Origin: Rhodosorus marinus CCMP1338
Taxonomy: Eukaryota; Plantae; Rhodophyta
Assembly: GCA_029953675.1 (NCBI GenBank)
Contig: JAMWBK010000013.1
Coordinates: 620,001 to 684,000 of the forward strand
DNA length: 64,000 nucleotides
Direction of reading: 5' to 3'
Part shown: in pieces, positions 1-64,000 of the stretch
Layout: every line of letters starts with the position of its first letter
Numbering within the stretch: the first letter of the stretch is position 1
Notes under the pieces: generated by a model
The model's database searches: none
The model's input: only the letters and a program-made list of their open reading frames with translations
Told to the model about the DNA's origin: nothing
Made by a program: the position numbers and the translations under genes

Positions 1-513
1 ATCCGTTGAGATTTATTTGGCCAATGTTCAGCAGCAGCATATCTGAGACGGAAAAGGCATTGGATTTGTAGAGATTCTATCCCGTGTGGAAAAAAATTGC
101 AAATGGGTTGAAATTTTGTGGCAATTATTTCTGGATTTGAGAAAATTGCAAATCTTGAGGTGATACGGTAAGGGGGTTCATGCTTTCCCACTTCGTTGGG
201 AAGTCCGGATTGATCGGTTCGATCACTCCAGCAGTTAAGCAGTAGCGTGGCTGGTGGAGAGGAAACATGGCTTGACGCCGGAGCTGTGACAAATGCTCTC
301 AGAGATTTCAGAGGTTTTCTTTTGCAGTGAATGCTCTGCCGAGCATTGGCATGGCTTAAAACCGAGCTGATATTCAGAACCTAGACATATTCTACATTTT
401 TGGTGAACGACGGAAGACTGAGCTGACAGAGGATGAAACAAGTGCATCCAGATGCTTTGGACTGAAATCAACCGACCGGGACTTCTTGAAAGCTCTGCGT
501 GTTGAACTGACAT

Positions 514-1371
514 TCAATACAGCCAGGTTGTTCCTACTAATCGCAAGTCTGCTCGACCTTGACGCGAGACAGATTTACCTGAGGTCAGCCCAGTGCCATG
601 CGGTCCGTTAGTGTCTACAGCTTTGTGACACGTCGGGTACAATAAAACTCCGAAGGTCGATGAGCAGTTGCAACAGGACCGTAAAGCGCTTTTTCCAAGG
701 ACGGAGCCGAGGGGAAACTGCAAACTTTCAGACTCTATTTCTGAACACGGTGGAGACCGAGCTGAAGTTTCTTCTCGTTGATGTCTGTCTTCATAAACCC
801 CCTGTGAGAGTGGGGAGCTTTCGAATCCAGATGATGTGCTTGCAGGCAACACGAGACACGAGCAAGCGCAGGCCGGAAAGGCTAAGCCAATGTCGTTGAC
901 AAGACCGAAGCAGCCCCCGGTACATCTTCAGGCTTCAGAGTTGTCCACATTCACCACAACAAACCACAAGTGTGCACATTGAGACCAATTCTGGTTGTGG
1001 AGCAGTAGAGCAGCAAACGCCTTATCTAGCTCACTCAAGCACGTGGTTCTGGCTTCCTCCGGTGCATCGAGTCGATATTTACCGAGAAACAGCCCGTACA
1101 ATCGTGCTACTGAAGAAGACCTCGTAACGGTAGGAAACGGTAGCCAGTTCAAAAGCTCGACAGCAATGAGGACCCGCGCAATATTGAAATGTCTGCGGGG
1201 GACCGCACACATAGCAGACAGCCCCGAGCGCACACCGATCCGCTCTCTACACAAACCGCGCACGACCAAAGTAGAGCTGATGTCTCCAAAGCGCTTCTGT
1301 TGTGCACTCCCCAAAGACGGCTGTTCACTTCTACAGCGTGCCGACGCAACACTGAACCAGCTCCCGAACAA
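514..1371 (-). CDS. Possible multi-exon hypothetical protein (no family recognised)
   Basis: Protein-like minus-strand ORF segments (928..1371, e.g. LFLGKYRLDAPEEARTTCLSELDKAFAALLLH; 514..852) and a C/A-rich tract at about 1400-1480 like those upstream of other minus-strand genes here. No motif found and the exon structure is unresolved. Confidence 0.25.
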
Positions 1372-2258
1372 AATTCAAGAGCATTTGAGCGTCACACATT
1401 AAAGACTGAAATTCAGCATATATCTTCACATAAATTTCAAAAAAACAGCTACCAACCACAAATAGACTGAAATATTACATGACGCTAATAGAACAGCTTA
1501 CCTCGTGCACAGCACTTCCTCGATCGTGAGGGAATTGCTGTCGAGTTGCTATATAAGGATGAGATCGGTAATCGAAAATAAAAGAAATGTTTTGTTGGTT
1601 TTGGACCGATGAATTACTTTGATCCACAAGAAGAGAAGTTGGGGACCAACTTGGAGCTCCGATTCGCTTACCTGTTCATGTTTTTGTTTTTTTTAAGTTC
1701 GAACATTGACAAAATAGTATAAATTACATGTTTTGAAGTTTTTTAAATTTTTTTGGGAAGGTGGGGATAGGAATCAACGATCGTCGATGGGGGGGTTTGA
1801 AACGGGGTTTTCCAGCGCAAAAAGAGGAAAAAAAGAAAACGTATCATTAAAACAAAATTGTCCTGCCCTTGGAAGAGCTATCCTGCTGTGCTGCCGGGAA
1901 ATCTAGATCTGGTTTTGCCCAAGTGGGATTTCTTATTGGGTATCCGCAGGAAAGGTGGCCGGACCTAGGGGGCAAAAAAATAAAAAATTTCCGCGATCCC
2001 ATTTTGGTTTTTTTGGCCAAGCTGTTGAGTAGAAAAACACGGTACCCGCTCGGAACATGGGTCTGTTTTACATGTCAACTGTTTCATGTGTGAAATCGAT
2101 TTTTGGGCCCCAACACGCGGGGGGGGATATAGTGCGATCTCTTCGAGAAGGAATGCAAAAAGGATTTTAGTGAATATATTATTGTTTTTAGTGTGAATTT
2201 GGGGGGTGGAGTTTAGGGAGTTTGGCGTTGGGGCCGGTGGAGATCCGGTTTTGAGGTG

Positions 2259-2267
2259 TATATAAAT
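2259..2267 (+). promoter_or_regulatory. TATA-box-like element upstream of GAPN
   Basis: TATATAAAT about 120 nt before the ATG at 2389, within a G/T-rich leader. Confidence 0.45.
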
Positions 2268-2388
2268 GCCAGGTTGGTTGTTGGTTGGCTGGGTGAGGCG
2301 GGGACGGGGAGATCTGTTGGTGAGCAAGGTTGGAGCAAGGGAATATTGAATATACAAGTCTGAGATTAGTTTTGATTTGGATTGCAAG

Positions 2389-4183
2389 ATGACAGAAGTC
2401 GGGACTTTTGATGATCTTTTTGCTGGGGAGGATGCGCCCAAGCCTCCGTTCTTGGAGAGCCGGTCCTACATGATCCATGGAGAGATGATGCAGTGGCCTG
2501 GCGAGACGGAGACGGTGTATTCTCCAGTTATGAAGAAGCTTGCAGATGGGGGTGAGGCCGTTCCGATCGGAACTTTCGCCCTGGTGGATGAGAAGACTTC
2601 GCTCGAGGCTGCGGAGTGCTGCAGGAAGGCGTTCAACCAAGGGCGCGGAGAGTGGCCCTCCATGAAGGCAGAAGGGCGTATCCAGGCAGTTGAAAACTTC
2701 GTGAGCAGGATCAAGGAGAAGCGAGATGAGATCGTTGACCTTATCATGTGGGAGATCTGCAAATCCAAGCCAGATGCGCAGAAGGAGTTCGATCGTACTA
2801 TGCAGTATGTCCTGGACACCATTGTGGACTACAAGAATGAGCAGAACAAGGAGTCTTCGGTAGTCGCCGCTCCCGGCTATATGGCCAAGATTCGCCGTGT
2901 TCCGTTGGGAGTCGTTATGTGCTCGTCTCCCACAAATTACCCATACAATGAGCTCTACACCACGCTCATTCCCGCGCTCCTGACTGGAAATTGCGCGGTA
3001 GTGAAAGTGCCAAGGACCGGTGGATTGTGCCATCTCCCGACGTTTGAACTTTTCGCAGAGTGCTTCCCAGCGGGGACTGTTGCAATGCTGACCGGCAAGG
3101 GAAGGACCGTCATGCAGACAATTATGAAGTCTGGCATGGTGGATGCGTTCGCGTTCATCGGTTCCACAAAGGCTGCAATCGATTTGACCAAGGTCCACCC
3201 ACGTCCCAACCGTTTGAAGCTCTGCCTTGGGCTTGAGGCAAAGAACCCGGGTATCGTCTTCCCTGACGCTGATATCGATCTAGCCGTTGCCGAATGCACT
3301 ACGGGCTCAACCTCCTACAACGGCATGCGATGCACGGCCATTAAGATCATCTATCTTCATTCCTCTGTCAAGGATGAGTAAGTACACATCGGAAGCTTAA
3401 CTGCAATAGAAACATGGGCAAAGTGAACACTTTCTTGCTCGCGCGCTGATAACAGGTTTATGGAGAAGTTCTGCAAAAAGGTCGATAGTCTCAAGATGGG
3501 ATTGCCGTGGGAGTCTGGAGTCAAGATCACGCCGCTCGCTGAGAACGACAAGGCTACCTATCTCAATGGTCTAGTGACAGACGCCATTGAAAAGGGGGCG
3601 AAGATTGCGAATGAGCGAGGAGGGAAATACGACAGAACTCTGTACGCACCTACTATCCTGTTCCCCGTCAAGGATGGCATGAAAGTCTACGAGGAGGAAC
3701 AATTTGGTCCGGTTATCCCCGTCACCACGTTTGATGACATTGAGGAGGTGTGGGCCGACCTGCTGAAGAGCAACTATGGACAGCAAGCAGCTGGTGAGTA
3801 CTCCAAACTCTGCATGCTGTAGACCCTCGTCACGCAATCTCACGATCTAGGCACCGATCTGAAGGATGAACCCTATGCGACTCTTTTCCTTTACGACAGT
3901 CTTCAGCAGGAGCCCCGACACCATTGCCAAATCCATTGACGTTTTGACGCATGCGGTCGCTCGCGTTAATATCAATGGCCAGTGCCAGCGAGGACCGGAC
4001 GTCTTCCCGTTCACCGCAAGGAAGGATTCCGCGGCGGCAACGCTATCTGTTCACGACGCGCTTCGGACTTTTACCATCCGTGCCATGGTTGCCATTAAGC
4101 AAGATGACGCTGGAACCAAGCTCCTCAGAGATGTTGTGAAGGATGACACCTCCAAGTTCATGGCATATGACTACCTACCATAG
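2389..4183 (+). CDS. GAPN: NADP-dependent non-phosphorylating glyceraldehyde-3-phosphate dehydrogenase (ALDH11/GAPN-like), 3 exons
   Basis: Exons 2389-3377, 3456-3793 and 3900-4183 join in frame through GT-AG introns. ALDH motifs: P.NYP.N, K.PRTG, FIGS, LGLEAKNP, catalytic Cys in YNGMRCTA, EEQFGPVIP, RVNINGQCQRGPDVFPF..RKDS. Confidence 0.9.
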
Positions 4184-4223
4184 AATGACTGGACTTGAAA
4201 TGCTTTCCACTAAACAGAAACTG

Positions 4224-4658
4224 TCATGTAACCACTTCATAGTATCATGACTTTCGCTGTTAGCATTCATGCGTGGATGCTGTTGCGTGGGATGTGCAAC
4301 GTGTCAATATGCACGCATCCTAGGCTACCCATTCTCTCATGGGTTTCCGCCAAGAGCAGATTCCGTGCGCTCTCGTGGGTACATACGAGAGATGTGTGCG
4401 CTAATCTGTGCAGTCCAACAGAAACTGGCAGTTTCTGTTTCGAAGTGGTTGGTACCCGTGAAGTGGTTATATGCCATCATGTAGCTACTTCATGGTATCA
4501 TTACTTTCTGCCTGTAATATTCATGCGTGGATGCTGTTGCGGGTGCGACGTGTCAATACGCAAGCATCTTCAGCCTACCCATTCGCTAATGGGTTTCCGC
4601 CAAGAGCATATTCCGTGCTCTCTCGTACATACGAGAGATGTGAGCGCTGATTTGTGTG
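4224..4658. repeat. Two diverged direct copies (about 185 bp; 4224-4410 and 4477-4658) with conserved hairpins
   Basis: Shared TCATGTA...CATGCGTGGATGCTGTTGCG...CCCATT..ATGGGTTTCCGCCAAGAGCA.ATTCCGTG..CTCTCGT..ACATACGAGAGATGTG in both copies; period 253 bp. Confidence 0.9.
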
Positions 4659-5097
4659 CACTCACATGGCACTGTGTGCATCCGTGGACCAGTGGATCTG
4701 TCGATTCCCCAACAAGGGAACCTGCCAACGTACCCAATTTCTTTAATAACGTTAAAACGTCCAAGAACGCCCGCAACCCATCTCGTACCCCCTACTAATT
4801 CACACACCCTCAAGTCGAACCTAGGCGGGAGGCTTGAACGACTGCGGCAGAGACCAAAAAACACATTAAACAAAACTTTGCCACGGCTTTCTATTACCCG
4901 TTTTGTCAACTCCGAAAATGAACGCTCTGTCTCTTCTTAACCCGGAGAGCAAGACGACCGGAACTATTTTCACAAGCCGGCGACAAGATAAACTCTTTTG
5001 ATAAAGCCCCGCATCGCAGCGCCTGCAGTCGCCCTCAGCACTGGCGTTGGTTATTGTCTCTTCCTCTGCACAAAAGACCAACGCTTGCGAAACCCGC

Positions 5098-8028
<2,931 letters not shown>

Positions 8029-10167
8029 ATTTCTCAACTCTCGCAAAGCCCTCCCCCCCCTCCCCCCCACGCCCTACTCACTCCTTTAAAGATCTTCCTC
8101 GCGCCCTCAGAAAACCTTCAAATTCCTTCAACCTCTTCCCCAAACCGTCCCCCCGCCCCCTCTCATCCCCCAACCAACCCGTCCTCATTGCTCTCCTTAT
8201 AACCCCCTCCTTTTCAACGCTTCCAGTGATAGCGCAGCTTATCAGCACGAAAGGCCAATATTACAATCATCAATACCTCTTGTTCCCTACAAAAAAAAGG
8301 AAAAAAAAAGGAGTCTGCCTTAACGGGCCAAAAAAAACTAAAACGGAAAGGCCTTCTTTCAGATCGCATCTCTTGAAGGCGGAGATTTTGATTTATCTTT
8401 CTCTCTACGTTTTTGGGAGGCAGGTGGGTAGTGAAGGTGGGGAGGAGTGGCTGTGTTATCAGAGCAGTCCAGTGACCTTTTTGGCAATCCGGTGATGTTT
8501 GTTAGTACGAATAAAGTTCGATGCGATAGCTACTCGTACTGTAGAGGATTTCTCTTCACGGCAAACAAGCCATAATTTTTTGTTGTGTATTTTTTAGAAC
8601 AGATCGGATCGATGCGGCAGTGGGAGGGGGGGGGGGGGCGGGGTGTATTACGAACATACGCCAACACAAACTCTCTGATGGCTCCGAGTAAAATAATTGC
8701 TCGTACTCTCCTCCCAAGTACTGAAAGCTTTCTAGTATGTGGCGACAATGGATGTTTGTTAGTACAAACGAAGTCCCGTACTCTAGCAAGTCCCGTTTCG
8801 AGGATGTCATCGCGCTTCCTGAGGCTTTGCAAACGTTTGAATACGAAACACACTCCCACTCTGATCCCCTCGAGCAAATAAACACCGAAAAAGGACCCCG
8901 CACTCCGCTCGAGTGCAAAAAATTTCGGTTTCCCGCTCCCTGCACTCTTTTTTATTTATAATTAATTGGAACCCTAGTGTTTTCTTTGATTTTAATTGGA
9001 TTGAAGAATATATTGTCTTTGGTATATATTTCTTTTCCGTTGCTCGCCTTTCTTGCGAGAGTACTCGTTTTGCGGATTTAGCCCGCCGTTTTCGCCGTGT
9101 GTGATGTTTGTTGGCAGCGTAGAGTCCCCCCATAATCAACCGTGGTTTTCCACCCGAGTGTGGGCTCGATGTCAACACACGCCCCTCGTCGCAATTCACG
9201 CCAAAATCGACTTCCACTGGAGGACTCCCTAACGACTATTTCAATCAGTACTATTGGATGAAAAGGATCGAATTGATTTCCGCAAACGCAGAGAGAATTC
9301 CGAGGTTACCCTGGTTTCATCTGATTATCGGTCTGATGTATCCACCACCACCTCGCATTCACCCCTCAACCAACTGCCCTAGGACTCCCCAGCGACTATG
9401 TCAATCGGCACAATTGGATGAACGGATCGAATTTGTCTGCGTGACCACAAACTGATTATAATAATCATCTGAATCGCCAACGAACTAATTGACAAAAAAA
9501 TCTGATTCTTCCCCCCCCTTTATTTCAGTCTACTGCAGAATCCAAATGTGGTTTTAAAAACAATTTAGAAGGAAAATGATGGGTGAGACTATTCATCAAG
9601 GGGTAGAGAAGGAACGAATGAGCGCAACTCGCGAACGAATACTCGGCGAAAAAGTGTTGGCTGGCTTGAGGTCTTCCTGGCATCCAGTTGAGGTGTGATT
9701 TTCGGTCTCATTGCTAGTGTCCAGTGAATGTTTAGGAGAGGTGTGGACGATTCTGTTAGATAAAGTTTTGTTACATTGTGGTGATTGGTTGCTAATGCAG
9801 ACATGCAGCAAAGCTGTTCGCACTGGACTTCTTTCGACCTGGGGACGGGGTCATCGACAAACTTTACTGCGGTCTTTACCGAGAAGAAGAAAATTGTTAG
9901 ACCTGACTACTACCGGCTAATCAGCAGATGCTACCAAAAGCGGAAGTTGGTACCCAATTGTCTGGATCTGATAAGCATGCGCGACGCGTGGTTGGTCAAT
10001 CGGATGAGCATTGAGCTACACCAGAGCCGAAAGCCGGAATGTGATCAGTTCCCTCCGGCATGTCCTCTCGTCAACTGATCAAGCTGCCGCCATCTCTTTA
10101 ACCCCATCGAAGTAATAACATCTCGCAGAATAGGTCCTTTTAAGACATTCCAGCGAGCACACGCCAA

Positions 10168-11784
10168 TCATATGAAGTCGTAGACGCCTCCTACGAGCTT
10201 TGCGGAAATAACGGAATCACCAGCTTTTAGGTCGCTGAGAACCGTCTGCCCGTCAATTACATACCCGACGACCGAGTAGTTGCCGTCAAGAAGGTTCAAG
10301 CCAGCTGGTGTCTCAGTCGGGTCCGTCTGATGAGTTTACAAGTAGAAAAGGGGTGAGTCTCCTCCGTGCACTTGGGGCTGATTGGACCCATAGCGACAAT
10401 CTGCACGTTGCGTACCTTGACGAAGAAGAAGCCCCCTTGGGAATTGAGGTCATCGAACGGATGGCTCAGTGCCAGCGTCCCGTAGGCGTTGAAAGGTAAA
10501 ACTGGTCGTTCGTTGAACAGTCCAGCCTCTTGCAAGCTCGTTCCATACTCAGCCGAATCACTTCCTTGAACCTAGCCAAAAACTCAAAGAACCGTGTCAG
10601 CACTGATATAGGGAGCTTACTGCTGCGTTAGTAACAGCAGCAACCAGGTTTCGTTGAAAACTTCCAAACGCACTAGGATCTCAATGGGAATGGGTTGTGG
10701 AGATGCCATCTTCGGTGTTTCCGTCTCCACTAGAACCTGGTTTGAACGGTGTCGAAGAATTTCAAGTCCTAAGTCTGGGGGTTCTGGGCGCCTCCAAGGT
10801 GTAGGAAGCTTGAATCAGATACCTCATCCTCGTTCCTGATTGTTAACCCGTCGTAATTCCCGTTCTTAACGAGTGAAGCAAAGCTTCCGGCGGATATGGG
10901 GGAAGAGAACCCATCTAGCTCGAGCAGGACTTTTCCTTTCGTCGGTTGTCCCGACGGAGTTTTGTAGCCCACAAGTAGCTCGACATCGGCGTGGCCGAAG
11001 AGCTTCGGAAGCTTGGAGAACTCGTCAGCGACGGGTCTGGGTGTGGTTGATCGCATAGAGATTATGGAAGCGATGTCATCCATGGCACGGAGTCCGATGA
11101 TTTGGTTGGAAATCACGTCGGCGCTCTTCTTCTTCTCAGCTGATGCCTTCATTGCTCTCAAAGCCGACTTGGCATCCTCAAGTCGAGCTTCAGCACTATC
11201 CCTATCCTTGCCGTCAAGAGATCCGAGCAACCCAGAGCCTCCCAGTTTGTCGAGAGCTTTCGCCGTACTTTTCTCTATATACGGCCAAGTCTTTAGACCC
11301 TTTGAGGATCGTACTTCGCCTCCGGATGATCGAATATTTCCACCGCCTTCGGTTGTCACAGACGAGACCGATATTCCGGCTTCCTTTAGCCACGCTGGGC
11401 AATTCGGCACGGCATCTAGCAGGATCGCCTGTGCATTAGTCTCTGGCGCCTTTGAAGGAAGTCTCATGCTGCTCTTCGCGAGAACGTCAGTGGGAACACT
11501 CTATCCAACATAATCATATAACACCAACCGAAGACGGACGGGCAAGAAGGGAACCCATCAGCTCTAAAAATCGCCGCCCAAATCACGCATGAGGAGAAAC
11601 GAGAAACGGAATCAAGACCACCCACCAATCCGAGCACGGCAGACATCAAAACTCCAGCAGATATTCTTCCAACTGTCTCCGCTGTCGGAGATTTCATCGA
11701 GATGCTGCAACATCGCTGACGTCTTGGGGATCCAAGGCCAGTTCCGAGCACGGCCAACTCATGAACGAATCCAACGGACATCAT
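10168..11784 (-). CDS. CYP38: Thylakoid-lumen cyclophilin CYP38/TLP40-like peptidyl-prolyl isomerase, multi-exon
   Basis: Bipartite-looking N-terminus (MMSVGFVHE... plus hydrophobic ISAGVLMSAVLGLVGG), helical domain, LELDGFSSPISAG.F..LV..G.YDG, PVLPFNAYGTLAL, NLLDGNYSVVGYV; stop TGA at 10168-10170. Confidence 0.8.
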
Positions 11785-12242
11785 CCTATGCTGCACAATG
11801 ATCAAAACCGACTACCTTCAGTTCGATCAAGTCCCTCACTGTCAAAAAAAAACCACCAGTGGGTGGTTTTCATCACCGTGTCCAATCTTCCGCTTACCAT
11901 GCTACATCTCCAGACCTATCTGTCGCTGGGGCCATGCGTCCTCAACCACCGTCCCCGCTGTTGGTGGGCGGGGTGTGAGAAACTACTGAGCTAGCGATTG
12001 TGCTGCTCTGAGGGCTGCGATATGACACGAGTGTAGACAAGCTGCGGGATATTCTTGTGTGCTCGAGCCCTCTTGTGGTCCCGGTGAAAGCGGTGGTTTT
12101 CTTTCGCGTTTTGCGCTATGATCAACAGAGTTTAATTTAATATACTACTACGCAAGTCATATTCAAATTTGGTCGAGGTCATGCTGTTCTGCGGAAAAGT
12201 TCGACACATCTCCAACCCTGAACAACTCGTAGCAAGCCCGTG

Positions 12243-12431
12243 TCAGTCTTCCTTGGCCTGTGACATGTAGAATCCGTGTCCCATATCCTTTTCGTTTTCC
12301 CTTAAGTACTTTTCATCCATGTTGTCCTCCGCACTTGCTTTGTACCAGTTCAAGCTCTCCGCCATCATCCACAGCATCATAATAACCCCGCCAATGTACA
12401 AGTACCACTTGTACGGACACAAAGACAACAT
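12243..12431 (-). CDS. Small single-pass membrane hypothetical protein (62 aa)
   Basis: ATG at 12431; MLSLCPYKWYLYIGGVIMMLWMMAESL (one hydrophobic segment) followed by a charged tail; preceded by a typical G/T-rich leader on the minus strand. Confidence 0.45.
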   Translation of the reverse strand: MLSLCPYKWYLYIGGVIMMLWMMAESLNWYKASAEDNMDEKYLRENEKDMGHGFYMSQAKED

Positions 12432-12561
12432 TCTTCTTACCACTCAGCTCACACCTAAACCACACCCCGTTCCGAACCTCCACAACAAACCTCCTTTAAA
12501 AATGCTTTCACTGAATCACTAAAACGTAACGTGAAAAAGATATAACGAGAGCTTTACTGGG

Positions 12562-12594
12562 CACACACACTCACACACTCACACACTCACACAC
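12562..12594. repeat. (CACACACT)n microsatellite, about 4 units
   Basis: cacacacactcacacactcacacactcacacac read directly. Confidence 0.9.
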
Positions 12595-13786
12595 CCACCA
12601 CATCCAAACCCACCAGCTCCGCTGACGGCACCAATTCTAAAATATCCAATGCATCCACGAGGCCACTCAGCAAACATACGAGAATTCAAAGCTCCCCGGC
12701 CAACCTCAGGGGAAGGGGGAGGTGGGGGGGGGGGGGAAGACTATTTCATAAAAATTCTTCCTCGTCGAGGGTTTACATGGACTTAGTCCAGAAGTTTTCG
12801 ATCAGTTCATTACAGTGACTTGGTCTTGGCCACGCCCTTCTCCTCTAGTAGGCCTCTTCGAGCCCGAGTCAACCAAGTCGGCCAAACCCCGGGCGTCCGG
12901 GCGGGCGAGAAATTATGGACATTAGTTCAAAACTAAGACAATCGGAATATCACGGGAATTTAGTTTTGCTATATAATTTTAAAGGTATGTGTTTCGATAC
13001 ACTTCCCCTTTTTGAAATACAATAGAGTTTGAAAATATCTGCATTTCATTCAAGTATCATATAGAATATACTTTTAACCTGTACATTCTTATCTAGGATA
13101 TTTAAGGAGTTGACGTTCTAATTTTAGTATTCGGGGGGACAAACGTTTTTTGAGCGTTGGATTGGAGAAATACGGTGTCGAGGTGGGGCGTGCCAAAGAC
13201 TTTTGTCTGAGGCTATCAACAAGGCCTGGTCTGGTCTCAGGAGTAGGAACAGAGCTCACGGTCATGTTTAACCGTGGGATCTCTGCTTTGCTCTCCTGTC
13301 ATAGTAAGGAGAGTTGTCTGTTGAATATGTCCTTGGTCCATGAGCAGCAATATACACCAGTTCCGGACGACTGTGGCTGGCCTGTCTGGGCGCTGAATTG
13401 AGAAGGCTTCATCATTCAGCTTCTTGGCTAGATCTTCATCTAGTTGGTGTAGTTGTCAATGAGCATGTACGCCTTCCCTAAGCCCGTACTGTGGTCGATA
13501 TCTTCGTTCGACGCTTGCGGAGCTTTGGGGAGCTATTCCGCCTGGTCGACTTCGAAACCGGCGCCCGACAACCACTTTATCGCCTCAAGTTAGAACGTCT
13601 GTGCTCTGTACACGTTTCCACAAAACAAATTTTTATGGGTTATCATGATATCAACGGTTAGCTAAGAAAAAAAAGAATATTTGCTCGGCAAGGAAGTTTT
13701 GTGCCGGCGAGTTAGCTGCATCTCTCCTCGCGATGTCGATGGAATGCGGATCTTCGCGAAAAGTTAAGATGCCTTAATTCAGTCAT

Positions 13787-16700
13787 TCATCTGTCAAAAA
13801 GCTGAAGCATGCCTTCAGCAGCGTTTCTCTGGTCATCCCGCGTGGACTCTGCAGCCTTATGATCATCTAAAGCGGAATCTGCAGGTTCCTCTCCATTTCC
13901 TCGAAAACTGATCAGTTCTGCCTTTTTTGCGCTAGCATTGGATCCACCTAATGGCTTGCTTTCTTCTGCGGCGCCAGCAGTTCCTTTGGACGAGCTCACA
14001 GTGCCCTTCTCGCCCTCGATTCCCTTCTGAGACGGTTCTTGTGTGGCTGTTGCGGAAAGTTCCGGGTCCGTCTTGCTGACAGGCGATGCTGGTGGTTTTT
14101 CTTCGTCAAGGGTAGGTCCAGTCGTCTTCGCCTCACCTCCTGCATCATTTCCATTGCTGCTTGATGGCCCCTGTACCGAATTCTCTTCAACTCTGGGATC
14201 TTGGAGCGAAATCATATCGCTGATTTCCGCTTTTCCAGGTGCTTCTTGGGTTTTCGCGGAGGCTTCGGGCGGCTGACCAGGTTCATTCGTATCCCCCGCA
14301 TCAACAGTGACGGACGTCACGGCCTCATACTTGGAAACTTCCTCGCTACTCTCATGGTTGTTCACCGCGTTATCTACATCGTCACCATCGAGAACAGTTT
14401 CCTTCAGCCCTTCGCCTTCATCAGCGCTCTTTCCGTTATCATCCATGACTGCAACCGGTTCCGCCGCGTCCTGTATAGCAGCGTTCGGCTCAGCTGCGTC
14501 TGGTTCAGCTGTGTTCGGCTCAGCTGCGTTCGGCTCAGCTGCGTTCGGCTCAGCTGCGTCCGGTTCAGCTGCGTCCGGTTCCGCTGCGTCCGGTTCCGCT
14601 GCGTCCGGTTCCGCTGCGTCCGGTTCCGCTGCGTCCGGTTCAGCTGCGTCCGGTTCCGCTGCGTCCGTTTCCGCTGCGTCCGGTTCCGCTGCGTCCGGTT
14701 CCTTTGTGATCGGTTCTGATGCTACTGGTTCCGCTCTATCGTTGCTTGCGAGATGCTTGCTCTCTTGCTCCATTTTCTCACGAGTTGACTTCGATTCTTC
14801 CAAGCCTTGTGTCTGCGCAGCAGCCACGTCCTTCGTCTCTGCAGGTTTCGCTCCGAAGGGTGCGTCCGCTTGCTCCTTCTGGCTCTCTCCCTGGGAGCAG
14901 AGTCAGGTGAAATATGTCAGGGAAATAAATAAAGCGAAGACGAAATGAACGTGGCGGAACACAAATCGGGCATGTAACACGTCCAACACATACCAACTTG
15001 AAACTCACATCGACTGATTCAGGGCGACTCGCAGCTCTCGGTTCCGGGGAGGTTTGGGTTTCCGCTTTGTCCTCTCCAACGACGGTGTGGGGCATCGCCG
15101 CACGCGAGTAAGAGGTGGTTCTATACATCGAAGTGGGACTTCGAGAAAATTGACGCTGCAAGGAAGAGGGCGACGCAGCGTGGGGGGAGCTGAGCGGTCT
15201 CGAGGAAAGCGGGAACGGACTACCACAGAAATCGAAAAAGAAAGCCGTCAGTTCTGGGGTATGTCGCAGTGATCAAATAAGTCGTCTACAGGTGTGCTAG
15301 GAATGTCACATGACTTGGCAAACGCTTACGAGGCTGCCGATTGTGTCATCTGTCGATAAGCAAGCTCACGCTGCTGCCTCTTCAACAAAACGTCCTCTAC
15401 TTGTCCTCCGGAACCATCAGACTCACCAGAGCTCGACGAGTCCCCACTATTCGAGCTACCAGAGCTGCTGGAGCTACTATCTAGGTCCAACGTCAAGCCT
15501 CCATCTTTAGCAGTTTGTCTTTCATCAGCCTTCCTTCGCGCCAGCAGCCTGTTTGAACGATTTCGAGGTGTGCTTAGCAAAATTGCGTCCACAGGTAGTT
15601 TCGAGTTTCGCGGCGCAATATCGCTTTGCTTCAGAAGGGTCTATTCCACTTACGCTTCAAGTCTCTTAATCTCTGCAGCGCCCTGCGGGATTGTTATTGA
15701 CGGCTGTTTGGAAGCAGCTTTCTTCCTCCCTACTACAGAGTTGACAAATGCTTCCATCTCTCGCAAGGTCTTATTGTCCATGGCATCAATGTCCAACTCA
15801 ATTTCCTCGTCCTTGTTCATCTCCGCTTTCCCGGTGCGCTTCGCAACAATCTCTATCAATTTGCCCAGTTTCTCTCCTGGCAACTGCAAGCGGGGTTGAG
15901 AAAAAAATATATACAGCTTAGCCCGAGAACAACCTCCAGCATGTCCAACTTCCTTTCCTCACCTTATTGATGTTCTCCCCCAGTTTTCTCTTTTCCTCAT
16001 AGGACATCGGCACGTGGTACAGAGCTGCAGCATGGATCGCGTAGGTCGGCGTCCGGGGGGAAGCCAACGGGGAAGACATTGCCCTCAATATCGACATTTG
16101 GCGTTGAACATCCTCCAGCTTCCTCTCAACGTCCCGTGCAGTGCGCTCCGTTTCGTCTTCAGCAGATTCCTACAAAGAAAAACAACAGAACACGGTGAAC
16201 CCACCGACCACTGAATCTTGGAGTAGCTGTTGAGCCGGGTAAAATATCAAGCTTACCTCATCGGCTTCAGGCTTGCTGACCGCTTTTTGTGACCTTTGCC
16301 TCTTTGGTTTCGTCTTCCCAGCCTCTTCCCCATCCGTAACTCGGTGGGATCTCTTCTTATGATGATGACTGTGCTTGGAATGCTTTCTATCCGCACCCTT
16401 CCCACTTTTCTTCTTGGGTGATCCCTTTTTCGGGGCATTTTCCTCTCCCTTCTCGGGCATCTCGAAGAGCTTTTGCTCGAGTTTGGCTAGCAAGCTTTTT
16501 GCTGCGTCGTGAATTTGATCGCCTGAGCGATTGTAGGAGATCGCGTTCGAAAATATGAGCCTCATGTCAACTGCCCACATTTCCACATTGAACTCATCTA
16601 CTTGCTTGCCACTTTGTGTATAGTCATGCCCCTTTTCGTTAACAACAAGAAAAAGGGTTTCAGTTAGCGACACTTCAAGAAGAGAGACAGCGCTGGGCAA

Positions 16701-17713
16701 ACTAGGATATCTGCAGATTGCAGCTCACATATTCACCAGATTCCATCTTCCGCATAACTGTCCCTAGGTCCATAGGTTTCTTAACGATATCGTGGTATCC
16801 GGGAATTGCCTCCGGTTTCCACAGTTCAGTTACCGGCTTTGAGAAGGACACGCCGTCCTTTTGCCTAGCGAAATCCTTGGCTAAGCGGTAGCAGAACTGG
16901 TATTGTCGCGATCTGGACCCGGGAGTAGGCACTATTTGCATCTCACCCGGTTGGGTTTTCAATAGAACAGAAGGGGTTCGCTGGCGCTTCGCCCTAGCCG
17001 CTTGGGACAATGCGTTCAGGTCCGGACTCTCTATTCCGGAATCGATTGTTGATTGACGCCGCTTCAGATCCATTGAGAATTCAATATCCTACGACCGGTA
17101 AAGGGTACATGTGTGGGTAGCTTGCCCTCGGGGAAACAAGCTGAAGCCGAACTGAGATAGGCGAGAACATACCTGCACAGGGCTAGCCGAGGTAGATCTA
17201 GGGGAGCTACTGCCGCTCGCTGACAGTCTCGGACTGTGGGCAAGTCTGCCCTTAGATGCGCTCTTGATCGTAGAATTGTTCTTCTCCGTGCTTGAACCGG
17301 TTTTGTTGCTCATCGCTTGCTCCCGCAAGTTTTGCACATACTCCCTGTCTTTCTCGAGTCTATCAAGCTTCGCACGTTCTGCGCTAATCTGATTGAGTCT
17401 CTCAAGAAGTTTTCTTCGCCGTTCCGTGCCACTACTGTCGGACAGATTCATGTCCACAAAGGAAGCTTTCTGCTGGGCTTGCGCTGATCTCGATGTGCGA
17501 GGGGACATCTAACACGGTATGCTGATGTAAGAATTTGTGGAGGATTCCGGACAAATACTAGAACGGTTTGGCGAAACATACCTTCTTCTCCGGAAAGGGG
17601 TCAAAATCATGATTTCTTCTCTTTCGATCCCTTTTCGACCTCCTTGTACCCTTCTCCTCCGCATCCTTTGGAGGCCCGTCCTCCACGGCAACCTCGATTT
17701 CCCCTTCAGGCAT
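13787..17713 (-). CDS. Bromodomain + extra-terminal (ET) domain protein (GTE/BET-like) with acidic repetitive C-terminus
   Basis: ATG 17713 (MPEGEIEVAVED). Bromodomain FSKPVTELW..EAIPGYHDIVKKPMDLGTV..KM / DMRLIFSNAISYN; ET domain EKLGKLIEIV...EEIELDIDAMDNKTLREME; Ser-rich tract. Joining of the 13787-15226 exons to this gene is inferred from phase-compatible splice sites. Confidence 0.8.
14457..14701 (-). repeat. Coding 15-bp minisatellite (about 16 units) encoding EPDAA/EPNAA
   Basis: Repeated GCTGCGTCCGGTTC(A/C) on the plus strand; translates to E-P-D/N-A-A in ORF 13787..14827. Confidence 0.95.
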
Positions 17714-20700
17714 GATGCTTACTCACGACCTCTTGGCCGCAGAGCTTTCCTTGCCAAATCTATCGCGAAGCTAATTCGCAGAAACTTCCACCAAGAAGAG
17801 AAAGTACGACTGCTTGCTGGCCCCCAAAAAGCTGTCATAGATGTCTAAAACAGGTGTATTCCAGGCTACAACGCGTCAATATGGATTACCCATGTTGAGC
17901 TCGCAGAATCCAATTACCAACCTCACGCAGTGGAACGCCTTGGTTTTCTAACCATCCAGCAGTTTCTCTCCGAGACCTAGCTCGAAAGCTATTCTAAGAC
18001 AGGGCCTTGCTCCGGCGGCTATCAACCATGAACTACAGGCGAAACGTAACAGCACTACAATCAGGATCATATACGCGGAAAAAATCACACCCCGAACCCA
18101 GCAGCATATCTAATTCAAATTTCATATGCCACCACTGGCCCACACAGTTTACAAATTTCCCTCTCCTCAACCCCTCCTTCAACCACTAGTCCACCCTAGC
18201 TGCAAAGTCTCAACCACAACCAAGCCGATGCTCTCATGCTCGGAATACTCGAACAACCTACCTTACACATCCAGCACCTCCGATGCCAAAATCGAAGTTG
18301 CAACCTCAACGCAAACTCCAGAAGTGCTTCACGATGATTTTCGAATGGTCAAAGACAATCCCGAGCTCGTCCAGGAACGAGCTCAATCTCCTCCCTCCGC
18401 ACTTGGTGCTTAAACATTCACAAATCTCCTCCTCAAAGAGAGTCTTTTTCAACCCCGCCCTCTCGCACTCCCGGAAGTCCTCTAGAATAGCAAACAAAGA
18501 CAGCAAACTCACCCAGCACACGCAACCACAAAATCCAAACACCCCACTCCCAAAAGGGAACAAAAAAAAATCACGAGCTCAAATTACCCCGCCACAATCT
18601 CACGCCCCTGTGCTGCTACCACAAACTCCAAAATTCCGATTTCAACATCCGCCAAACCACTAGCAAATAAAAAAAAAAATTTAAAAAGACCCTTCCAAAA
18701 CCTCAATCGAACGAACGCGTGTCTCCACAAAAACTACAACTCTTCCCTCCTCACACATACACATACCTTGAACGCTTGCAAGTACAAGATCCCCCTCTCG
18801 TTCCTCCCCCTCCCCCTCCCCCAACCGCGCGCACATAAAACAACACAAAACACACAATCAAGTGCGCCCTCCCCGGAAGCACACAGCGCGTCCTTCTACA
18901 TACAGCTGGAAAGCGCAGATGTGGACCGTCGTATTTATACTCTTCACTCGGGCCAAACATGACCCGTTAAACCGGTTTCAAAAAATTACACCAGATATAA
19001 GCTTAGGGGTTGCGTAAATTTCCATTGTCCGAAACGCGTTAATATTTTGATATCTATTCATTCAGGGCGAAACAACCCGGTAGGGGTACTAGTGCTGTTG
19101 AGAAAACAGTTGATTTAGGTCAATTAAAGAAATATTCTACAGATTACGTTCTATCGTCCAAAATATATTTGAATTCTTGACTAACTCTAAAACTGTCGTA
19201 GTTCTAGATTCTGGAAGAACTTAATATAGATCGTCTCTGGTGACGACTGTGATTCTCTTCAGAATACTTCAAACACATGTTTCCTCGCCTTTTTTTCCTC
19301 CAATTTTTTTCAGCAAATGATCTAGGTCCCTTGCACGGGCGGATATAATGAATTTCATATATAGTTTTAATCAAAATCGACTACCACAATGTGAGCAGTT
19401 CGTTTTCAAGAAACTCGACGGGTTCTCACCAAAAGTCAAAAAATCACTTCCCCCCTTCAAGGCAACAACGGAGTACTTTGGTGACCATATTCAAACCCTC
19501 TTTTGCCGTCTAAATTACTTCATAAAATTTTGAAAAGGTAAACTATACCCCTCCGATACAAACCAAAATATTGCCCCGCTTGCTTTTACCGATCGAAAGT
19601 GGAAGAGGGGTGTTTGGAATTTGTCCGACACTATACAGCGGAAATAATTGTAAAAAAAGGCAAACGTAGAACGGTACTAAGACTTCCCAAAATTATTGTT
19701 TTTCAAGAAATCCGTATTTAGTACACGTTTTGATCTGGGCAAAGTTTGGTTGGTTGGAGGGAATTTTTTGGTCGGGATGTTTACCAATTTTCTTTTTCTG
19801 AGAAAACTAGTTCATGTAGGTCTTATTTTTGGGATTTGGGGCTTGGCAAATTTCTGCATTCAAGCCGCTCTTCTCCTCTGCTGTGATAAGAGCACGAGGG
19901 ACAAATGTGGAGGGAGGAGGGGAGCGCCTCTTCCTATCTTTCCAATGCTGACTAGAGGATTTGATTTCGCCCGGTTTGGGTGAGGGGAAATTTCAGTCTG
20001 ACAATGAGTCTTGGGGGAGGTTGGGGGAGGTTTGTGAATGGCCCCGATAAGCTGCAACTGCTTTTGTTTGATAGATACCAATCGCACGAAGCTTCGGCAA
20101 TAGGATTCCCCAGTGTGTTAGTGAATTACCTGATCTGTTAGGTCCAAACTCGGATCTATCGCATGCAATTCGATGGCGCTGAGCTGCTGTCACATCGCAT
20201 TGTCCTGGTCCATGATGCAATCAGGGTTCATTCAGCAAGTATTGTACTAGTGTGCACGACCAAGCCAGGAGCAGATGAGCCTAGAGTGTGAGGGCAGGAC
20301 AAGAGCAGGTTTCTTGCCAGTACGCATGCGATCTGCGCAAAGCTAGACATCTCGAGCGAAGCCGATACCAACGAAAGCTCAAATCCAGAGGAGCAGTACT
20401 TCAACCATTTCAGATCATGCTCGGCGTATGCCACCTTCAAAACCGGACCTTCGGGATCTTCGTTTTCCGTTCAAAGCACGTCGGGCCCTCGAAAACATCT
20501 CTTCATCCAAGAGTCGGAGGATAACCGGTGCATGCCAGTCACAGCGACAGATCTCGCCATCCATTGCCAATCTGCATTCCAACTGATGAACACAAACCGA
20601 ACCCATTCAATGAAGATCTAATGACTAGAAGTCTGACTTCTTTGCAGTTTTACAAGTCTCGATCCATTCCGTTCCAAGCCAGTCACAGTTTCGTAGAGAC

Positions 20701-21011
20701 ACTTAAACTGAACGAGGCAAACCGTGCAGGATGTACTAAGCACCTAACACTAATCCACGATTGCTGACCTGCGGGCCTTTGGAGAACCTGCAAATAGCAA
20801 CGCAAATAGCTGTGGGACGGGTGGGTGGTAAGGTATTTGCCTAGTAGCCACGATTGGAAAACTGTGCTATACAAGAATTGAACAAACCGTTTTGCAAACT
20901 TGAATTATTTATTATGGAAAGCTGAGAAGTTTTCGACTGGGGCTCTGCCTCTCTCTCTGGGAGCTGTAGATGCCAATTTCGTGCGTTTGACGAGGTCTGT
21001 ACTCGGGGTCT

Positions 21012-22393
21012 ATGGGTGATCGTAAATTTAGTCTACGCTTTGCCGCAAATAAACTGGCTCGATTGGATGAGTACAGTCTGACAGACCCATTCCTTGTTCT
21101 TTTTGTAAGACGCAATAGCTCTGAAAAGTATGTACAGGTGAGGATGCGATTTCCAGGGACCACTAAGATCCAGATCCGGCGGGCTCATCGCTCACCTGTG
21201 GCCGCAATGTTCATCAAGATCTTACTCCTCAGCTCGTTTTGTCTCTCTCTTTTCTCTTGTAGTACGCAAAGACGCGAACGTTGTACAACGACCTCGACCC
21301 TGAGTTTCCAGAGCAGTTCACCTTCGAGCTGAAACCGAATCTTCACTACCAATTCAAAGCGCGCGTGTACGACGCAGACTTACCGGACATGATGCTCACG
21401 ATCAAGGATCGCTACAGTACTCTGATAAAAGCAAACGAAAGGCATTTGTATTCCAAAGATCTCGTTGGCGAAGCCGAATTTACGTTGGAACAGGTCTGTC
21501 AGTTCCGAAAGATCTATCTCATTCTGCTCATCTCTTCCGCACGGACACGCGCGGAGCTTTGGAACAAAAATCGAAATCTTCACTGAGAAGCAATGCGTTG
21601 TCCAAGTGCTCCGACTCAACGGTGTCGAATTTCAATTCGCTAAAGCTAGTCCTGGTTTGTATACAAATGTAGTTGCAGCTGATGACGTTTGGAAGGATGG
21701 AGCTAGGGCTGAAGAAATCAATTCGGAGGCGGAGTAGAGAGCGTGGGCGATTAACCGTGTTCTACGAGTTGTTGCAGCGAGGAACAGGGGCTATTTTCAT
21801 GCATATACGCGCGAAGAATGCTGCTCAAACATTTCACAGCCACTACGATTACAAGCTGAAGCTATATAGACTCAGGAGGGACAAAGAGTGGATGCTTGTC
21901 CACTCACAAAAGCTTGTATTTCGGAGCAAGGGCCCCAACAAGGACTCTGACGTTGAGGTGGGAGCTTGAACTTCAAAGACCCTGAGCTAGCTCGTTTCTG
22001 TAGAGCTGAATATCGTAGCATCTCTGCCTTGTGCTTCATCATCCACAGTTCAACGGCCTACGCATGGATCACGGGCATGTCAACGGGGACTGGATGGGGA
22101 AGTTGCGGATGTGGCTCTTTTTTAGGACTAATACGACATCCAAAGTCACGTATCTCATGGGAGTTTTCGAGTTCTGCCTCAACGATGTAATGCGACGAGG
22201 GAATACATTCTCATCTGCAGCCCAATTCAGAGTTCCGTTTGATGCGTTAGAACCATTCCCATCCTTATTGAAACCTATGTTAGAGGTAAGTAGCCCAATG
22301 AAGTCCTCATGTTTCCACATCCGCATTTGCTCTCGACTGACTCCCTGCTAGCCTCTTAATCTGCATGTGTCATGGTTCCAGCTTAAGGAGTGA
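21012..22393 (+). CDS. Copine-like tandem C2-domain protein lacking a vWA domain, multi-exon
   Basis: C2A: LARLDEYSLTDPFLVL...YNDLDPEFPEQFTF...ARVYDAD...DLVGEAEFTL. Second C2-like unit: IFMHIRAKN...YKLKLYRL...LRMWLFF..LMGVFEFCLNDV. Inferred last exon PLNLHVSWFQLKE* ends at 22393. Confidence 0.65.
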
Positions 22394-23085
22394 GGCCAAG
22401 GCAGTCGCCTCATGCTCAAAAGGTCAATGTGCAGACGGCTCTCGGTGTCAGTACCAAGGCGGGACCAAGAGGAAACGAATTCTCGAAATGGAGCAAATCC
22501 ATTGTACAACAAAGTAAAATATAACTTCAAGGTGAACTCTACTCCTGCGGAACGCCCTTGTGCAGCAGCTTGATGACTTGAGCATTTACATATGCCGTTT
22601 CGCCGGGACTGGCTGCACGCCACAGCTTCGCTTAGAAGATAGCTCAAAGCTCTATGTTCATAAATGGATCTTTGTGAGACAGCGGATTTCGTAGTCGACT
22701 GTTCCTCCAAGTTGTATCATGTGATTCGGTTAACCTCAGAAAGCTGCCCCATGAGCAAAAACTCCTACACCAGCTGCTCGACCAACTCAGCCGTTCATGA
22801 CTCTAATCTACCTCACACCAACAGATGTTGATCTCCATGACTGTGCCTAGTTGTGCAGTCTCCTTTGGGTATGTTCCAAATGGCACGCCCTACACAGAGC
22901 AGTTAAGAAGTGCTGAGCGGTCCAAGCGTAACGTGCTGCCTTTATGAGGGACGAGGAAGGAGAGATGATTGCAAGTGCTGTGGGTCGTCTGCGACTGAGA
23001 CGTATTGATAACGAGCTCATTACAGCGTCAGAATAGCAGGAAGCTTTCCTTGTTCTGTCGCTGTTACAACAATTCTCGTGACAAG

Positions 23086-23620
23086 ATGTTGGGATGGATG
23101 GACATACCTGCTTTTAAGAGATATGTCGAAAAGGCGCGTGACCCTAGATACTTATGGGCGACTCGGGTTCTCCTTTTAGCGGGCCTCTTAGGTACTGGAC
23201 AGCTCTTGATGCACTACACGACTGGAATTATGGTAGACCAGAATGTGAGTTTGGCGATACTCTTGACCTGGAACGACTGGCATCTACGTTTGGTCTAACT
23301 CAAGTTGAACTTTCTCGGTACTTCTTATTAGGAACTACGGAAGGACATGCAAAATAGTATAGAAGGTAGACGCCAGAAACGTCTTGCGGACAACTCAGTA
23401 GCGATGATCTTGAAGGAGGGAACTGGAGCTGAGGAAATTGAAGAAGGATATGAAGAGGTAGTTGAACACGCGCCTAGAAAAACGTTTTTCAGACAATCTT
23501 GGAAGGAGGTGTTTCTCATCAATATGGACGTGTATGTTGTGCGTATTCCATCCGCAGATAAAGATCCCGCAGACAATTTGGCATCCAAGCGCCGAGCAGG
23601 AATCGAAGACAGGGGGATAA
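23086..23620 (+). CDS. Hypothetical small membrane protein (about 130 aa, 2 inferred introns)
   Basis: ATG 23086; one hydrophobic segment (RVLLLAGLLGTGQLLM). GTGAGT...TTATTAG and GTGTTT...CCGCAG introns give a continuous frame ending IKIPQTIWHPSAEQESKTGG*. Confidence 0.5.
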
Positions 23621-24393
23621 TAGTGGCCCTACGAACCGAATAATAGAACAAGAGAACTTTAAGAACGCTGATTTCTTCCAGCAGTGGAGTGCAGTATCGT
23701 TCGAATAATCTACGTGCACACATATGTAAGATATGCTCAAGACTTTCCCTGAAGTACATTGATATCCTAGTCGGGGGGATCTCAATTTTCTCGTGCGCTT
23801 TGTACATGGTATTTTCGACGTCAACTTTGATTTCCGGTTTCCTCTTCGACAGATCGTGACATAGATCCATCGAAGCTCGGATCCCGCGATCTGGGGGCAG
23901 CCGCAGAAGTAGAAGTCGACACATAATCCTACCCGAAGCACGAACCAAAACGCGTTGATGATGGGAAATAACAACTCGTCTGTTCCTTCAATCTAAAATG
24001 CTCACGCAGTACCTTGAAACAACGTAGAGCTTATTCATCTAGATTTGAATCCGCTGTGGCCCCTCCTGCAGTTGCATTCGAGCCTCCTCTTCCTCCGCTA
24101 GAACGCTCACATCCCAAAGGGGCTCAGTTCCAGTTTTCACTTGGGCCAAAAGATGCATAGAAGAGGTCGGAGGTACGGATACGTCTCGTGGGCAAGGTTA
24201 AGCTCTTCACTCCAATGCGTCCCTTGTAGACAAGTTTTCAATTATCGGCCTTTTCCGTACCGTAGAATCTTAGTCTGGTTGAGCAACCCATCGGGGAGCC
24301 ACGAATGCTTCATCCAACAGATCAGCTTATGTAGAAACAGCATAACCCCAATGATGATACACTGAAGTATTCGCATGTCCTGTGGGAGAGCAT

Positions 24394-24442
24394 AACCGGA
24401 CAAGACTCTGTTTCCAGAGTGTTTCCAGAGTCTTGTCCGGTT
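24394..24442. other. Perfect 17-bp inverted repeat (hairpin) with a 15-nt loop
   Basis: AACCGGACAAGACTCTG (24394-24410) and CAGAGTCTTGTCCGGTT (24426-24442). Confidence 0.95.
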
Positions 24443-25866
24443 CTACTCTCCATCTGTTCATCGAGGTACCTACCTCGACATTCACAGCAGAGATATGCGA
24501 CAGAGACTGCTCGTCTACTTAAACCGAGGAAGATCTTACCAAGGTCAATCTTGCAAGCTTACTTGTTCAACTACGATAGTACATGGACAGCAGCAGGTTT
24601 TGAAGCCGAGTCTCAGACACTCAGTACATCCAAGAGCATGCAACTAAATTGAAATTTAAAGAATTCCGTTCGGACTCTGTCCTTCAACGAATATTTATAT
24701 TTCGGTTATGCTTTTCAACGGTGAGCTTGGGACAAGAGAATATAGAAATTTGGCATAAATCATGGCGTCCCATCCTGCGATGTCCCCGCTGAGGACTCCA
24801 GGTGAGGATCGGACTCCGACAATTAGATCTTTAAACAGAGAGTGGTGAGCCGGGAGGCGATTCGGGAGCATCCCTAGGGAGAATCCCGTTCCTCAGCATC
24901 GTCTGGTCCCGCCTCACACACGTTTTGTGCTGGCCTCCAGGCAGCTCAAAGGTGCTGTATATACTCCGGCATGGTTAGGGATCAGTAGACAAGAGAACCA
25001 GTTCCGGGATGAGTTGCGGGGGAAGACTAATTTACGAACACTGAGCGAGCAGACGAGCAGAATTACCTACTGCAACTATCCTAATGAAGTTTTTAGAACA
25101 AAGTTGGGGATCTGCTGCTCTGGCCTAAAGGCGTGTACGCATCATCCGAAGATGCAGCCCGCATTGAGTTGCTGGACATGACCCCCGAAATTCGTCTTAC
25201 CCCTACAACTCATCTGCCCAGTGCCATTATCGGTCAAGAAGATTGCTCGTTTTGGTATCGTTTTCGTAGGCGCTGCTGAAAGTCTACACCCAGCAGATCT
25301 CTATAACTTCAACCCTAGGACCAATCGATTGACAAGCCGTGTCCAGGGCCACTCGGCTAACCGACCAAACCATAATCAGAGACAAAATCCCCCCAAAAAC
25401 ATAAAATAGAATCAAATTCCAGAACGACCTATAGTCTCCAAATCAATACCTTTTTTCTATTTTATTGATCTCTCCCCAAAACGATTACTGAAAATCCAGC
25501 TAAACGTAGTTTTAAGGATGTGTATCCTAAAAAAGAGCAATTTAGTTGTTGAAATTATGAACGTTGATTCTTTTTGCCTCTATTTCGTCGCCGACGTCGA
25601 CGGGATGTGGGACCAATGGCCCCCGGGGTGTTGGCCCATATAAATTTACCAAAAAACTAGTAATTGCGACGATGGCGTTGGGCGACTGCGAAGTTTGCAG
25701 AGGCGGAAGAATGCAACTGTTGTTGGTGGGGAAGCCCTACTGTAGACGGGGAGAAAGGGGGACTTGCATTCGACTGTTGAGGGAAGGTTGTTGGAGTTGG
25801 GGTTTGGGGGGACAGTAGGTTAGAAAGTATTTTGTTGGGGGGTTGTAGAAGCTTGATTCAGGAAAG

Positions 25867-26450
25867 ATGGTTCGTTCTGGAGGAACGAGGTCGAATACTC
25901 GGGATATGTATTCCCGTCCGTATCGGGGACATGGAATGCCGAGCCTGAGTACCTACTTGACCAATTTCAAGATTGGGGATTATGTTGAGATTATTACCAA
26001 CTCGGCTGTTCAGCAGGGAATGCCGTTCAAGTTTTATCACGGCAAGACCGGCCGAATTTTCAACATCAGTAGGGGCGCTGTAGGCGTCGAGGTTAACAAA
26101 GTTGTGCGAGACAAGAAGCTCGCTAAGAGAATTCACGTGAGAATTGAGCATGTAAAGAAATCCCGCTGCACTGAGGAGCTCAAGAATCGAGTGCGGAGTA
26201 GGGACGCATTGAGGCGTGAAGCTCGTGAGAAGGGGGGTGAGTACAGAAGCGTACGGAAGATAACCGGTTTCGCTTGGTCACGCTTAGCGTGTTTCTAACG
26301 TAACGATTTGTTTTCTGTGTTATTTGCTGATTTGCAGAAAAACTTGTGTTGCCGAAGCGCCAGCCAGCGTCTATGACCAAGCCAGCAATCGTGGTTGCTG
26401 GTGATAATATTGAATTGTTGGAGCCTGTCAAGTATGAGTTCATTTGCTAA
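25867..26450 (+). CDS. RPL21: 60S ribosomal protein L21 (eL21), 2 exons
   Basis: R.NTRDMYSRPYR.HG..SLSTYL..FKIGDYV.I..NSAVQQGMPFKFYHGKTGRIFN...KRIHVRIEHVKKSRC. Intron 26237-26337; exon 2 ends LEPVKYEFIC*. Confidence 0.97.
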
Positions 26451-26467
26451 ATCTTAAGAGATAAACC

Positions 26468-27169
26468 AAGATTGCCCGAAATGCTTGGAATTCTGCAAGG
26501 TCATGGGAACGAATTTGCGATTCGGTACTAGAGAGTCGGAAACATCGTATCCCGTTGCTCCTAGATGCGCAAGACTCTGATGAGCAATCTACATCAAGCA
26601 ATTGTCCCGTAGCATAACAACTTGGGTGGTTTGCGTTCCCGTGGCGGGCTAGTATTTGACTGATTCCGAAAGCCACTTGCCATCCGCAGCTCCTCGATTG
26701 GAGAGGCCCCCCGCACAAGCTGGTGCAATCCGCCCTTTTCTACAATGAGCACAGAATAGAGAAGTCTGAGGTAGCGACAAGTCCAGGTCACAGATCATCC
26801 AAGACAGTATGCCTCCAGTGACAACCCAGGGATAGAGCATTCAAAGATTGCCCCAAAATGCTCGGAAATACTGCGAGGTCATTGGAACGAGTTTTACGAT
26901 TCGATACTAGAGAGTGGGAAACATCGTATCCATATTGCTCCGAGACAGTTGCGCGATACGCTGATGAGCAGTCTACATCAAGCAAATCGTCCCGCCCCGT
27001 AGCATAACAACTTGGGTGCTTGGGTTCCCGTGCCCGGTTAGTATTTGACTGATCCCGAAAGCCACTTGCCATCGGCAGCTCCTCGATTGGACTGGCCCGT
27101 CGCACAAGCTGGTATAATCCACCCTCCTCTGCGATGTGCACGGAAGAGAAAAATCTACTGAGGCAACGC
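26468..27169. repeat. Two diverged direct copies (about 310-325 bp; 26468-26777 and 26844-27169), possibly a decayed coding or TE relic
   Basis: Colinear shared blocks AAGATTGCCC..AAATGCT.GGAA, TACTAGAGAGT.GGAAACATCGTATC, GTAGCATAACAACTTGGGTG, TAGTATTTGACTGAT.CCGAAAGCCACTTGCCATC, GCACAAGCTGGT; roughly 80% identical by eye. Confidence 0.9.
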
Positions 27170-27548
27170 AGGAAGAGAGTACCTCTCCTCTTGCGCAGAT
27201 CTGTTTCAAGTACCTGAGAGGCACCACTACAGAGCCGCCAAATGTTACGTCTACGGGTCAAGGAGTCAATCGCAAGGTTACGAGATGGTCCTGAAGTAGT
27301 TTGCGCAGGTTTACCATACTACCAATGTTCACGGCATCATTTTAATGGACATTCAATAACATACTTGGTCCACGACGAGAAACCTATCTACAGGATTCAG
27401 ATCTCATTCACAAGCGAATCACAAAATGGGAGCTAGCATCCCAAGCTGGCAATATCTATAAAGCAAATTAACCAAACAACAAAAGGCAAGCAAAAACTTT
27501 CAACCGCTAGTTCTCAATCATAGCGGGCCTTGTGGCTCCACTGTCCGG

Positions 27549-28550
27549 CTACTTTCGATTCAGAGTTTCACGAATTAGATCTCCAGTAGATACATGCACC
27601 ATTCCAAAATCTCGTCGAAGCAACTCGGCTTGACTTCCCTTTCCACAGCCAGGTGGCCCACAAAGAACAACATTGTGCGGATGACCAGGAGACGTCTCGT
27701 TGTTCAGAGAGAGGTTGAGAATCGTAGATCTTATCTTCAAGTTCAGTTCAGCCCTGGTGACGCCCTCGCCAGCCTCGATCTCCACCACCGGAACATCGTG
27801 CTCACTGAAGCTAGTTAATATGCCAGGAATTTCCGAGCGGTAATTGGCAAGCCTCTCGCGTATCGTGTGTTCACTGTCATCATCTCGAACAGTCAACCTG
27901 TTCGCAACTTCCTCAGTAGGCGGCTTCTTGTACTTGAGATTGTATATGTTGCCCGTCTTCGGATCTATTCTCCTGTTCAAAAGGCGGTCCATGAGCTCTT
28001 CGTCGCCAACCTTCACGACAATCACAATTGACGGAAGGCTCTCGTTTTCCGCTAGGATGTCTACTTGGTGGTGTGTTCTCGGGAATCCATCCAGTAACCA
28101 ACCATGCCTAGAGCATTCCGTCCTAGAGAGCCGCTCCTTAAGAAGGCTTCCAATGACCGCATCGGGGATAAGATGGCCTTCTTTGAGGGTCTCCTTTATC
28201 TTTTCTCTGTCCCAAGATACGGGAGCCTGTACCTCAGCAGTCTGTACGTTCGACTTGTGGTCACTCTTGATAAAGGAGCTGAGGCCCTCATCAACGCTCA
28301 GACTTTGGCTGATAGGCGACCTAGAAACCTGACTCAACGCTGGACTTAGAGAAACGGGTGTCATGGCTCCAATACTCAGACCTGAGTCAAAGCTTCTGGA
28401 AACTTTGAGAGTCCCTTCGGTTCTCGACAACTCCGGAGTGGACTCGACGCTCCTTGGGATCCTCATCCAACCTCTAAACTCCGCCGGCAAAGGAGGCTTT
28501 TGCAACATACCCCCCACCTTCCCACTTGTTCTAGTAAGCGTAGACGCCAT
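27549..28550 (-). CDS. Adenylate kinase, apparently circularly permuted (333 aa, single ORF)
   Basis: After a 115-aa Ser-rich leader: G.LIPD, GWLLDGFPRT..Q, LID NRRIDPKTGNIYNLKY.PP, RDDDSE.TIRERL, C-terminal helix. Only then come VVLCGPPGCGKGSQAELL..FGMVHVSTGDLIRE and the stop at 27549-27551. Confidence 0.9.
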   Translation of the reverse strand: MASTLTRTSGKVGGMLQKPPLPAEFRGWMRIPRSVESTPELSRTEGTLKVSRSFDSGLSIGAMTPVSLSPALSQVSRSPISQSLSVDEGLSSFIKSDHKSNVQTAEVQAPVSWDREKIKETLKEGHLIPDAVIGSLLKERLSRTECSRHGWLLDGFPRTHHQVDILAENESLPSIVIVVKVGDEELMDRLLNRRIDPKTGNIYNLKYKKPPTEEVANRLTVRDDDSEHTIRERLANYRSEIPGILTSFSEHDVPVVEIEAGEGVTRAELNLKIRSTILNLSLNNETSPGHPHNVVLCGPPGCGKGSQAELLRRDFGMVHVSTGDLIRETLNRK

Positions 28551-31213
28551 GATATCACTATTCACACGCCAAATGACCTCAAACACAACCCAATCCCACG
28601 ACACGCGCAACGCATACACAACTTGATAAATACTCTCCTCCCCGAAAACCTAGCACACACACACCCAACCCTCCTCACCGCCTTCACCTATTACCACCTG
28701 TCAACACATTTAATACAAAGCACAACCTAAACAACCCCCTCAAACCCCTAAATACCAACACCCCCAAACACAATCCTCTATGCTTATCCCTTCCCCCTCG
28801 CCCTATGGACTACAAATACCCCTGCCACCAGCCCATACCCAATTCCCAATGTTTGCTATCGTTTGCCCTCTAATGAAAGAGCTTGCACTCCTATCGCCAT
28901 AGTGACTTACTCATTTACCTCACCCCCCCGGCGGGGGTGTAAAATAGCTGTAAAGCTAAACCAAAAACCCTAATAGCGGAAAAGACCTCAATCTCCACCT
29001 AAATTTTTCACTCCAATCAGTAAAAAAAAAAAGCATCAGCCATCCCATGAAACTGATTCTATCCCCCTGGATAATATCCACGAATATTCTGGAACTGTTT
29101 ACAAAATATAAACTATTAAACATAATCGATCTTTTTTTAAGATAGCCACCCCTGTTTAACTCTTTTTTGGAAAGCTGACGGGACGGCTTACTACTTTTGT
29201 GATGGGCGAGGGGGGGGGGTGCGCCACCGTGGCGGGTGGGAATTTGAGGAGAACAGAAAGCCCCTGTAAGAGATCAAAAGGAGCCTATGGTGTAATTTTT
29301 CTTCAGCCTCCCTCACCCTTTTTGGGCTCTCGTTAAAGAAACTAAGCTACCACTGAAAATTCGTATGGCGATTGGTTCTAATAGATATTCACTTTTGTTT
29401 GATTGGTTAAGAAGTACTGGACACTTTTTGGCAATGTCATTCCAGGCAAACTCACCAATGGACGGACTATGCCTTGAGAAATATAACTGAAAAGGCCTCC
29501 CTGACTTATGCAAATATTTAATATTCAGTCGATAGTTGTTCTCGTTTCTGAACCCCCTACTTATAGTCTCGCGACATATCGTTTTATTCATAAAATTTTA
29601 AATATTATCCGGGATTACTGTTTTGTTTCTGAGCATTCGAGGGGTATGCAAAATTGATGAGAGAAACTAATAATTATCAAGGCAAACAACAAGCGCTCCT
29701 GTGAACTGTTGCTAATTGAGGACAGCGAAAAAGATTGAAAGGTAAGATTTTTCCTTCACTCCCATACTCGAAAACCGGAATGATAACGACTGATACGATA
29801 TATGATGATTGAAAATCTTCGTGCTCCTTTTTTTTTATGCTGAAAGCAAGAGATCGAATCTCCATCGTTTCGCCTACGTCGAATTTGATTTGAGCTTCTC
29901 CAATTTTCAGAAGGTTTTTCAAGCAAATGACGAAAAAAATTTGCGCGCCTCGATTAGGATCTATACTCAAATAAAAATATAGCACGTGTCTCAACGTTAC
30001 CTTTTTTTTTTTTTTTTTGTATTTGCTCGTCCTGGTTTTGGCCTACCTTCAACCCCTGCAACTTCTAATAGAAAACTTGGAATCTGGAGCTTCACCAAAA
30101 CAACTGTTGGTTTCAGCGCCTTACGGATGGTTACTTCCATTACCCAGAAAATCTCACTTGCCTGCCCACCCCCCAAAACAAAAAGCTCTCCATACAACAA
30201 GTTCAGGATTTTCCGGAATTACTCATTTTCCTTGACTTGTTAAGAGCGAGCTTTCGTGCTGGGCGATGTTTGTTTTCTAATAAATAGGAAAATGTAGGTG
30301 GGTCACCTTTGGAGGCCATCGAAAATCGCATTCGAGGCTGTTTTCGTGATAGAATTATTGAATAAACGCTATGTATCAACCCATATATTTCATGAATAGG
30401 ATAATAAATGATATTCAAACCCGGTATTTCTGCCGTATAACCGGTTAGACTTGATTGAACTTGGTGTCAGCAGCGATTGGGATTATTCCTCCTTTTTTCT
30501 TTTTGGTAGATCCATGCGGTTGGCATAGCACCTTCCAGCCATCGAGCTACGCTCTGGCGGATGGGCAGCTCCTTTTTTTTTTTTTGACCACAGCTAAGAG
30601 CACTTGCATGCTAGCCCGACGGGAGTTGGAAGAAAACGGAACCAGAAGTGTGAGAGTTACTGGTACGGGTCATGACCGGGCAGCGAGTCCTGATCCTCCT
30701 TATGTTGGACAAGACACACGTGAGTTTGACGACGTCTAGAAGATGAGCCTGATAGTTTTTCTAGATCCTTTCAGGTCGAACGGGGATAAGGGTACCAGCT
30801 TGACGTTTTGGCTGCGATATCAGGGCCTCCTCTAGTGACCTCGTTTGCACAATGAAAAGAGCCTCCTTGTACGTCAAACATAAGCAGGGAAACCGTGGTC
30901 ATTGAAAAAACTCGTATGTTGTCTTGGAGCGTGGTTTACCAGAAGCAAACGACGCAACTAGCTACTTGAAATACTCCTTAAGGTTCAGTTCCTCCTTAGC
31001 TCCCTCGCCTTCTTCGTGAACGACTTCACCGTCCACTAGTTGCTCAAAACCATCAGTATATCATACACAACCAACCAAGCTCACCACATCTCAGTGATTC
31101 TTGAAAGCGTTCGTGGAGCTGCCAGCAGGTATTCAATGCTGTCCTCGAATTTACTCCTACCCACTAAGCAGCTTCATCTTGTACTCGAAAGCCATCAACC
31201 CCTCCTTGGAAGT

Positions 31214-32251
31214 TTAGTGCTTGAGCGCGGATGCCTTCTCTGCAGCATCCTTGAACGACTCCGAGAGATTCACAAGTGCGTCTCGCTGAACAGTCACCAT
31301 TTTCTGCGTCCACTCCGTCAGACTATTCGCAATCTCAGAGGCAAGTTTCTCGCAGACCTTGCGGAGCTGGATTGAAGTATCCATCCAGACCGGCTTGGCC
31401 GCGTCCGCCAATGCTAGCAAGTTGCTCCGCTTGGTCTCATCGTCCTCCCTTTCCACTTGGTTCTTGTACTTCAAGTAATCGGTCTGCGAAACGTATAGGA
31501 TAGACTTAGTGATTTGTACGCACGCCGTGCGCCACGTGGAACAGTTCCTACCTTTTGGGTTTGATATCTTTTCTGCAATGGCGTAATCTGCTTCATGTAA
31601 GTTTCTTCAAAACGCCTGCTGATCTGTTGCAAAGGAGCGTTCATATCCGCAGCAAACCTGAAACGAGAGGGACCGAGTTCAATCAAACTTTGCTTCACAT
31701 CCAACGCACCCCGAACGTAGTGTAGGCGAAGTGCGAGTTACATACTTCTCCATCACTAAAGAGGCGGCGATTTCCGCTTTCCCGACCGCTACGTGCGCAG
31801 TAATTGTATCAGCAGTGTAGAACTTTTCAAACGCGGCCACTTGCAACAGCTTCTCTCCGAGCTTCTTTTCTGCCTCCGCCTCGTGGCGCAGAGCCTTGTA
31901 GTGTAGACTAACCGCGGCAACCATATCCTTGAAAGCCGAGCGAACTGCCTCCAGACTCTTAACCGAATCAGCCTGTTGCCAGAATTCCGAATACAACAAT
32001 CAGTGGGCAACTAGCGATTTCCACAAAGAGGAGAACCAAGCCACGAATGTCCAGTCAGATGTGCAAGGCGAATAAACTTCAACACGGCTCACCAGTTCTT
32101 CATCTTCAATATACAATTGACCAGCATCATTGACCCCATACACCTCGGCCCATTTGTTGTTCATCTGCTTTTGAAACTGCGCCGCCTTGGGACCAATGTC
32201 CTGAGAGGCCTTACGCATCTTATCGTTCAAATTCGAAAAAAACGAAGACAT
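31214..32251 (-). CDS. BAR/AH-like coiled-coil protein, 4 or more exons
   Basis: ATG 32251 (MSSFFSNLNDKMRKASQ..., amphipathic start). Helical heptad-rich exons (LEAVRSAFKDMVAAV..., MNAPLQQISRRFEE..., DYLKYKNQVER). Family call is inferred from length and composition; the 3' end is uncertain. Confidence 0.6.
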
Positions 32252-32432
32252 GCTTGCTCGCTCTTTTTCGGAGAACACTAAAACTTAGATTTAAAACGTA
32301 AAAGACGCAAACGGACTCCGACACAAACAGCCCGTCAAACCCCCTCCCTGCCTCCGAAAAGATCAATCAGAACAGGAAAATCCAGAGGGCTCCAAAAATG
32401 AAAAAGAAACCTTTCAGATCACAACCTTCTCA

Positions 32433-32615
32433 TTAGACTTTTTCCCTTCCCTCTAGCATCCCATACTGAACGAAATCTCTCACAGTCCTCACCTTCTTGA
32501 ACTCCTGGTCTAACAACTCTACGTCGGTATATATATATACACAGAGCAGCCGGAGTCGTACATCCATGAAAGACAACTCCCTCCCCTCCTCAAAATACAC
32601 AACAAAATCAAACAC
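32433..32615 (-). pseudogene. Possible degenerate acyl-carrier-protein-like fragment
   Basis: FEEGRELSFMDVRLRLLCVYIYTDVELLDQEFKKVRTVRDFVQY aligns without gaps to the ACP C-terminal half (11/44 identities to recalled E. coli AcpP). The DSL serine is replaced and there is an in-frame stop just upstream. Confidence 0.3.
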
Positions 32616-33875
32616 ATATTTCGAAGTTCAGTTCATGACTAAAAACCATAGAGCATATACATTTATCAATCAATAAGGTTTCTCAAAAGCTGGTTATTAT
32701 TCTCCTTTTCAGCTGTATTTCGTAATAATGATTGCTATTTTTCTTTTCTTTTGATTTATAGGTGTCATTTATCCTTTCAAGGGTCCACAACCGAAATCTA
32801 CGAATGTCATGGTGGGATTGGAAATCAGTCAAATATATGATCGATAAGTTCCTATTTTCAAGATATAATACCTGTTTTGACTGAATAAGGTGATCCTTTC
32901 CCGTTTTCTATGTGTCGTTTATGAATGTTTGGGGCTAGCTAAAAAAAAGTTGAATTCCTGTTCTTTTTGTGAGGTTGAAGTTTTCATTTAAAAGGCTTTG
33001 TTTTTCTTCTGAAAAATGTAAATGAAGTTCAAATACCGGCGGCGTTTCTTTTCCGGAAAAAAAACAACAACTCCGAGTTGTTTGAAATTGAAAACTCCTT
33101 GTATTGAATTGTCTTAAAATAATTGGAATTTGGGGTTAAACCGCCAATCAGTAGGCAGCGACTTTTTGTCGAGTCCTTTATTGACGCGTGTCATAGTCGT
33201 CCTTGAAGGGGGAATGAGCGTTTTCGAGCTACGATGCTGGACTGCGCGGTCAGTACGATTGGGTGGTCAGTCAGGGTGCGACTGGGCTTCTTCATGCAGG
33301 TCTGTGCATGATGACCCTTCTAGAATACAAAATGGGAGAAGAGCTTCAAGACGCGCCAGTGAACTTCAGAGCAGTTCTTGACTGCTTCGGCTTGGAGTGT
33401 ACTGCTGAACACCTCGGAACAGTTCTTTTCACCCCATGGCTCATCAGCGGAAGCAATCGAGGGGTTGTGAACAGAAACTCGGCGGGGGTAGTCAGCTAAA
33501 GGAGACACCAGGGCGTAAACAGCAAACTGTTGGCATCGATATGATCACGAGTCGCACAGGTCGGATAGTCAGTTTACACAGACGCAAATGCCATTGATTT
33601 TGCTTAGACTACAAAAGACCTCCGCTTTGGATGAGGTTCTCATGAAAATAAGGAGTTTGCTAATCATTTCAGGTTTCAAAACCAACGAACTCCCGCTGAG
33701 ATTCGGGATAGCTGAGTAAGTACCAGCAACTGCGCGGACGGCTTGGCGCACACTTCCCTTCCAAAAAGCCGCACTATCATCTGGCCCATTCCTGGTCCTG
33801 AATTTCATTCAAGTTTCTGTACGCGTTCCTGGCCTGCCTTCTTCAGGCCCAGTAATAGCGGATTTCATTCTTTTG

Positions 33876-35256
33876 TTAATCCCTTTTCGAGTTATTCGTC
33901 CCCGGATGGGTTCCATCCCCCTTCACTTCACCGAGGTTCAACTGAAGTGAGCTCGCGTCAAGGAACATCCTATTGCTCGAACCTGAAAGAGTGCCTGCAA
34001 TTTCCCTAGCCGCTTCGATTCGTCGAAGCTGGATGAAACCGGGATTGTTTCGCATGGCGTCACCTAAGTAGAGCAAGTCGACCGGGACAATCATTAGGCT
34101 AAGTCTCGCTACAAACTCAAAGCCCAAAACAAGTTGATTTCACTGCAAACGAGCATACCGATCATTTCAGCTGATTTAGCCTCTCCCTGCGCTCGGATGA
34201 TGATAGATTTCTTGTCTTGTAGGGCTTTCTCGACTAAGAACCTCGCTCTCTCGGCTTCCTGTTGCGCGACCTGCTTTGCCTCCACCGCAGCAGTGTACTC
34301 TTTACCGAACGCAAGATGCGTAATTGAAACGTCGTCCAAGAGAATGTTGAAGTCCATGGCTCTTTCTCGGAGGTTCCTAGAGATTAATCTTGAAACCTAA
34401 CCATAGGGTAGCTCGCGCGTGAGGTCGCATCCGGATGATACTGGCAAAACAAGAAATCTGTAATTGCGTACCTGCTCTCGCTGCGTGATCAACTGGGACG
34501 CGTTAAACTGAGCTACGACTGACTTCAATACCTCGTTCACAATGGAAGGAAGCACACGTTCATCCCAGTCCGATCCAAGGGTTCGATAGATCGTAGGTAA
34601 TGCTGTTGGATTGGGTCTGGATAGAACGCGCAACGTGATCTGCACCATCTGTAGATCTGTTGCAAGGGGATCGATGAGCCGTATCTGTGAGCAAAGCGCG
34701 TCGGGGCGTAACCTCACCAACGCAATCTCTCGTAGCCTGAATCATGATTGAACAAACCTCTGCTTCCGGTGAGGGACTGAATGTTCCTCGGCTTTGCCCG
34801 AACATCGTAGATCACTGGGACATCAACAAACGGTACTCGCAGATGCGTGCCTTCTCCGTATACGTTCTCCTTTACGCCAGTTATCTTATTGAAAATGACA
34901 GCCCTGTGACCTCCATCCACTGTAGAGTTGAAAAAAGTACTCCATTTCAGCTATACTGCGATAAGAAGTGGCGATCAAGTGAATGTATTCATCATACCGT
35001 TGTACAATCCGTATCGGTAGCCCGCAATACCCGCGGTAAGTAGAACACCAGCCCCGACCAATAGACGTGCACCTGATGAACAAAAGACAATCAACGAAAG
35101 TAATCCGCGACTCAGCAAAGCGTGCGAAAATTCCCAAACATCTAATGCCGCACAAAGCGCGTCCCGTCCTTCTATAGGCTCGAAGTGGTTTTTGTACGTA
35201 CTTGCACCCGCCCCAGGCGGCATTCGGACATCGTTGAAGTTTGGTAAACCGCTCAT
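33876..35256 (-). CDS. PHB2: Prohibitin-2 (SPFH/band-7 family, mitochondrial), multi-exon
   Basis: [130 protein letters not shown]. Confidence 0.96.
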
Positions 35257-36383
35257 GCCGGCTCAAGTCAACAACGGACACGCTCTCGCACCCGACCTTT
35301 TCAACGAAGCTTGTATCCCTCCCACAACTCAACAAAGCCCCTCGATCTCTCCCTTCTTTACTCTAACGCTCGCAAAGGACATTGAAAACAATGCTTCCAT
35401 CCCCGTTACCAGCGCCCTTACGAAAATATCGATTGCCGTTCCCAATCGATACCAAAACCCACTATTTCCCCCAAGACGCCAATCCATCCACTTCATTGCC
35501 ACGCTCCGCAGATGCTCAACGACACCACCACAGCTAAATGGAAGCTTCCTTGTTTTAGAAATCAGCTCCATAAACATATTTCTTATTTCAAAATAATTTC
35601 CTTCAAGACTACGCTTAGCGTAATTATACGAGCAAATTGTTTTATATTAAAGACCTGGTCTTAAAAAATATTCTACTTGTTCATACCATGTTCTTTCTAA
35701 TTATTCTTAAATTACGCAAACGCATTATCAAAACAAAGTTTCATTCAACATAGAATCGATGATCTACGATATATTTAGGAAACGTCCCAAGTGAGAGAAA
35801 CATTCAGCTGCACTAAGGGGGGGAGTGTTCCGTTTGGAAAAGTGCCATAAATTAGAAAAAAGGTAAAATTTACAGGTACCTATGTCAACGGTTACGAACG
35901 TTCTGGGTGCTCTAAAGTCCGCAGTCCGCGACGGTGGTTCAATCTGCTTTTCTATGACTCAATCATTATTGTGAAAATGTGTGGAATGCGAAAAAAACCT
36001 CACGGGCCGAAAGTAGTAGATGATAGAGAGATGATTGGATAGTAGTTGGCCTACCGGTTGAAGAACTAAGATAAAATAAAACATCTACGATGAACTTTTT
36101 CCGACAGAAATTCGTATCCAGGGAATTATCAACGGCTTAGATATATTATTGGATAATAGTATCCTATATAGAGTTTAAAATATTTCATTGGATATATATT
36201 TACGCTAAAGCTTTTGATTGGTTAGAATGGGGTTAATGTAGAGTTCATAAGTATTGATAGTCTCAATGGGAGCCGATCGGCTGCGAGCTCCGGCCGTAGT
36301 CGAGTAGGCGCAGGTTGAGTTCTGATCGATGGCAAACTTTGCTAGTGTCTGCAGTAGGCTTTGGGAAACTTGATTGATCAGAT

Positions 36384-37978
36384 ATGCTGCGTCTACTATT
36401 TCGAAACGTTGGTAGATCGTCTTTTCCTCAACCAAGTCGTTTGATCGGTCAAAGATGGGCATCAGGCGCAGAATTGGCAACTGGTTCTGTGCCTACAAAG
36501 GAGGAAGGGGGAGCAAGTACCCCTGCTAAGAATACTACCGAAAAGAAGTCAGATTTAGAGGGGCAGTTATCCAGTGAAGACGAGAAAAAGGCCCTGAGGG
36601 CAAAGAAATCCGACGCCGAGAAGGACAAAGAGACCAGGTCATCCAGCTCCCAAAAAAAGCCGCAGGCACAGGCAAAGGAATCTGGAAGTAGTTCGCCGGA
36701 TTCGAAACAGTCTAAAGACTCGAAGAAATCCAAAAGTGATGGGCCAGCTGTTGAGAAGGTAGCGCAGTCTTCAACGACGCGGGAGGGGAAAGGCAAAGCT
36801 GAAAGTAAAAAACCGCGTTCCGAAGAGGACCAGAAACGCTTGGAATGGAGAAGTGAACTTTCCACGAAGCGGTACAAGGAGCTCCTTGAGGTCCATGCAT
36901 ATGCAAAGGAGAACAATATAGAGATACCGGACGCGCCTCAGCGACGGCCTAAACTGCAACCTAATGCGAGCCCGGAGGAGTTCGCGAAATACGAGGAGCA
37001 AATTAAGAGCTTTGTGAAAAGGGCGCGTCTACTTGATAGGCTAAGAGCTCAGCTCAGAGGAGTGGTAAAAGGAAAGGAGTTCAGCGTAGAGGATGCCATT
37101 GATATGGTGGTTAAGCATCAAAGGAGACCAACCCAAGGAATAAGGGTGCGAAACAGTCAAACGAACGACCTGTGATTATTCATATCCTAAAAATGCTGTG
37201 CTTGTGGTTCTCGTGTATCCTACAGGTAAATTTTGTCTTGGGAATCGATGCCTCCAAGTCGAACCAGCTGATACGGCACGTAGGTGTACTACCCCATGGA
37301 CCTCTGGCTGCCAAGCGGAAAATCGTCGTTTTCGCGAAACCCGAGTTGCACGAAGAAGCAAAGGCCGCTGGAGCAGACGTCGTAGGGTACACAGACTTAA
37401 TTAAGGAGATTGAAGAGTCTGGGACGATTGAATGCGATAGGGTGATCGCCACACCGGACATGATCCGCCCTCTCGCGAAGATCGCACGGATTCTCGGTGA
37501 AAGGAACCTTATGCCGAACCCAAAGTTTGGAAGTCTGACTGAGAACATCGAAGACGAGATTAAAGCTTGGAGGCACAACAAACTGTTCTTGAAGAACACA
37601 AAGTATGGACGCCCACCCTCAGTATTCTAATTGATAACCAATCCCCGATCTAATGGGTAGAGACTAACGCGAGGCTCACCCGTATTTGTTCGTCATCCCA
37701 GGATTGGAAATGTTGAGTTCGCCTTCGGAGTGGCAGGCTTGGGAAAAGAGAAACTGGTTGAAAATTTTGCGGCGGCTTGCTTTGCAATTTACGAAGCGAA
37801 GCCTACAGTAATTAAGAAAGGGTACGTGAAGACGATTCGAATTACCGCAAGCTACGAAAAGCCCATGCTCATAGACAAAGCATCGATTAACGAGCTGCTG
37901 AGCCAGTTCGAGAAGGAAGAAAAACTTTTTATGACCACTGGCGTTGTCACCACAAAAGGATTCGACGCACACACATAA
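36384..37978 (+). CDS. MRPL1: Mitochondrial ribosomal protein uL1 with a long charged N-terminal extension
   Basis: Presequence-like MLRLLFRNVGRSSF...RWAS; LPHG, KIVVFA, AKAAGADVVG, DRVIATPDM..LAKIARILG.RNLMPNPKFGS; final exon ...EAKP..IKKGYVKTI.IT. Confidence 0.85.
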
Positions 37979-38293
37979 AAACGCGGTTCAGAAGTAGAGT
38001 AGGGGCCAGATAGTAATCGCCTCAGCTCGCTTATTTAGATCTCCTCCGTTCTCGTGGAAAGACGTCTACCGTGGTCCCCTAGTGAATGACTCATAGCGTG
38101 CAGAGGAGTTGGAGCGATCTACTAACAGTCAGACACTGGCATCCTTTCTTGAAGAAGGGTAGTTTCGGTACCAATCTGGTCTTTTGCTGTGAGCTGCGGA
38201 TTTGAATATCACCCACCACCTGGCATGCTCGAAAGGCATCTCGTGAATACAAATTACAAAGTGTTTAGTTTAAGATAATTACTAGTAGGAAAC

Positions 38294-41200
38294 TCATTCC
38301 AGGTTACTAAACTCGTGGAATCCTGATACAAACTGAGGCCTGAAAGACGCAATGCTTGATGTGTATCTCGGATTCGCAAACCGAAACTCTTCTTCAGGAT
38401 GATTGGCCACCGATCGGACCTGTTCATCTATAAATTCGATGGTTTCCGGCAAAATGTCCTTTCGAGTCATAATTCCAACAACGCGTCCGGTTTTCAACCA
38501 GACACAAATAATATGGCGTTGCCCAGTGCTTCGGAACATCTCTCGAGCCTGAGGGGGAACAGCGTTAAACAGCCGCGATGTTAAAAATGTCCCTATCAAG
38601 AATAACGGATGTCTTCGTTCATCACCCTACCTCCGCAACCGTCGCCTTGTCGCTAATTATCGCCGGATTCCTATCAATGTAAGGTTCAAGGTGTACCTCA
38701 TTTCCGTACAGTTCCTTTGGCACGTTGTCCAGGATCCACGCCTCTCTCGACTTGTACCGCGTATTCGGATACGCGGTGTCATATCGGTTCCTGGGCAGCG
38801 GCTTCCCATACAGGACATCATCCTTGTACTGAGTGGTCAAGTGATAAAGACACGCGACCAAGACCCGTCTCTCTACCATCCCTCTGAACTGCACATTGGA
38901 AAAGTTCATCAATCCCGCGGGTTCAGGGGCCTGCACAATAATCAGCCACGCAAAAAGGGGGAGGAACGGTCAGCTTGAAATCTAGCGATCCGTTCCGGTT
39001 AGGTCCAATGGGGACGTACGACAATTGGAACCCTGGGGAACGCGCCATCTGATGCTAATCCAACTGGTTCAAGATACTTGGCCGTAACTGGGAAGCATCC
39101 ATGCTTGTGCTCCTTCAAAATTCTCACTAGGTCAGACACCTTTGACCTATCGTAGAGAGCGTAAACATTCCGTTCCATAACGTCCCTGTACAAATAAACA
39201 GAGACGCAATAGTAGTGAGAAATGCAAGTCGGAGTTAATCACTGCCAATTATGCGCAGCCTAAATCACCTGCAAAGCACTCGATAGAACAGGTCTGGCTT
39301 CTCGTGTAGTCTCGGCTCGAGAATGGGTATGCCCTTGAGAGCGATATGGAGGTCATAGATCCCAGTATTGAAAAAGTCTCCGGTGAATTTGGCAATGACC
39401 GCAACAAGTATACCTGTTATGATTCCCGTCCCAAACTGTGGCAAGAAAATATGTTTCACAGTCAGAAACTGATGGACCATTGAACCCAACCTGGGCGGTC
39501 TTTTCTTTTACGCAGTCTTGGCTTACCCCGGCGCTCTCAGAAGCGATCAGGACAACCGAAGCCGTCATCCGAGTTGCTCCGGCCAAACCAGCTACGCCAC
39601 CAAGATAAACGTAGGAGCTCATCTCAAAGTCCGCCCTGTCGTCCGGAAATGCGTTGTATGCGAGCAATCCCACGAGTCTCCCAAGCGTGGCTAGGTTTCG
39701 TGGGCAGAAGATCAGACATCAGAGCGGCTCAGTCACAACCAGCACGTAGAGACGGTTGCCGTACTAGTTTGGTTAAGTATCTAGGTGCTCGCTCTTACCT
39801 CCCCACACAAAAGCTGGAATAAACAGGCCCGACGGCACGGCAATCCCGTAGGTAAGAATCGTGAAAAATGTGTAAAAGGCAAGAGCGCTTATCAACAAGT
39901 AAGCGCTGTAAGCGTCCTCATTCTCATTGTGTAGAAGAGCCTAAGCGCCGAAAACAAAGCGAGGACCGTTTCTTCAGGTTAGAAAACTAGGGAGTGAAAA
40001 AAAGTCAGGCTTCCATTCTCAATCGCTCATACTTGAAGCACGACATCCAAAGGATTATAAAGTAGAGCTGCGAACAAGTTGTGGTACCCGTCGGGGCAGC
40101 TGAACTGGGAGAAATCCTTCTTGTACTTCAACGACACAGCGTTCTCATACGCTTCATCCACCAACACGCACTCATTTGTCAAAGCCGTAATCAGAAGCCG
40201 AACTCCATTGGTTAATATATTCACTAACAATGCCTCCAGTAAACGCCGCCATGGCCTGTTCACATATTTGAACCTGTCGTAGGGAGGTGAAAAGTCAGAC
40301 CTTGGAGCTTCTAGACAAAAATGCCGGTGGGCACAGCCTCAAAACTCCTTACCTGAACTGGGTGAGTGGTTTTTGTATAAGCGATAACAGGGCGCCAAAG
40401 AGCCCCCCGCCCAGTCCAATAATAATGAAAAACCCGTAGTCCTTCAAGTAGAAGGAAGAGTTGCTCAGCGGTCCGAAAACGAACCCGACAGCGGATACGT
40501 CAATGTTCAGGTTGCCATGAGAAATCTCCTCCAGGATGGCCCCTACGATACAAGCTAAGATCGTGCCAACAACGGTTGCCCAAGTCATAGTCTGGCTCCA
40601 ATGAGTTGCGGCTTCCTCGAGGACGAAAAGAAGACCTCCGACCGGGGCCTGGAAAGCAACGGCAACCCCCGCCGCAGCCCCTAGAGCAGTAAAATCTCTT
40701 TTCCATGCCTCCGTCCTGAAAAAGTCCCACCTGCGCATGGAAAGCAAGATCACTGTTCTTAGTCCAACTGTTCAACCTGAAAAGTGTTGCTGCGCTTTCT
40801 GATAACTAGCGATGCTTACATTCTGTAAGGCAATCGAGCTCTCAGAATATTGTTTGCTGCCTGCGCTGTGGCATTCCCGATAATTCCTCCACAGTGAATC
40901 ATTGGCCCTTCTCTACCACACACATAGCCACTGGCAATAGATAAGCAAACACCAACGCCCTTGGCGATCATGGTCCTGAACTTTGTAAGACCAGGCAACT
41001 TCACGCCGTTCAAATAAGATTTAATTTCAGGAATACCGCTGCCCGCGGCCAACGGGCTTACGAAGACGACGAGAATGGATGCCCCAGCCGCCATCACAAC
41101 ACCCAACGCGATATAAGCAAAAATACCACCGACAACGTGACCATTCTCTATCAGCACAGTTTGAGCGACTGTGTACAGCCCGATCGTCGCCCAACTCACT

Positions 41201-41814
41201 CCCGCCTCCATAAGCCACCCTATACACCCAACAAGCACGCCTACAATAACAGCTAGCACGAATACTGCGATATACCTATTTAATCAAGTTGAGAGCGAGG
41301 GCGCACAAGGATCAGCACAGGGCAGGATCCGCAGAGAGGGATTTTCTAGCATATCGTCAAGGACTCAACAATTAACGGTCAAGCAAACGTACCGATAAGA
41401 CTCCTCTTTCGAGGTCTGAGGAAAATACTGTTTGAGGTTGGCTGAATTATGCGGCACGTGAAAATTCACAGTATCGAACTTATGAGCTCGAGGATCGAAC
41501 TCGAGCCTGAACTCCATGGAGTACGTATCATCGTCAATATCGTCCTCTTTCGCGGACTTGGAAAAGCTGAATCTTCTTCTCTTGTCCTCGCTGTGCTTTC
41601 GGCTCTCGCCACTCTTCCTCCCAGCCTCAAGACTGTGCTTGCCACTCGCAGTACTATTACGTCTATTTACACCGAAGCCGTACGCTTCTGCAAAAGCAAC
41701 AGCATCCGGTTCATTCATTTCAGGAGGAGGAGCGCCTTCAAACGTCTGGTCACTTAGCCCATTCTCTTTTTTTTCACTAGCCGCTTCTGCAGCGGCTGAC
41801 TTCTCTTCTGACAT
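38294..41814 (-). CDS. CLC chloride channel/Cl-H+ antiporter (CLC-6/7-like) with two CBS domains, multi-exon
   Basis: GSGIPE, GREGP (gating Glu), AAGVAVAFQAPVGGLLFVLEE (proton Glu), GLFIP, TRMT.S, GIYD; CBS motifs HGCFPVT and VVGIMTRKDI; ATG at 41814. Confidence 0.93.
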
Positions 41815-41861
41815 CCTTGGCTGCTGCTTGTTCAACAACAAACCAACTGCTACTGAATACT

Positions 41862-41915
41862 AAATACGAGCAGAATATTAAATACGAGCAGAATATTAAA
41901 TACGCGCAGAATATT
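41862..41915. repeat. 18-bp tandem repeat x3 in the CLC leader
   Basis: AAATACGAGCAGAATATT x2 plus AAATACGCGCAGAATATT, starting 48 nt upstream of the CLC ATG. Confidence 0.95.
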
Positions 41916-43146
41916 AAACACGCAGATCAAACCAAACCCACCAAACCACCAAGCCTTGCAGAGATGCTCTCTCAGCTTCCGTCCTCAAAACTCAAGACCA
42001 ACGCCGCAGCCTTATAGATGGTCACCCCCACGGAACTCACTCTGTCAAAACAAACAAGAAAAAGAAGGCCGTAACTTCAAAACCCATCTTCCCTCAGATC
42101 ATAATAACTCTTGGCCTTTCAACCAGTACTTCGCCAAGGTCCAACCCTCCCCTCTCAACTCCCCAACCTCTGTCTTCTCTCCATATATAAATATTTAGCT
42201 ACAAAAACAGTCGTAGAGTCACATGTCCAACTTCCCCACGTTGGGGTTGACGGCTAGACTCAGCATCGATGTGAAACACACAATTCAATCAACTCCTCCA
42301 ACAAAACGCAATCTGCATTGGGAAACTTTTTTCCAAAACAAAACATAAAAATTAAAATCAATCTTTTGAAAACACTCTCCATTTTTAGGGGCAATCTGTC
42401 ATCCATCAATTCGACGTGAAAAGCGATAGAAAATTAAGTGAGTGGACTAGTTGTAGATCTTTGGTCTAATTGGAGGTATATTTCTCAAAATATCTAAAAC
42501 CAAACAAATCATTTTCTAAAATAAGACACAATCCTCTAGTCTGGGTAGATCATGCCCGGAACGGCAACCATGTCAGGAAACGTTATAAAATTTCAAAAAT
42601 ACAGGGTTCATTTCGAGAAAAAAAGATAATAAACCCAGATATATTCATTTTTCGAAATTCTTTTTTTAGATTGTTGTATCCAATAGGATGTCCTCACCGG
42701 AACTCCCTCTGACATCGCAAGTAACTGGCGCCATCAAAATACCCTCCTTACGAATTTTTTCTATAGTAAATACAAAACGTGGTTTTTTTCTTATAAATCA
42801 CCTTTTCTCTGCATCGATTGAGACATTGTTACCCCCTACACCTAACAGTTGGCATTGCACATACGCATTGATAAAACAATAGGAAAACACGTATCTGGAC
42901 GGCCCAATCAAAACTTCGTTTCCTACACGGGGGAATGAGAATAATCCATAAATCAAAAGAAACTAACTGAAGACAGGCAACGGATCTAAAATATCCGAAA
43001 AACCACTTCTCTGCAGCGAGAGGATAGTAGTAATATCTTTGTGTGGGGCATTGTAGGCGATAAACTATTTGAATATAAACAAAAACGGGACATATCTATG
43101 TATTTTTATAGTATTAACTTTGTGTTAAAGTGATGAGACCAACACT

Positions 43147-43306
43147 TGGCGATGTGGAGGCTTGACCGCCATTGGGTGAGCAACCTCGCATCCATGTGGG
43201 CTTTGTGACGAGCTCGAGGGCGAGCTGGCGATGTGGAGGCTTGACCGCCATTGGGTGAGCAACCTCGCATCCGTGTGGGCTTTGTGACGAGCTCGAGGGC
43301 GAGCTG
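43147..43306. repeat. 79-bp tandem duplication (2 copies, 1 mismatch)
   Basis: TGGCGATGTGGAGGCTTGACC...GAGCTCGAGGGCGAGC at 43147 and 43226; the copies differ only at CATCC(A/G)TGTG. Confidence 0.95.
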
Positions 43307-43938
43307 CCCGCTTCCGCGATCGCGCAACCCAACTTGAGGCTAGCGTGCAAGGGCTTTTGACTGAGTGTTCTTAGATGCGGAAGCGCGGTGGTTCAGTTTG
43401 TGCAAAGGTGCTAGTCCTCCTCCCTGTACAATACAAGGAGAGGGCTCGACTCCTCAGCCGTACTCCTGCAAACGTGCAGCAACGGCGAGCATCCCATAAG
43501 CATATGTTTTCAAAGAAATTGCCAAGCCTTCACGAGGATGAGGATGAGTTTCTCGCCAGTGGATGAACCGGCGAACTGGAGAAATCAATGAAACTATGAA
43601 TGAGCTATCGATGCTCAACTGACGGATAGACATGTATCCTTCGCTAACCACCGTGTCTGATAATCCTCTACAGCACAACAATTTTCTTATCGTTGTCCGA
43701 ACATAGAAAACGCATCTCGCTAAGAGTTGACGCAGTGCCGGGGTTGATACTCCTCAACCAGCCCCCCACGAATTCGCTCCTTCGCTGAAAAGCTTCTTAG
43801 TTCTTATATCTCCAATGCCAATTGACCCTCTCTCACGAAGATAACCGAACTTCGCGCCGAATCCCTTCACACTCAGCGTCCAGCCGAAGAGCAAGAATGG
43901 AGACCGAGAAACAAAGGTATTTACAAAAGGAAAAGAAA

Positions 43939-44043
43939 AAACGTAATCCGGCTCAGTCTAACTGAGGATAACAAACGTAATCCGGCTCAGTCAAACTGAG
44001 GATAACAAACGTAATCCGGCTCAGTCAAACTGAGGATAACAAA
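43939..44043. repeat. 34-bp tandem repeat x3 with an internal hairpin
   Basis: AAACGTAATCCGGCTCAGTC(T/A)AACTGAGGATAAC at 43939, 43973 and 44007; CTCAGT/ACTGAG stem. Confidence 0.95.
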
Positions 44044-45263
44044 AATATTGGTTAACCACCAGTGGAAATATAGGGAAACCAGGCGAAAATCCCTATCACC
44101 TGTATACAGATGAAGGTGCTTCGTACCCGATCATCCCATCAACAGAGATTGGACTGACTGCCGAGCGGTGGTCCTCGCTCATAGTCAAGTCCGAGCTCGC
44201 TTTTTTCATACCTGGCAATCTGTAAAATTGTCTCAACATTGCAAAAGAGATAAACCAAACTCAAGGGGTACGTGGAACATCAAGTGCTAACGCGTCAAGA
44301 TCAGCAGCTGACAGTCTGTGAAACGTATTGTATAAGCATCGAACCTATGGTCCTTAGAAACGGAGCCGGAGGAGGGAGGGGGGGTTGGAGCAATCGTGCT
44401 AAGGTCTAGCTGAGGAGTTCTGGAAGGGTGTTGGAGATATCCGAACAGATTTTCTCAATAAGGGTTTTCCTATAAGCGGCAATTGCGACCGATATATGTT
44501 TATCATAACTGAACTAGAAATAGAAAAGGGTTTGTCCGCCAACGGATCCCGATCGACGCCGAGATTCTTCAATCGAAGACGATTATTGATTGGACTTCAA
44601 TCTTCTTCTTCGGAATGCTGGGGGCCTCCAAACACTCCAAAAAACGATTAGATTCTTTCAAGACAGCCTGTCTAAGCATTTAATACGTTATCAGCTCGTC
44701 AGAACGAGAAGCAATCATGATTCAATAGCTGGACCTGAGATGATTGATTATTCCGCCAACGTTGATTGAATACAAACGTATTATCCGGCCAGCAATGGGT
44801 ACTTTAGAATAGCGTTTCAATCAGCTGCCCCCCCAATTTTCTACATCTATTCAAGAATCTATCAGCGATAGTTTTTTTTGATTGGACGGAAGGTATGTTG
44901 GTCGGAAGATTTATGACTAACCCTTCAAGAATCTATTACGCGCTTCCAAATTCAACTCTGGTACCTCCAGTCCTTAGCACACACACCCGCACGCCACTCA
45001 AAGTGGCACGTCCAGTCTTTTTGTTTTACCCCCCAACCCAACTGCAGCACTGTTGGAATTCATTAAGCAGCAAAATCGGTTGGGTCGTCCCTTCCCGACC
45101 AGTCCGTTACTGGAGATACGAATTTTTGCTTAGAGAGCGCGGACGGATAGGGCTTTAAAAGGTATGCTCTGGTCGTGGGGAGATGCTTCTGGCATCGAGA
45201 GAAGGACGATGCGCATGAGAGATAGGAGGTTGAAATAGTTGGTTTCATTTTTTATTTTTTTAC

Positions 45264-47249
45264 ATGGAAAAGCTACCGAAGGGATTATCAATTATAAGTC
45301 AGCAGTCTCGGTTTCACGTGACTGACCACGCGGCGAATGCGACCACAGACATTGATATAAAAGACATCAACGCGAGTTTCGGGACGAAGGAGATCTTCGA
45401 GGATGCGAATCTGAAGCTGTTTCATGGTGTTCGGTATGGACTTATCGGTCGGAATGGTGTTGGTAAATCGCTCCTGCTGAAGAGTATTGCGTACAGATGG
45501 CTTCCTGGTGTTCCAGCAGCCACGAGCATCTTCTATGTGGATCAGCTGGAACGTGAGGAGCAGGAGAACAGCAAAATATTGGACCTAGTCCTTAGTCAGA
45601 ATCAAGAAGCGTGGAGGAACTGGCGGCAGATCGAATTGCTGAGTACAGCTTTGGAAACTGATGATGAAGAAACCATGCGTGAGGCACTGCACAAACTCCG
45701 ACTAGATGATTGCGAGCGAGAATTGGAGGAGCTGAAGATGGTAGAAGCAAGAACCAGCGGCGCGAGAGGACTTGATGCTCGAAAATCTGTCCTTAGGAAG
45801 AGCAAGGATTTGCGAACAATGAACGAGACAGGAGCCGACAAGCAAGAGTCGGTTCAAGTCTCAATCCAGCAACGGCTGCAGGAGTTATATGACAGCTCGG
45901 AGGACCGGACTGCACTGACAACGAAAGCTGAGCAGGCGTTATTCTCTCTTGGGTTCTCAGAAGAACACTTGGCGCTCCCTTTGAGGCAACTGTCTGGCGG
46001 CTGGCGTATACGAGTCGCACTCGCGATGGCGAAGTATATCGAACCGCAGGTCCTTCTGCTAGACGAGCCTACTAACCACTTGGACATATCTGGTATCATT
46101 TGGCTAAAGAAGTACTTCTCCAAACTGGATGGCGTGACGATGGTGATCATATCACACGATCGTGCGTTCCTTAACGAGACCGTCGATGAACTCATAATCA
46201 TTCAGAACAAAAGCTTCCTCACACATCCTGGCAACTACGACTCGTACGTGCAGAATACGGAGGAGCAGATGCTTCACCGGCAGAGGCAGAGAGATGCGCT
46301 GCAGAAGAAACGAGATCACGTCGAAGACAGTATTCGGAATGGTTTGAGCCAAGGAAAGAAGAAGGGCGACGACAAAAAACTACAACAAGTCGCCTCTAGA
46401 AGGAAGAAGCTCAACGAACGCTGGGGATTGGAGAGAAACGAGGCTGGTCACAGGCTCAAGATCAACCGTGACCTTCCAGGTTATCACTACACTAGTCGTG
46501 AGGACGTCCAAGAGGAATATATCGACCCACCTATTCAGTGGAAGCTTCCACAGCCCGTCACGCTTCGTTCGCCTGGGCCTATCTTCCAGGTTGATGACGT
46601 TTGGTTCAGGTACGATACCCCCGTGGCGACGAAGCCGCGGTGGATTCTGCGGGGAGTTAACATGCAAGTGCAGCAAGGCGATCGGATTGCACTAATCGGG
46701 CCCAACGGGCAGGGAAAATCGACGATGATGGGGATCCTTGCTGGATCATTGAAGCCAATGAAGGGGCAAGTGAGGATGCACCCTCACGTCACCGTATCCT
46801 ACTTTGAACAGCATTTTGTGGACAATACGAGAGCGCTGTCTGTTTCCATGTCGGAGTACATTCATGATAAGTACCCGACCATGAGTCAGCAGGATATTTA
46901 CTCGGCTCTGGGGTCTTTCAACCTAGCTGGAGCTGTTCATCAGCCGCTTTCGTCCTTGTCTGGAGGTCAGTCAGTTCGTTTTGCGTTCGCTCTGATGGCG
47001 CTTGACAGGCCTCACGCGTTGCTTCTCGACGAGCCGACCAACCACCTGGACCTCGATGCGTCGGAAGCTCTTCGTGAATGTCTCATGGAATTTGAAGGAG
47101 CAGTCATCTTCATCTCTCATGACATCTACTTCATCGGGTCCACAGAATGCAAGCACGTGTACCTCGTGAACAAGACAAAGATCGAAGATATTGAATCTGT
47201 GGATAGCTATAAGCCTCCGTCTGAGAGCCTCAAGCTGAGCTGGGAGTGA
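45264..47249 (+). CDS. ABC-F family ATPase (two NBDs, no membrane domain), intronless, 661 aa
   Basis: GRNGVGKS / LSGGW / LLLDEPTNHLD / IISHDR and GPNGQGKS / LSGGQ / LLLDEPTNHLD / ISHD, with a charged inter-NBD linker. Confidence 0.95.
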   Translation: MEKLPKGLSIISQQSRFHVTDHAANATTDIDIKDINASFGTKEIFEDANLKLFHGVRYGLIGRNGVGKSLLLKSIAYRWLPGVPAATSIFYVDQLEREEQENSKILDLVLSQNQEAWRNWRQIELLSTALETDDEETMREALHKLRLDDCERELEELKMVEARTSGARGLDARKSVLRKSKDLRTMNETGADKQESVQVSIQQRLQELYDSSEDRTALTTKAEQALFSLGFSEEHLALPLRQLSGGWRIRVALAMAKYIEPQVLLLDEPTNHLDISGIIWLKKYFSKLDGVTMVIISHDRAFLNETVDELIIIQNKSFLTHPGNYDSYVQNTEEQMLHRQRQRDALQKKRDHVEDSIRNGLSQGKKKGDDKKLQQVASRRKKLNERWGLERNEAGHRLKINRDLPGYHYTSREDVQEEYIDPPIQWKLPQPVTLRSPGPIFQVDDVWFRYDTPVATKPRWILRGVNMQVQQGDRIALIGPNGQGKSTMMGILAGSLKPMKGQVRMHPHVTVSYFEQHFVDNTRALSVSMSEYIHDKYPTMSQQDIYSALGSFNLAGAVHQPLSSLSGGQSVRFAFALMALDRPHALLLDEPTNHLDLDASEALRECLMEFEGAVIFISHDIYFIGSTECKHVYLVNKTKIEDIESVDSYKPPSESLKLSWE

Positions 47250-48194
47250 GGATCGCTGCCCCACAGTGGGGGCAGGTTCACGCCGGCAATCGTGTATTCT
47301 TTCAACGCGACTGATTGAGTCAGGTTTTTTTTTGTAAAGAGCATAACTTATTTCGGTTCCAGAGCTGGAAACAGTCTTCGCTGAGCCTCGTTTAGCACAA
47401 TCGGCTCAACCACCATTTTCATCGCGAAACAGCGTTTCTAGTCACTGCGCCCATTCACACACGAGCCGTTGAATTAGGAGTGACTGGGCCGATCTTCAGC
47501 TCACTCGGAGGCACTCTCGAGGCCTCCCCCACCTCCAGAACAGCACAAAAGACTCCTTTTTCTTAGACGGTTCGAAGTCGAGCCTTCACCTCGCTCTCCG
47601 ACGTGTTAATAGACGTGCGCTGACTGATATGTAAGCGGACTCACTAAACGAAGCAAACCGCAAATTAGCTTTTGGCGTTTATTCCGCGTGGAAAAAGTGG
47701 AAGTTCTGCTCGTTCTACAATACATCCTTGAAACAAAAGCTGAAGATAGGAGCAGCACTGAGGACGCTTTCTTGCGTTCCCTCAAGATCTCAACACGTCC
47801 GATGAGAGAGTTGGCTCTCCCGCAGGTATCGTCGGCGTGGTCGCAGTATTAGGTAGGCTTTAGATTGGTGGCGGCTACTCCCTCCCTCGTAAAATCGGTC
47901 CGTAGATGAAATTGTTGTCTAAGCCCTGGGCAACTGCTTCTCTCGTCTTCTTCGTTGACGAGTTGTGAACGCTTGGGGAACAAGACGACGAGGACGGGCT
48001 GTGGCCTGGCGTGGAAGTTTAAGCGTCGTGTCGAGAGGTCTTTAAGTCTTCGCGTACGATTTGGGATTGCGTGGAGGGGATCATAGCGAAAGACGGAAGC
48101 AAGTAGACCGGAGGAGAGGAAAGTTAGCTGTCGTTTTTGGGGTTGATTCGAAATTAGAAGAGGCAGTGAGGATTCTTTCGTTTAGGACAAGACC

Positions 48195-48935
48195 ATGGGC
48201 GATTTGCTTGTTTTTGTGGACGTGTTTGAGTTGAGGGAGTTGGATATGGTCCCTGGGAAGGATGGGAAGAAGGTGAAATCGAAAAAGTTTGATAAGGGTA
48301 TGTTTTTTGGGGTTTTTTTGGTTCTTCTTTATGGCCTGCGCGTGTGGGAGTGGTGTAGCTCGACTTTTCCTCGGACTGATGATAAGATGTTGCTGGTTTT
48401 TTGTTGTTGGCGTTGGTAGTTTCAAGGTTGTTGGCTCAAAGTGAGAGTTACGATACTGAGGTGATTCTGGACTTCAACAGTCAGATTCTTCCATTATACG
48501 AGGGGGAAAAATTTGAGCTTGCGTTGTCTAGGTCACTTTATCGGGATAGGGATCACCAAGGAGAACTTGAAGCAACCGGGGATGTTGCATATTTCACGCC
48601 TAAGGAAGGTGACTCTCATCTCGATGATTACGATTACGTCATGCACGGCAAGATCTTCAAATATGCCGCAGAGAACGGGAAGGCGTGAGCCGAAATGCGT
48701 GAAACCAGAGCTCTCGCCCACGATCGCTGTGGAGCTGAACCACTTATCTCTCTTCCCTTTCAGAATTGTGTATATTTCATATGGAGGCTTGCTCATGGCG
48801 CTGAAAGGCGAACCACGAACGCTTCGGTCAAACACTTTCAAGGTCGGCGACAATCTCTATTTGCTGCTGAAAAAGTTTTCTACCCAATCTGCATTGCAAG
48901 GCAGCGAAGGAGAACAACCCCAACGCGCGCGATAA
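48195..48935 (+). CDS. RPB8: RNA polymerase I/II/III shared subunit RPB8 (RPABC3), 3 exons
   Basis: KKFDKVSRL.A.SE, LD.NSQI.PL..GEKF.LAL, DDYDYVMHGKIFKY, VYISYGGLLM.LKG, YLLLKK. Confidence 0.94.
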
Positions 48936-49423
48936 GTTTTGAAATTTTTTTTTACTGATTGCCTTGCAACGATGGGCTCTGCATCTGTGTCGATGGGAAG
49001 CCTGTTCGTCCCAGAGATCACATATCGAACTGGAACCCGCCCCTCCTGATCACATATTATAAGACGCATACAGAGCTCCGCCCAATTGAGGATATCAAAC
49101 TCGGTAGTCTCGAATGCTACGCTGGGCTGGATCCAGGTCTCGTTGAATCTGAACCAAAGCGCTCAACCCCGGATGGAACTTGAATGAAATCTTTTAACCT
49201 TTTTCTTTCCTGTAAGAAAACAAAAAGAAGGAAAAGATTCGAGTCCCGTCCCTTCGTGGTTACTAATCAACAAACTATTCTTTTCGCGACTATCTTCAGC
49301 CAAGCTGTTGGATCCCCGCTGCTGTTCTCCGATTGTCTAGTCGGACCGGAATATTAAAAAAGCCAATCGCAAGCCCGCAAGACTGCATCCCCTCCGTTGG
49401 GGTTGTAAATCAACTACCTACTA

Positions 49424-50751
49424 CTACTGTCCACGTTTTGCTATTTGCAAGACGACCACAGTGACGTCGTCGTGGGTCGCGCCAGAGACAAATCTATTCG
49501 ACACAAAGTTATCTCGTTCCTCGAGGTCAGCATATGCAGTTCCCAGATAGGCCAGCGTAGAGCTCTGCCGTTTCGGGTCATCCCATTCTCGAGTTACGAA
49601 GCCTTCAATTTGTTGCGGACGAAGGTAAGAAAGGACCTGCTCATGCATCAACAAATGATGTCAGAGGTTGGACCTGCTGAACAGTGCTCCTCGCTCAAAG
49701 TAGCCGCGCTCGTTCGCGCTCTTTCGTACCTGGCAATCTGTAACATTGTCCCAAAGTCCGTCTGTCGCGAGGACAATCAGGTCTTCCTCCTCCACGTCAA
49801 TCACTGCCGACATCGCAACCAGGGGGTTTGGCGGTGACATTTGATCAGCTAACGAGCTCTCCAACGAATCCACCGCAGACGGCAAACTGCTGTACACTAT
49901 CTTGTCGCCTCGAAGCACGATGAAACCTATTTCCAAGCAGTTCACGACGATATTGTTAGGGTCCTCAGAAATTTGGGGCCGCTCACGACCCGAAGCAAAG
50001 GACTTTTGCGACTCAAACAACCCACCTGATGAACCGACCCAAGCGGCTCGAAGTTTCTGGTCCTCTAGGGACAGAATACAGGTCGACGCGAACTTGGGGA
50101 AGGTTAACAGTGAGAGCGCGTTCTCTATATACTTCGATATAGAAGTCCATCGAGATTCTGGAGGACTGAATAATACTTTTCGGACAACGTTGTCCAGCAG
50201 AGTCCTGTTCTCGTATCTTATCCTAGTTGCGAGTACATCACCATACGTTGTCGACAAATCGTGTGCACCAGTGTCTGCGACACCCGCAAATCTGGATATG
50301 CGGGCGATAGGTCACCCAGAGTCAGGAACAGCAATCAACGAACGGAAAGAACTCGACGAGTATGACATTTCCATCCATCACTAAAGCACTTACCCTTCGT
50401 CCTGCAGAATGAAGCTTGAATCGGTGCCGTCCGCGACTCCATCTGCCTGAATGTGAGTACTCGAGCCGCGAAATCTATACTCTCGCTGACGAATCAGGGT
50501 TTGCAAAACTCCAGCACTAATGCACCCCACGGCACAAAAAAAAAACACAAAAACAGGCAAAAACGGTCATCAGCATCCGCAAACAACCATGCCCCTCAAA
50601 ACTCCTGAGACACAGGGGCAACAGATCACGCCGGGAAATCGTACCTTGGACATCTGTCAATCCTGGACATCAACACCCGCCCACGGGTCCTGCACCTCAC
50701 TCCACCCCGTCCCACCAACCCCACCCCCTCAACAAAACCCACACCCTCCAT
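49424..50751 (-). CDS. PP2C-family (PTC7/PBCP-like) phosphatase homolog, plastid-targeted, with degenerate motifs
   Basis: Transit-like MEGVGFVEGVGLVG...RVLM; GVAD; STCIL; GFIVLRG; DLIVLATDGLWDNV; DDVTVVVL. The upstream exons are inferred. Confidence 0.7.
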
Positions 50752-53700
50752 TCTCTCATTTCCCACAGACATTCTCTTCCTCAACACTCATCTCTTCATC
50801 CCTCACACATACCAATCCCCCCCCCCCGCAACTCCTTCATCTAACATATCCATATCAATGCCTCAGTCTCATCATCTTCCCTCGTCAATGCCATTCCTCA
50901 ACAAAAACCTTTCTATATATATTCCTTCCACCTCCATCTCTTCCCCATCTCCTTCCCCCCCTTCCCCTTCCCGCAACTTGAAACAATCAGTAAACCGCCT
51001 TTGCCCCCTAGTGGTCCCTCAAAGTCGACACGCAAAAACTTAAATAAAACAAAACTTCCCCCCTCCATTTCATGAACTGTCCCAATGATCAAAAATTAGG
51101 GTTGTCATAATTTGTCCGTTAAAGTATATTAGTACAAAGTATTAGTACACTAAATTGAATAACGAAGATATTTAATGTATATTTGGATGATAATGTTTGG
51201 AAAATGTGTCTGATAAATAGGGGTAATACGACATGTTTTTAAAACATTTTCATTGTTTTATTCGTTTATTTTATATTTTGTAAGCTTTCTTTCTTATCCG
51301 ACTTTTAATGACATGGAGATAATGAATCAGAATTCGGACCAGACCAAAAAAAAACAACAAATTGAACTCCGTTTTCCCTCCTCTCTTCCTTTTTAAAAAT
51401 TTCTTTCAAAATATATTTCATTATTTTTTGCGGGTCGGTTGGAAATTCGAGCGATCTGAACAATGGCTGCTTTCCATTGGATAGATGAATATCTCTTTTT
51501 ATTTTATTTATGATAATATGATAAGTATAATGGTAGTAAAATAGGGCTATATCCGAGTTCCTGAGTCTTATTGGATGATACACCTTGAAGTGAAAGGGGC
51601 CAATGACCCCACCCCCCTCGCTGGAAGACTGACAGGTTTGAATTGATAGATTTTACGAGGGGTGATTTTGACATATATCTTACATGTTTCTGCGTCTTTA
51701 TTACTGTGAATCCTGTTTTTGATTAAGTGGGGACTGGAATCATAGGGGTTACCAATAGAAGGGTGAAAAATTTAGTGTCACCCCTCTTGACGACAAAAAC
51801 GAAAAGCGTCTCCCCAAGTTTCCAATACCCGACCAAAAGTTCCCGTATTCAGCGAGCCAGCCACACACACGTTTTGTAAATGTTGACTGAACTTCAACGA
51901 ATTTTCGAGTGGTACTTGAAACGAAGAAATAAAAACGACAGATTAAAATCAAAAGGAGTTTCAATACATTGACTGATATTCAGTCTTTATTATGGTATCT
52001 CAATTTTGGATGTTGTTTAGTGGGTCTGGTGCCACAAGCCACAGGCTGGTCGTTGCCTTCCGGATTTATTCACGAAAAGAGCTCTCGTTGCGTGGGCTTC
52101 TGCTGGAAAGCGTCCAGCGTGGGCGAGGTCTTGGGCATTATCGCACAAAAGGACGAGGTCTGTCCTACCGAACTTTTTTTCTTTTGGGCCCAAGTTCGGA
52201 GGTGAGCAAAGGAACATCTGTTCTCTCTCCTGGAGTGTGGTGCGGCCATGCCTACCTGTCCACCTTCCCGCCATCTGCCACGACCTATATTGGAAGCCGC
52301 GCACGGGTCCAGTTCATGCCCAAGCCGCAAGGCGCTGGCCCGGTGTTCTGCTGGCCGACTCTCAATCTGCAAAGGACGAGCAGGATATGGCCGACCAACT
52401 GCTGCGGTTTGTGTACGACTGGCTTCCAGCTAAATTACGGCCGAATATGGTGCGACGGCGGCTCGGCGAATGTGGTGGGTGCTCTAATAGAAGAGTCCTA
52501 CTGGGTGCTACATATCGAGCGAATCCCCTCATTATTTTTTTTTTTTTTCAAGCTGTGGTGTCCATTTCGACCAGAATCCCAGCCCGCCTTGAACCCGGGG
52601 TGCATAGAATCGGCGTTGGCGGGCTCGTCCCAGGAAGGCAGTAGCAGTCCCGCTGTTTGTCGTTCAACCCTTGGTCCAACGAGCATAGACTAAAAAAGTC
52701 AGTATCGATAGTGGCGTTTGATAGTAGAAGCCAAATCATGGTTTGTGGATGAATGTTGGTTGCGCTCCATGGTGGATTGAAGCCAACCCTGTTCCTTGGT
52801 CAATATGTGGCGATCGGAAAGCGACCACAACCGTGGTACTGCTAGATTCTGTGATTCGGCCCGCTCAGAGATTGGTGACCTCTTCCTTGGACGCTGTTCA
52901 CGGTATTTTTCCTTTGATTCGCTCATCAACACGCTACTACGACCCGTTCGAGGGAGCTGCCGTTGCGCAAAGCCACTGAAGCACGCTCAATGGGGACTAG
53001 GAGCAGCAGAATCCGAGATGACCAATTCTTTATCACCACACGCCTATCAGCGCTGGAGCACAGCCCCGGATACTCCATAAGATTCTGTTTCTTGGCCACT
53101 TTCTGCAGGAACTCTCGAGAACCGGCCAGGGCAGTAGATGCGTGGGGATTTGGGGAGAGGTGCAGTTTCGCGGCATTGTAGAGCTTTGCATCGCATGGGT
53201 GCAGTTTCTCGCTTCTCAGGGTAGTTGGGCTCTGAATAAGCGGAAATGGGGTGCATCGCGCAGTGAATGATTCAACTTCAATATCAAGAGAAGACCAGGG
53301 AGAACCTTTTCTCCCTTAGTCTGGATATGCCTTAGCGGATTGAGCGTGGCTTCTACTTGAAGTTAGGTCAGGGAAACTTTTTCCCTCTTAGTCTGCAGAA
53401 GCAGCAAAATTGAGAGCTTTGCTAGCGGGGTACCAAACCAGGGGAGCTTGGTTCTCCATGCCAAAAATATAAAGATGGATCCACGCGTAAAACCAGAACG
53501 GTGCTCCGCGAAGGAATTCGTTCCCGAAACGGCATTCTCGTATCTCCTACCCAATTCGGATTTCTCTTCTTGGGAGGTTCCTCACTCAAGTGGAGGCGTT
53601 GAAGCCCAAGTTACATCGGCAGCAATGAAAGCTAGTTTTGAACTGCATCGCAAAACTGTGGACCGAAGTGAAAGCCAGTGAACGCCTGCATCGCCACGTT

Positions 53701-56594
53701 CGAACAGGGAACCCCAAGGAGAACAAAAGCCAACCCCAAGGAGAACAAAAGCCCCCCCCAAAAGGGGAGGACCTTACCAAGAAAGAAAAAAAAAAAAGGC
53801 GATCCCAAACCGTGCTAATATGTTCAAACGAATCCCAAACAATGGTCCTCTGCTAGGCTAGTTGGAGGCGAAAAAAAACAACAACAACATACCATGGATC
53901 ACAAAACAAAAAACAACAAAAAACAGCAAGTTCTCCATGCCCCCACCATCAGCACCTAAATATTTACACTTCCATGTAGTAGAATGCAAAAACTAGGCCG
54001 GCATTCCCTTCCCATAGGCCCTCAAAATGAATAATTAACACAGATATCGCTCAATCTCACCTGAAACAGGAAAACCTGCACACCCTCTCTTTGGCTCGTA
54101 GGCCAAAAAAAATTAAAATCCAAAAGTTTTAAAAAAAAGAAGCAACCCCGGAATCAAATAAACTCAATTTCCTGCTTTGTACCTGATAACCTCGAGAGGT
54201 AACCTCGAGTTTTGATAGTATTTGTACAGTCAGGAACTGAAATGATCAAAAAGGCATATAATATCAGCGCATAGGAATGTGCCTCGCAAATGCTCTGAAA
54301 ACTGCACGAAGCCGGGAAAAATACAATCTCCAAAAACGTTGAAATTTTTTAAGTTGTCAGGGACCTGCGGTGGCAAAAAAAAAGCCTCGAAGGGGTATTA
54401 AAAAACACTAAAAAAAGTACAGCAAATGACTTACCTACCGCGCTTCCAAAAAAAATCGTAAAAAGAACCAGCGCGTTCAGCTCCCTTCCCATTTCCGCTT
54501 AATCTATCAAAAAGGAGAGGAAAACTAAAGAAAAAAGAGTAAGAAACGACAAAGACCTTTTGGACGCGTCTTGGGATCGGTGTGTAATCACCAAGAGCCT
54601 CCAGGGGTGGGTGCATGGAACCTTTTCAAGACGATTCAATATCGACTTTTTTCCTCGATCTCTGTGAAACAGAATGGAATGAGGCGGAAAAAAACACGGC
54701 GATGCCCCCCCTTTTTTTGAATTTTCGTGAGATACCTCCCCACTATTCACTTCGATCAAAACGAAGGGTCGAGGGGAGAACGATTCATAGCATCTGATTC
54801 GAAGAGAGGAAAAAATACACCCTTTTAATTCGTTTATCGAGCAACTGCTAATAGTTAATTGGCCAAATCATGAGGAGATCTAAATAAAAAAAAGGGTCTC
54901 CGTAGAGCTTACATCCTAGACGGATGGCTTGTGTTTTGTTATTTAATTTTGCTTATTTTAAGCTTCGGTCCCCGAAAAAGCAGATACGCCGAGTCTGCGT
55001 TCCAAAGCAAGAAACTGTACATAGTAGAAAATGCGAACGATGTACTGTGTACATCTTTTATTTCATCGGTCCAGAGACTGCCAAATAAAGCTGAAGAAAC
55101 CGGAAACTTGATGATTTCCGGCTCCTCGCCTCTGCGTCATCTCAAAGCTTTGAAAAAGGCCAACCTCGGATTTTTCTTACATTGGCAGGAACAACAGAAA
55201 CAAACGGCAAAACCTAGTATTCTCTTAGATTTTGCAAAGGCCTCGTTGTCAGGGCCGGTGCGCTATTTTTTTTTTTTTTGGCTCACCCTCTTTCATCCTT
55301 TTTCCTAACTTCACCTCCAGGCCCCCCGGCCCTTCCTTCTCCATTTCGATGATATTTTCAATTTTCTGTAGAAATAGTCCATGATGAACAAAGGCTCCTG
55401 ACACTTAGGACTATCCAATGCATGTCTGTTTGGAAAACCCCGTTTTTACGCTCTTTTGACAAAGGTTTCCAGTTCAACCAAAGCAAAAAAAAAGCAAAAA
55501 AAACCGAACAAAACCGAACAAAACACGCGGACTATCAGGGCCCCATCTAATTTCTACAAAAAAACCTAATGAAAGCTCTTTTGCCCTCATCCTTTCGAGT
55601 TCGTTTTTTTCGAAAAAACAGAACTACAACAGCCGAAAAAAGCATGAGAACCCCATAAACGGATAACGTATTTGAGTCTATATTTTTCCAAAAAACATCA
55701 TACCGTTTCCTAACCAAACCAGAAAACGCTTACATTTTCTTTCACCCAAGCAGAAAGGGATGCACCTCAACCTATTCATCGTAAAAACCATACTACAAAC
55801 AATATACCGTTACAATAATTGAATAAAACAAATAAAGATACAGTAAATAACGTGAAGAACACCACGTTACCCACCCATACCATAAAGTCACTTTAACTAA
55901 TCTATAATCACCACGTGTCCTAACTTACATGCATGACAGCAGAACGGGAAAACGGATGGGGATGTGAAATATTATCAATAAACAAGTTTCGTAACACGGG
56001 AAGGAGGTCCAGAAAGGAGCAGCGGGTGTTCAACCCAGCCTCGGGTCTAAGAGGGAGTTTCCTTTTTTTTAGATGATTTGTTAAACATTTTCTGGAAAAG
56101 GGGGAGGAGACGGATGTAAAAATCAGTGAAAAGAAATCGGTGTGAGAGTGCAAAAAGGTTGTTTTTTTAATGGTAAGAAGAGGTGAAAATGAGTAGAAAA
56201 TAGGAAGGAAATCAAGGAAAGTGCGTTTTTGAGGTTGAAGAGATTCTAATATATATAGGGAAGGGAATGGTGGGGGCGATACGGGTTGAGGAGATGAGGC
56301 GTTTTGTCAAGTAACAAACGTAGTAGAAGCGGAGAGACAGAGAGAGAGAGACATTGATGTGAGCATAGATAGGATTGTTAGTAACAGGATTTTTTTAGAA
56401 AAAAAGTCGCAAGGAGGGGAAGGAAAATTTGGAGTTTTTTGGGGGGAGTGTGTTAGGAGTTTATGAAGGTGTTTAGGAATCGGTCGTAGGAGTTTTGCGT
56501 GGGTGGGTGTGTCTGTTTGTGGAGGGAGTAGAGGAGCGGTGGTTGTTTGTGGGTTGGAGTGGCTGGTTTTGTTCGCGGAATGAAGGATTGAGTC

Positions 56595-57038
56595 ATGGTA
56601 GAGAAATCTGAAAATTACTGGCAGGGGGAGCAGTTTTGGGTTGATGAGTTTGGGTCTGTGTTTGGAATGGAAAGGATGGTTTCGACAGGGAGCGGAAGCA
56701 GCCATAGTTCGGAGGTTGGAGGTGAAGATGATAAGCTTCTGAAAAGAAAGAGGACGGAGACGAGGAGTGATGAAGAGAAGCAGATGATGGCGATGAGGAG
56801 GAAGATAAAGAATAGGGAATCTGCGGCGAGAGCCAAGTTGAAGAGGAAGGAGCTCGACAACGAGACCGAAGCAAGATTGCTGGAGGTTATCAGTATTGTC
56901 AGATCAGAGCTGGACAACCTTGCTGCGCTCCAGGACGAGGTTGTGGAGTTGGAAAGATCGAATGCCGAGCTCAGAAACTCGATTCTCTCAGCGAGCATCA
57001 CCCCCAATGTCACCCAAGACGATTCCAAATCGGTTTGA
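56595..57038 (+). CDS. bZIP transcription factor (147 aa, intronless)
   Basis: Basic region RRKIKNRESAARAKLKRK followed by heptads LAALQDEVVELERSNAELRNSI. Confidence 0.85.
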   Translation: MVEKSENYWQGEQFWVDEFGSVFGMERMVSTGSGSSHSSEVGGEDDKLLKRKRTETRSDEEKQMMAMRRKIKNRESAARAKLKRKELDNETEARLLEVISIVRSELDNLAALQDEVVELERSNAELRNSILSASITPNVTQDDSKSV

Positions 57039-57990
57039 GGCGTTTGTATTACTAAAGGAGACGGGAATTGTATATAATCATCATGAAACGAGGCTCACCG
57101 CTCGTCCTTCCTGGCAGCGGGCCATACCGTTTCAAGCACTGCTTGGCTTTCTGAATCGGCCAAAGGTCAGCACCCCTCAACCAGCATCCGGACGGGAAGT
57201 ATCTGGCAATTTTCAAGTTCAGAAAACGTGGGCGCTTTTCATGATAAAAGAAATTTTTTTCAACGACGCTGCTTAGCAACCCCCGCCCCTCCCCCGAAAA
57301 AGAACAAGTTTTCCCAGTCCTCCCAATCCATTGCCCCAGTGCCAAGTCCCTCCGCCTTTCCAAAAACAAGCGGGTTCCACAGCTTCTCTTCTAACCGCCC
57401 AAAAAAAAAATAAAAAATGACCGCCTACAACTCACCTTGTGTAGCTTCTCGCTTCAGCCTCCGTTAACACACCACCAGATCCCGCTGACAAGGTCCGACA
57501 GTCTCCCTCCGAGAGCTAAACAAGGACGAGAAAAAAATCAAAAAAATCAAACATTCTATGGAATACCACGAAACCTTTGAGATTTGATGAATATGAACGA
57601 ACTTAGCTGCCCGGCATTGGAAAGAATTCGAGAGAAACGAGCAACCACTTTTGATTTGCCGGCATGCAGGTTCTTGCACATCATGACGCAAGTTTGTGGA
57701 CTAAGAGGCGACCGACGACCCCGTAGTACTCCCCGTCGCAGAAGCTTTCTTCCACTACAAAGGACACGTGCTTGTCCACTTTCGAAGAAATGTGGTCTTG
57801 GATACGGCAAACCACGTTCCTCCACCCTTCGTTCTCGAGGAGAATGAGGCGCGCGGGGAGGGAGGCGATTCAACCACTTTCTTATGGTGAAGGCACCTCT
57901 TGAAAAACAGCGCTTTTCTCATCGGTGAAAAAAATAGTAGTAATCACGGAGCTTGTGTAAACAATATTGGCATGGCTGTTGTTTTGCACT

Positions 57991-58185
57991 CTACGTCTCA
58001 GCGACCTCGGCGATGTCGTATCGGTTTTGCTCCACGCATTTGTATCCGAGTGCTTTGGTAGCGTTTGCAAGTTCTCTTTGGCTTGGTGGCCTAGCTTGTC
58101 GTCTTGATTGCCTCCATACGGAGCCGCACCGCTTTTGACTCTCTGGGGTCCGAAATCTTGATTCATTGTTTGACCGTTGAGCCAT
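57991..58185 (-). CDS. Possible small hypothetical protein (64 aa, or a first exon)
   Basis: ATG with an A-rich context, and a minus-strand G-rich leader at about 58350-58390. No family identified. Confidence 0.3.
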   Translation of the reverse strand: MAQRSNNESRFRTPESQKRCGSVWRQSRRQARPPSQRELANATKALGYKCVEQNRYDIAEVAET

Positions 58186-58458
58186 CAGCGTTTTTATTTC
58201 CGGCTTCTCAGGGTAGCTTGGCTCTTAAAAAACGGAATTCGCTTCTACAGTGAGTATTCGAGGGTTATCCGGAGGAAACCTGACTCGATTTCGCCCCCAG
58301 TTCTTCGTACCTAGTAGCGCTTAAGGCTACGTAAGCAAACTAGAAACCAAATCTCAACTACCCCCGGCCCCCCGGCCCCCGTTTCACACGAGCGATAGGG
58401 ATCGCGTTGTTGACTGAAGGAACTAGAACACGCCCGTCTTGTAGAGACGTGCTTCCAT

Positions 58459-59485
58459 ATGGCCCGGTTATGCCCTAAGAGCTTTTATCACCAACCTTCT
58501 CCCCGAGTCCTGATCGGGGATGAAAGTCTGGCCTCGAGGCTTGATGAGTCCTTCCTTGAGACTCTCCCTTCCAGTTGCCCAGAATTGGATGGATCCATCG
58601 AGAAGGGTCACAATAGCGAATCGAACCTGGTTCCCCTCGACAACGTTTACTCGGAATCGAATCCAAGGCAGCTATTGCCGCGAGCCGAAGAAACCGTGAG
58701 GTGGCTTCAGATCGGGGAGAAGGCAAAGTCCACGAGCGGGTTGTTCCATGAGCTGCTCAAGGAGTCCAGCCGAGGCACAAGTGGGCAAAGAGCCGTCAGA
58801 GACCAACAGGATGAAACCAGAAGGTACGTGATGAGGGTTAGGTTTGAAGAGCAGGTCTTCAGCCGGCTCCCAAAACTGAACGAGCAGCAACCTAGACGGC
58901 TCGCTTCGGTCTGGAAGGTCGTGACCAATTGTAGCTGCGGACGGAGGCGTTTCTCTTGCAGAACTCCCACGAAGGAAAACGGTATTTATCGATATTGAAG
59001 TTGGTGAGTTTGGTGCAAAAAGGGTTTGAGGAAGAAGATCTGCCCGGATGTTTGATCAACCTCCGCTATACTTGGTGTTGTGAACACGTCGATGTCAAGC
59101 CACGACTGTGATGGTTTTGCTAGTTCGTCGAACGAGGACGTCTTCAGTGCCTTAGTCTCGATCGGAAGAAAACCTAGAAAAATCGTGCTTGCATGAGGTG
59201 GAGACAACTAGGAGCCAGATTTTCTTCCCGTTTTGGCTCTATCTTCCTCAGCTCAGACACATATGTCTTAGTGAATTGCTTTCTTCGTGAACAAGCTTGT
59301 TGGATTGCCCCAAAGCCTCTTGGATTCGATCCATTGACTCACTGCATGGTATCTCTCTCCTCGAACTTAACTTGCTCGAACAGGTGAGCCCGCCTGCGCA
59401 AGAAAGAGTCGACCTCAAAACACAGCTTGCGGACAAGCAATTGATGGTCGAGACGGACGAACACAGTGAAACCAAAGGTCCCTAG
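58459..59485 (+). CDS. Possible multi-exon hypothetical protein (strand and exons unresolved)
   Basis: 179-aa ORF from ATG 58459 plus canonical plus-strand donors (GTACGT, GTGAGT, GTGAGC). Protein-like frames also exist on the minus strand. Confidence 0.3.
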
Positions 59486-60036
59486 CACCTGAGCGCGGCT
59501 TGAAATGGTACCAACCTATGAGGGCTTCGAAGAAACATCTCCGGGGCTTCGACTTGAGATCGATCGGTTTTCGCAAGCAGACCACAACGAACAGGCCTGA
59601 CTCGTGGCATCGCTTGTCGTAGTGTTCGCGTGATTTCTTGCTCAAGAGGCACTTCAAGTTAATCCGAATTGTTTATCGAGTTTGTAATAAGTTTTTAAAC
59701 GGAGTACAACAAAGTTTATCATATGTGCAAAGTGTTGAAGTACTTCTCACCCTACGAAAAGTCTTGAAAAAAAAAAAAAAGGCAGTCGGTACTGTATCGA
59801 AGTTCGGTAACGGTAAAAAAACACAAACACTTACATGCGCACGGAAGTTCCTAGCACGCAAAGTAGCGCTTCAGATATCACAAAACAGAAAGTTGGTTTT
59901 CCGCACGCGTGATTGATATACAAGATCAAGGCTGTACACTGTCGAGAGGGCAGCCCACGACCTCCTCCCAAACGACGTCTGCTCGGATAAATAGTGACAT
60001 CGACGAGACCACAAATGGAATCCAGGGGGAAAACGT

Positions 60037-62273
60037 CTATACAAGTCTTACTAAAGCCTTCGCTGATGAAGTTCAGGCCTTCATGATTGAGTCCATCATG
60101 TCTCCCTTACGGGAAGAATCTCCCTTCGAGTTCGTTTCCTTCGCTGATGAAGTTCAGGCCTTCATGATTGAGTCCATCATGTCTCCCTTACGGGAAGAAT
60201 CTCCCTTCGAGTTCGTTTCCTTCGCTGATGAAGTTCAGGCCTTCATGATTGAGTCCATCATGTCTCCCTTACGGGAAGAATCTCCCTTCGAGTTCCTTTT
60301 ACCTGCCAATTCTTCGACTGCGCTCTTCGAGGATTGGTCTAAATCTGGTCGTTACAGAGGAGGATTGACAGAGATCATGTTCATCGCTAAGAACGTGCAT
60401 ACTTCAACCTTCAGAAGAGTACATTCCAATTGTTTCCTGTGAGCACTTACTTCTCGGTTCTCCTCTGACGTCCAGTCCGTTCTTCGGTGGGGAAGTTGAA
60501 GATGGAAGCATCGACGCGAGGAAAGCCAGCTTCCGCGGAGGCCTTAAAGCGTCAGGTTCCCTCTTAGATAGCTTGGCTGGTCGCTCGAGGTGAGTAAATT
60601 CACTAGAACCTCCAAATCTCTGCGAGAGCGGCACGGCCCTGGTTTCCGGATCTAAAGGCGGACGGCAGTGAAGGTACATATGTTCAGAACAGACGTCCAA
60701 AAAGAGAAGGGAGCCATTCTGATGAGCGGCAGGCGGCGGATTCGGACCTAATTCTTCTTCATGGGCGTAAGACCTCTTAAACGTCTCCTGCACAACACTG
60801 TGCGTTAGTCCCGGATATACAGGGTCCATCTTTGGCTTGCACTTGAACACGCTCTCGTGTGGAGTCTTCCCCAGGCGCTGGTTCATGGTACAGTTCACAG
60901 CGTACGCAATCCGGTCAAGTTGTGTGTGCCAAGTGATCTTCTCCTCCTCGGTCCTTGATTTGTCCATAAACCATTGCCGCAGGATCTCCCGGATGAGATG
61001 GACAGTTGGGTCTAATTCGCTGCTCAAGTCTTTCCCAACGACGAGGGGTATCTCCCAAAGCCTGGCTAGCGTATTCATCAGGTCGTTCTCAAACGCGGAT
61101 CCATTCTGCAAGTGCAGAATGTGGGCACCCCCGAATCGTAGCATAAAGGATAGAACATGCTCCGCGGCCTTCTCTCCGTCCGGAGTCTTCATTCCCCAAA
61201 GCTGAACAAACTGTGTCGATACGTCCTTGATGCAGCAAACGTTCTGTGGTAGGAGAATGCACCACAAGAAAAGTGCTTTCGAGGTGAGTGGGGACATCTC
61301 ACGCAGTTCTTGGTGAATGACTGGGAAGCTGACCTTGTAGCTCGAGCTTTTTGCTAGAGTGGCAACTGAGAAGACGATCACTTGCAGCCTGCTCGAAAAG
61401 CCCTCCGCGGTGACACTTTTTTCGAGCTTTGGGGATGCGGTGGAGGACTGCTGAAAACTCTTCTGTTGTCTAGCTTGGCAAAGTTTGGAGAAGCGATCGA
61501 TGGCAAACTTCGGAACGTTCCAATACTGCTCCTTTACAGCAGAAAAAATCTTATCCCGTCCCGCGTGATTCATGAGCGCGTGTACCCTCAGCAAAACCTC
61601 GTACCAGCGCGAAGGACAGACTACTTCAAGCATTCTGGCACCCAGCCCTCCTTTAGAGGCCACCAGAGTGTATTTAGGGGGTAAACCTGGCGTTGGGCAC
61701 CAAAGAGAAAGCAATGGGCGGCGTCAACGGAGCGGCTTCTAGTTAGCTGAAATCTGGGTTCTACTATCCCATACCTTCCGGTGCAGGTTGTCTCTGCAGG
61801 AAAAGCCTCCTCGATTTGCCTCTCCCCACAGCATCCTTTATATATCTTCCCCATCGGCCCTGTATCTTCGCTCCTGCCTGGTCTTTCTTATCATCGTTTT
61901 CCTTGAGCTTTTCCACGACAGCGGTGTAGGCGCTGTACGCCGCTGCTCTCAGCAAAATATCCCGTTTTACATCTTCAGGGACACCTTCGATAGTCTGCTC
62001 TAGTCTGGGCACAGAAGATACGCTCTCAATGTCCTCCCCCATCTTAAAGCCGCTCTCTTTCAACCGAGCATTTGACGCCTTGTATTCGTTGTAAGCCTGC
62101 TCCTTCTCCTCCAGCTTCATCAGATACTCAAAACAAGCCTGACATCGGTCCTCTGACAGCACCTTGCTGGAGGCACTTGACCCAATCGGATCCCCAAAAA
62201 TCTTCCGCATTTCCAGGACAAATTCGTCCTCGGAAACGCAAACATGCTCGCTGCCAATCGGTGCCGTGTTCAT
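60037..62273 (-). CDS. Domesticated integrase-derived protein (KRBA2/SCAND3-like H2C2 + rve fold), catalytically dead, multi-exon
   Basis: HALMNHAGRDK...YWNVP...LCQARQQK (Zn-finger-like); RLQV...YKNV..KDVSTQFVQL..MKT; FG..HILHLQNG.AF; W...L..IAYAVN...RLGKTPHESVF..KP. GT-AG introns present; no TIR or LTR seen; the 3' end is inferred. Confidence 0.75.
60057..60295. repeat. 81-bp tandem repeat x~3; on the minus strand each unit is a 48-nt GT-AG intron plus a 33-nt exon
   Basis: Identical units start at 60057, 60138 and 60219. Minus strand: GTAAGG...TTCATCAG at 60225-60272, 60144-60191 and 60063-60110. Confidence 0.9.
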
Positions 62274-63717
62274 CCCTCCGAACACCAGAACTTGGGGGGA
62301 CACCCAAAAGCAGTCCGCTCCCCCACCCCGCCTCCACCCAGAAAACTAAAAAAAGGCCAAAAGCAGCAAGCACACAACCTAACCAAAACTCATCTCTCCA
62401 CAAACCCAATAAAATCGAAATTCCACCAGCTCCCGCCTCCCCCTCGCCCCACCCTTCCCTCCACAACAACCAGTCAACTCAATCCCTTCAAATCCAACAA
62501 CCTCCACCCTTTTCAATTCCCCAAGTCAATCTGCTCACTCCTATCAGCTACGACCTCAATTCCAAAAAAAGGGAGCCCCCTGCACCTCCCAGGATACAAC
62601 ACCTCTAAACTGACCCTCTCTCTCTCTCATCACACAAATCTCTCTTCACCCACCTACCCTCCTGCTCTCCACTACCTACCTCTCCAAAATGACTTTAAAG
62701 GGCCCAACAACTCTACCCCTCTCACTCCACAAATGAGAACCGACACTTAAGCCCAAAACGTGAAAAAGCCAGCAATTTTGGGAGAAAACAAATGCGTAAA
62801 TGTGGACTTCATATCCGCCCAAAAAACTATTTCAAAAAAACAAAATAATAAGAATAGTCATAATAAAGAAAAAAAAAAGGAGCCAGCCAGCCAGCCAGCC
62901 AACCATCCAGTCATCCAAAATATTCAAATATATCATTATTTTCTAATTCATATAAAATTCATTTTAGGAAGGGGGGAGGGGGGTTTTTGTAATTGAATGG
63001 GCTGAATATAGGAGGGAGGGGAGGTGGGTTACATAAATGTACAATTAGTTATTTTTTGTTATGTATTATTTAGTTTCTGAATTTTCTATGGTGAGAGAAA
63101 GGGGGAGAGAGGAGGGTGGATCTGGATTGATAGGGCGTGTGGGGTAAGCAAAAAAAAAAGGAAGAGTTGACTTAATGTATGTTGAATAGCGTTTGGGGTT
63201 GGGTGAAATATTCTATCTTTGTTCATGTGGAAATCCCGTCGTTGTAATTCTTTGTAAAAAGAATTGATTTTCTAGTTCGATGGGGGGAAGCTGAGGATTA
63301 GAAAAGGGGGGGGAAGGGGTGGGGTAATATATCATTTGGTTCAACGATAATTTTGAAGTTTTTTTGAAAGAATAGTTTTCCAATAAAGTTTTTACTGCTA
63401 TAAGTGAGAAATGAGGAAATCTATTTATTCAAAGATTTATGGATTCTTGTGGATAGGAGCGAGATATTTCAGGAATACTGTTGATTGGACAGATGTCACC
63501 GCCGTCGAGCCAACTAATATCTAAGATGAGATTCACACTGCATTTTTCGACGTAATATTATTATCTTTGGTAACCAATCGAATCGTTTTCTCTGCAGACA
63601 TTTGCATGAATTGTATAACTTTTAATAAAATCGCTTTAACCAACGTGAATTTTTTCATGCGATGATTCTTTGAGAACATTATTTATTAATGAAATCCGAA
63701 GATATTTTTCTGAAAGC

Positions 63718-63948
63718 CTACAAATTTTTTCCATAGAAGAAAGAAGCAGGTAACTTGTTTGCCCAACCAGATTTCTTAGGTTGAGTTTTGCAGATAGGAA
63801 TGGTGCCGTTGGAGCAATCGATTGCACCAACAACTGCCGAATACGTAATCTGGGAGAGTGTCAGCGTGCTTGGTGGCACTCCTGAGTGAACGCAACCTAG
63901 TTGCAACGGGGAAAGCGCTCTGCGCAATCTCCGTATTAGAATGAGCAA
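63718..63948 (-). mobile_element. Possible degenerate PIF/Harbinger transposase fragment
   Basis: VVGAIDCSNGTIPI resembles the Harbinger/HARBI1 first-Asp motif (GAIDCTHIPI). The downstream motifs are not recognisable and the window ends nearby. Confidence 0.25.
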
Positions 63949-64000
63949 CCTGGCGAATGTCGGCGATCATCATGGGGTTGCAATGGAGGAGGCGGAATCG

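What the first reader, a model, noticed from the sequence alone, without database searches (positions are those of the whole stretch)
27549..28550. Naturally circularly permuted adenylate kinase: P-loop at the C-terminus, catalytic residues intact
Seen: one uninterrupted ORF. Residues 116-280 match ADK from the middle of the NMP-binding domain onward (EKIKETLKEGHLIPD, GWLLDGFPRT, plastid-type short LID RRIDPKTGNIY, RDDD..TIRERL, terminal helix). A linker of about 11 aa then leads to the normal ADK N-terminus (residues 292-333: VVLCGPPGCGKGSQ...HVSTGDLIRE) and a stop. Known: canonical ADK order is P-loop, NMP-binding, core, LID. Equivalents of E. coli K13, T31, R36, R88, Q92, R123, R156, D158/D159 and R167 are all present by eye. 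The two halves are complementary, with only about 5 residues of the NMP-binding domain missing at the break. No second P-loop lies upstream and no second DGFPR downstream. Inference: tandem ADK duplication followed by loss of the outer ends, kept by selection. The new termini fall in the mobile NMP-binding domain, which could alter substrate specificity or dynamics. The 115-aa Ser-rich leader may be regulatory. A possible intron (27456-27552, weak GTAGCC donor) would add YCQLGMLAPIL, resembling the missing SELGKQA.
Basis: partly seen in the sequence, partly recalled or inferred. Interest (0 to 1): 0.88.

Follow-up and report, generated by a model that had tools for sequence, protein, structure and literature searches.

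The report
Natural circularly permuted adenylate kinase
A red-alga gene encodes an adenylate kinase whose two halves sit in swapped order, with the ATP-binding P-loop at the tail; the rearrangement is transcribed, under purifying selection, shared by red algae from Galdieria to Rhodosorus, and breaks the chain where engineers had already shown it can be broken.

Summary
On the minus strand, 28550..27549 is one intronless ORF of 333 aa. Residues 112-283 match adenylate kinase (ADK) from the second helix of the AMP-binding domain to the C-terminal helix. A 9-aa linker follows. Residues 293-333 are the normal ADK N-terminus, then a stop. Rejoining the halves in canonical order gives one continuous Pfam ADK match (1-149/151). 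All catalytic residues are present and invariant in 11 permuted relatives. A transcript contig of a sister strain is colinear with the genome through both UTRs, so the proposed intron does not exist. No other ADK piece lies in the 64 kb. dN/dS is 0.15 in every part. AlphaFold predicts one compact domain (pTM 0.83). The same order occurs in 31 proteins. Named ones come from Rhodosorus (two paralogues), Purpureofilum, Compsopogon and three Galdieria species, and they form one clade. The break (E. coli positions 42/44) matches the engineered, active "cp45" kinases. I found no paper describing a natural permuted ADK. The best reading is a functional, ancient red-algal permuted adenylate kinase. 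Its disordered leader, carrying a repeated S-Φ-[DE]-x-G-L motif, is attached to the AMP lid. Activity, localisation and the leader's role are untested.

The parts
27549..28550 (-). Complete single-exon CDS of the permuted adenylate kinase: 333 codons plus the TAG stop at 27549-27551.
   Evidence: ORF list and sequence. Colinear with a sister-strain transcript contig. The window's own database entry P0495 covers the same frame and stop but starts at M29.
28218..28550 (-). N-terminal leader, residues 1-111. It is Ser-rich (19% Ser) and predicted disordered.
   Evidence: pLDDT is below 50 for residues 1-111. No Pfam match. dN/dS is 0.16. The N-terminus MAS(T/L)xR(T/S)xGK is conserved among orthologues.
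28377..28394 (-). Leader motif copy 1, SFDSGL (residues 53-58; context LKVSRSFDSGLSIG).
   Evidence: The motif S-[FLVMIY]-[DE]-x-[GSDE]-[LM] occurs 2-3 times in 15 of 15 long-leader family members, against 0.01-0.05 expected in shuffled leaders.
28281..28298 (-). Leader motif copy 2, SVDEGL (residues 85-90; context ISQSLSVDEGLSSF).
   Evidence: aligned column block.
27702..28217 (-). ADK 'C-half', residues 112-283. It holds the second part of the AMP-binding domain (helix from about residue 115, G125-H-L-I-P-D130), the core strand WLLDGFPR158 with Q162, the LID, and the long C-terminal helix 266-283.
   Evidence: Pfam ADK profile positions 43-149. 1ZAK chain 48-189. E. coli residues 47-189. 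pLDDT is about 90.
27876..27974 (-). LID segment R193-D225 (RRIDPKTGNIYNLKYKKPPTEEVANRLTVRDDD). It has no zinc cysteines and resembles the maize chloroplast ADK.
   Evidence: Alignment to 1ZAK. R193, R194, R222, D224 and D225 are invariant.
27675..27701 (-). Linker, residues 284-292 (about 9 aa). It joins the old C-terminal helix to the old N-terminal strand.
   Evidence: Loop between H266-283 and E293-297 in the model, with a pLDDT dip to about 70. Length and sequence vary among relatives.
27552..27674 (-). ADK 'N-part' at the C-terminus, residues 293-333: strand 1, P-loop, helix 1, strand 2 and the first AMP-domain helix HVSTGDLIR327, then 6 more residues.
   Evidence: 1ZAK chain 5-43. E. 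coli residues 3-36. AAA_17 profile 2-36. pLDDT 85-92 with strands assigned.
27633..27659 (-). P-loop GPPGCGKGS, residues 298-306 (K304 = E. coli K13).
   Evidence: Read directly from the sequence. G298, P299, G301, C302, G303, K304 and G305 are invariant.
27312..27548 (-). 3' untranslated region.
   Evidence: The sister-strain transcript contig L002 continues colinearly past the stop down to 27312, with no splice.
28551..28642 (-). 5' untranslated region.
   Evidence: Colinear with L002 up to 28642. The reading frame upstream of the ATG is not conserved between strains.

Best explanation
This is a genuine, expressed, single-exon gene of a red alga (Rhodosorus marinus or a very close relative). 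It encodes a circularly permuted adenylate kinase. After a disordered 111-aa leader, the chain starts in the middle of the AMP-binding domain, at about E. coli position 44. It runs through the core, the LID and the C-terminal helix. A linker of about 9 aa then leads into strand 1, the P-loop and the first AMP-domain helix, and the chain ends about 6 residues after the R36 equivalent. Folded, it should rebuild one ordinary adenylate kinase domain in which the AMP lid is assembled from the two chain ends. It should catalyse ATP + AMP <-> 2 ADP with the standard residues. The permutation is old: it is shared by Cyanidiophyceae, Compsopogonophyceae and Stylonematophyceae, and by a short-leader group on red-alga-like contigs. 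It most likely arose once, by fusion of two tandem ADK copies and loss of the outer parts. One consequence is that the N-terminal leader hangs on the mobile AMP lid rather than on the rigid core. The leader, with its repeated S-Φ-[DE]-x-G-L motif, probably regulates or localises the enzyme. Gene structure, order, conservation, selection and predicted fold are shown. Activity, the origin route and the leader's function are inferred.
For: - **Swapped order and complementarity:**
- **No other ADK piece in 64 kb:**
- **Transcript support:** contig L002 is colinear with 28642..27312 at 90.4% identity, across the start, the stop and both UTRs. R. marinus MMETSP transcripts marked 'type:complete' have the same termini.
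- **Purifying selection:** dN/dS is 0.148 overall; leader 0.164, C-half 0.141, linker plus P-loop 0.135.
- **Catalytic residues:** invariant in 11 and in 18 permuted sequences.
- **Predicted fold:** for residues 108-333 alone, AlphaFold2 gives pLDDT 88.4 and pTM 0.83, with both C-terminal strands assigned. All top Foldseek PDB hits are adenylate kinases, best 1ZAK.
- **Family:** 31 proteins have the C-half then N-part architecture and nothing else. Named sources are Rhodosorus, Purpureofilum, Compsopogon, and Galdieria sulphuraria, phlegrea and yellowstonensis.
- **Single clade:** all 31 de-permuted units form one clade in a neighbour-joining tree of 304 ADK units.
- **Engineering precedent:** permutants starting at residue 45 of Bacillus and Geobacillus AK keep activity and Ap5A binding. 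The AMP-binding domain is the region most tolerant to new termini (bioRxiv 10.1101/2023.10.25.564053 and 10.1101/840603).
Against: - No enzymatic, structural or localisation data exist for any member.
- The tools return no coordinates. That the P-loop segment sits in its canonical place is therefore inferred only from pTM, pLDDT and strand assignment.
- Foldseek aligns sequentially and so covers only about 170-180 columns.
- Bootstrap support for a single clade is moderate (53/100). The de-permuted constructs share artificial junctions, which could pull them together.
- The transcripts are from sister strains (93-96% protein identity), not from the sequenced individual.
- Engineered cp45 enzymes are less stable and bind Ap5A 4-5 times more weakly, so reduced or altered function cannot be excluded.
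Confidence: 0.8

Rival explanations
1. It is a gene-model artefact. The ORF would be the middle exon of a larger two-domain (tandem) adenylate kinase gene, with its first P-loop exon and last C-half exon elsewhere, or it would result from misassembly.
For: Tandem 2xADK proteins are common and align without interruption across the junction: AK8 9FQR_G8 residues 129-326 and P0005 residues 189-411. 49 of the first 263 proteins collected are two-domain ADKs.
Against: - A sister-strain transcript is colinear through the stop codon and 237 nt of 3' UTR, and through the start.
- Independent transcriptome ORFs marked 'complete' from Rhodosorus, Compsopogon and another MMETSP red alga begin and end at the same places.
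- No ADK fragment occurs elsewhere in the 64 kb, even at E = 0.1.
- Genomic copies in the R. marinus paralogue, in Galdieria, and on the 16-kb and 178-kb contigs of unnamed short-leader members show the same limits.
- The upstream frame is not conserved between strains.
Confidence: 0.03
2. The fold is a permuted adenylate kinase, but the protein is not a plain AMP kinase. With the AMP lid split between the chain ends, it may have changed monophosphate specificity. It may instead act mainly as a nucleotide-sensing or scaffolding protein with weak turnover.
For: The termini lie in the domain that selects the monophosphate. E. coli K57 is replaced by H126 here, and that position varies in the family. 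Engineered cp45 enzymes lose affinity and maximal activity. The long conserved leader and the 62-66-aa tails in Galdieria suggest partners.
Against: Every residue known to contact AMP, ATP and the transferred phosphate is conserved, and nearly all are invariant over a very deep divergence. These are T31, R36, L58/V59, G85, R88, Q92, K13, R119, R123, R156, D158/159 and R167. This pattern is that of an active kinase. dN/dS is as low in the P-loop part as elsewhere.
Confidence: 0.12
3. The active unit is a domain-swapped dimer or oligomer. The C-terminal helix of one chain would pair with the N-terminal AMP-domain helix of another, so the AMP lid forms between subunits.
For: Both lid pieces are at free chain ends, a geometry that favours swapping. 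The engineered permutants show multi-phase unfolding and floppy ends.
Against: The monomer model is confident as a whole (pTM 0.83). The engineered cp45 enzymes work without any evidence of obligate dimerisation. Nothing in the sequences points to an interface.
Confidence: 0.05

Closest known systems
Canonical 'long' adenylate kinases, closest solved structure maize chloroplast ADK (PDB 1ZAK); Pfam PF00406
   Same: The same fold is predicted. P-loop, TGDLLR, GxLxPD, DGFPRT..Q, the LID arginines and the DD pair are the same. The cysteine-free LID has the same length. Sequence identity is 34% over the aligned part.
   Different: The segment order is swapped: canonical positions 44-214 come first and 1-42 come last. 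A linker of about 9 aa joins the old termini. The AMP-binding domain is no longer one continuous insert. A 111-aa disordered leader is attached to the AMP lid.
Engineered circular permutants of Bacillus subtilis and Geobacillus stearothermophilus adenylate kinase that start at residue 45 ('cp45'), with the permutation-profiling maps of three AKs (bioRxiv 10.1101/2023.10.25.564053; 10.1101/840603; PMC6061844)
   Same: The break point is the same to within 1-3 residues. Window residue 114 aligns with B. subtilis residue 45, and the chain ends at about position 42. Both have old termini joined by a short linker and a split AMP-binding domain. The laboratory versions are active.
   Different: The red-algal proteins are natural, ancient and under selection. 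Their linker is about 9 aa rather than 3. They carry conserved extra sequence at the new N-terminus, and in Galdieria at the new C-terminus too. In text searches of these two preprints the word 'natural' does not occur.
Tandem multi-ADK-domain proteins (mammalian AK8, PDB 9FQR chain G8; protist proteins P0005-P0007)
   Same: The C-half, linker and next P-loop stretch aligns colinearly with the window protein. This is what the duplication-fusion-truncation route predicts.
   Different: Those proteins keep a P-loop before the first C-half and a C-half after the second P-loop. The window protein and its 30 relatives have neither.
Circularly permuted GTPases (RsgA/YjeQ, YlqF/RbgA, YqeH families); from general knowledge, not tested here
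   Same: They are natural, family-wide circular permutations of a P-loop NTPase fold that keep catalysis.
   Different: They belong to a different superfamily branch (GTPases), with a different break point that reorders the G motifs, and they are long recognised. No such case has been described for nucleoside monophosphate kinases as far as my searches show.

Membership tests
Adenylate kinase (Pfam PF00406, NMP-kinase fold) | Score above the curated Pfam threshold | tested here: met
   110.1 bits against a cutoff of 26.8 in native order. 122.8 bits as one stretch when the halves are rejoined.
Adenylate kinase (Pfam PF00406, NMP-kinase fold) | P-loop GxxGxGK(G)(S/T) with the catalytic lysine | tested here: met
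   GPPGCGKGS, residues 298-306; K304 = E. coli K13.
Adenylate kinase (Pfam PF00406, NMP-kinase fold) | AMP-site residues T31, R36, L58/V59, G85, R88, Q92 | tested here: met
   T322, R327, L127/I128, G155, R158, Q162. R327, L127, G155, R158 and Q162 are invariant in the 11-sequence alignment; T322 is I or M in two members and I128 varies. The residues lie on both chain ends.
Adenylate kinase (Pfam PF00406, NMP-kinase fold) | LID and core arginines R119, R123, R156, R167 and the D158/D159 pair | tested here: met
   R189, R193, R222, R233, D224/D225; invariant.
Adenylate kinase (Pfam PF00406, NMP-kinase fold) | Canonical segment order: P-loop, AMP-binding domain, core, LID, C-terminal helix | tested here: not met
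   The order is 44-214 then 1-42. This is the finding itself. By fold and chemistry it belongs to the family, as a permuted variant.
Adenylate kinase (Pfam PF00406, NMP-kinase fold) | One compact three-layer alpha/beta domain | tested here: met
   Prediction only. pTM is 0.83 and pLDDT 88.4 for residues 108-333. All best PDB matches are ADKs. Placement of the P-loop strand could not be inspected directly.
Adenylate kinase (Pfam PF00406, NMP-kinase fold) | ATP:AMP phosphotransferase activity | not testable with these tools
   Needs recombinant protein.
Tandem two-domain adenylate kinases (AK8-like) | Two complete ADK domains in one chain | tested here: not met
   Exactly one C-half and one N-part in the protein. 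None elsewhere in the window. Transcripts end at the same stop.
Circular permutants made by duplication, fusion and truncation | Existence of tandem intermediates and colinearity with their middle part | tested here: inconclusive
   Colinear alignments with tandem ADKs exist. The tree does not place the permuted clade next to a specific tandem family.
Red-algal permuted ADK family (defined here) | C-half then N-part order, with the chain ending shortly after the R36-equivalent helix and no further ADK homology | tested here: met
   The window protein and 30 others. Tails of 6-66 aa lack ADK similarity.
Red-algal permuted ADK family (defined here) | Long Ser-rich leader with 2-3 S-Φ-[DE]-x-G-L motifs (long-leader subgroup) | tested here: met
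   SFDSGL at residues 53-58 and SVDEGL at 85-90. Present in 15 of 15 subgroup members and 0 of 11 short-leader members.

The most novel reading that the evidence does not exclude
This would be the first natural circular permutation recognised in the nucleoside monophosphate kinase family, fixed more than a billion years ago in the red-algal stem. The permutation would be adaptive because it moves the chain's N-terminus onto the mobile AMP lid. A disordered, phosphorylatable leader (repeated R/K-x-x-S-Φ-[DE]-x-G-L motifs) could then gate AMP-lid closure directly. This would turn a housekeeping equilibrium enzyme into a signal-controlled one.
Probability: 0.15. Interest if true: 0.85.

Novelty: new variant of a known kind. 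Interest (0 to 1): 0.66.

Why it matters
Adenylate kinase is the textbook model for how domain motions, local unfolding and chain connectivity control catalysis. Laboratory permutation scans predicted that the AMP-binding domain is the place where the chain can be cut, and cp45 enzymes were built to study this.

A natural family with the same cut, maintained under purifying selection across the deepest splits of the red algae, offers three things:
- an evolutionary validation of those maps;
- naturally optimised permuted sequences to compare with the destabilised engineered ones;
- a clean example of permutation by duplication in a P-loop kinase.

It also flags a red-alga-specific isoenzyme of energy metabolism, with a conserved disordered leader attached to the substrate lid, whose regulation and compartment are unknown. 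Public databases currently label these proteins simply 'adenylate kinase', 'lid domain-containing protein' or 'hypothetical protein'. Domain-order-blind annotation hides the rearrangement.

Tried and rejected
- **Hidden exons.** tblastn of the ORF and an unfiltered profile search of all six frames of the 64 kb, using separate models of the two halves, found nothing. Rejected.
The sister-strain transcript runs straight through it, and orthologues end at the same residue. Rejected.
- **Pfam on the leader alone.** No family.
- **Rfam and tRNA scans of the window for context.** Nothing.
- **Identifying the short-leader group by run accession.** A search of papers found no hit. Their contigs' other called genes have no Pfam hits. 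Only a neighbour gene on the 178-kb contig gave a taxonomic hint.
- **P-loop cysteine as a special feature.** It is Cys in 28 of 31 permuted proteins. It is also Cys in 17 of the 68 single-domain and 8 of the 33 tandem ADK units that could be scored. Not distinctive.
- **Sister group of the permuted clade.** The neighbour-joining tree puts it next to a large mixed set of canonical ADKs, which is not informative about the ancestor.
- **Tandem-repeat search in the intergenic region 26200-27500.** No array, only a two-copy repeat.
- **Structure search for another protein with this order.** All PDB hits are canonical ADKs aligned over the C-half only.
Full report
**1. What is in the sequence**

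The feature lies on the minus strand. An ORF runs from the ATG at 28550 to a TAG at 27549-27551 and encodes 333 aa. The mechanical ORF extends to a GTG at 28619.

Pfam ADK scores 110 bits against a cutoff of 26.8, in two stretches. The main stretch covers profile positions 43-149 of 151. The last 35 residues match the first 36 positions of the P-loop model AAA_17.

Against the maize chloroplast enzyme 1ZAK, residues 291-329 align to chain residues 5-43, and residues 112-253 align to chain residues 48-189. I cut the protein and rejoined it as 290-333 followed by 111-289. Pfam then gives a single uninterrupted ADK match over profile positions 1-149 at 122.8 bits. The two halves are therefore exactly complementary.

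| E. coli | Window protein |
|---|---|
| K13 | K304 |
| T31 | T322 |
| R36 | R327 |
| L58/V59 | L127/I128 |
| G85 | G155 |
| R88 | R158 |
| Q92 | Q162 |
| R119 | R189 |
| R123 | R193 |
| R156 | R222 |
| D158/D159 | D224/D225 |
| R167 | R233 |

The chain ends at about E. coli position 42, and ADK homology starts at about position 44-47. At most 1-3 residues are missing, not five.

**2. Is it a complete gene?**

A 1421-nt contig (L002) comes from a JGI/IMG sample, 3300016967. Its 90% protein cluster also holds R. marinus MMETSP transcripts. L002 aligns colinearly with window 28642..27312 at 90.4% identity. The alignment spans the 5' UTR, the start codon, the whole ORF, the stop and 237 nt of 3' UTR, with no splice gap.

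The 90% cluster of that protein holds two Rhodosorus marinus MMETSP ORFs: P0496 (333 aa) and P0497, marked 'type:complete'. Both have the same start (MAST[LI]TR) and the same end (...RETLNRK). The cluster also holds a 305-aa entry from NCBI and UniRef whose names are withheld. That entry is the window's own annotated protein. It uses the same frame and stop but starts at Met29.

The frame upstream of the ATG is not conserved between strains. tblastn with the ORF found no other ADK fragment in the 64 kb. An unfiltered profile search of all six frames, with separate models of each half, also found none; the next-best E was 0.26.

The neighbouring genes are ordinary eukaryotic nuclear genes: RPL21e at 25867-26298, an ABCF ATPase at 45264-47249, and an aldehyde dehydrogenase exon at 2377-3381. 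Misassembly and hidden exons are thus effectively excluded.

**3. Selection and fold**

Nei-Gojobori dN/dS between the window and L002:

| Region | dN/dS |
|---|---|
| Whole gene (24 non-synonymous, 44 synonymous differences) | 0.148 |
| Leader | 0.164 |
| C-half | 0.141 |
| Linker plus P-loop part | 0.135 |

AlphaFold2 on the full protein with 11 family sequences gives pLDDT of about 90 for residues 112-333 and below 50 for residues 1-111. On residues 108-333 alone, with 18 family sequences, it gives mean pLDDT 88.4 and pTM 0.83. The secondary-structure order is that of ADK, and the C-terminal segment is assigned as strand (293-297), helix (304-315), strand (318-321), helix (322-331).

All top Foldseek hits in the PDB are adenylate kinases, best 1ZAK. 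The alignments cover about 170-180 columns, as expected for a sequential aligner faced with a permutation. No solved structure has this order.

I could not inspect coordinates. That strand 293-297 sits in the middle of the sheet is therefore inferred, not seen.

**4. The family**

The first homology search returned proteins that cover 98-100% of the query in the same order. They come from a sister strain (93% identity), Purpureofilum apyrenoidigerum, an MMETSP transcriptome and a Logan assembly. A second Rhodosorus marinus gene, NDN08_008356, covers 77% of the query in the same order at 40% identity.

I built separate profiles of the two halves and classified every protein collected. In the first 263 proteins, 106 had the canonical order and 49 were two-domain ADKs. 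In the final unit set, 181 were canonical, 46 were two-domain, and 31 had only 'C-half then N-part'.

Named members:
- Compsopogon caeruleus (MMETSP0312, 'type:complete');
- Galdieria sulphuraria (annotated 'adenylate kinase');
- Galdieria phlegrea;
- Galdieria yellowstonensis.

In all members, ADK homology stops right after the R36-equivalent helix. The tails of 6-66 aa have no ADK similarity.

A second subgroup of 11 proteins has short, Ala/Ser/Thr/Arg-rich N-termini that look like organelle presequences. It lies on unnamed eukaryotic contigs, one of 178 kb. On that contig, a neighbouring AP-1 gamma gene has as its best named relatives the florideophytes Gracilaria domingensis (46%) and Agarophyton chilense (44%), well ahead of plants at about 33%. 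This group is probably red-algal too, but its class is unknown.

In a neighbour-joining tree of 304 domain units put into canonical order (208 columns), all 31 permuted units form one clade. Galdieria is basal, and the short-leader group is sister to the Stylonematophyceae and Compsopogon set. Bootstrap support is 53 of 100.

It is general knowledge that Cyanidiophyceae are the deepest red-algal branch. The permutation therefore most likely dates to the red-algal stem.

**5. Origin**

Tandem ADK proteins align straight through the junction:
- bovine AK8 (9FQR_G8), residues 129-326;
- protist P0005, residues 189-411, 35% identity over 226 aa.

This is what the standard route predicts: duplication, in-frame fusion, then loss of the first P-loop part and the last C-half. 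However, the tree does not attach the permuted clade to any particular tandem family. The route is likely but not demonstrated.

**6. Relation to engineered permutants**

Two preprints from one group report two relevant results. [quoted passage not shown] Second, purified 'cp45' versions of Bacillus subtilis and Geobacillus stearothermophilus AK keep activity. They bind Ap5A 4-5 times more weakly and are less stable and more protease-sensitive (10.1101/2023.10.25.564053).

B. subtilis residue 50 aligns with window residue 119. Residue 45 therefore corresponds to window residue 114, where the ordered part begins. Nature and the laboratory chose the same cut.

In text searches of those two preprints the word 'natural' does not occur. 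Three full-text searches for a natural permuted adenylate or NMP kinase found nothing. The library is incomplete, so this is absence of evidence only.

**7. The leader**

Residues 1-111 are 19% Ser and predicted disordered. They are nonetheless as constrained as the enzyme (dN/dS 0.16).

All 15 long-leader members examined carry 2-3 copies of S-[FLVMIY]-[DE]-x-[GSDE]-[LM], against 0.01-0.05 expected in shuffled leaders. None of the 11 short-leader proteins has it. In the window the copies are SFDSGL (residues 53-58) and SVDEGL (residues 85-90). Contexts include:
- LKVSRSFDSGL (window);
- FPRSSSLDEGL and FTRSHSFEEGL (Galdieria);
- RRKSVSFDEGL (Compsopogon).

The first copy usually has a basic residue at -3 or -4 and a hydrophobic residue at -5 and +1 relative to the serine. 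This resembles a basophilic protein-kinase site. That reading is my speculation.

Because of the permutation, the leader is attached to the mobile AMP lid rather than to the rigid core. It could influence lid closure. It may alternatively, or also, serve for targeting. None of this was testable here.

**8. Verdict**

The protein works like, and by fold and chemistry is, an adenylate kinase, but it fails the family's canonical-order criterion. It is best filed as a new, natural, permuted variant that defines a red-algal family.

What is shown: gene structure, order, complementarity, conservation, selection and predicted fold. What is inferred: catalysis, monomeric state, origin by tandem fusion, and any role of the leader.

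Noticed in passing
window 28467-28550 (minus strand), residues 1-28: The public annotation of this gene (P0495, 305 aa) starts at Met29. The ATG at 28550 gives an N-terminus MAS(T/L)xR(T/S)xGKVGGML that is conserved in Rhodosorus strains, Purpureofilum and other red algae. The annotated start is therefore probably 28 codons too short.
   Followed up: partly
L001 4001-5130 (Rhodosorus marinus GCA_029953675.1, JAMWBK010000002.1): Rhodosorus has a second, 40%-identical permuted paralogue (NDN08_008356, P0008). It has one intron of about 74 nt after residue 272, just before the C-terminal helix. The 33-aa insert in P0009 at the same spot looks like that intron read through in frame by a gene caller.
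   Followed up: partly
window 26631-26767 and 27020-27156: A two-copy direct repeat (137 nt, 84% identical, 389 nt apart). It lies in the convergent intergenic region between the 3' ends of RPL21e and the kinase gene. No tandem array and no Rfam hit. Nature unknown.
   Followed up: partly
window 28281-28298 and 28377-28394; leaders of P0002-P0004, P0008, P0009, P0166, P0177, P0223, P0271, P0278, P0279, P0371: A short linear motif, S-Φ-[DE]-x-G-L, often preceded by R/K-x-x or R-S-x. It is repeated 2-3 times in an otherwise disordered leader and conserved from Galdieria to Rhodosorus. It matches no Pfam family and I know of no described motif like it.
   Followed up: partly
L003, L004, L005, L006 (Logan SRR23274492, SRR23272329, SRR23272324, SRR23272297); L007/L008 (ENA ERZ6863533, ERR9287620): The short-leader permuted kinases come from a block of neighbouring SRA runs and an ENA assembly of unidentified eukaryotes. 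They are intron-poor and several are GC/Ala-rich. The only taxonomic hint is 44-46% identity of a neighbouring AP-1 gamma gene to florideophyte red algae.
   Followed up: partly
P0223, P0271, P0278, P0279, P0371 (Galdieria species): The Galdieria members carry a conserved extension of 62-66 aa after the kinase (…DLRSVGI(V/L)FGR…). It has no ADK similarity and is absent from the other lineages.
   Followed up: no
window 28600-28950: The region upstream of the kinase gene is strongly C/A-rich on the plus strand, with CA repeats and runs of C. It may be promoter or 5' UTR composition. Not analysed.
   Followed up: no
window 45264-47249 (+), 2377-3381 (+), 25867-26298 (+): Other recognisable genes in the window: an ABCF-type double ABC ATPase (661 aa, single ORF), an exon of an aldehyde dehydrogenase, and ribosomal protein L21e. 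Six other ORFs of 232-436 aa have no Pfam match.
   Followed up: partly
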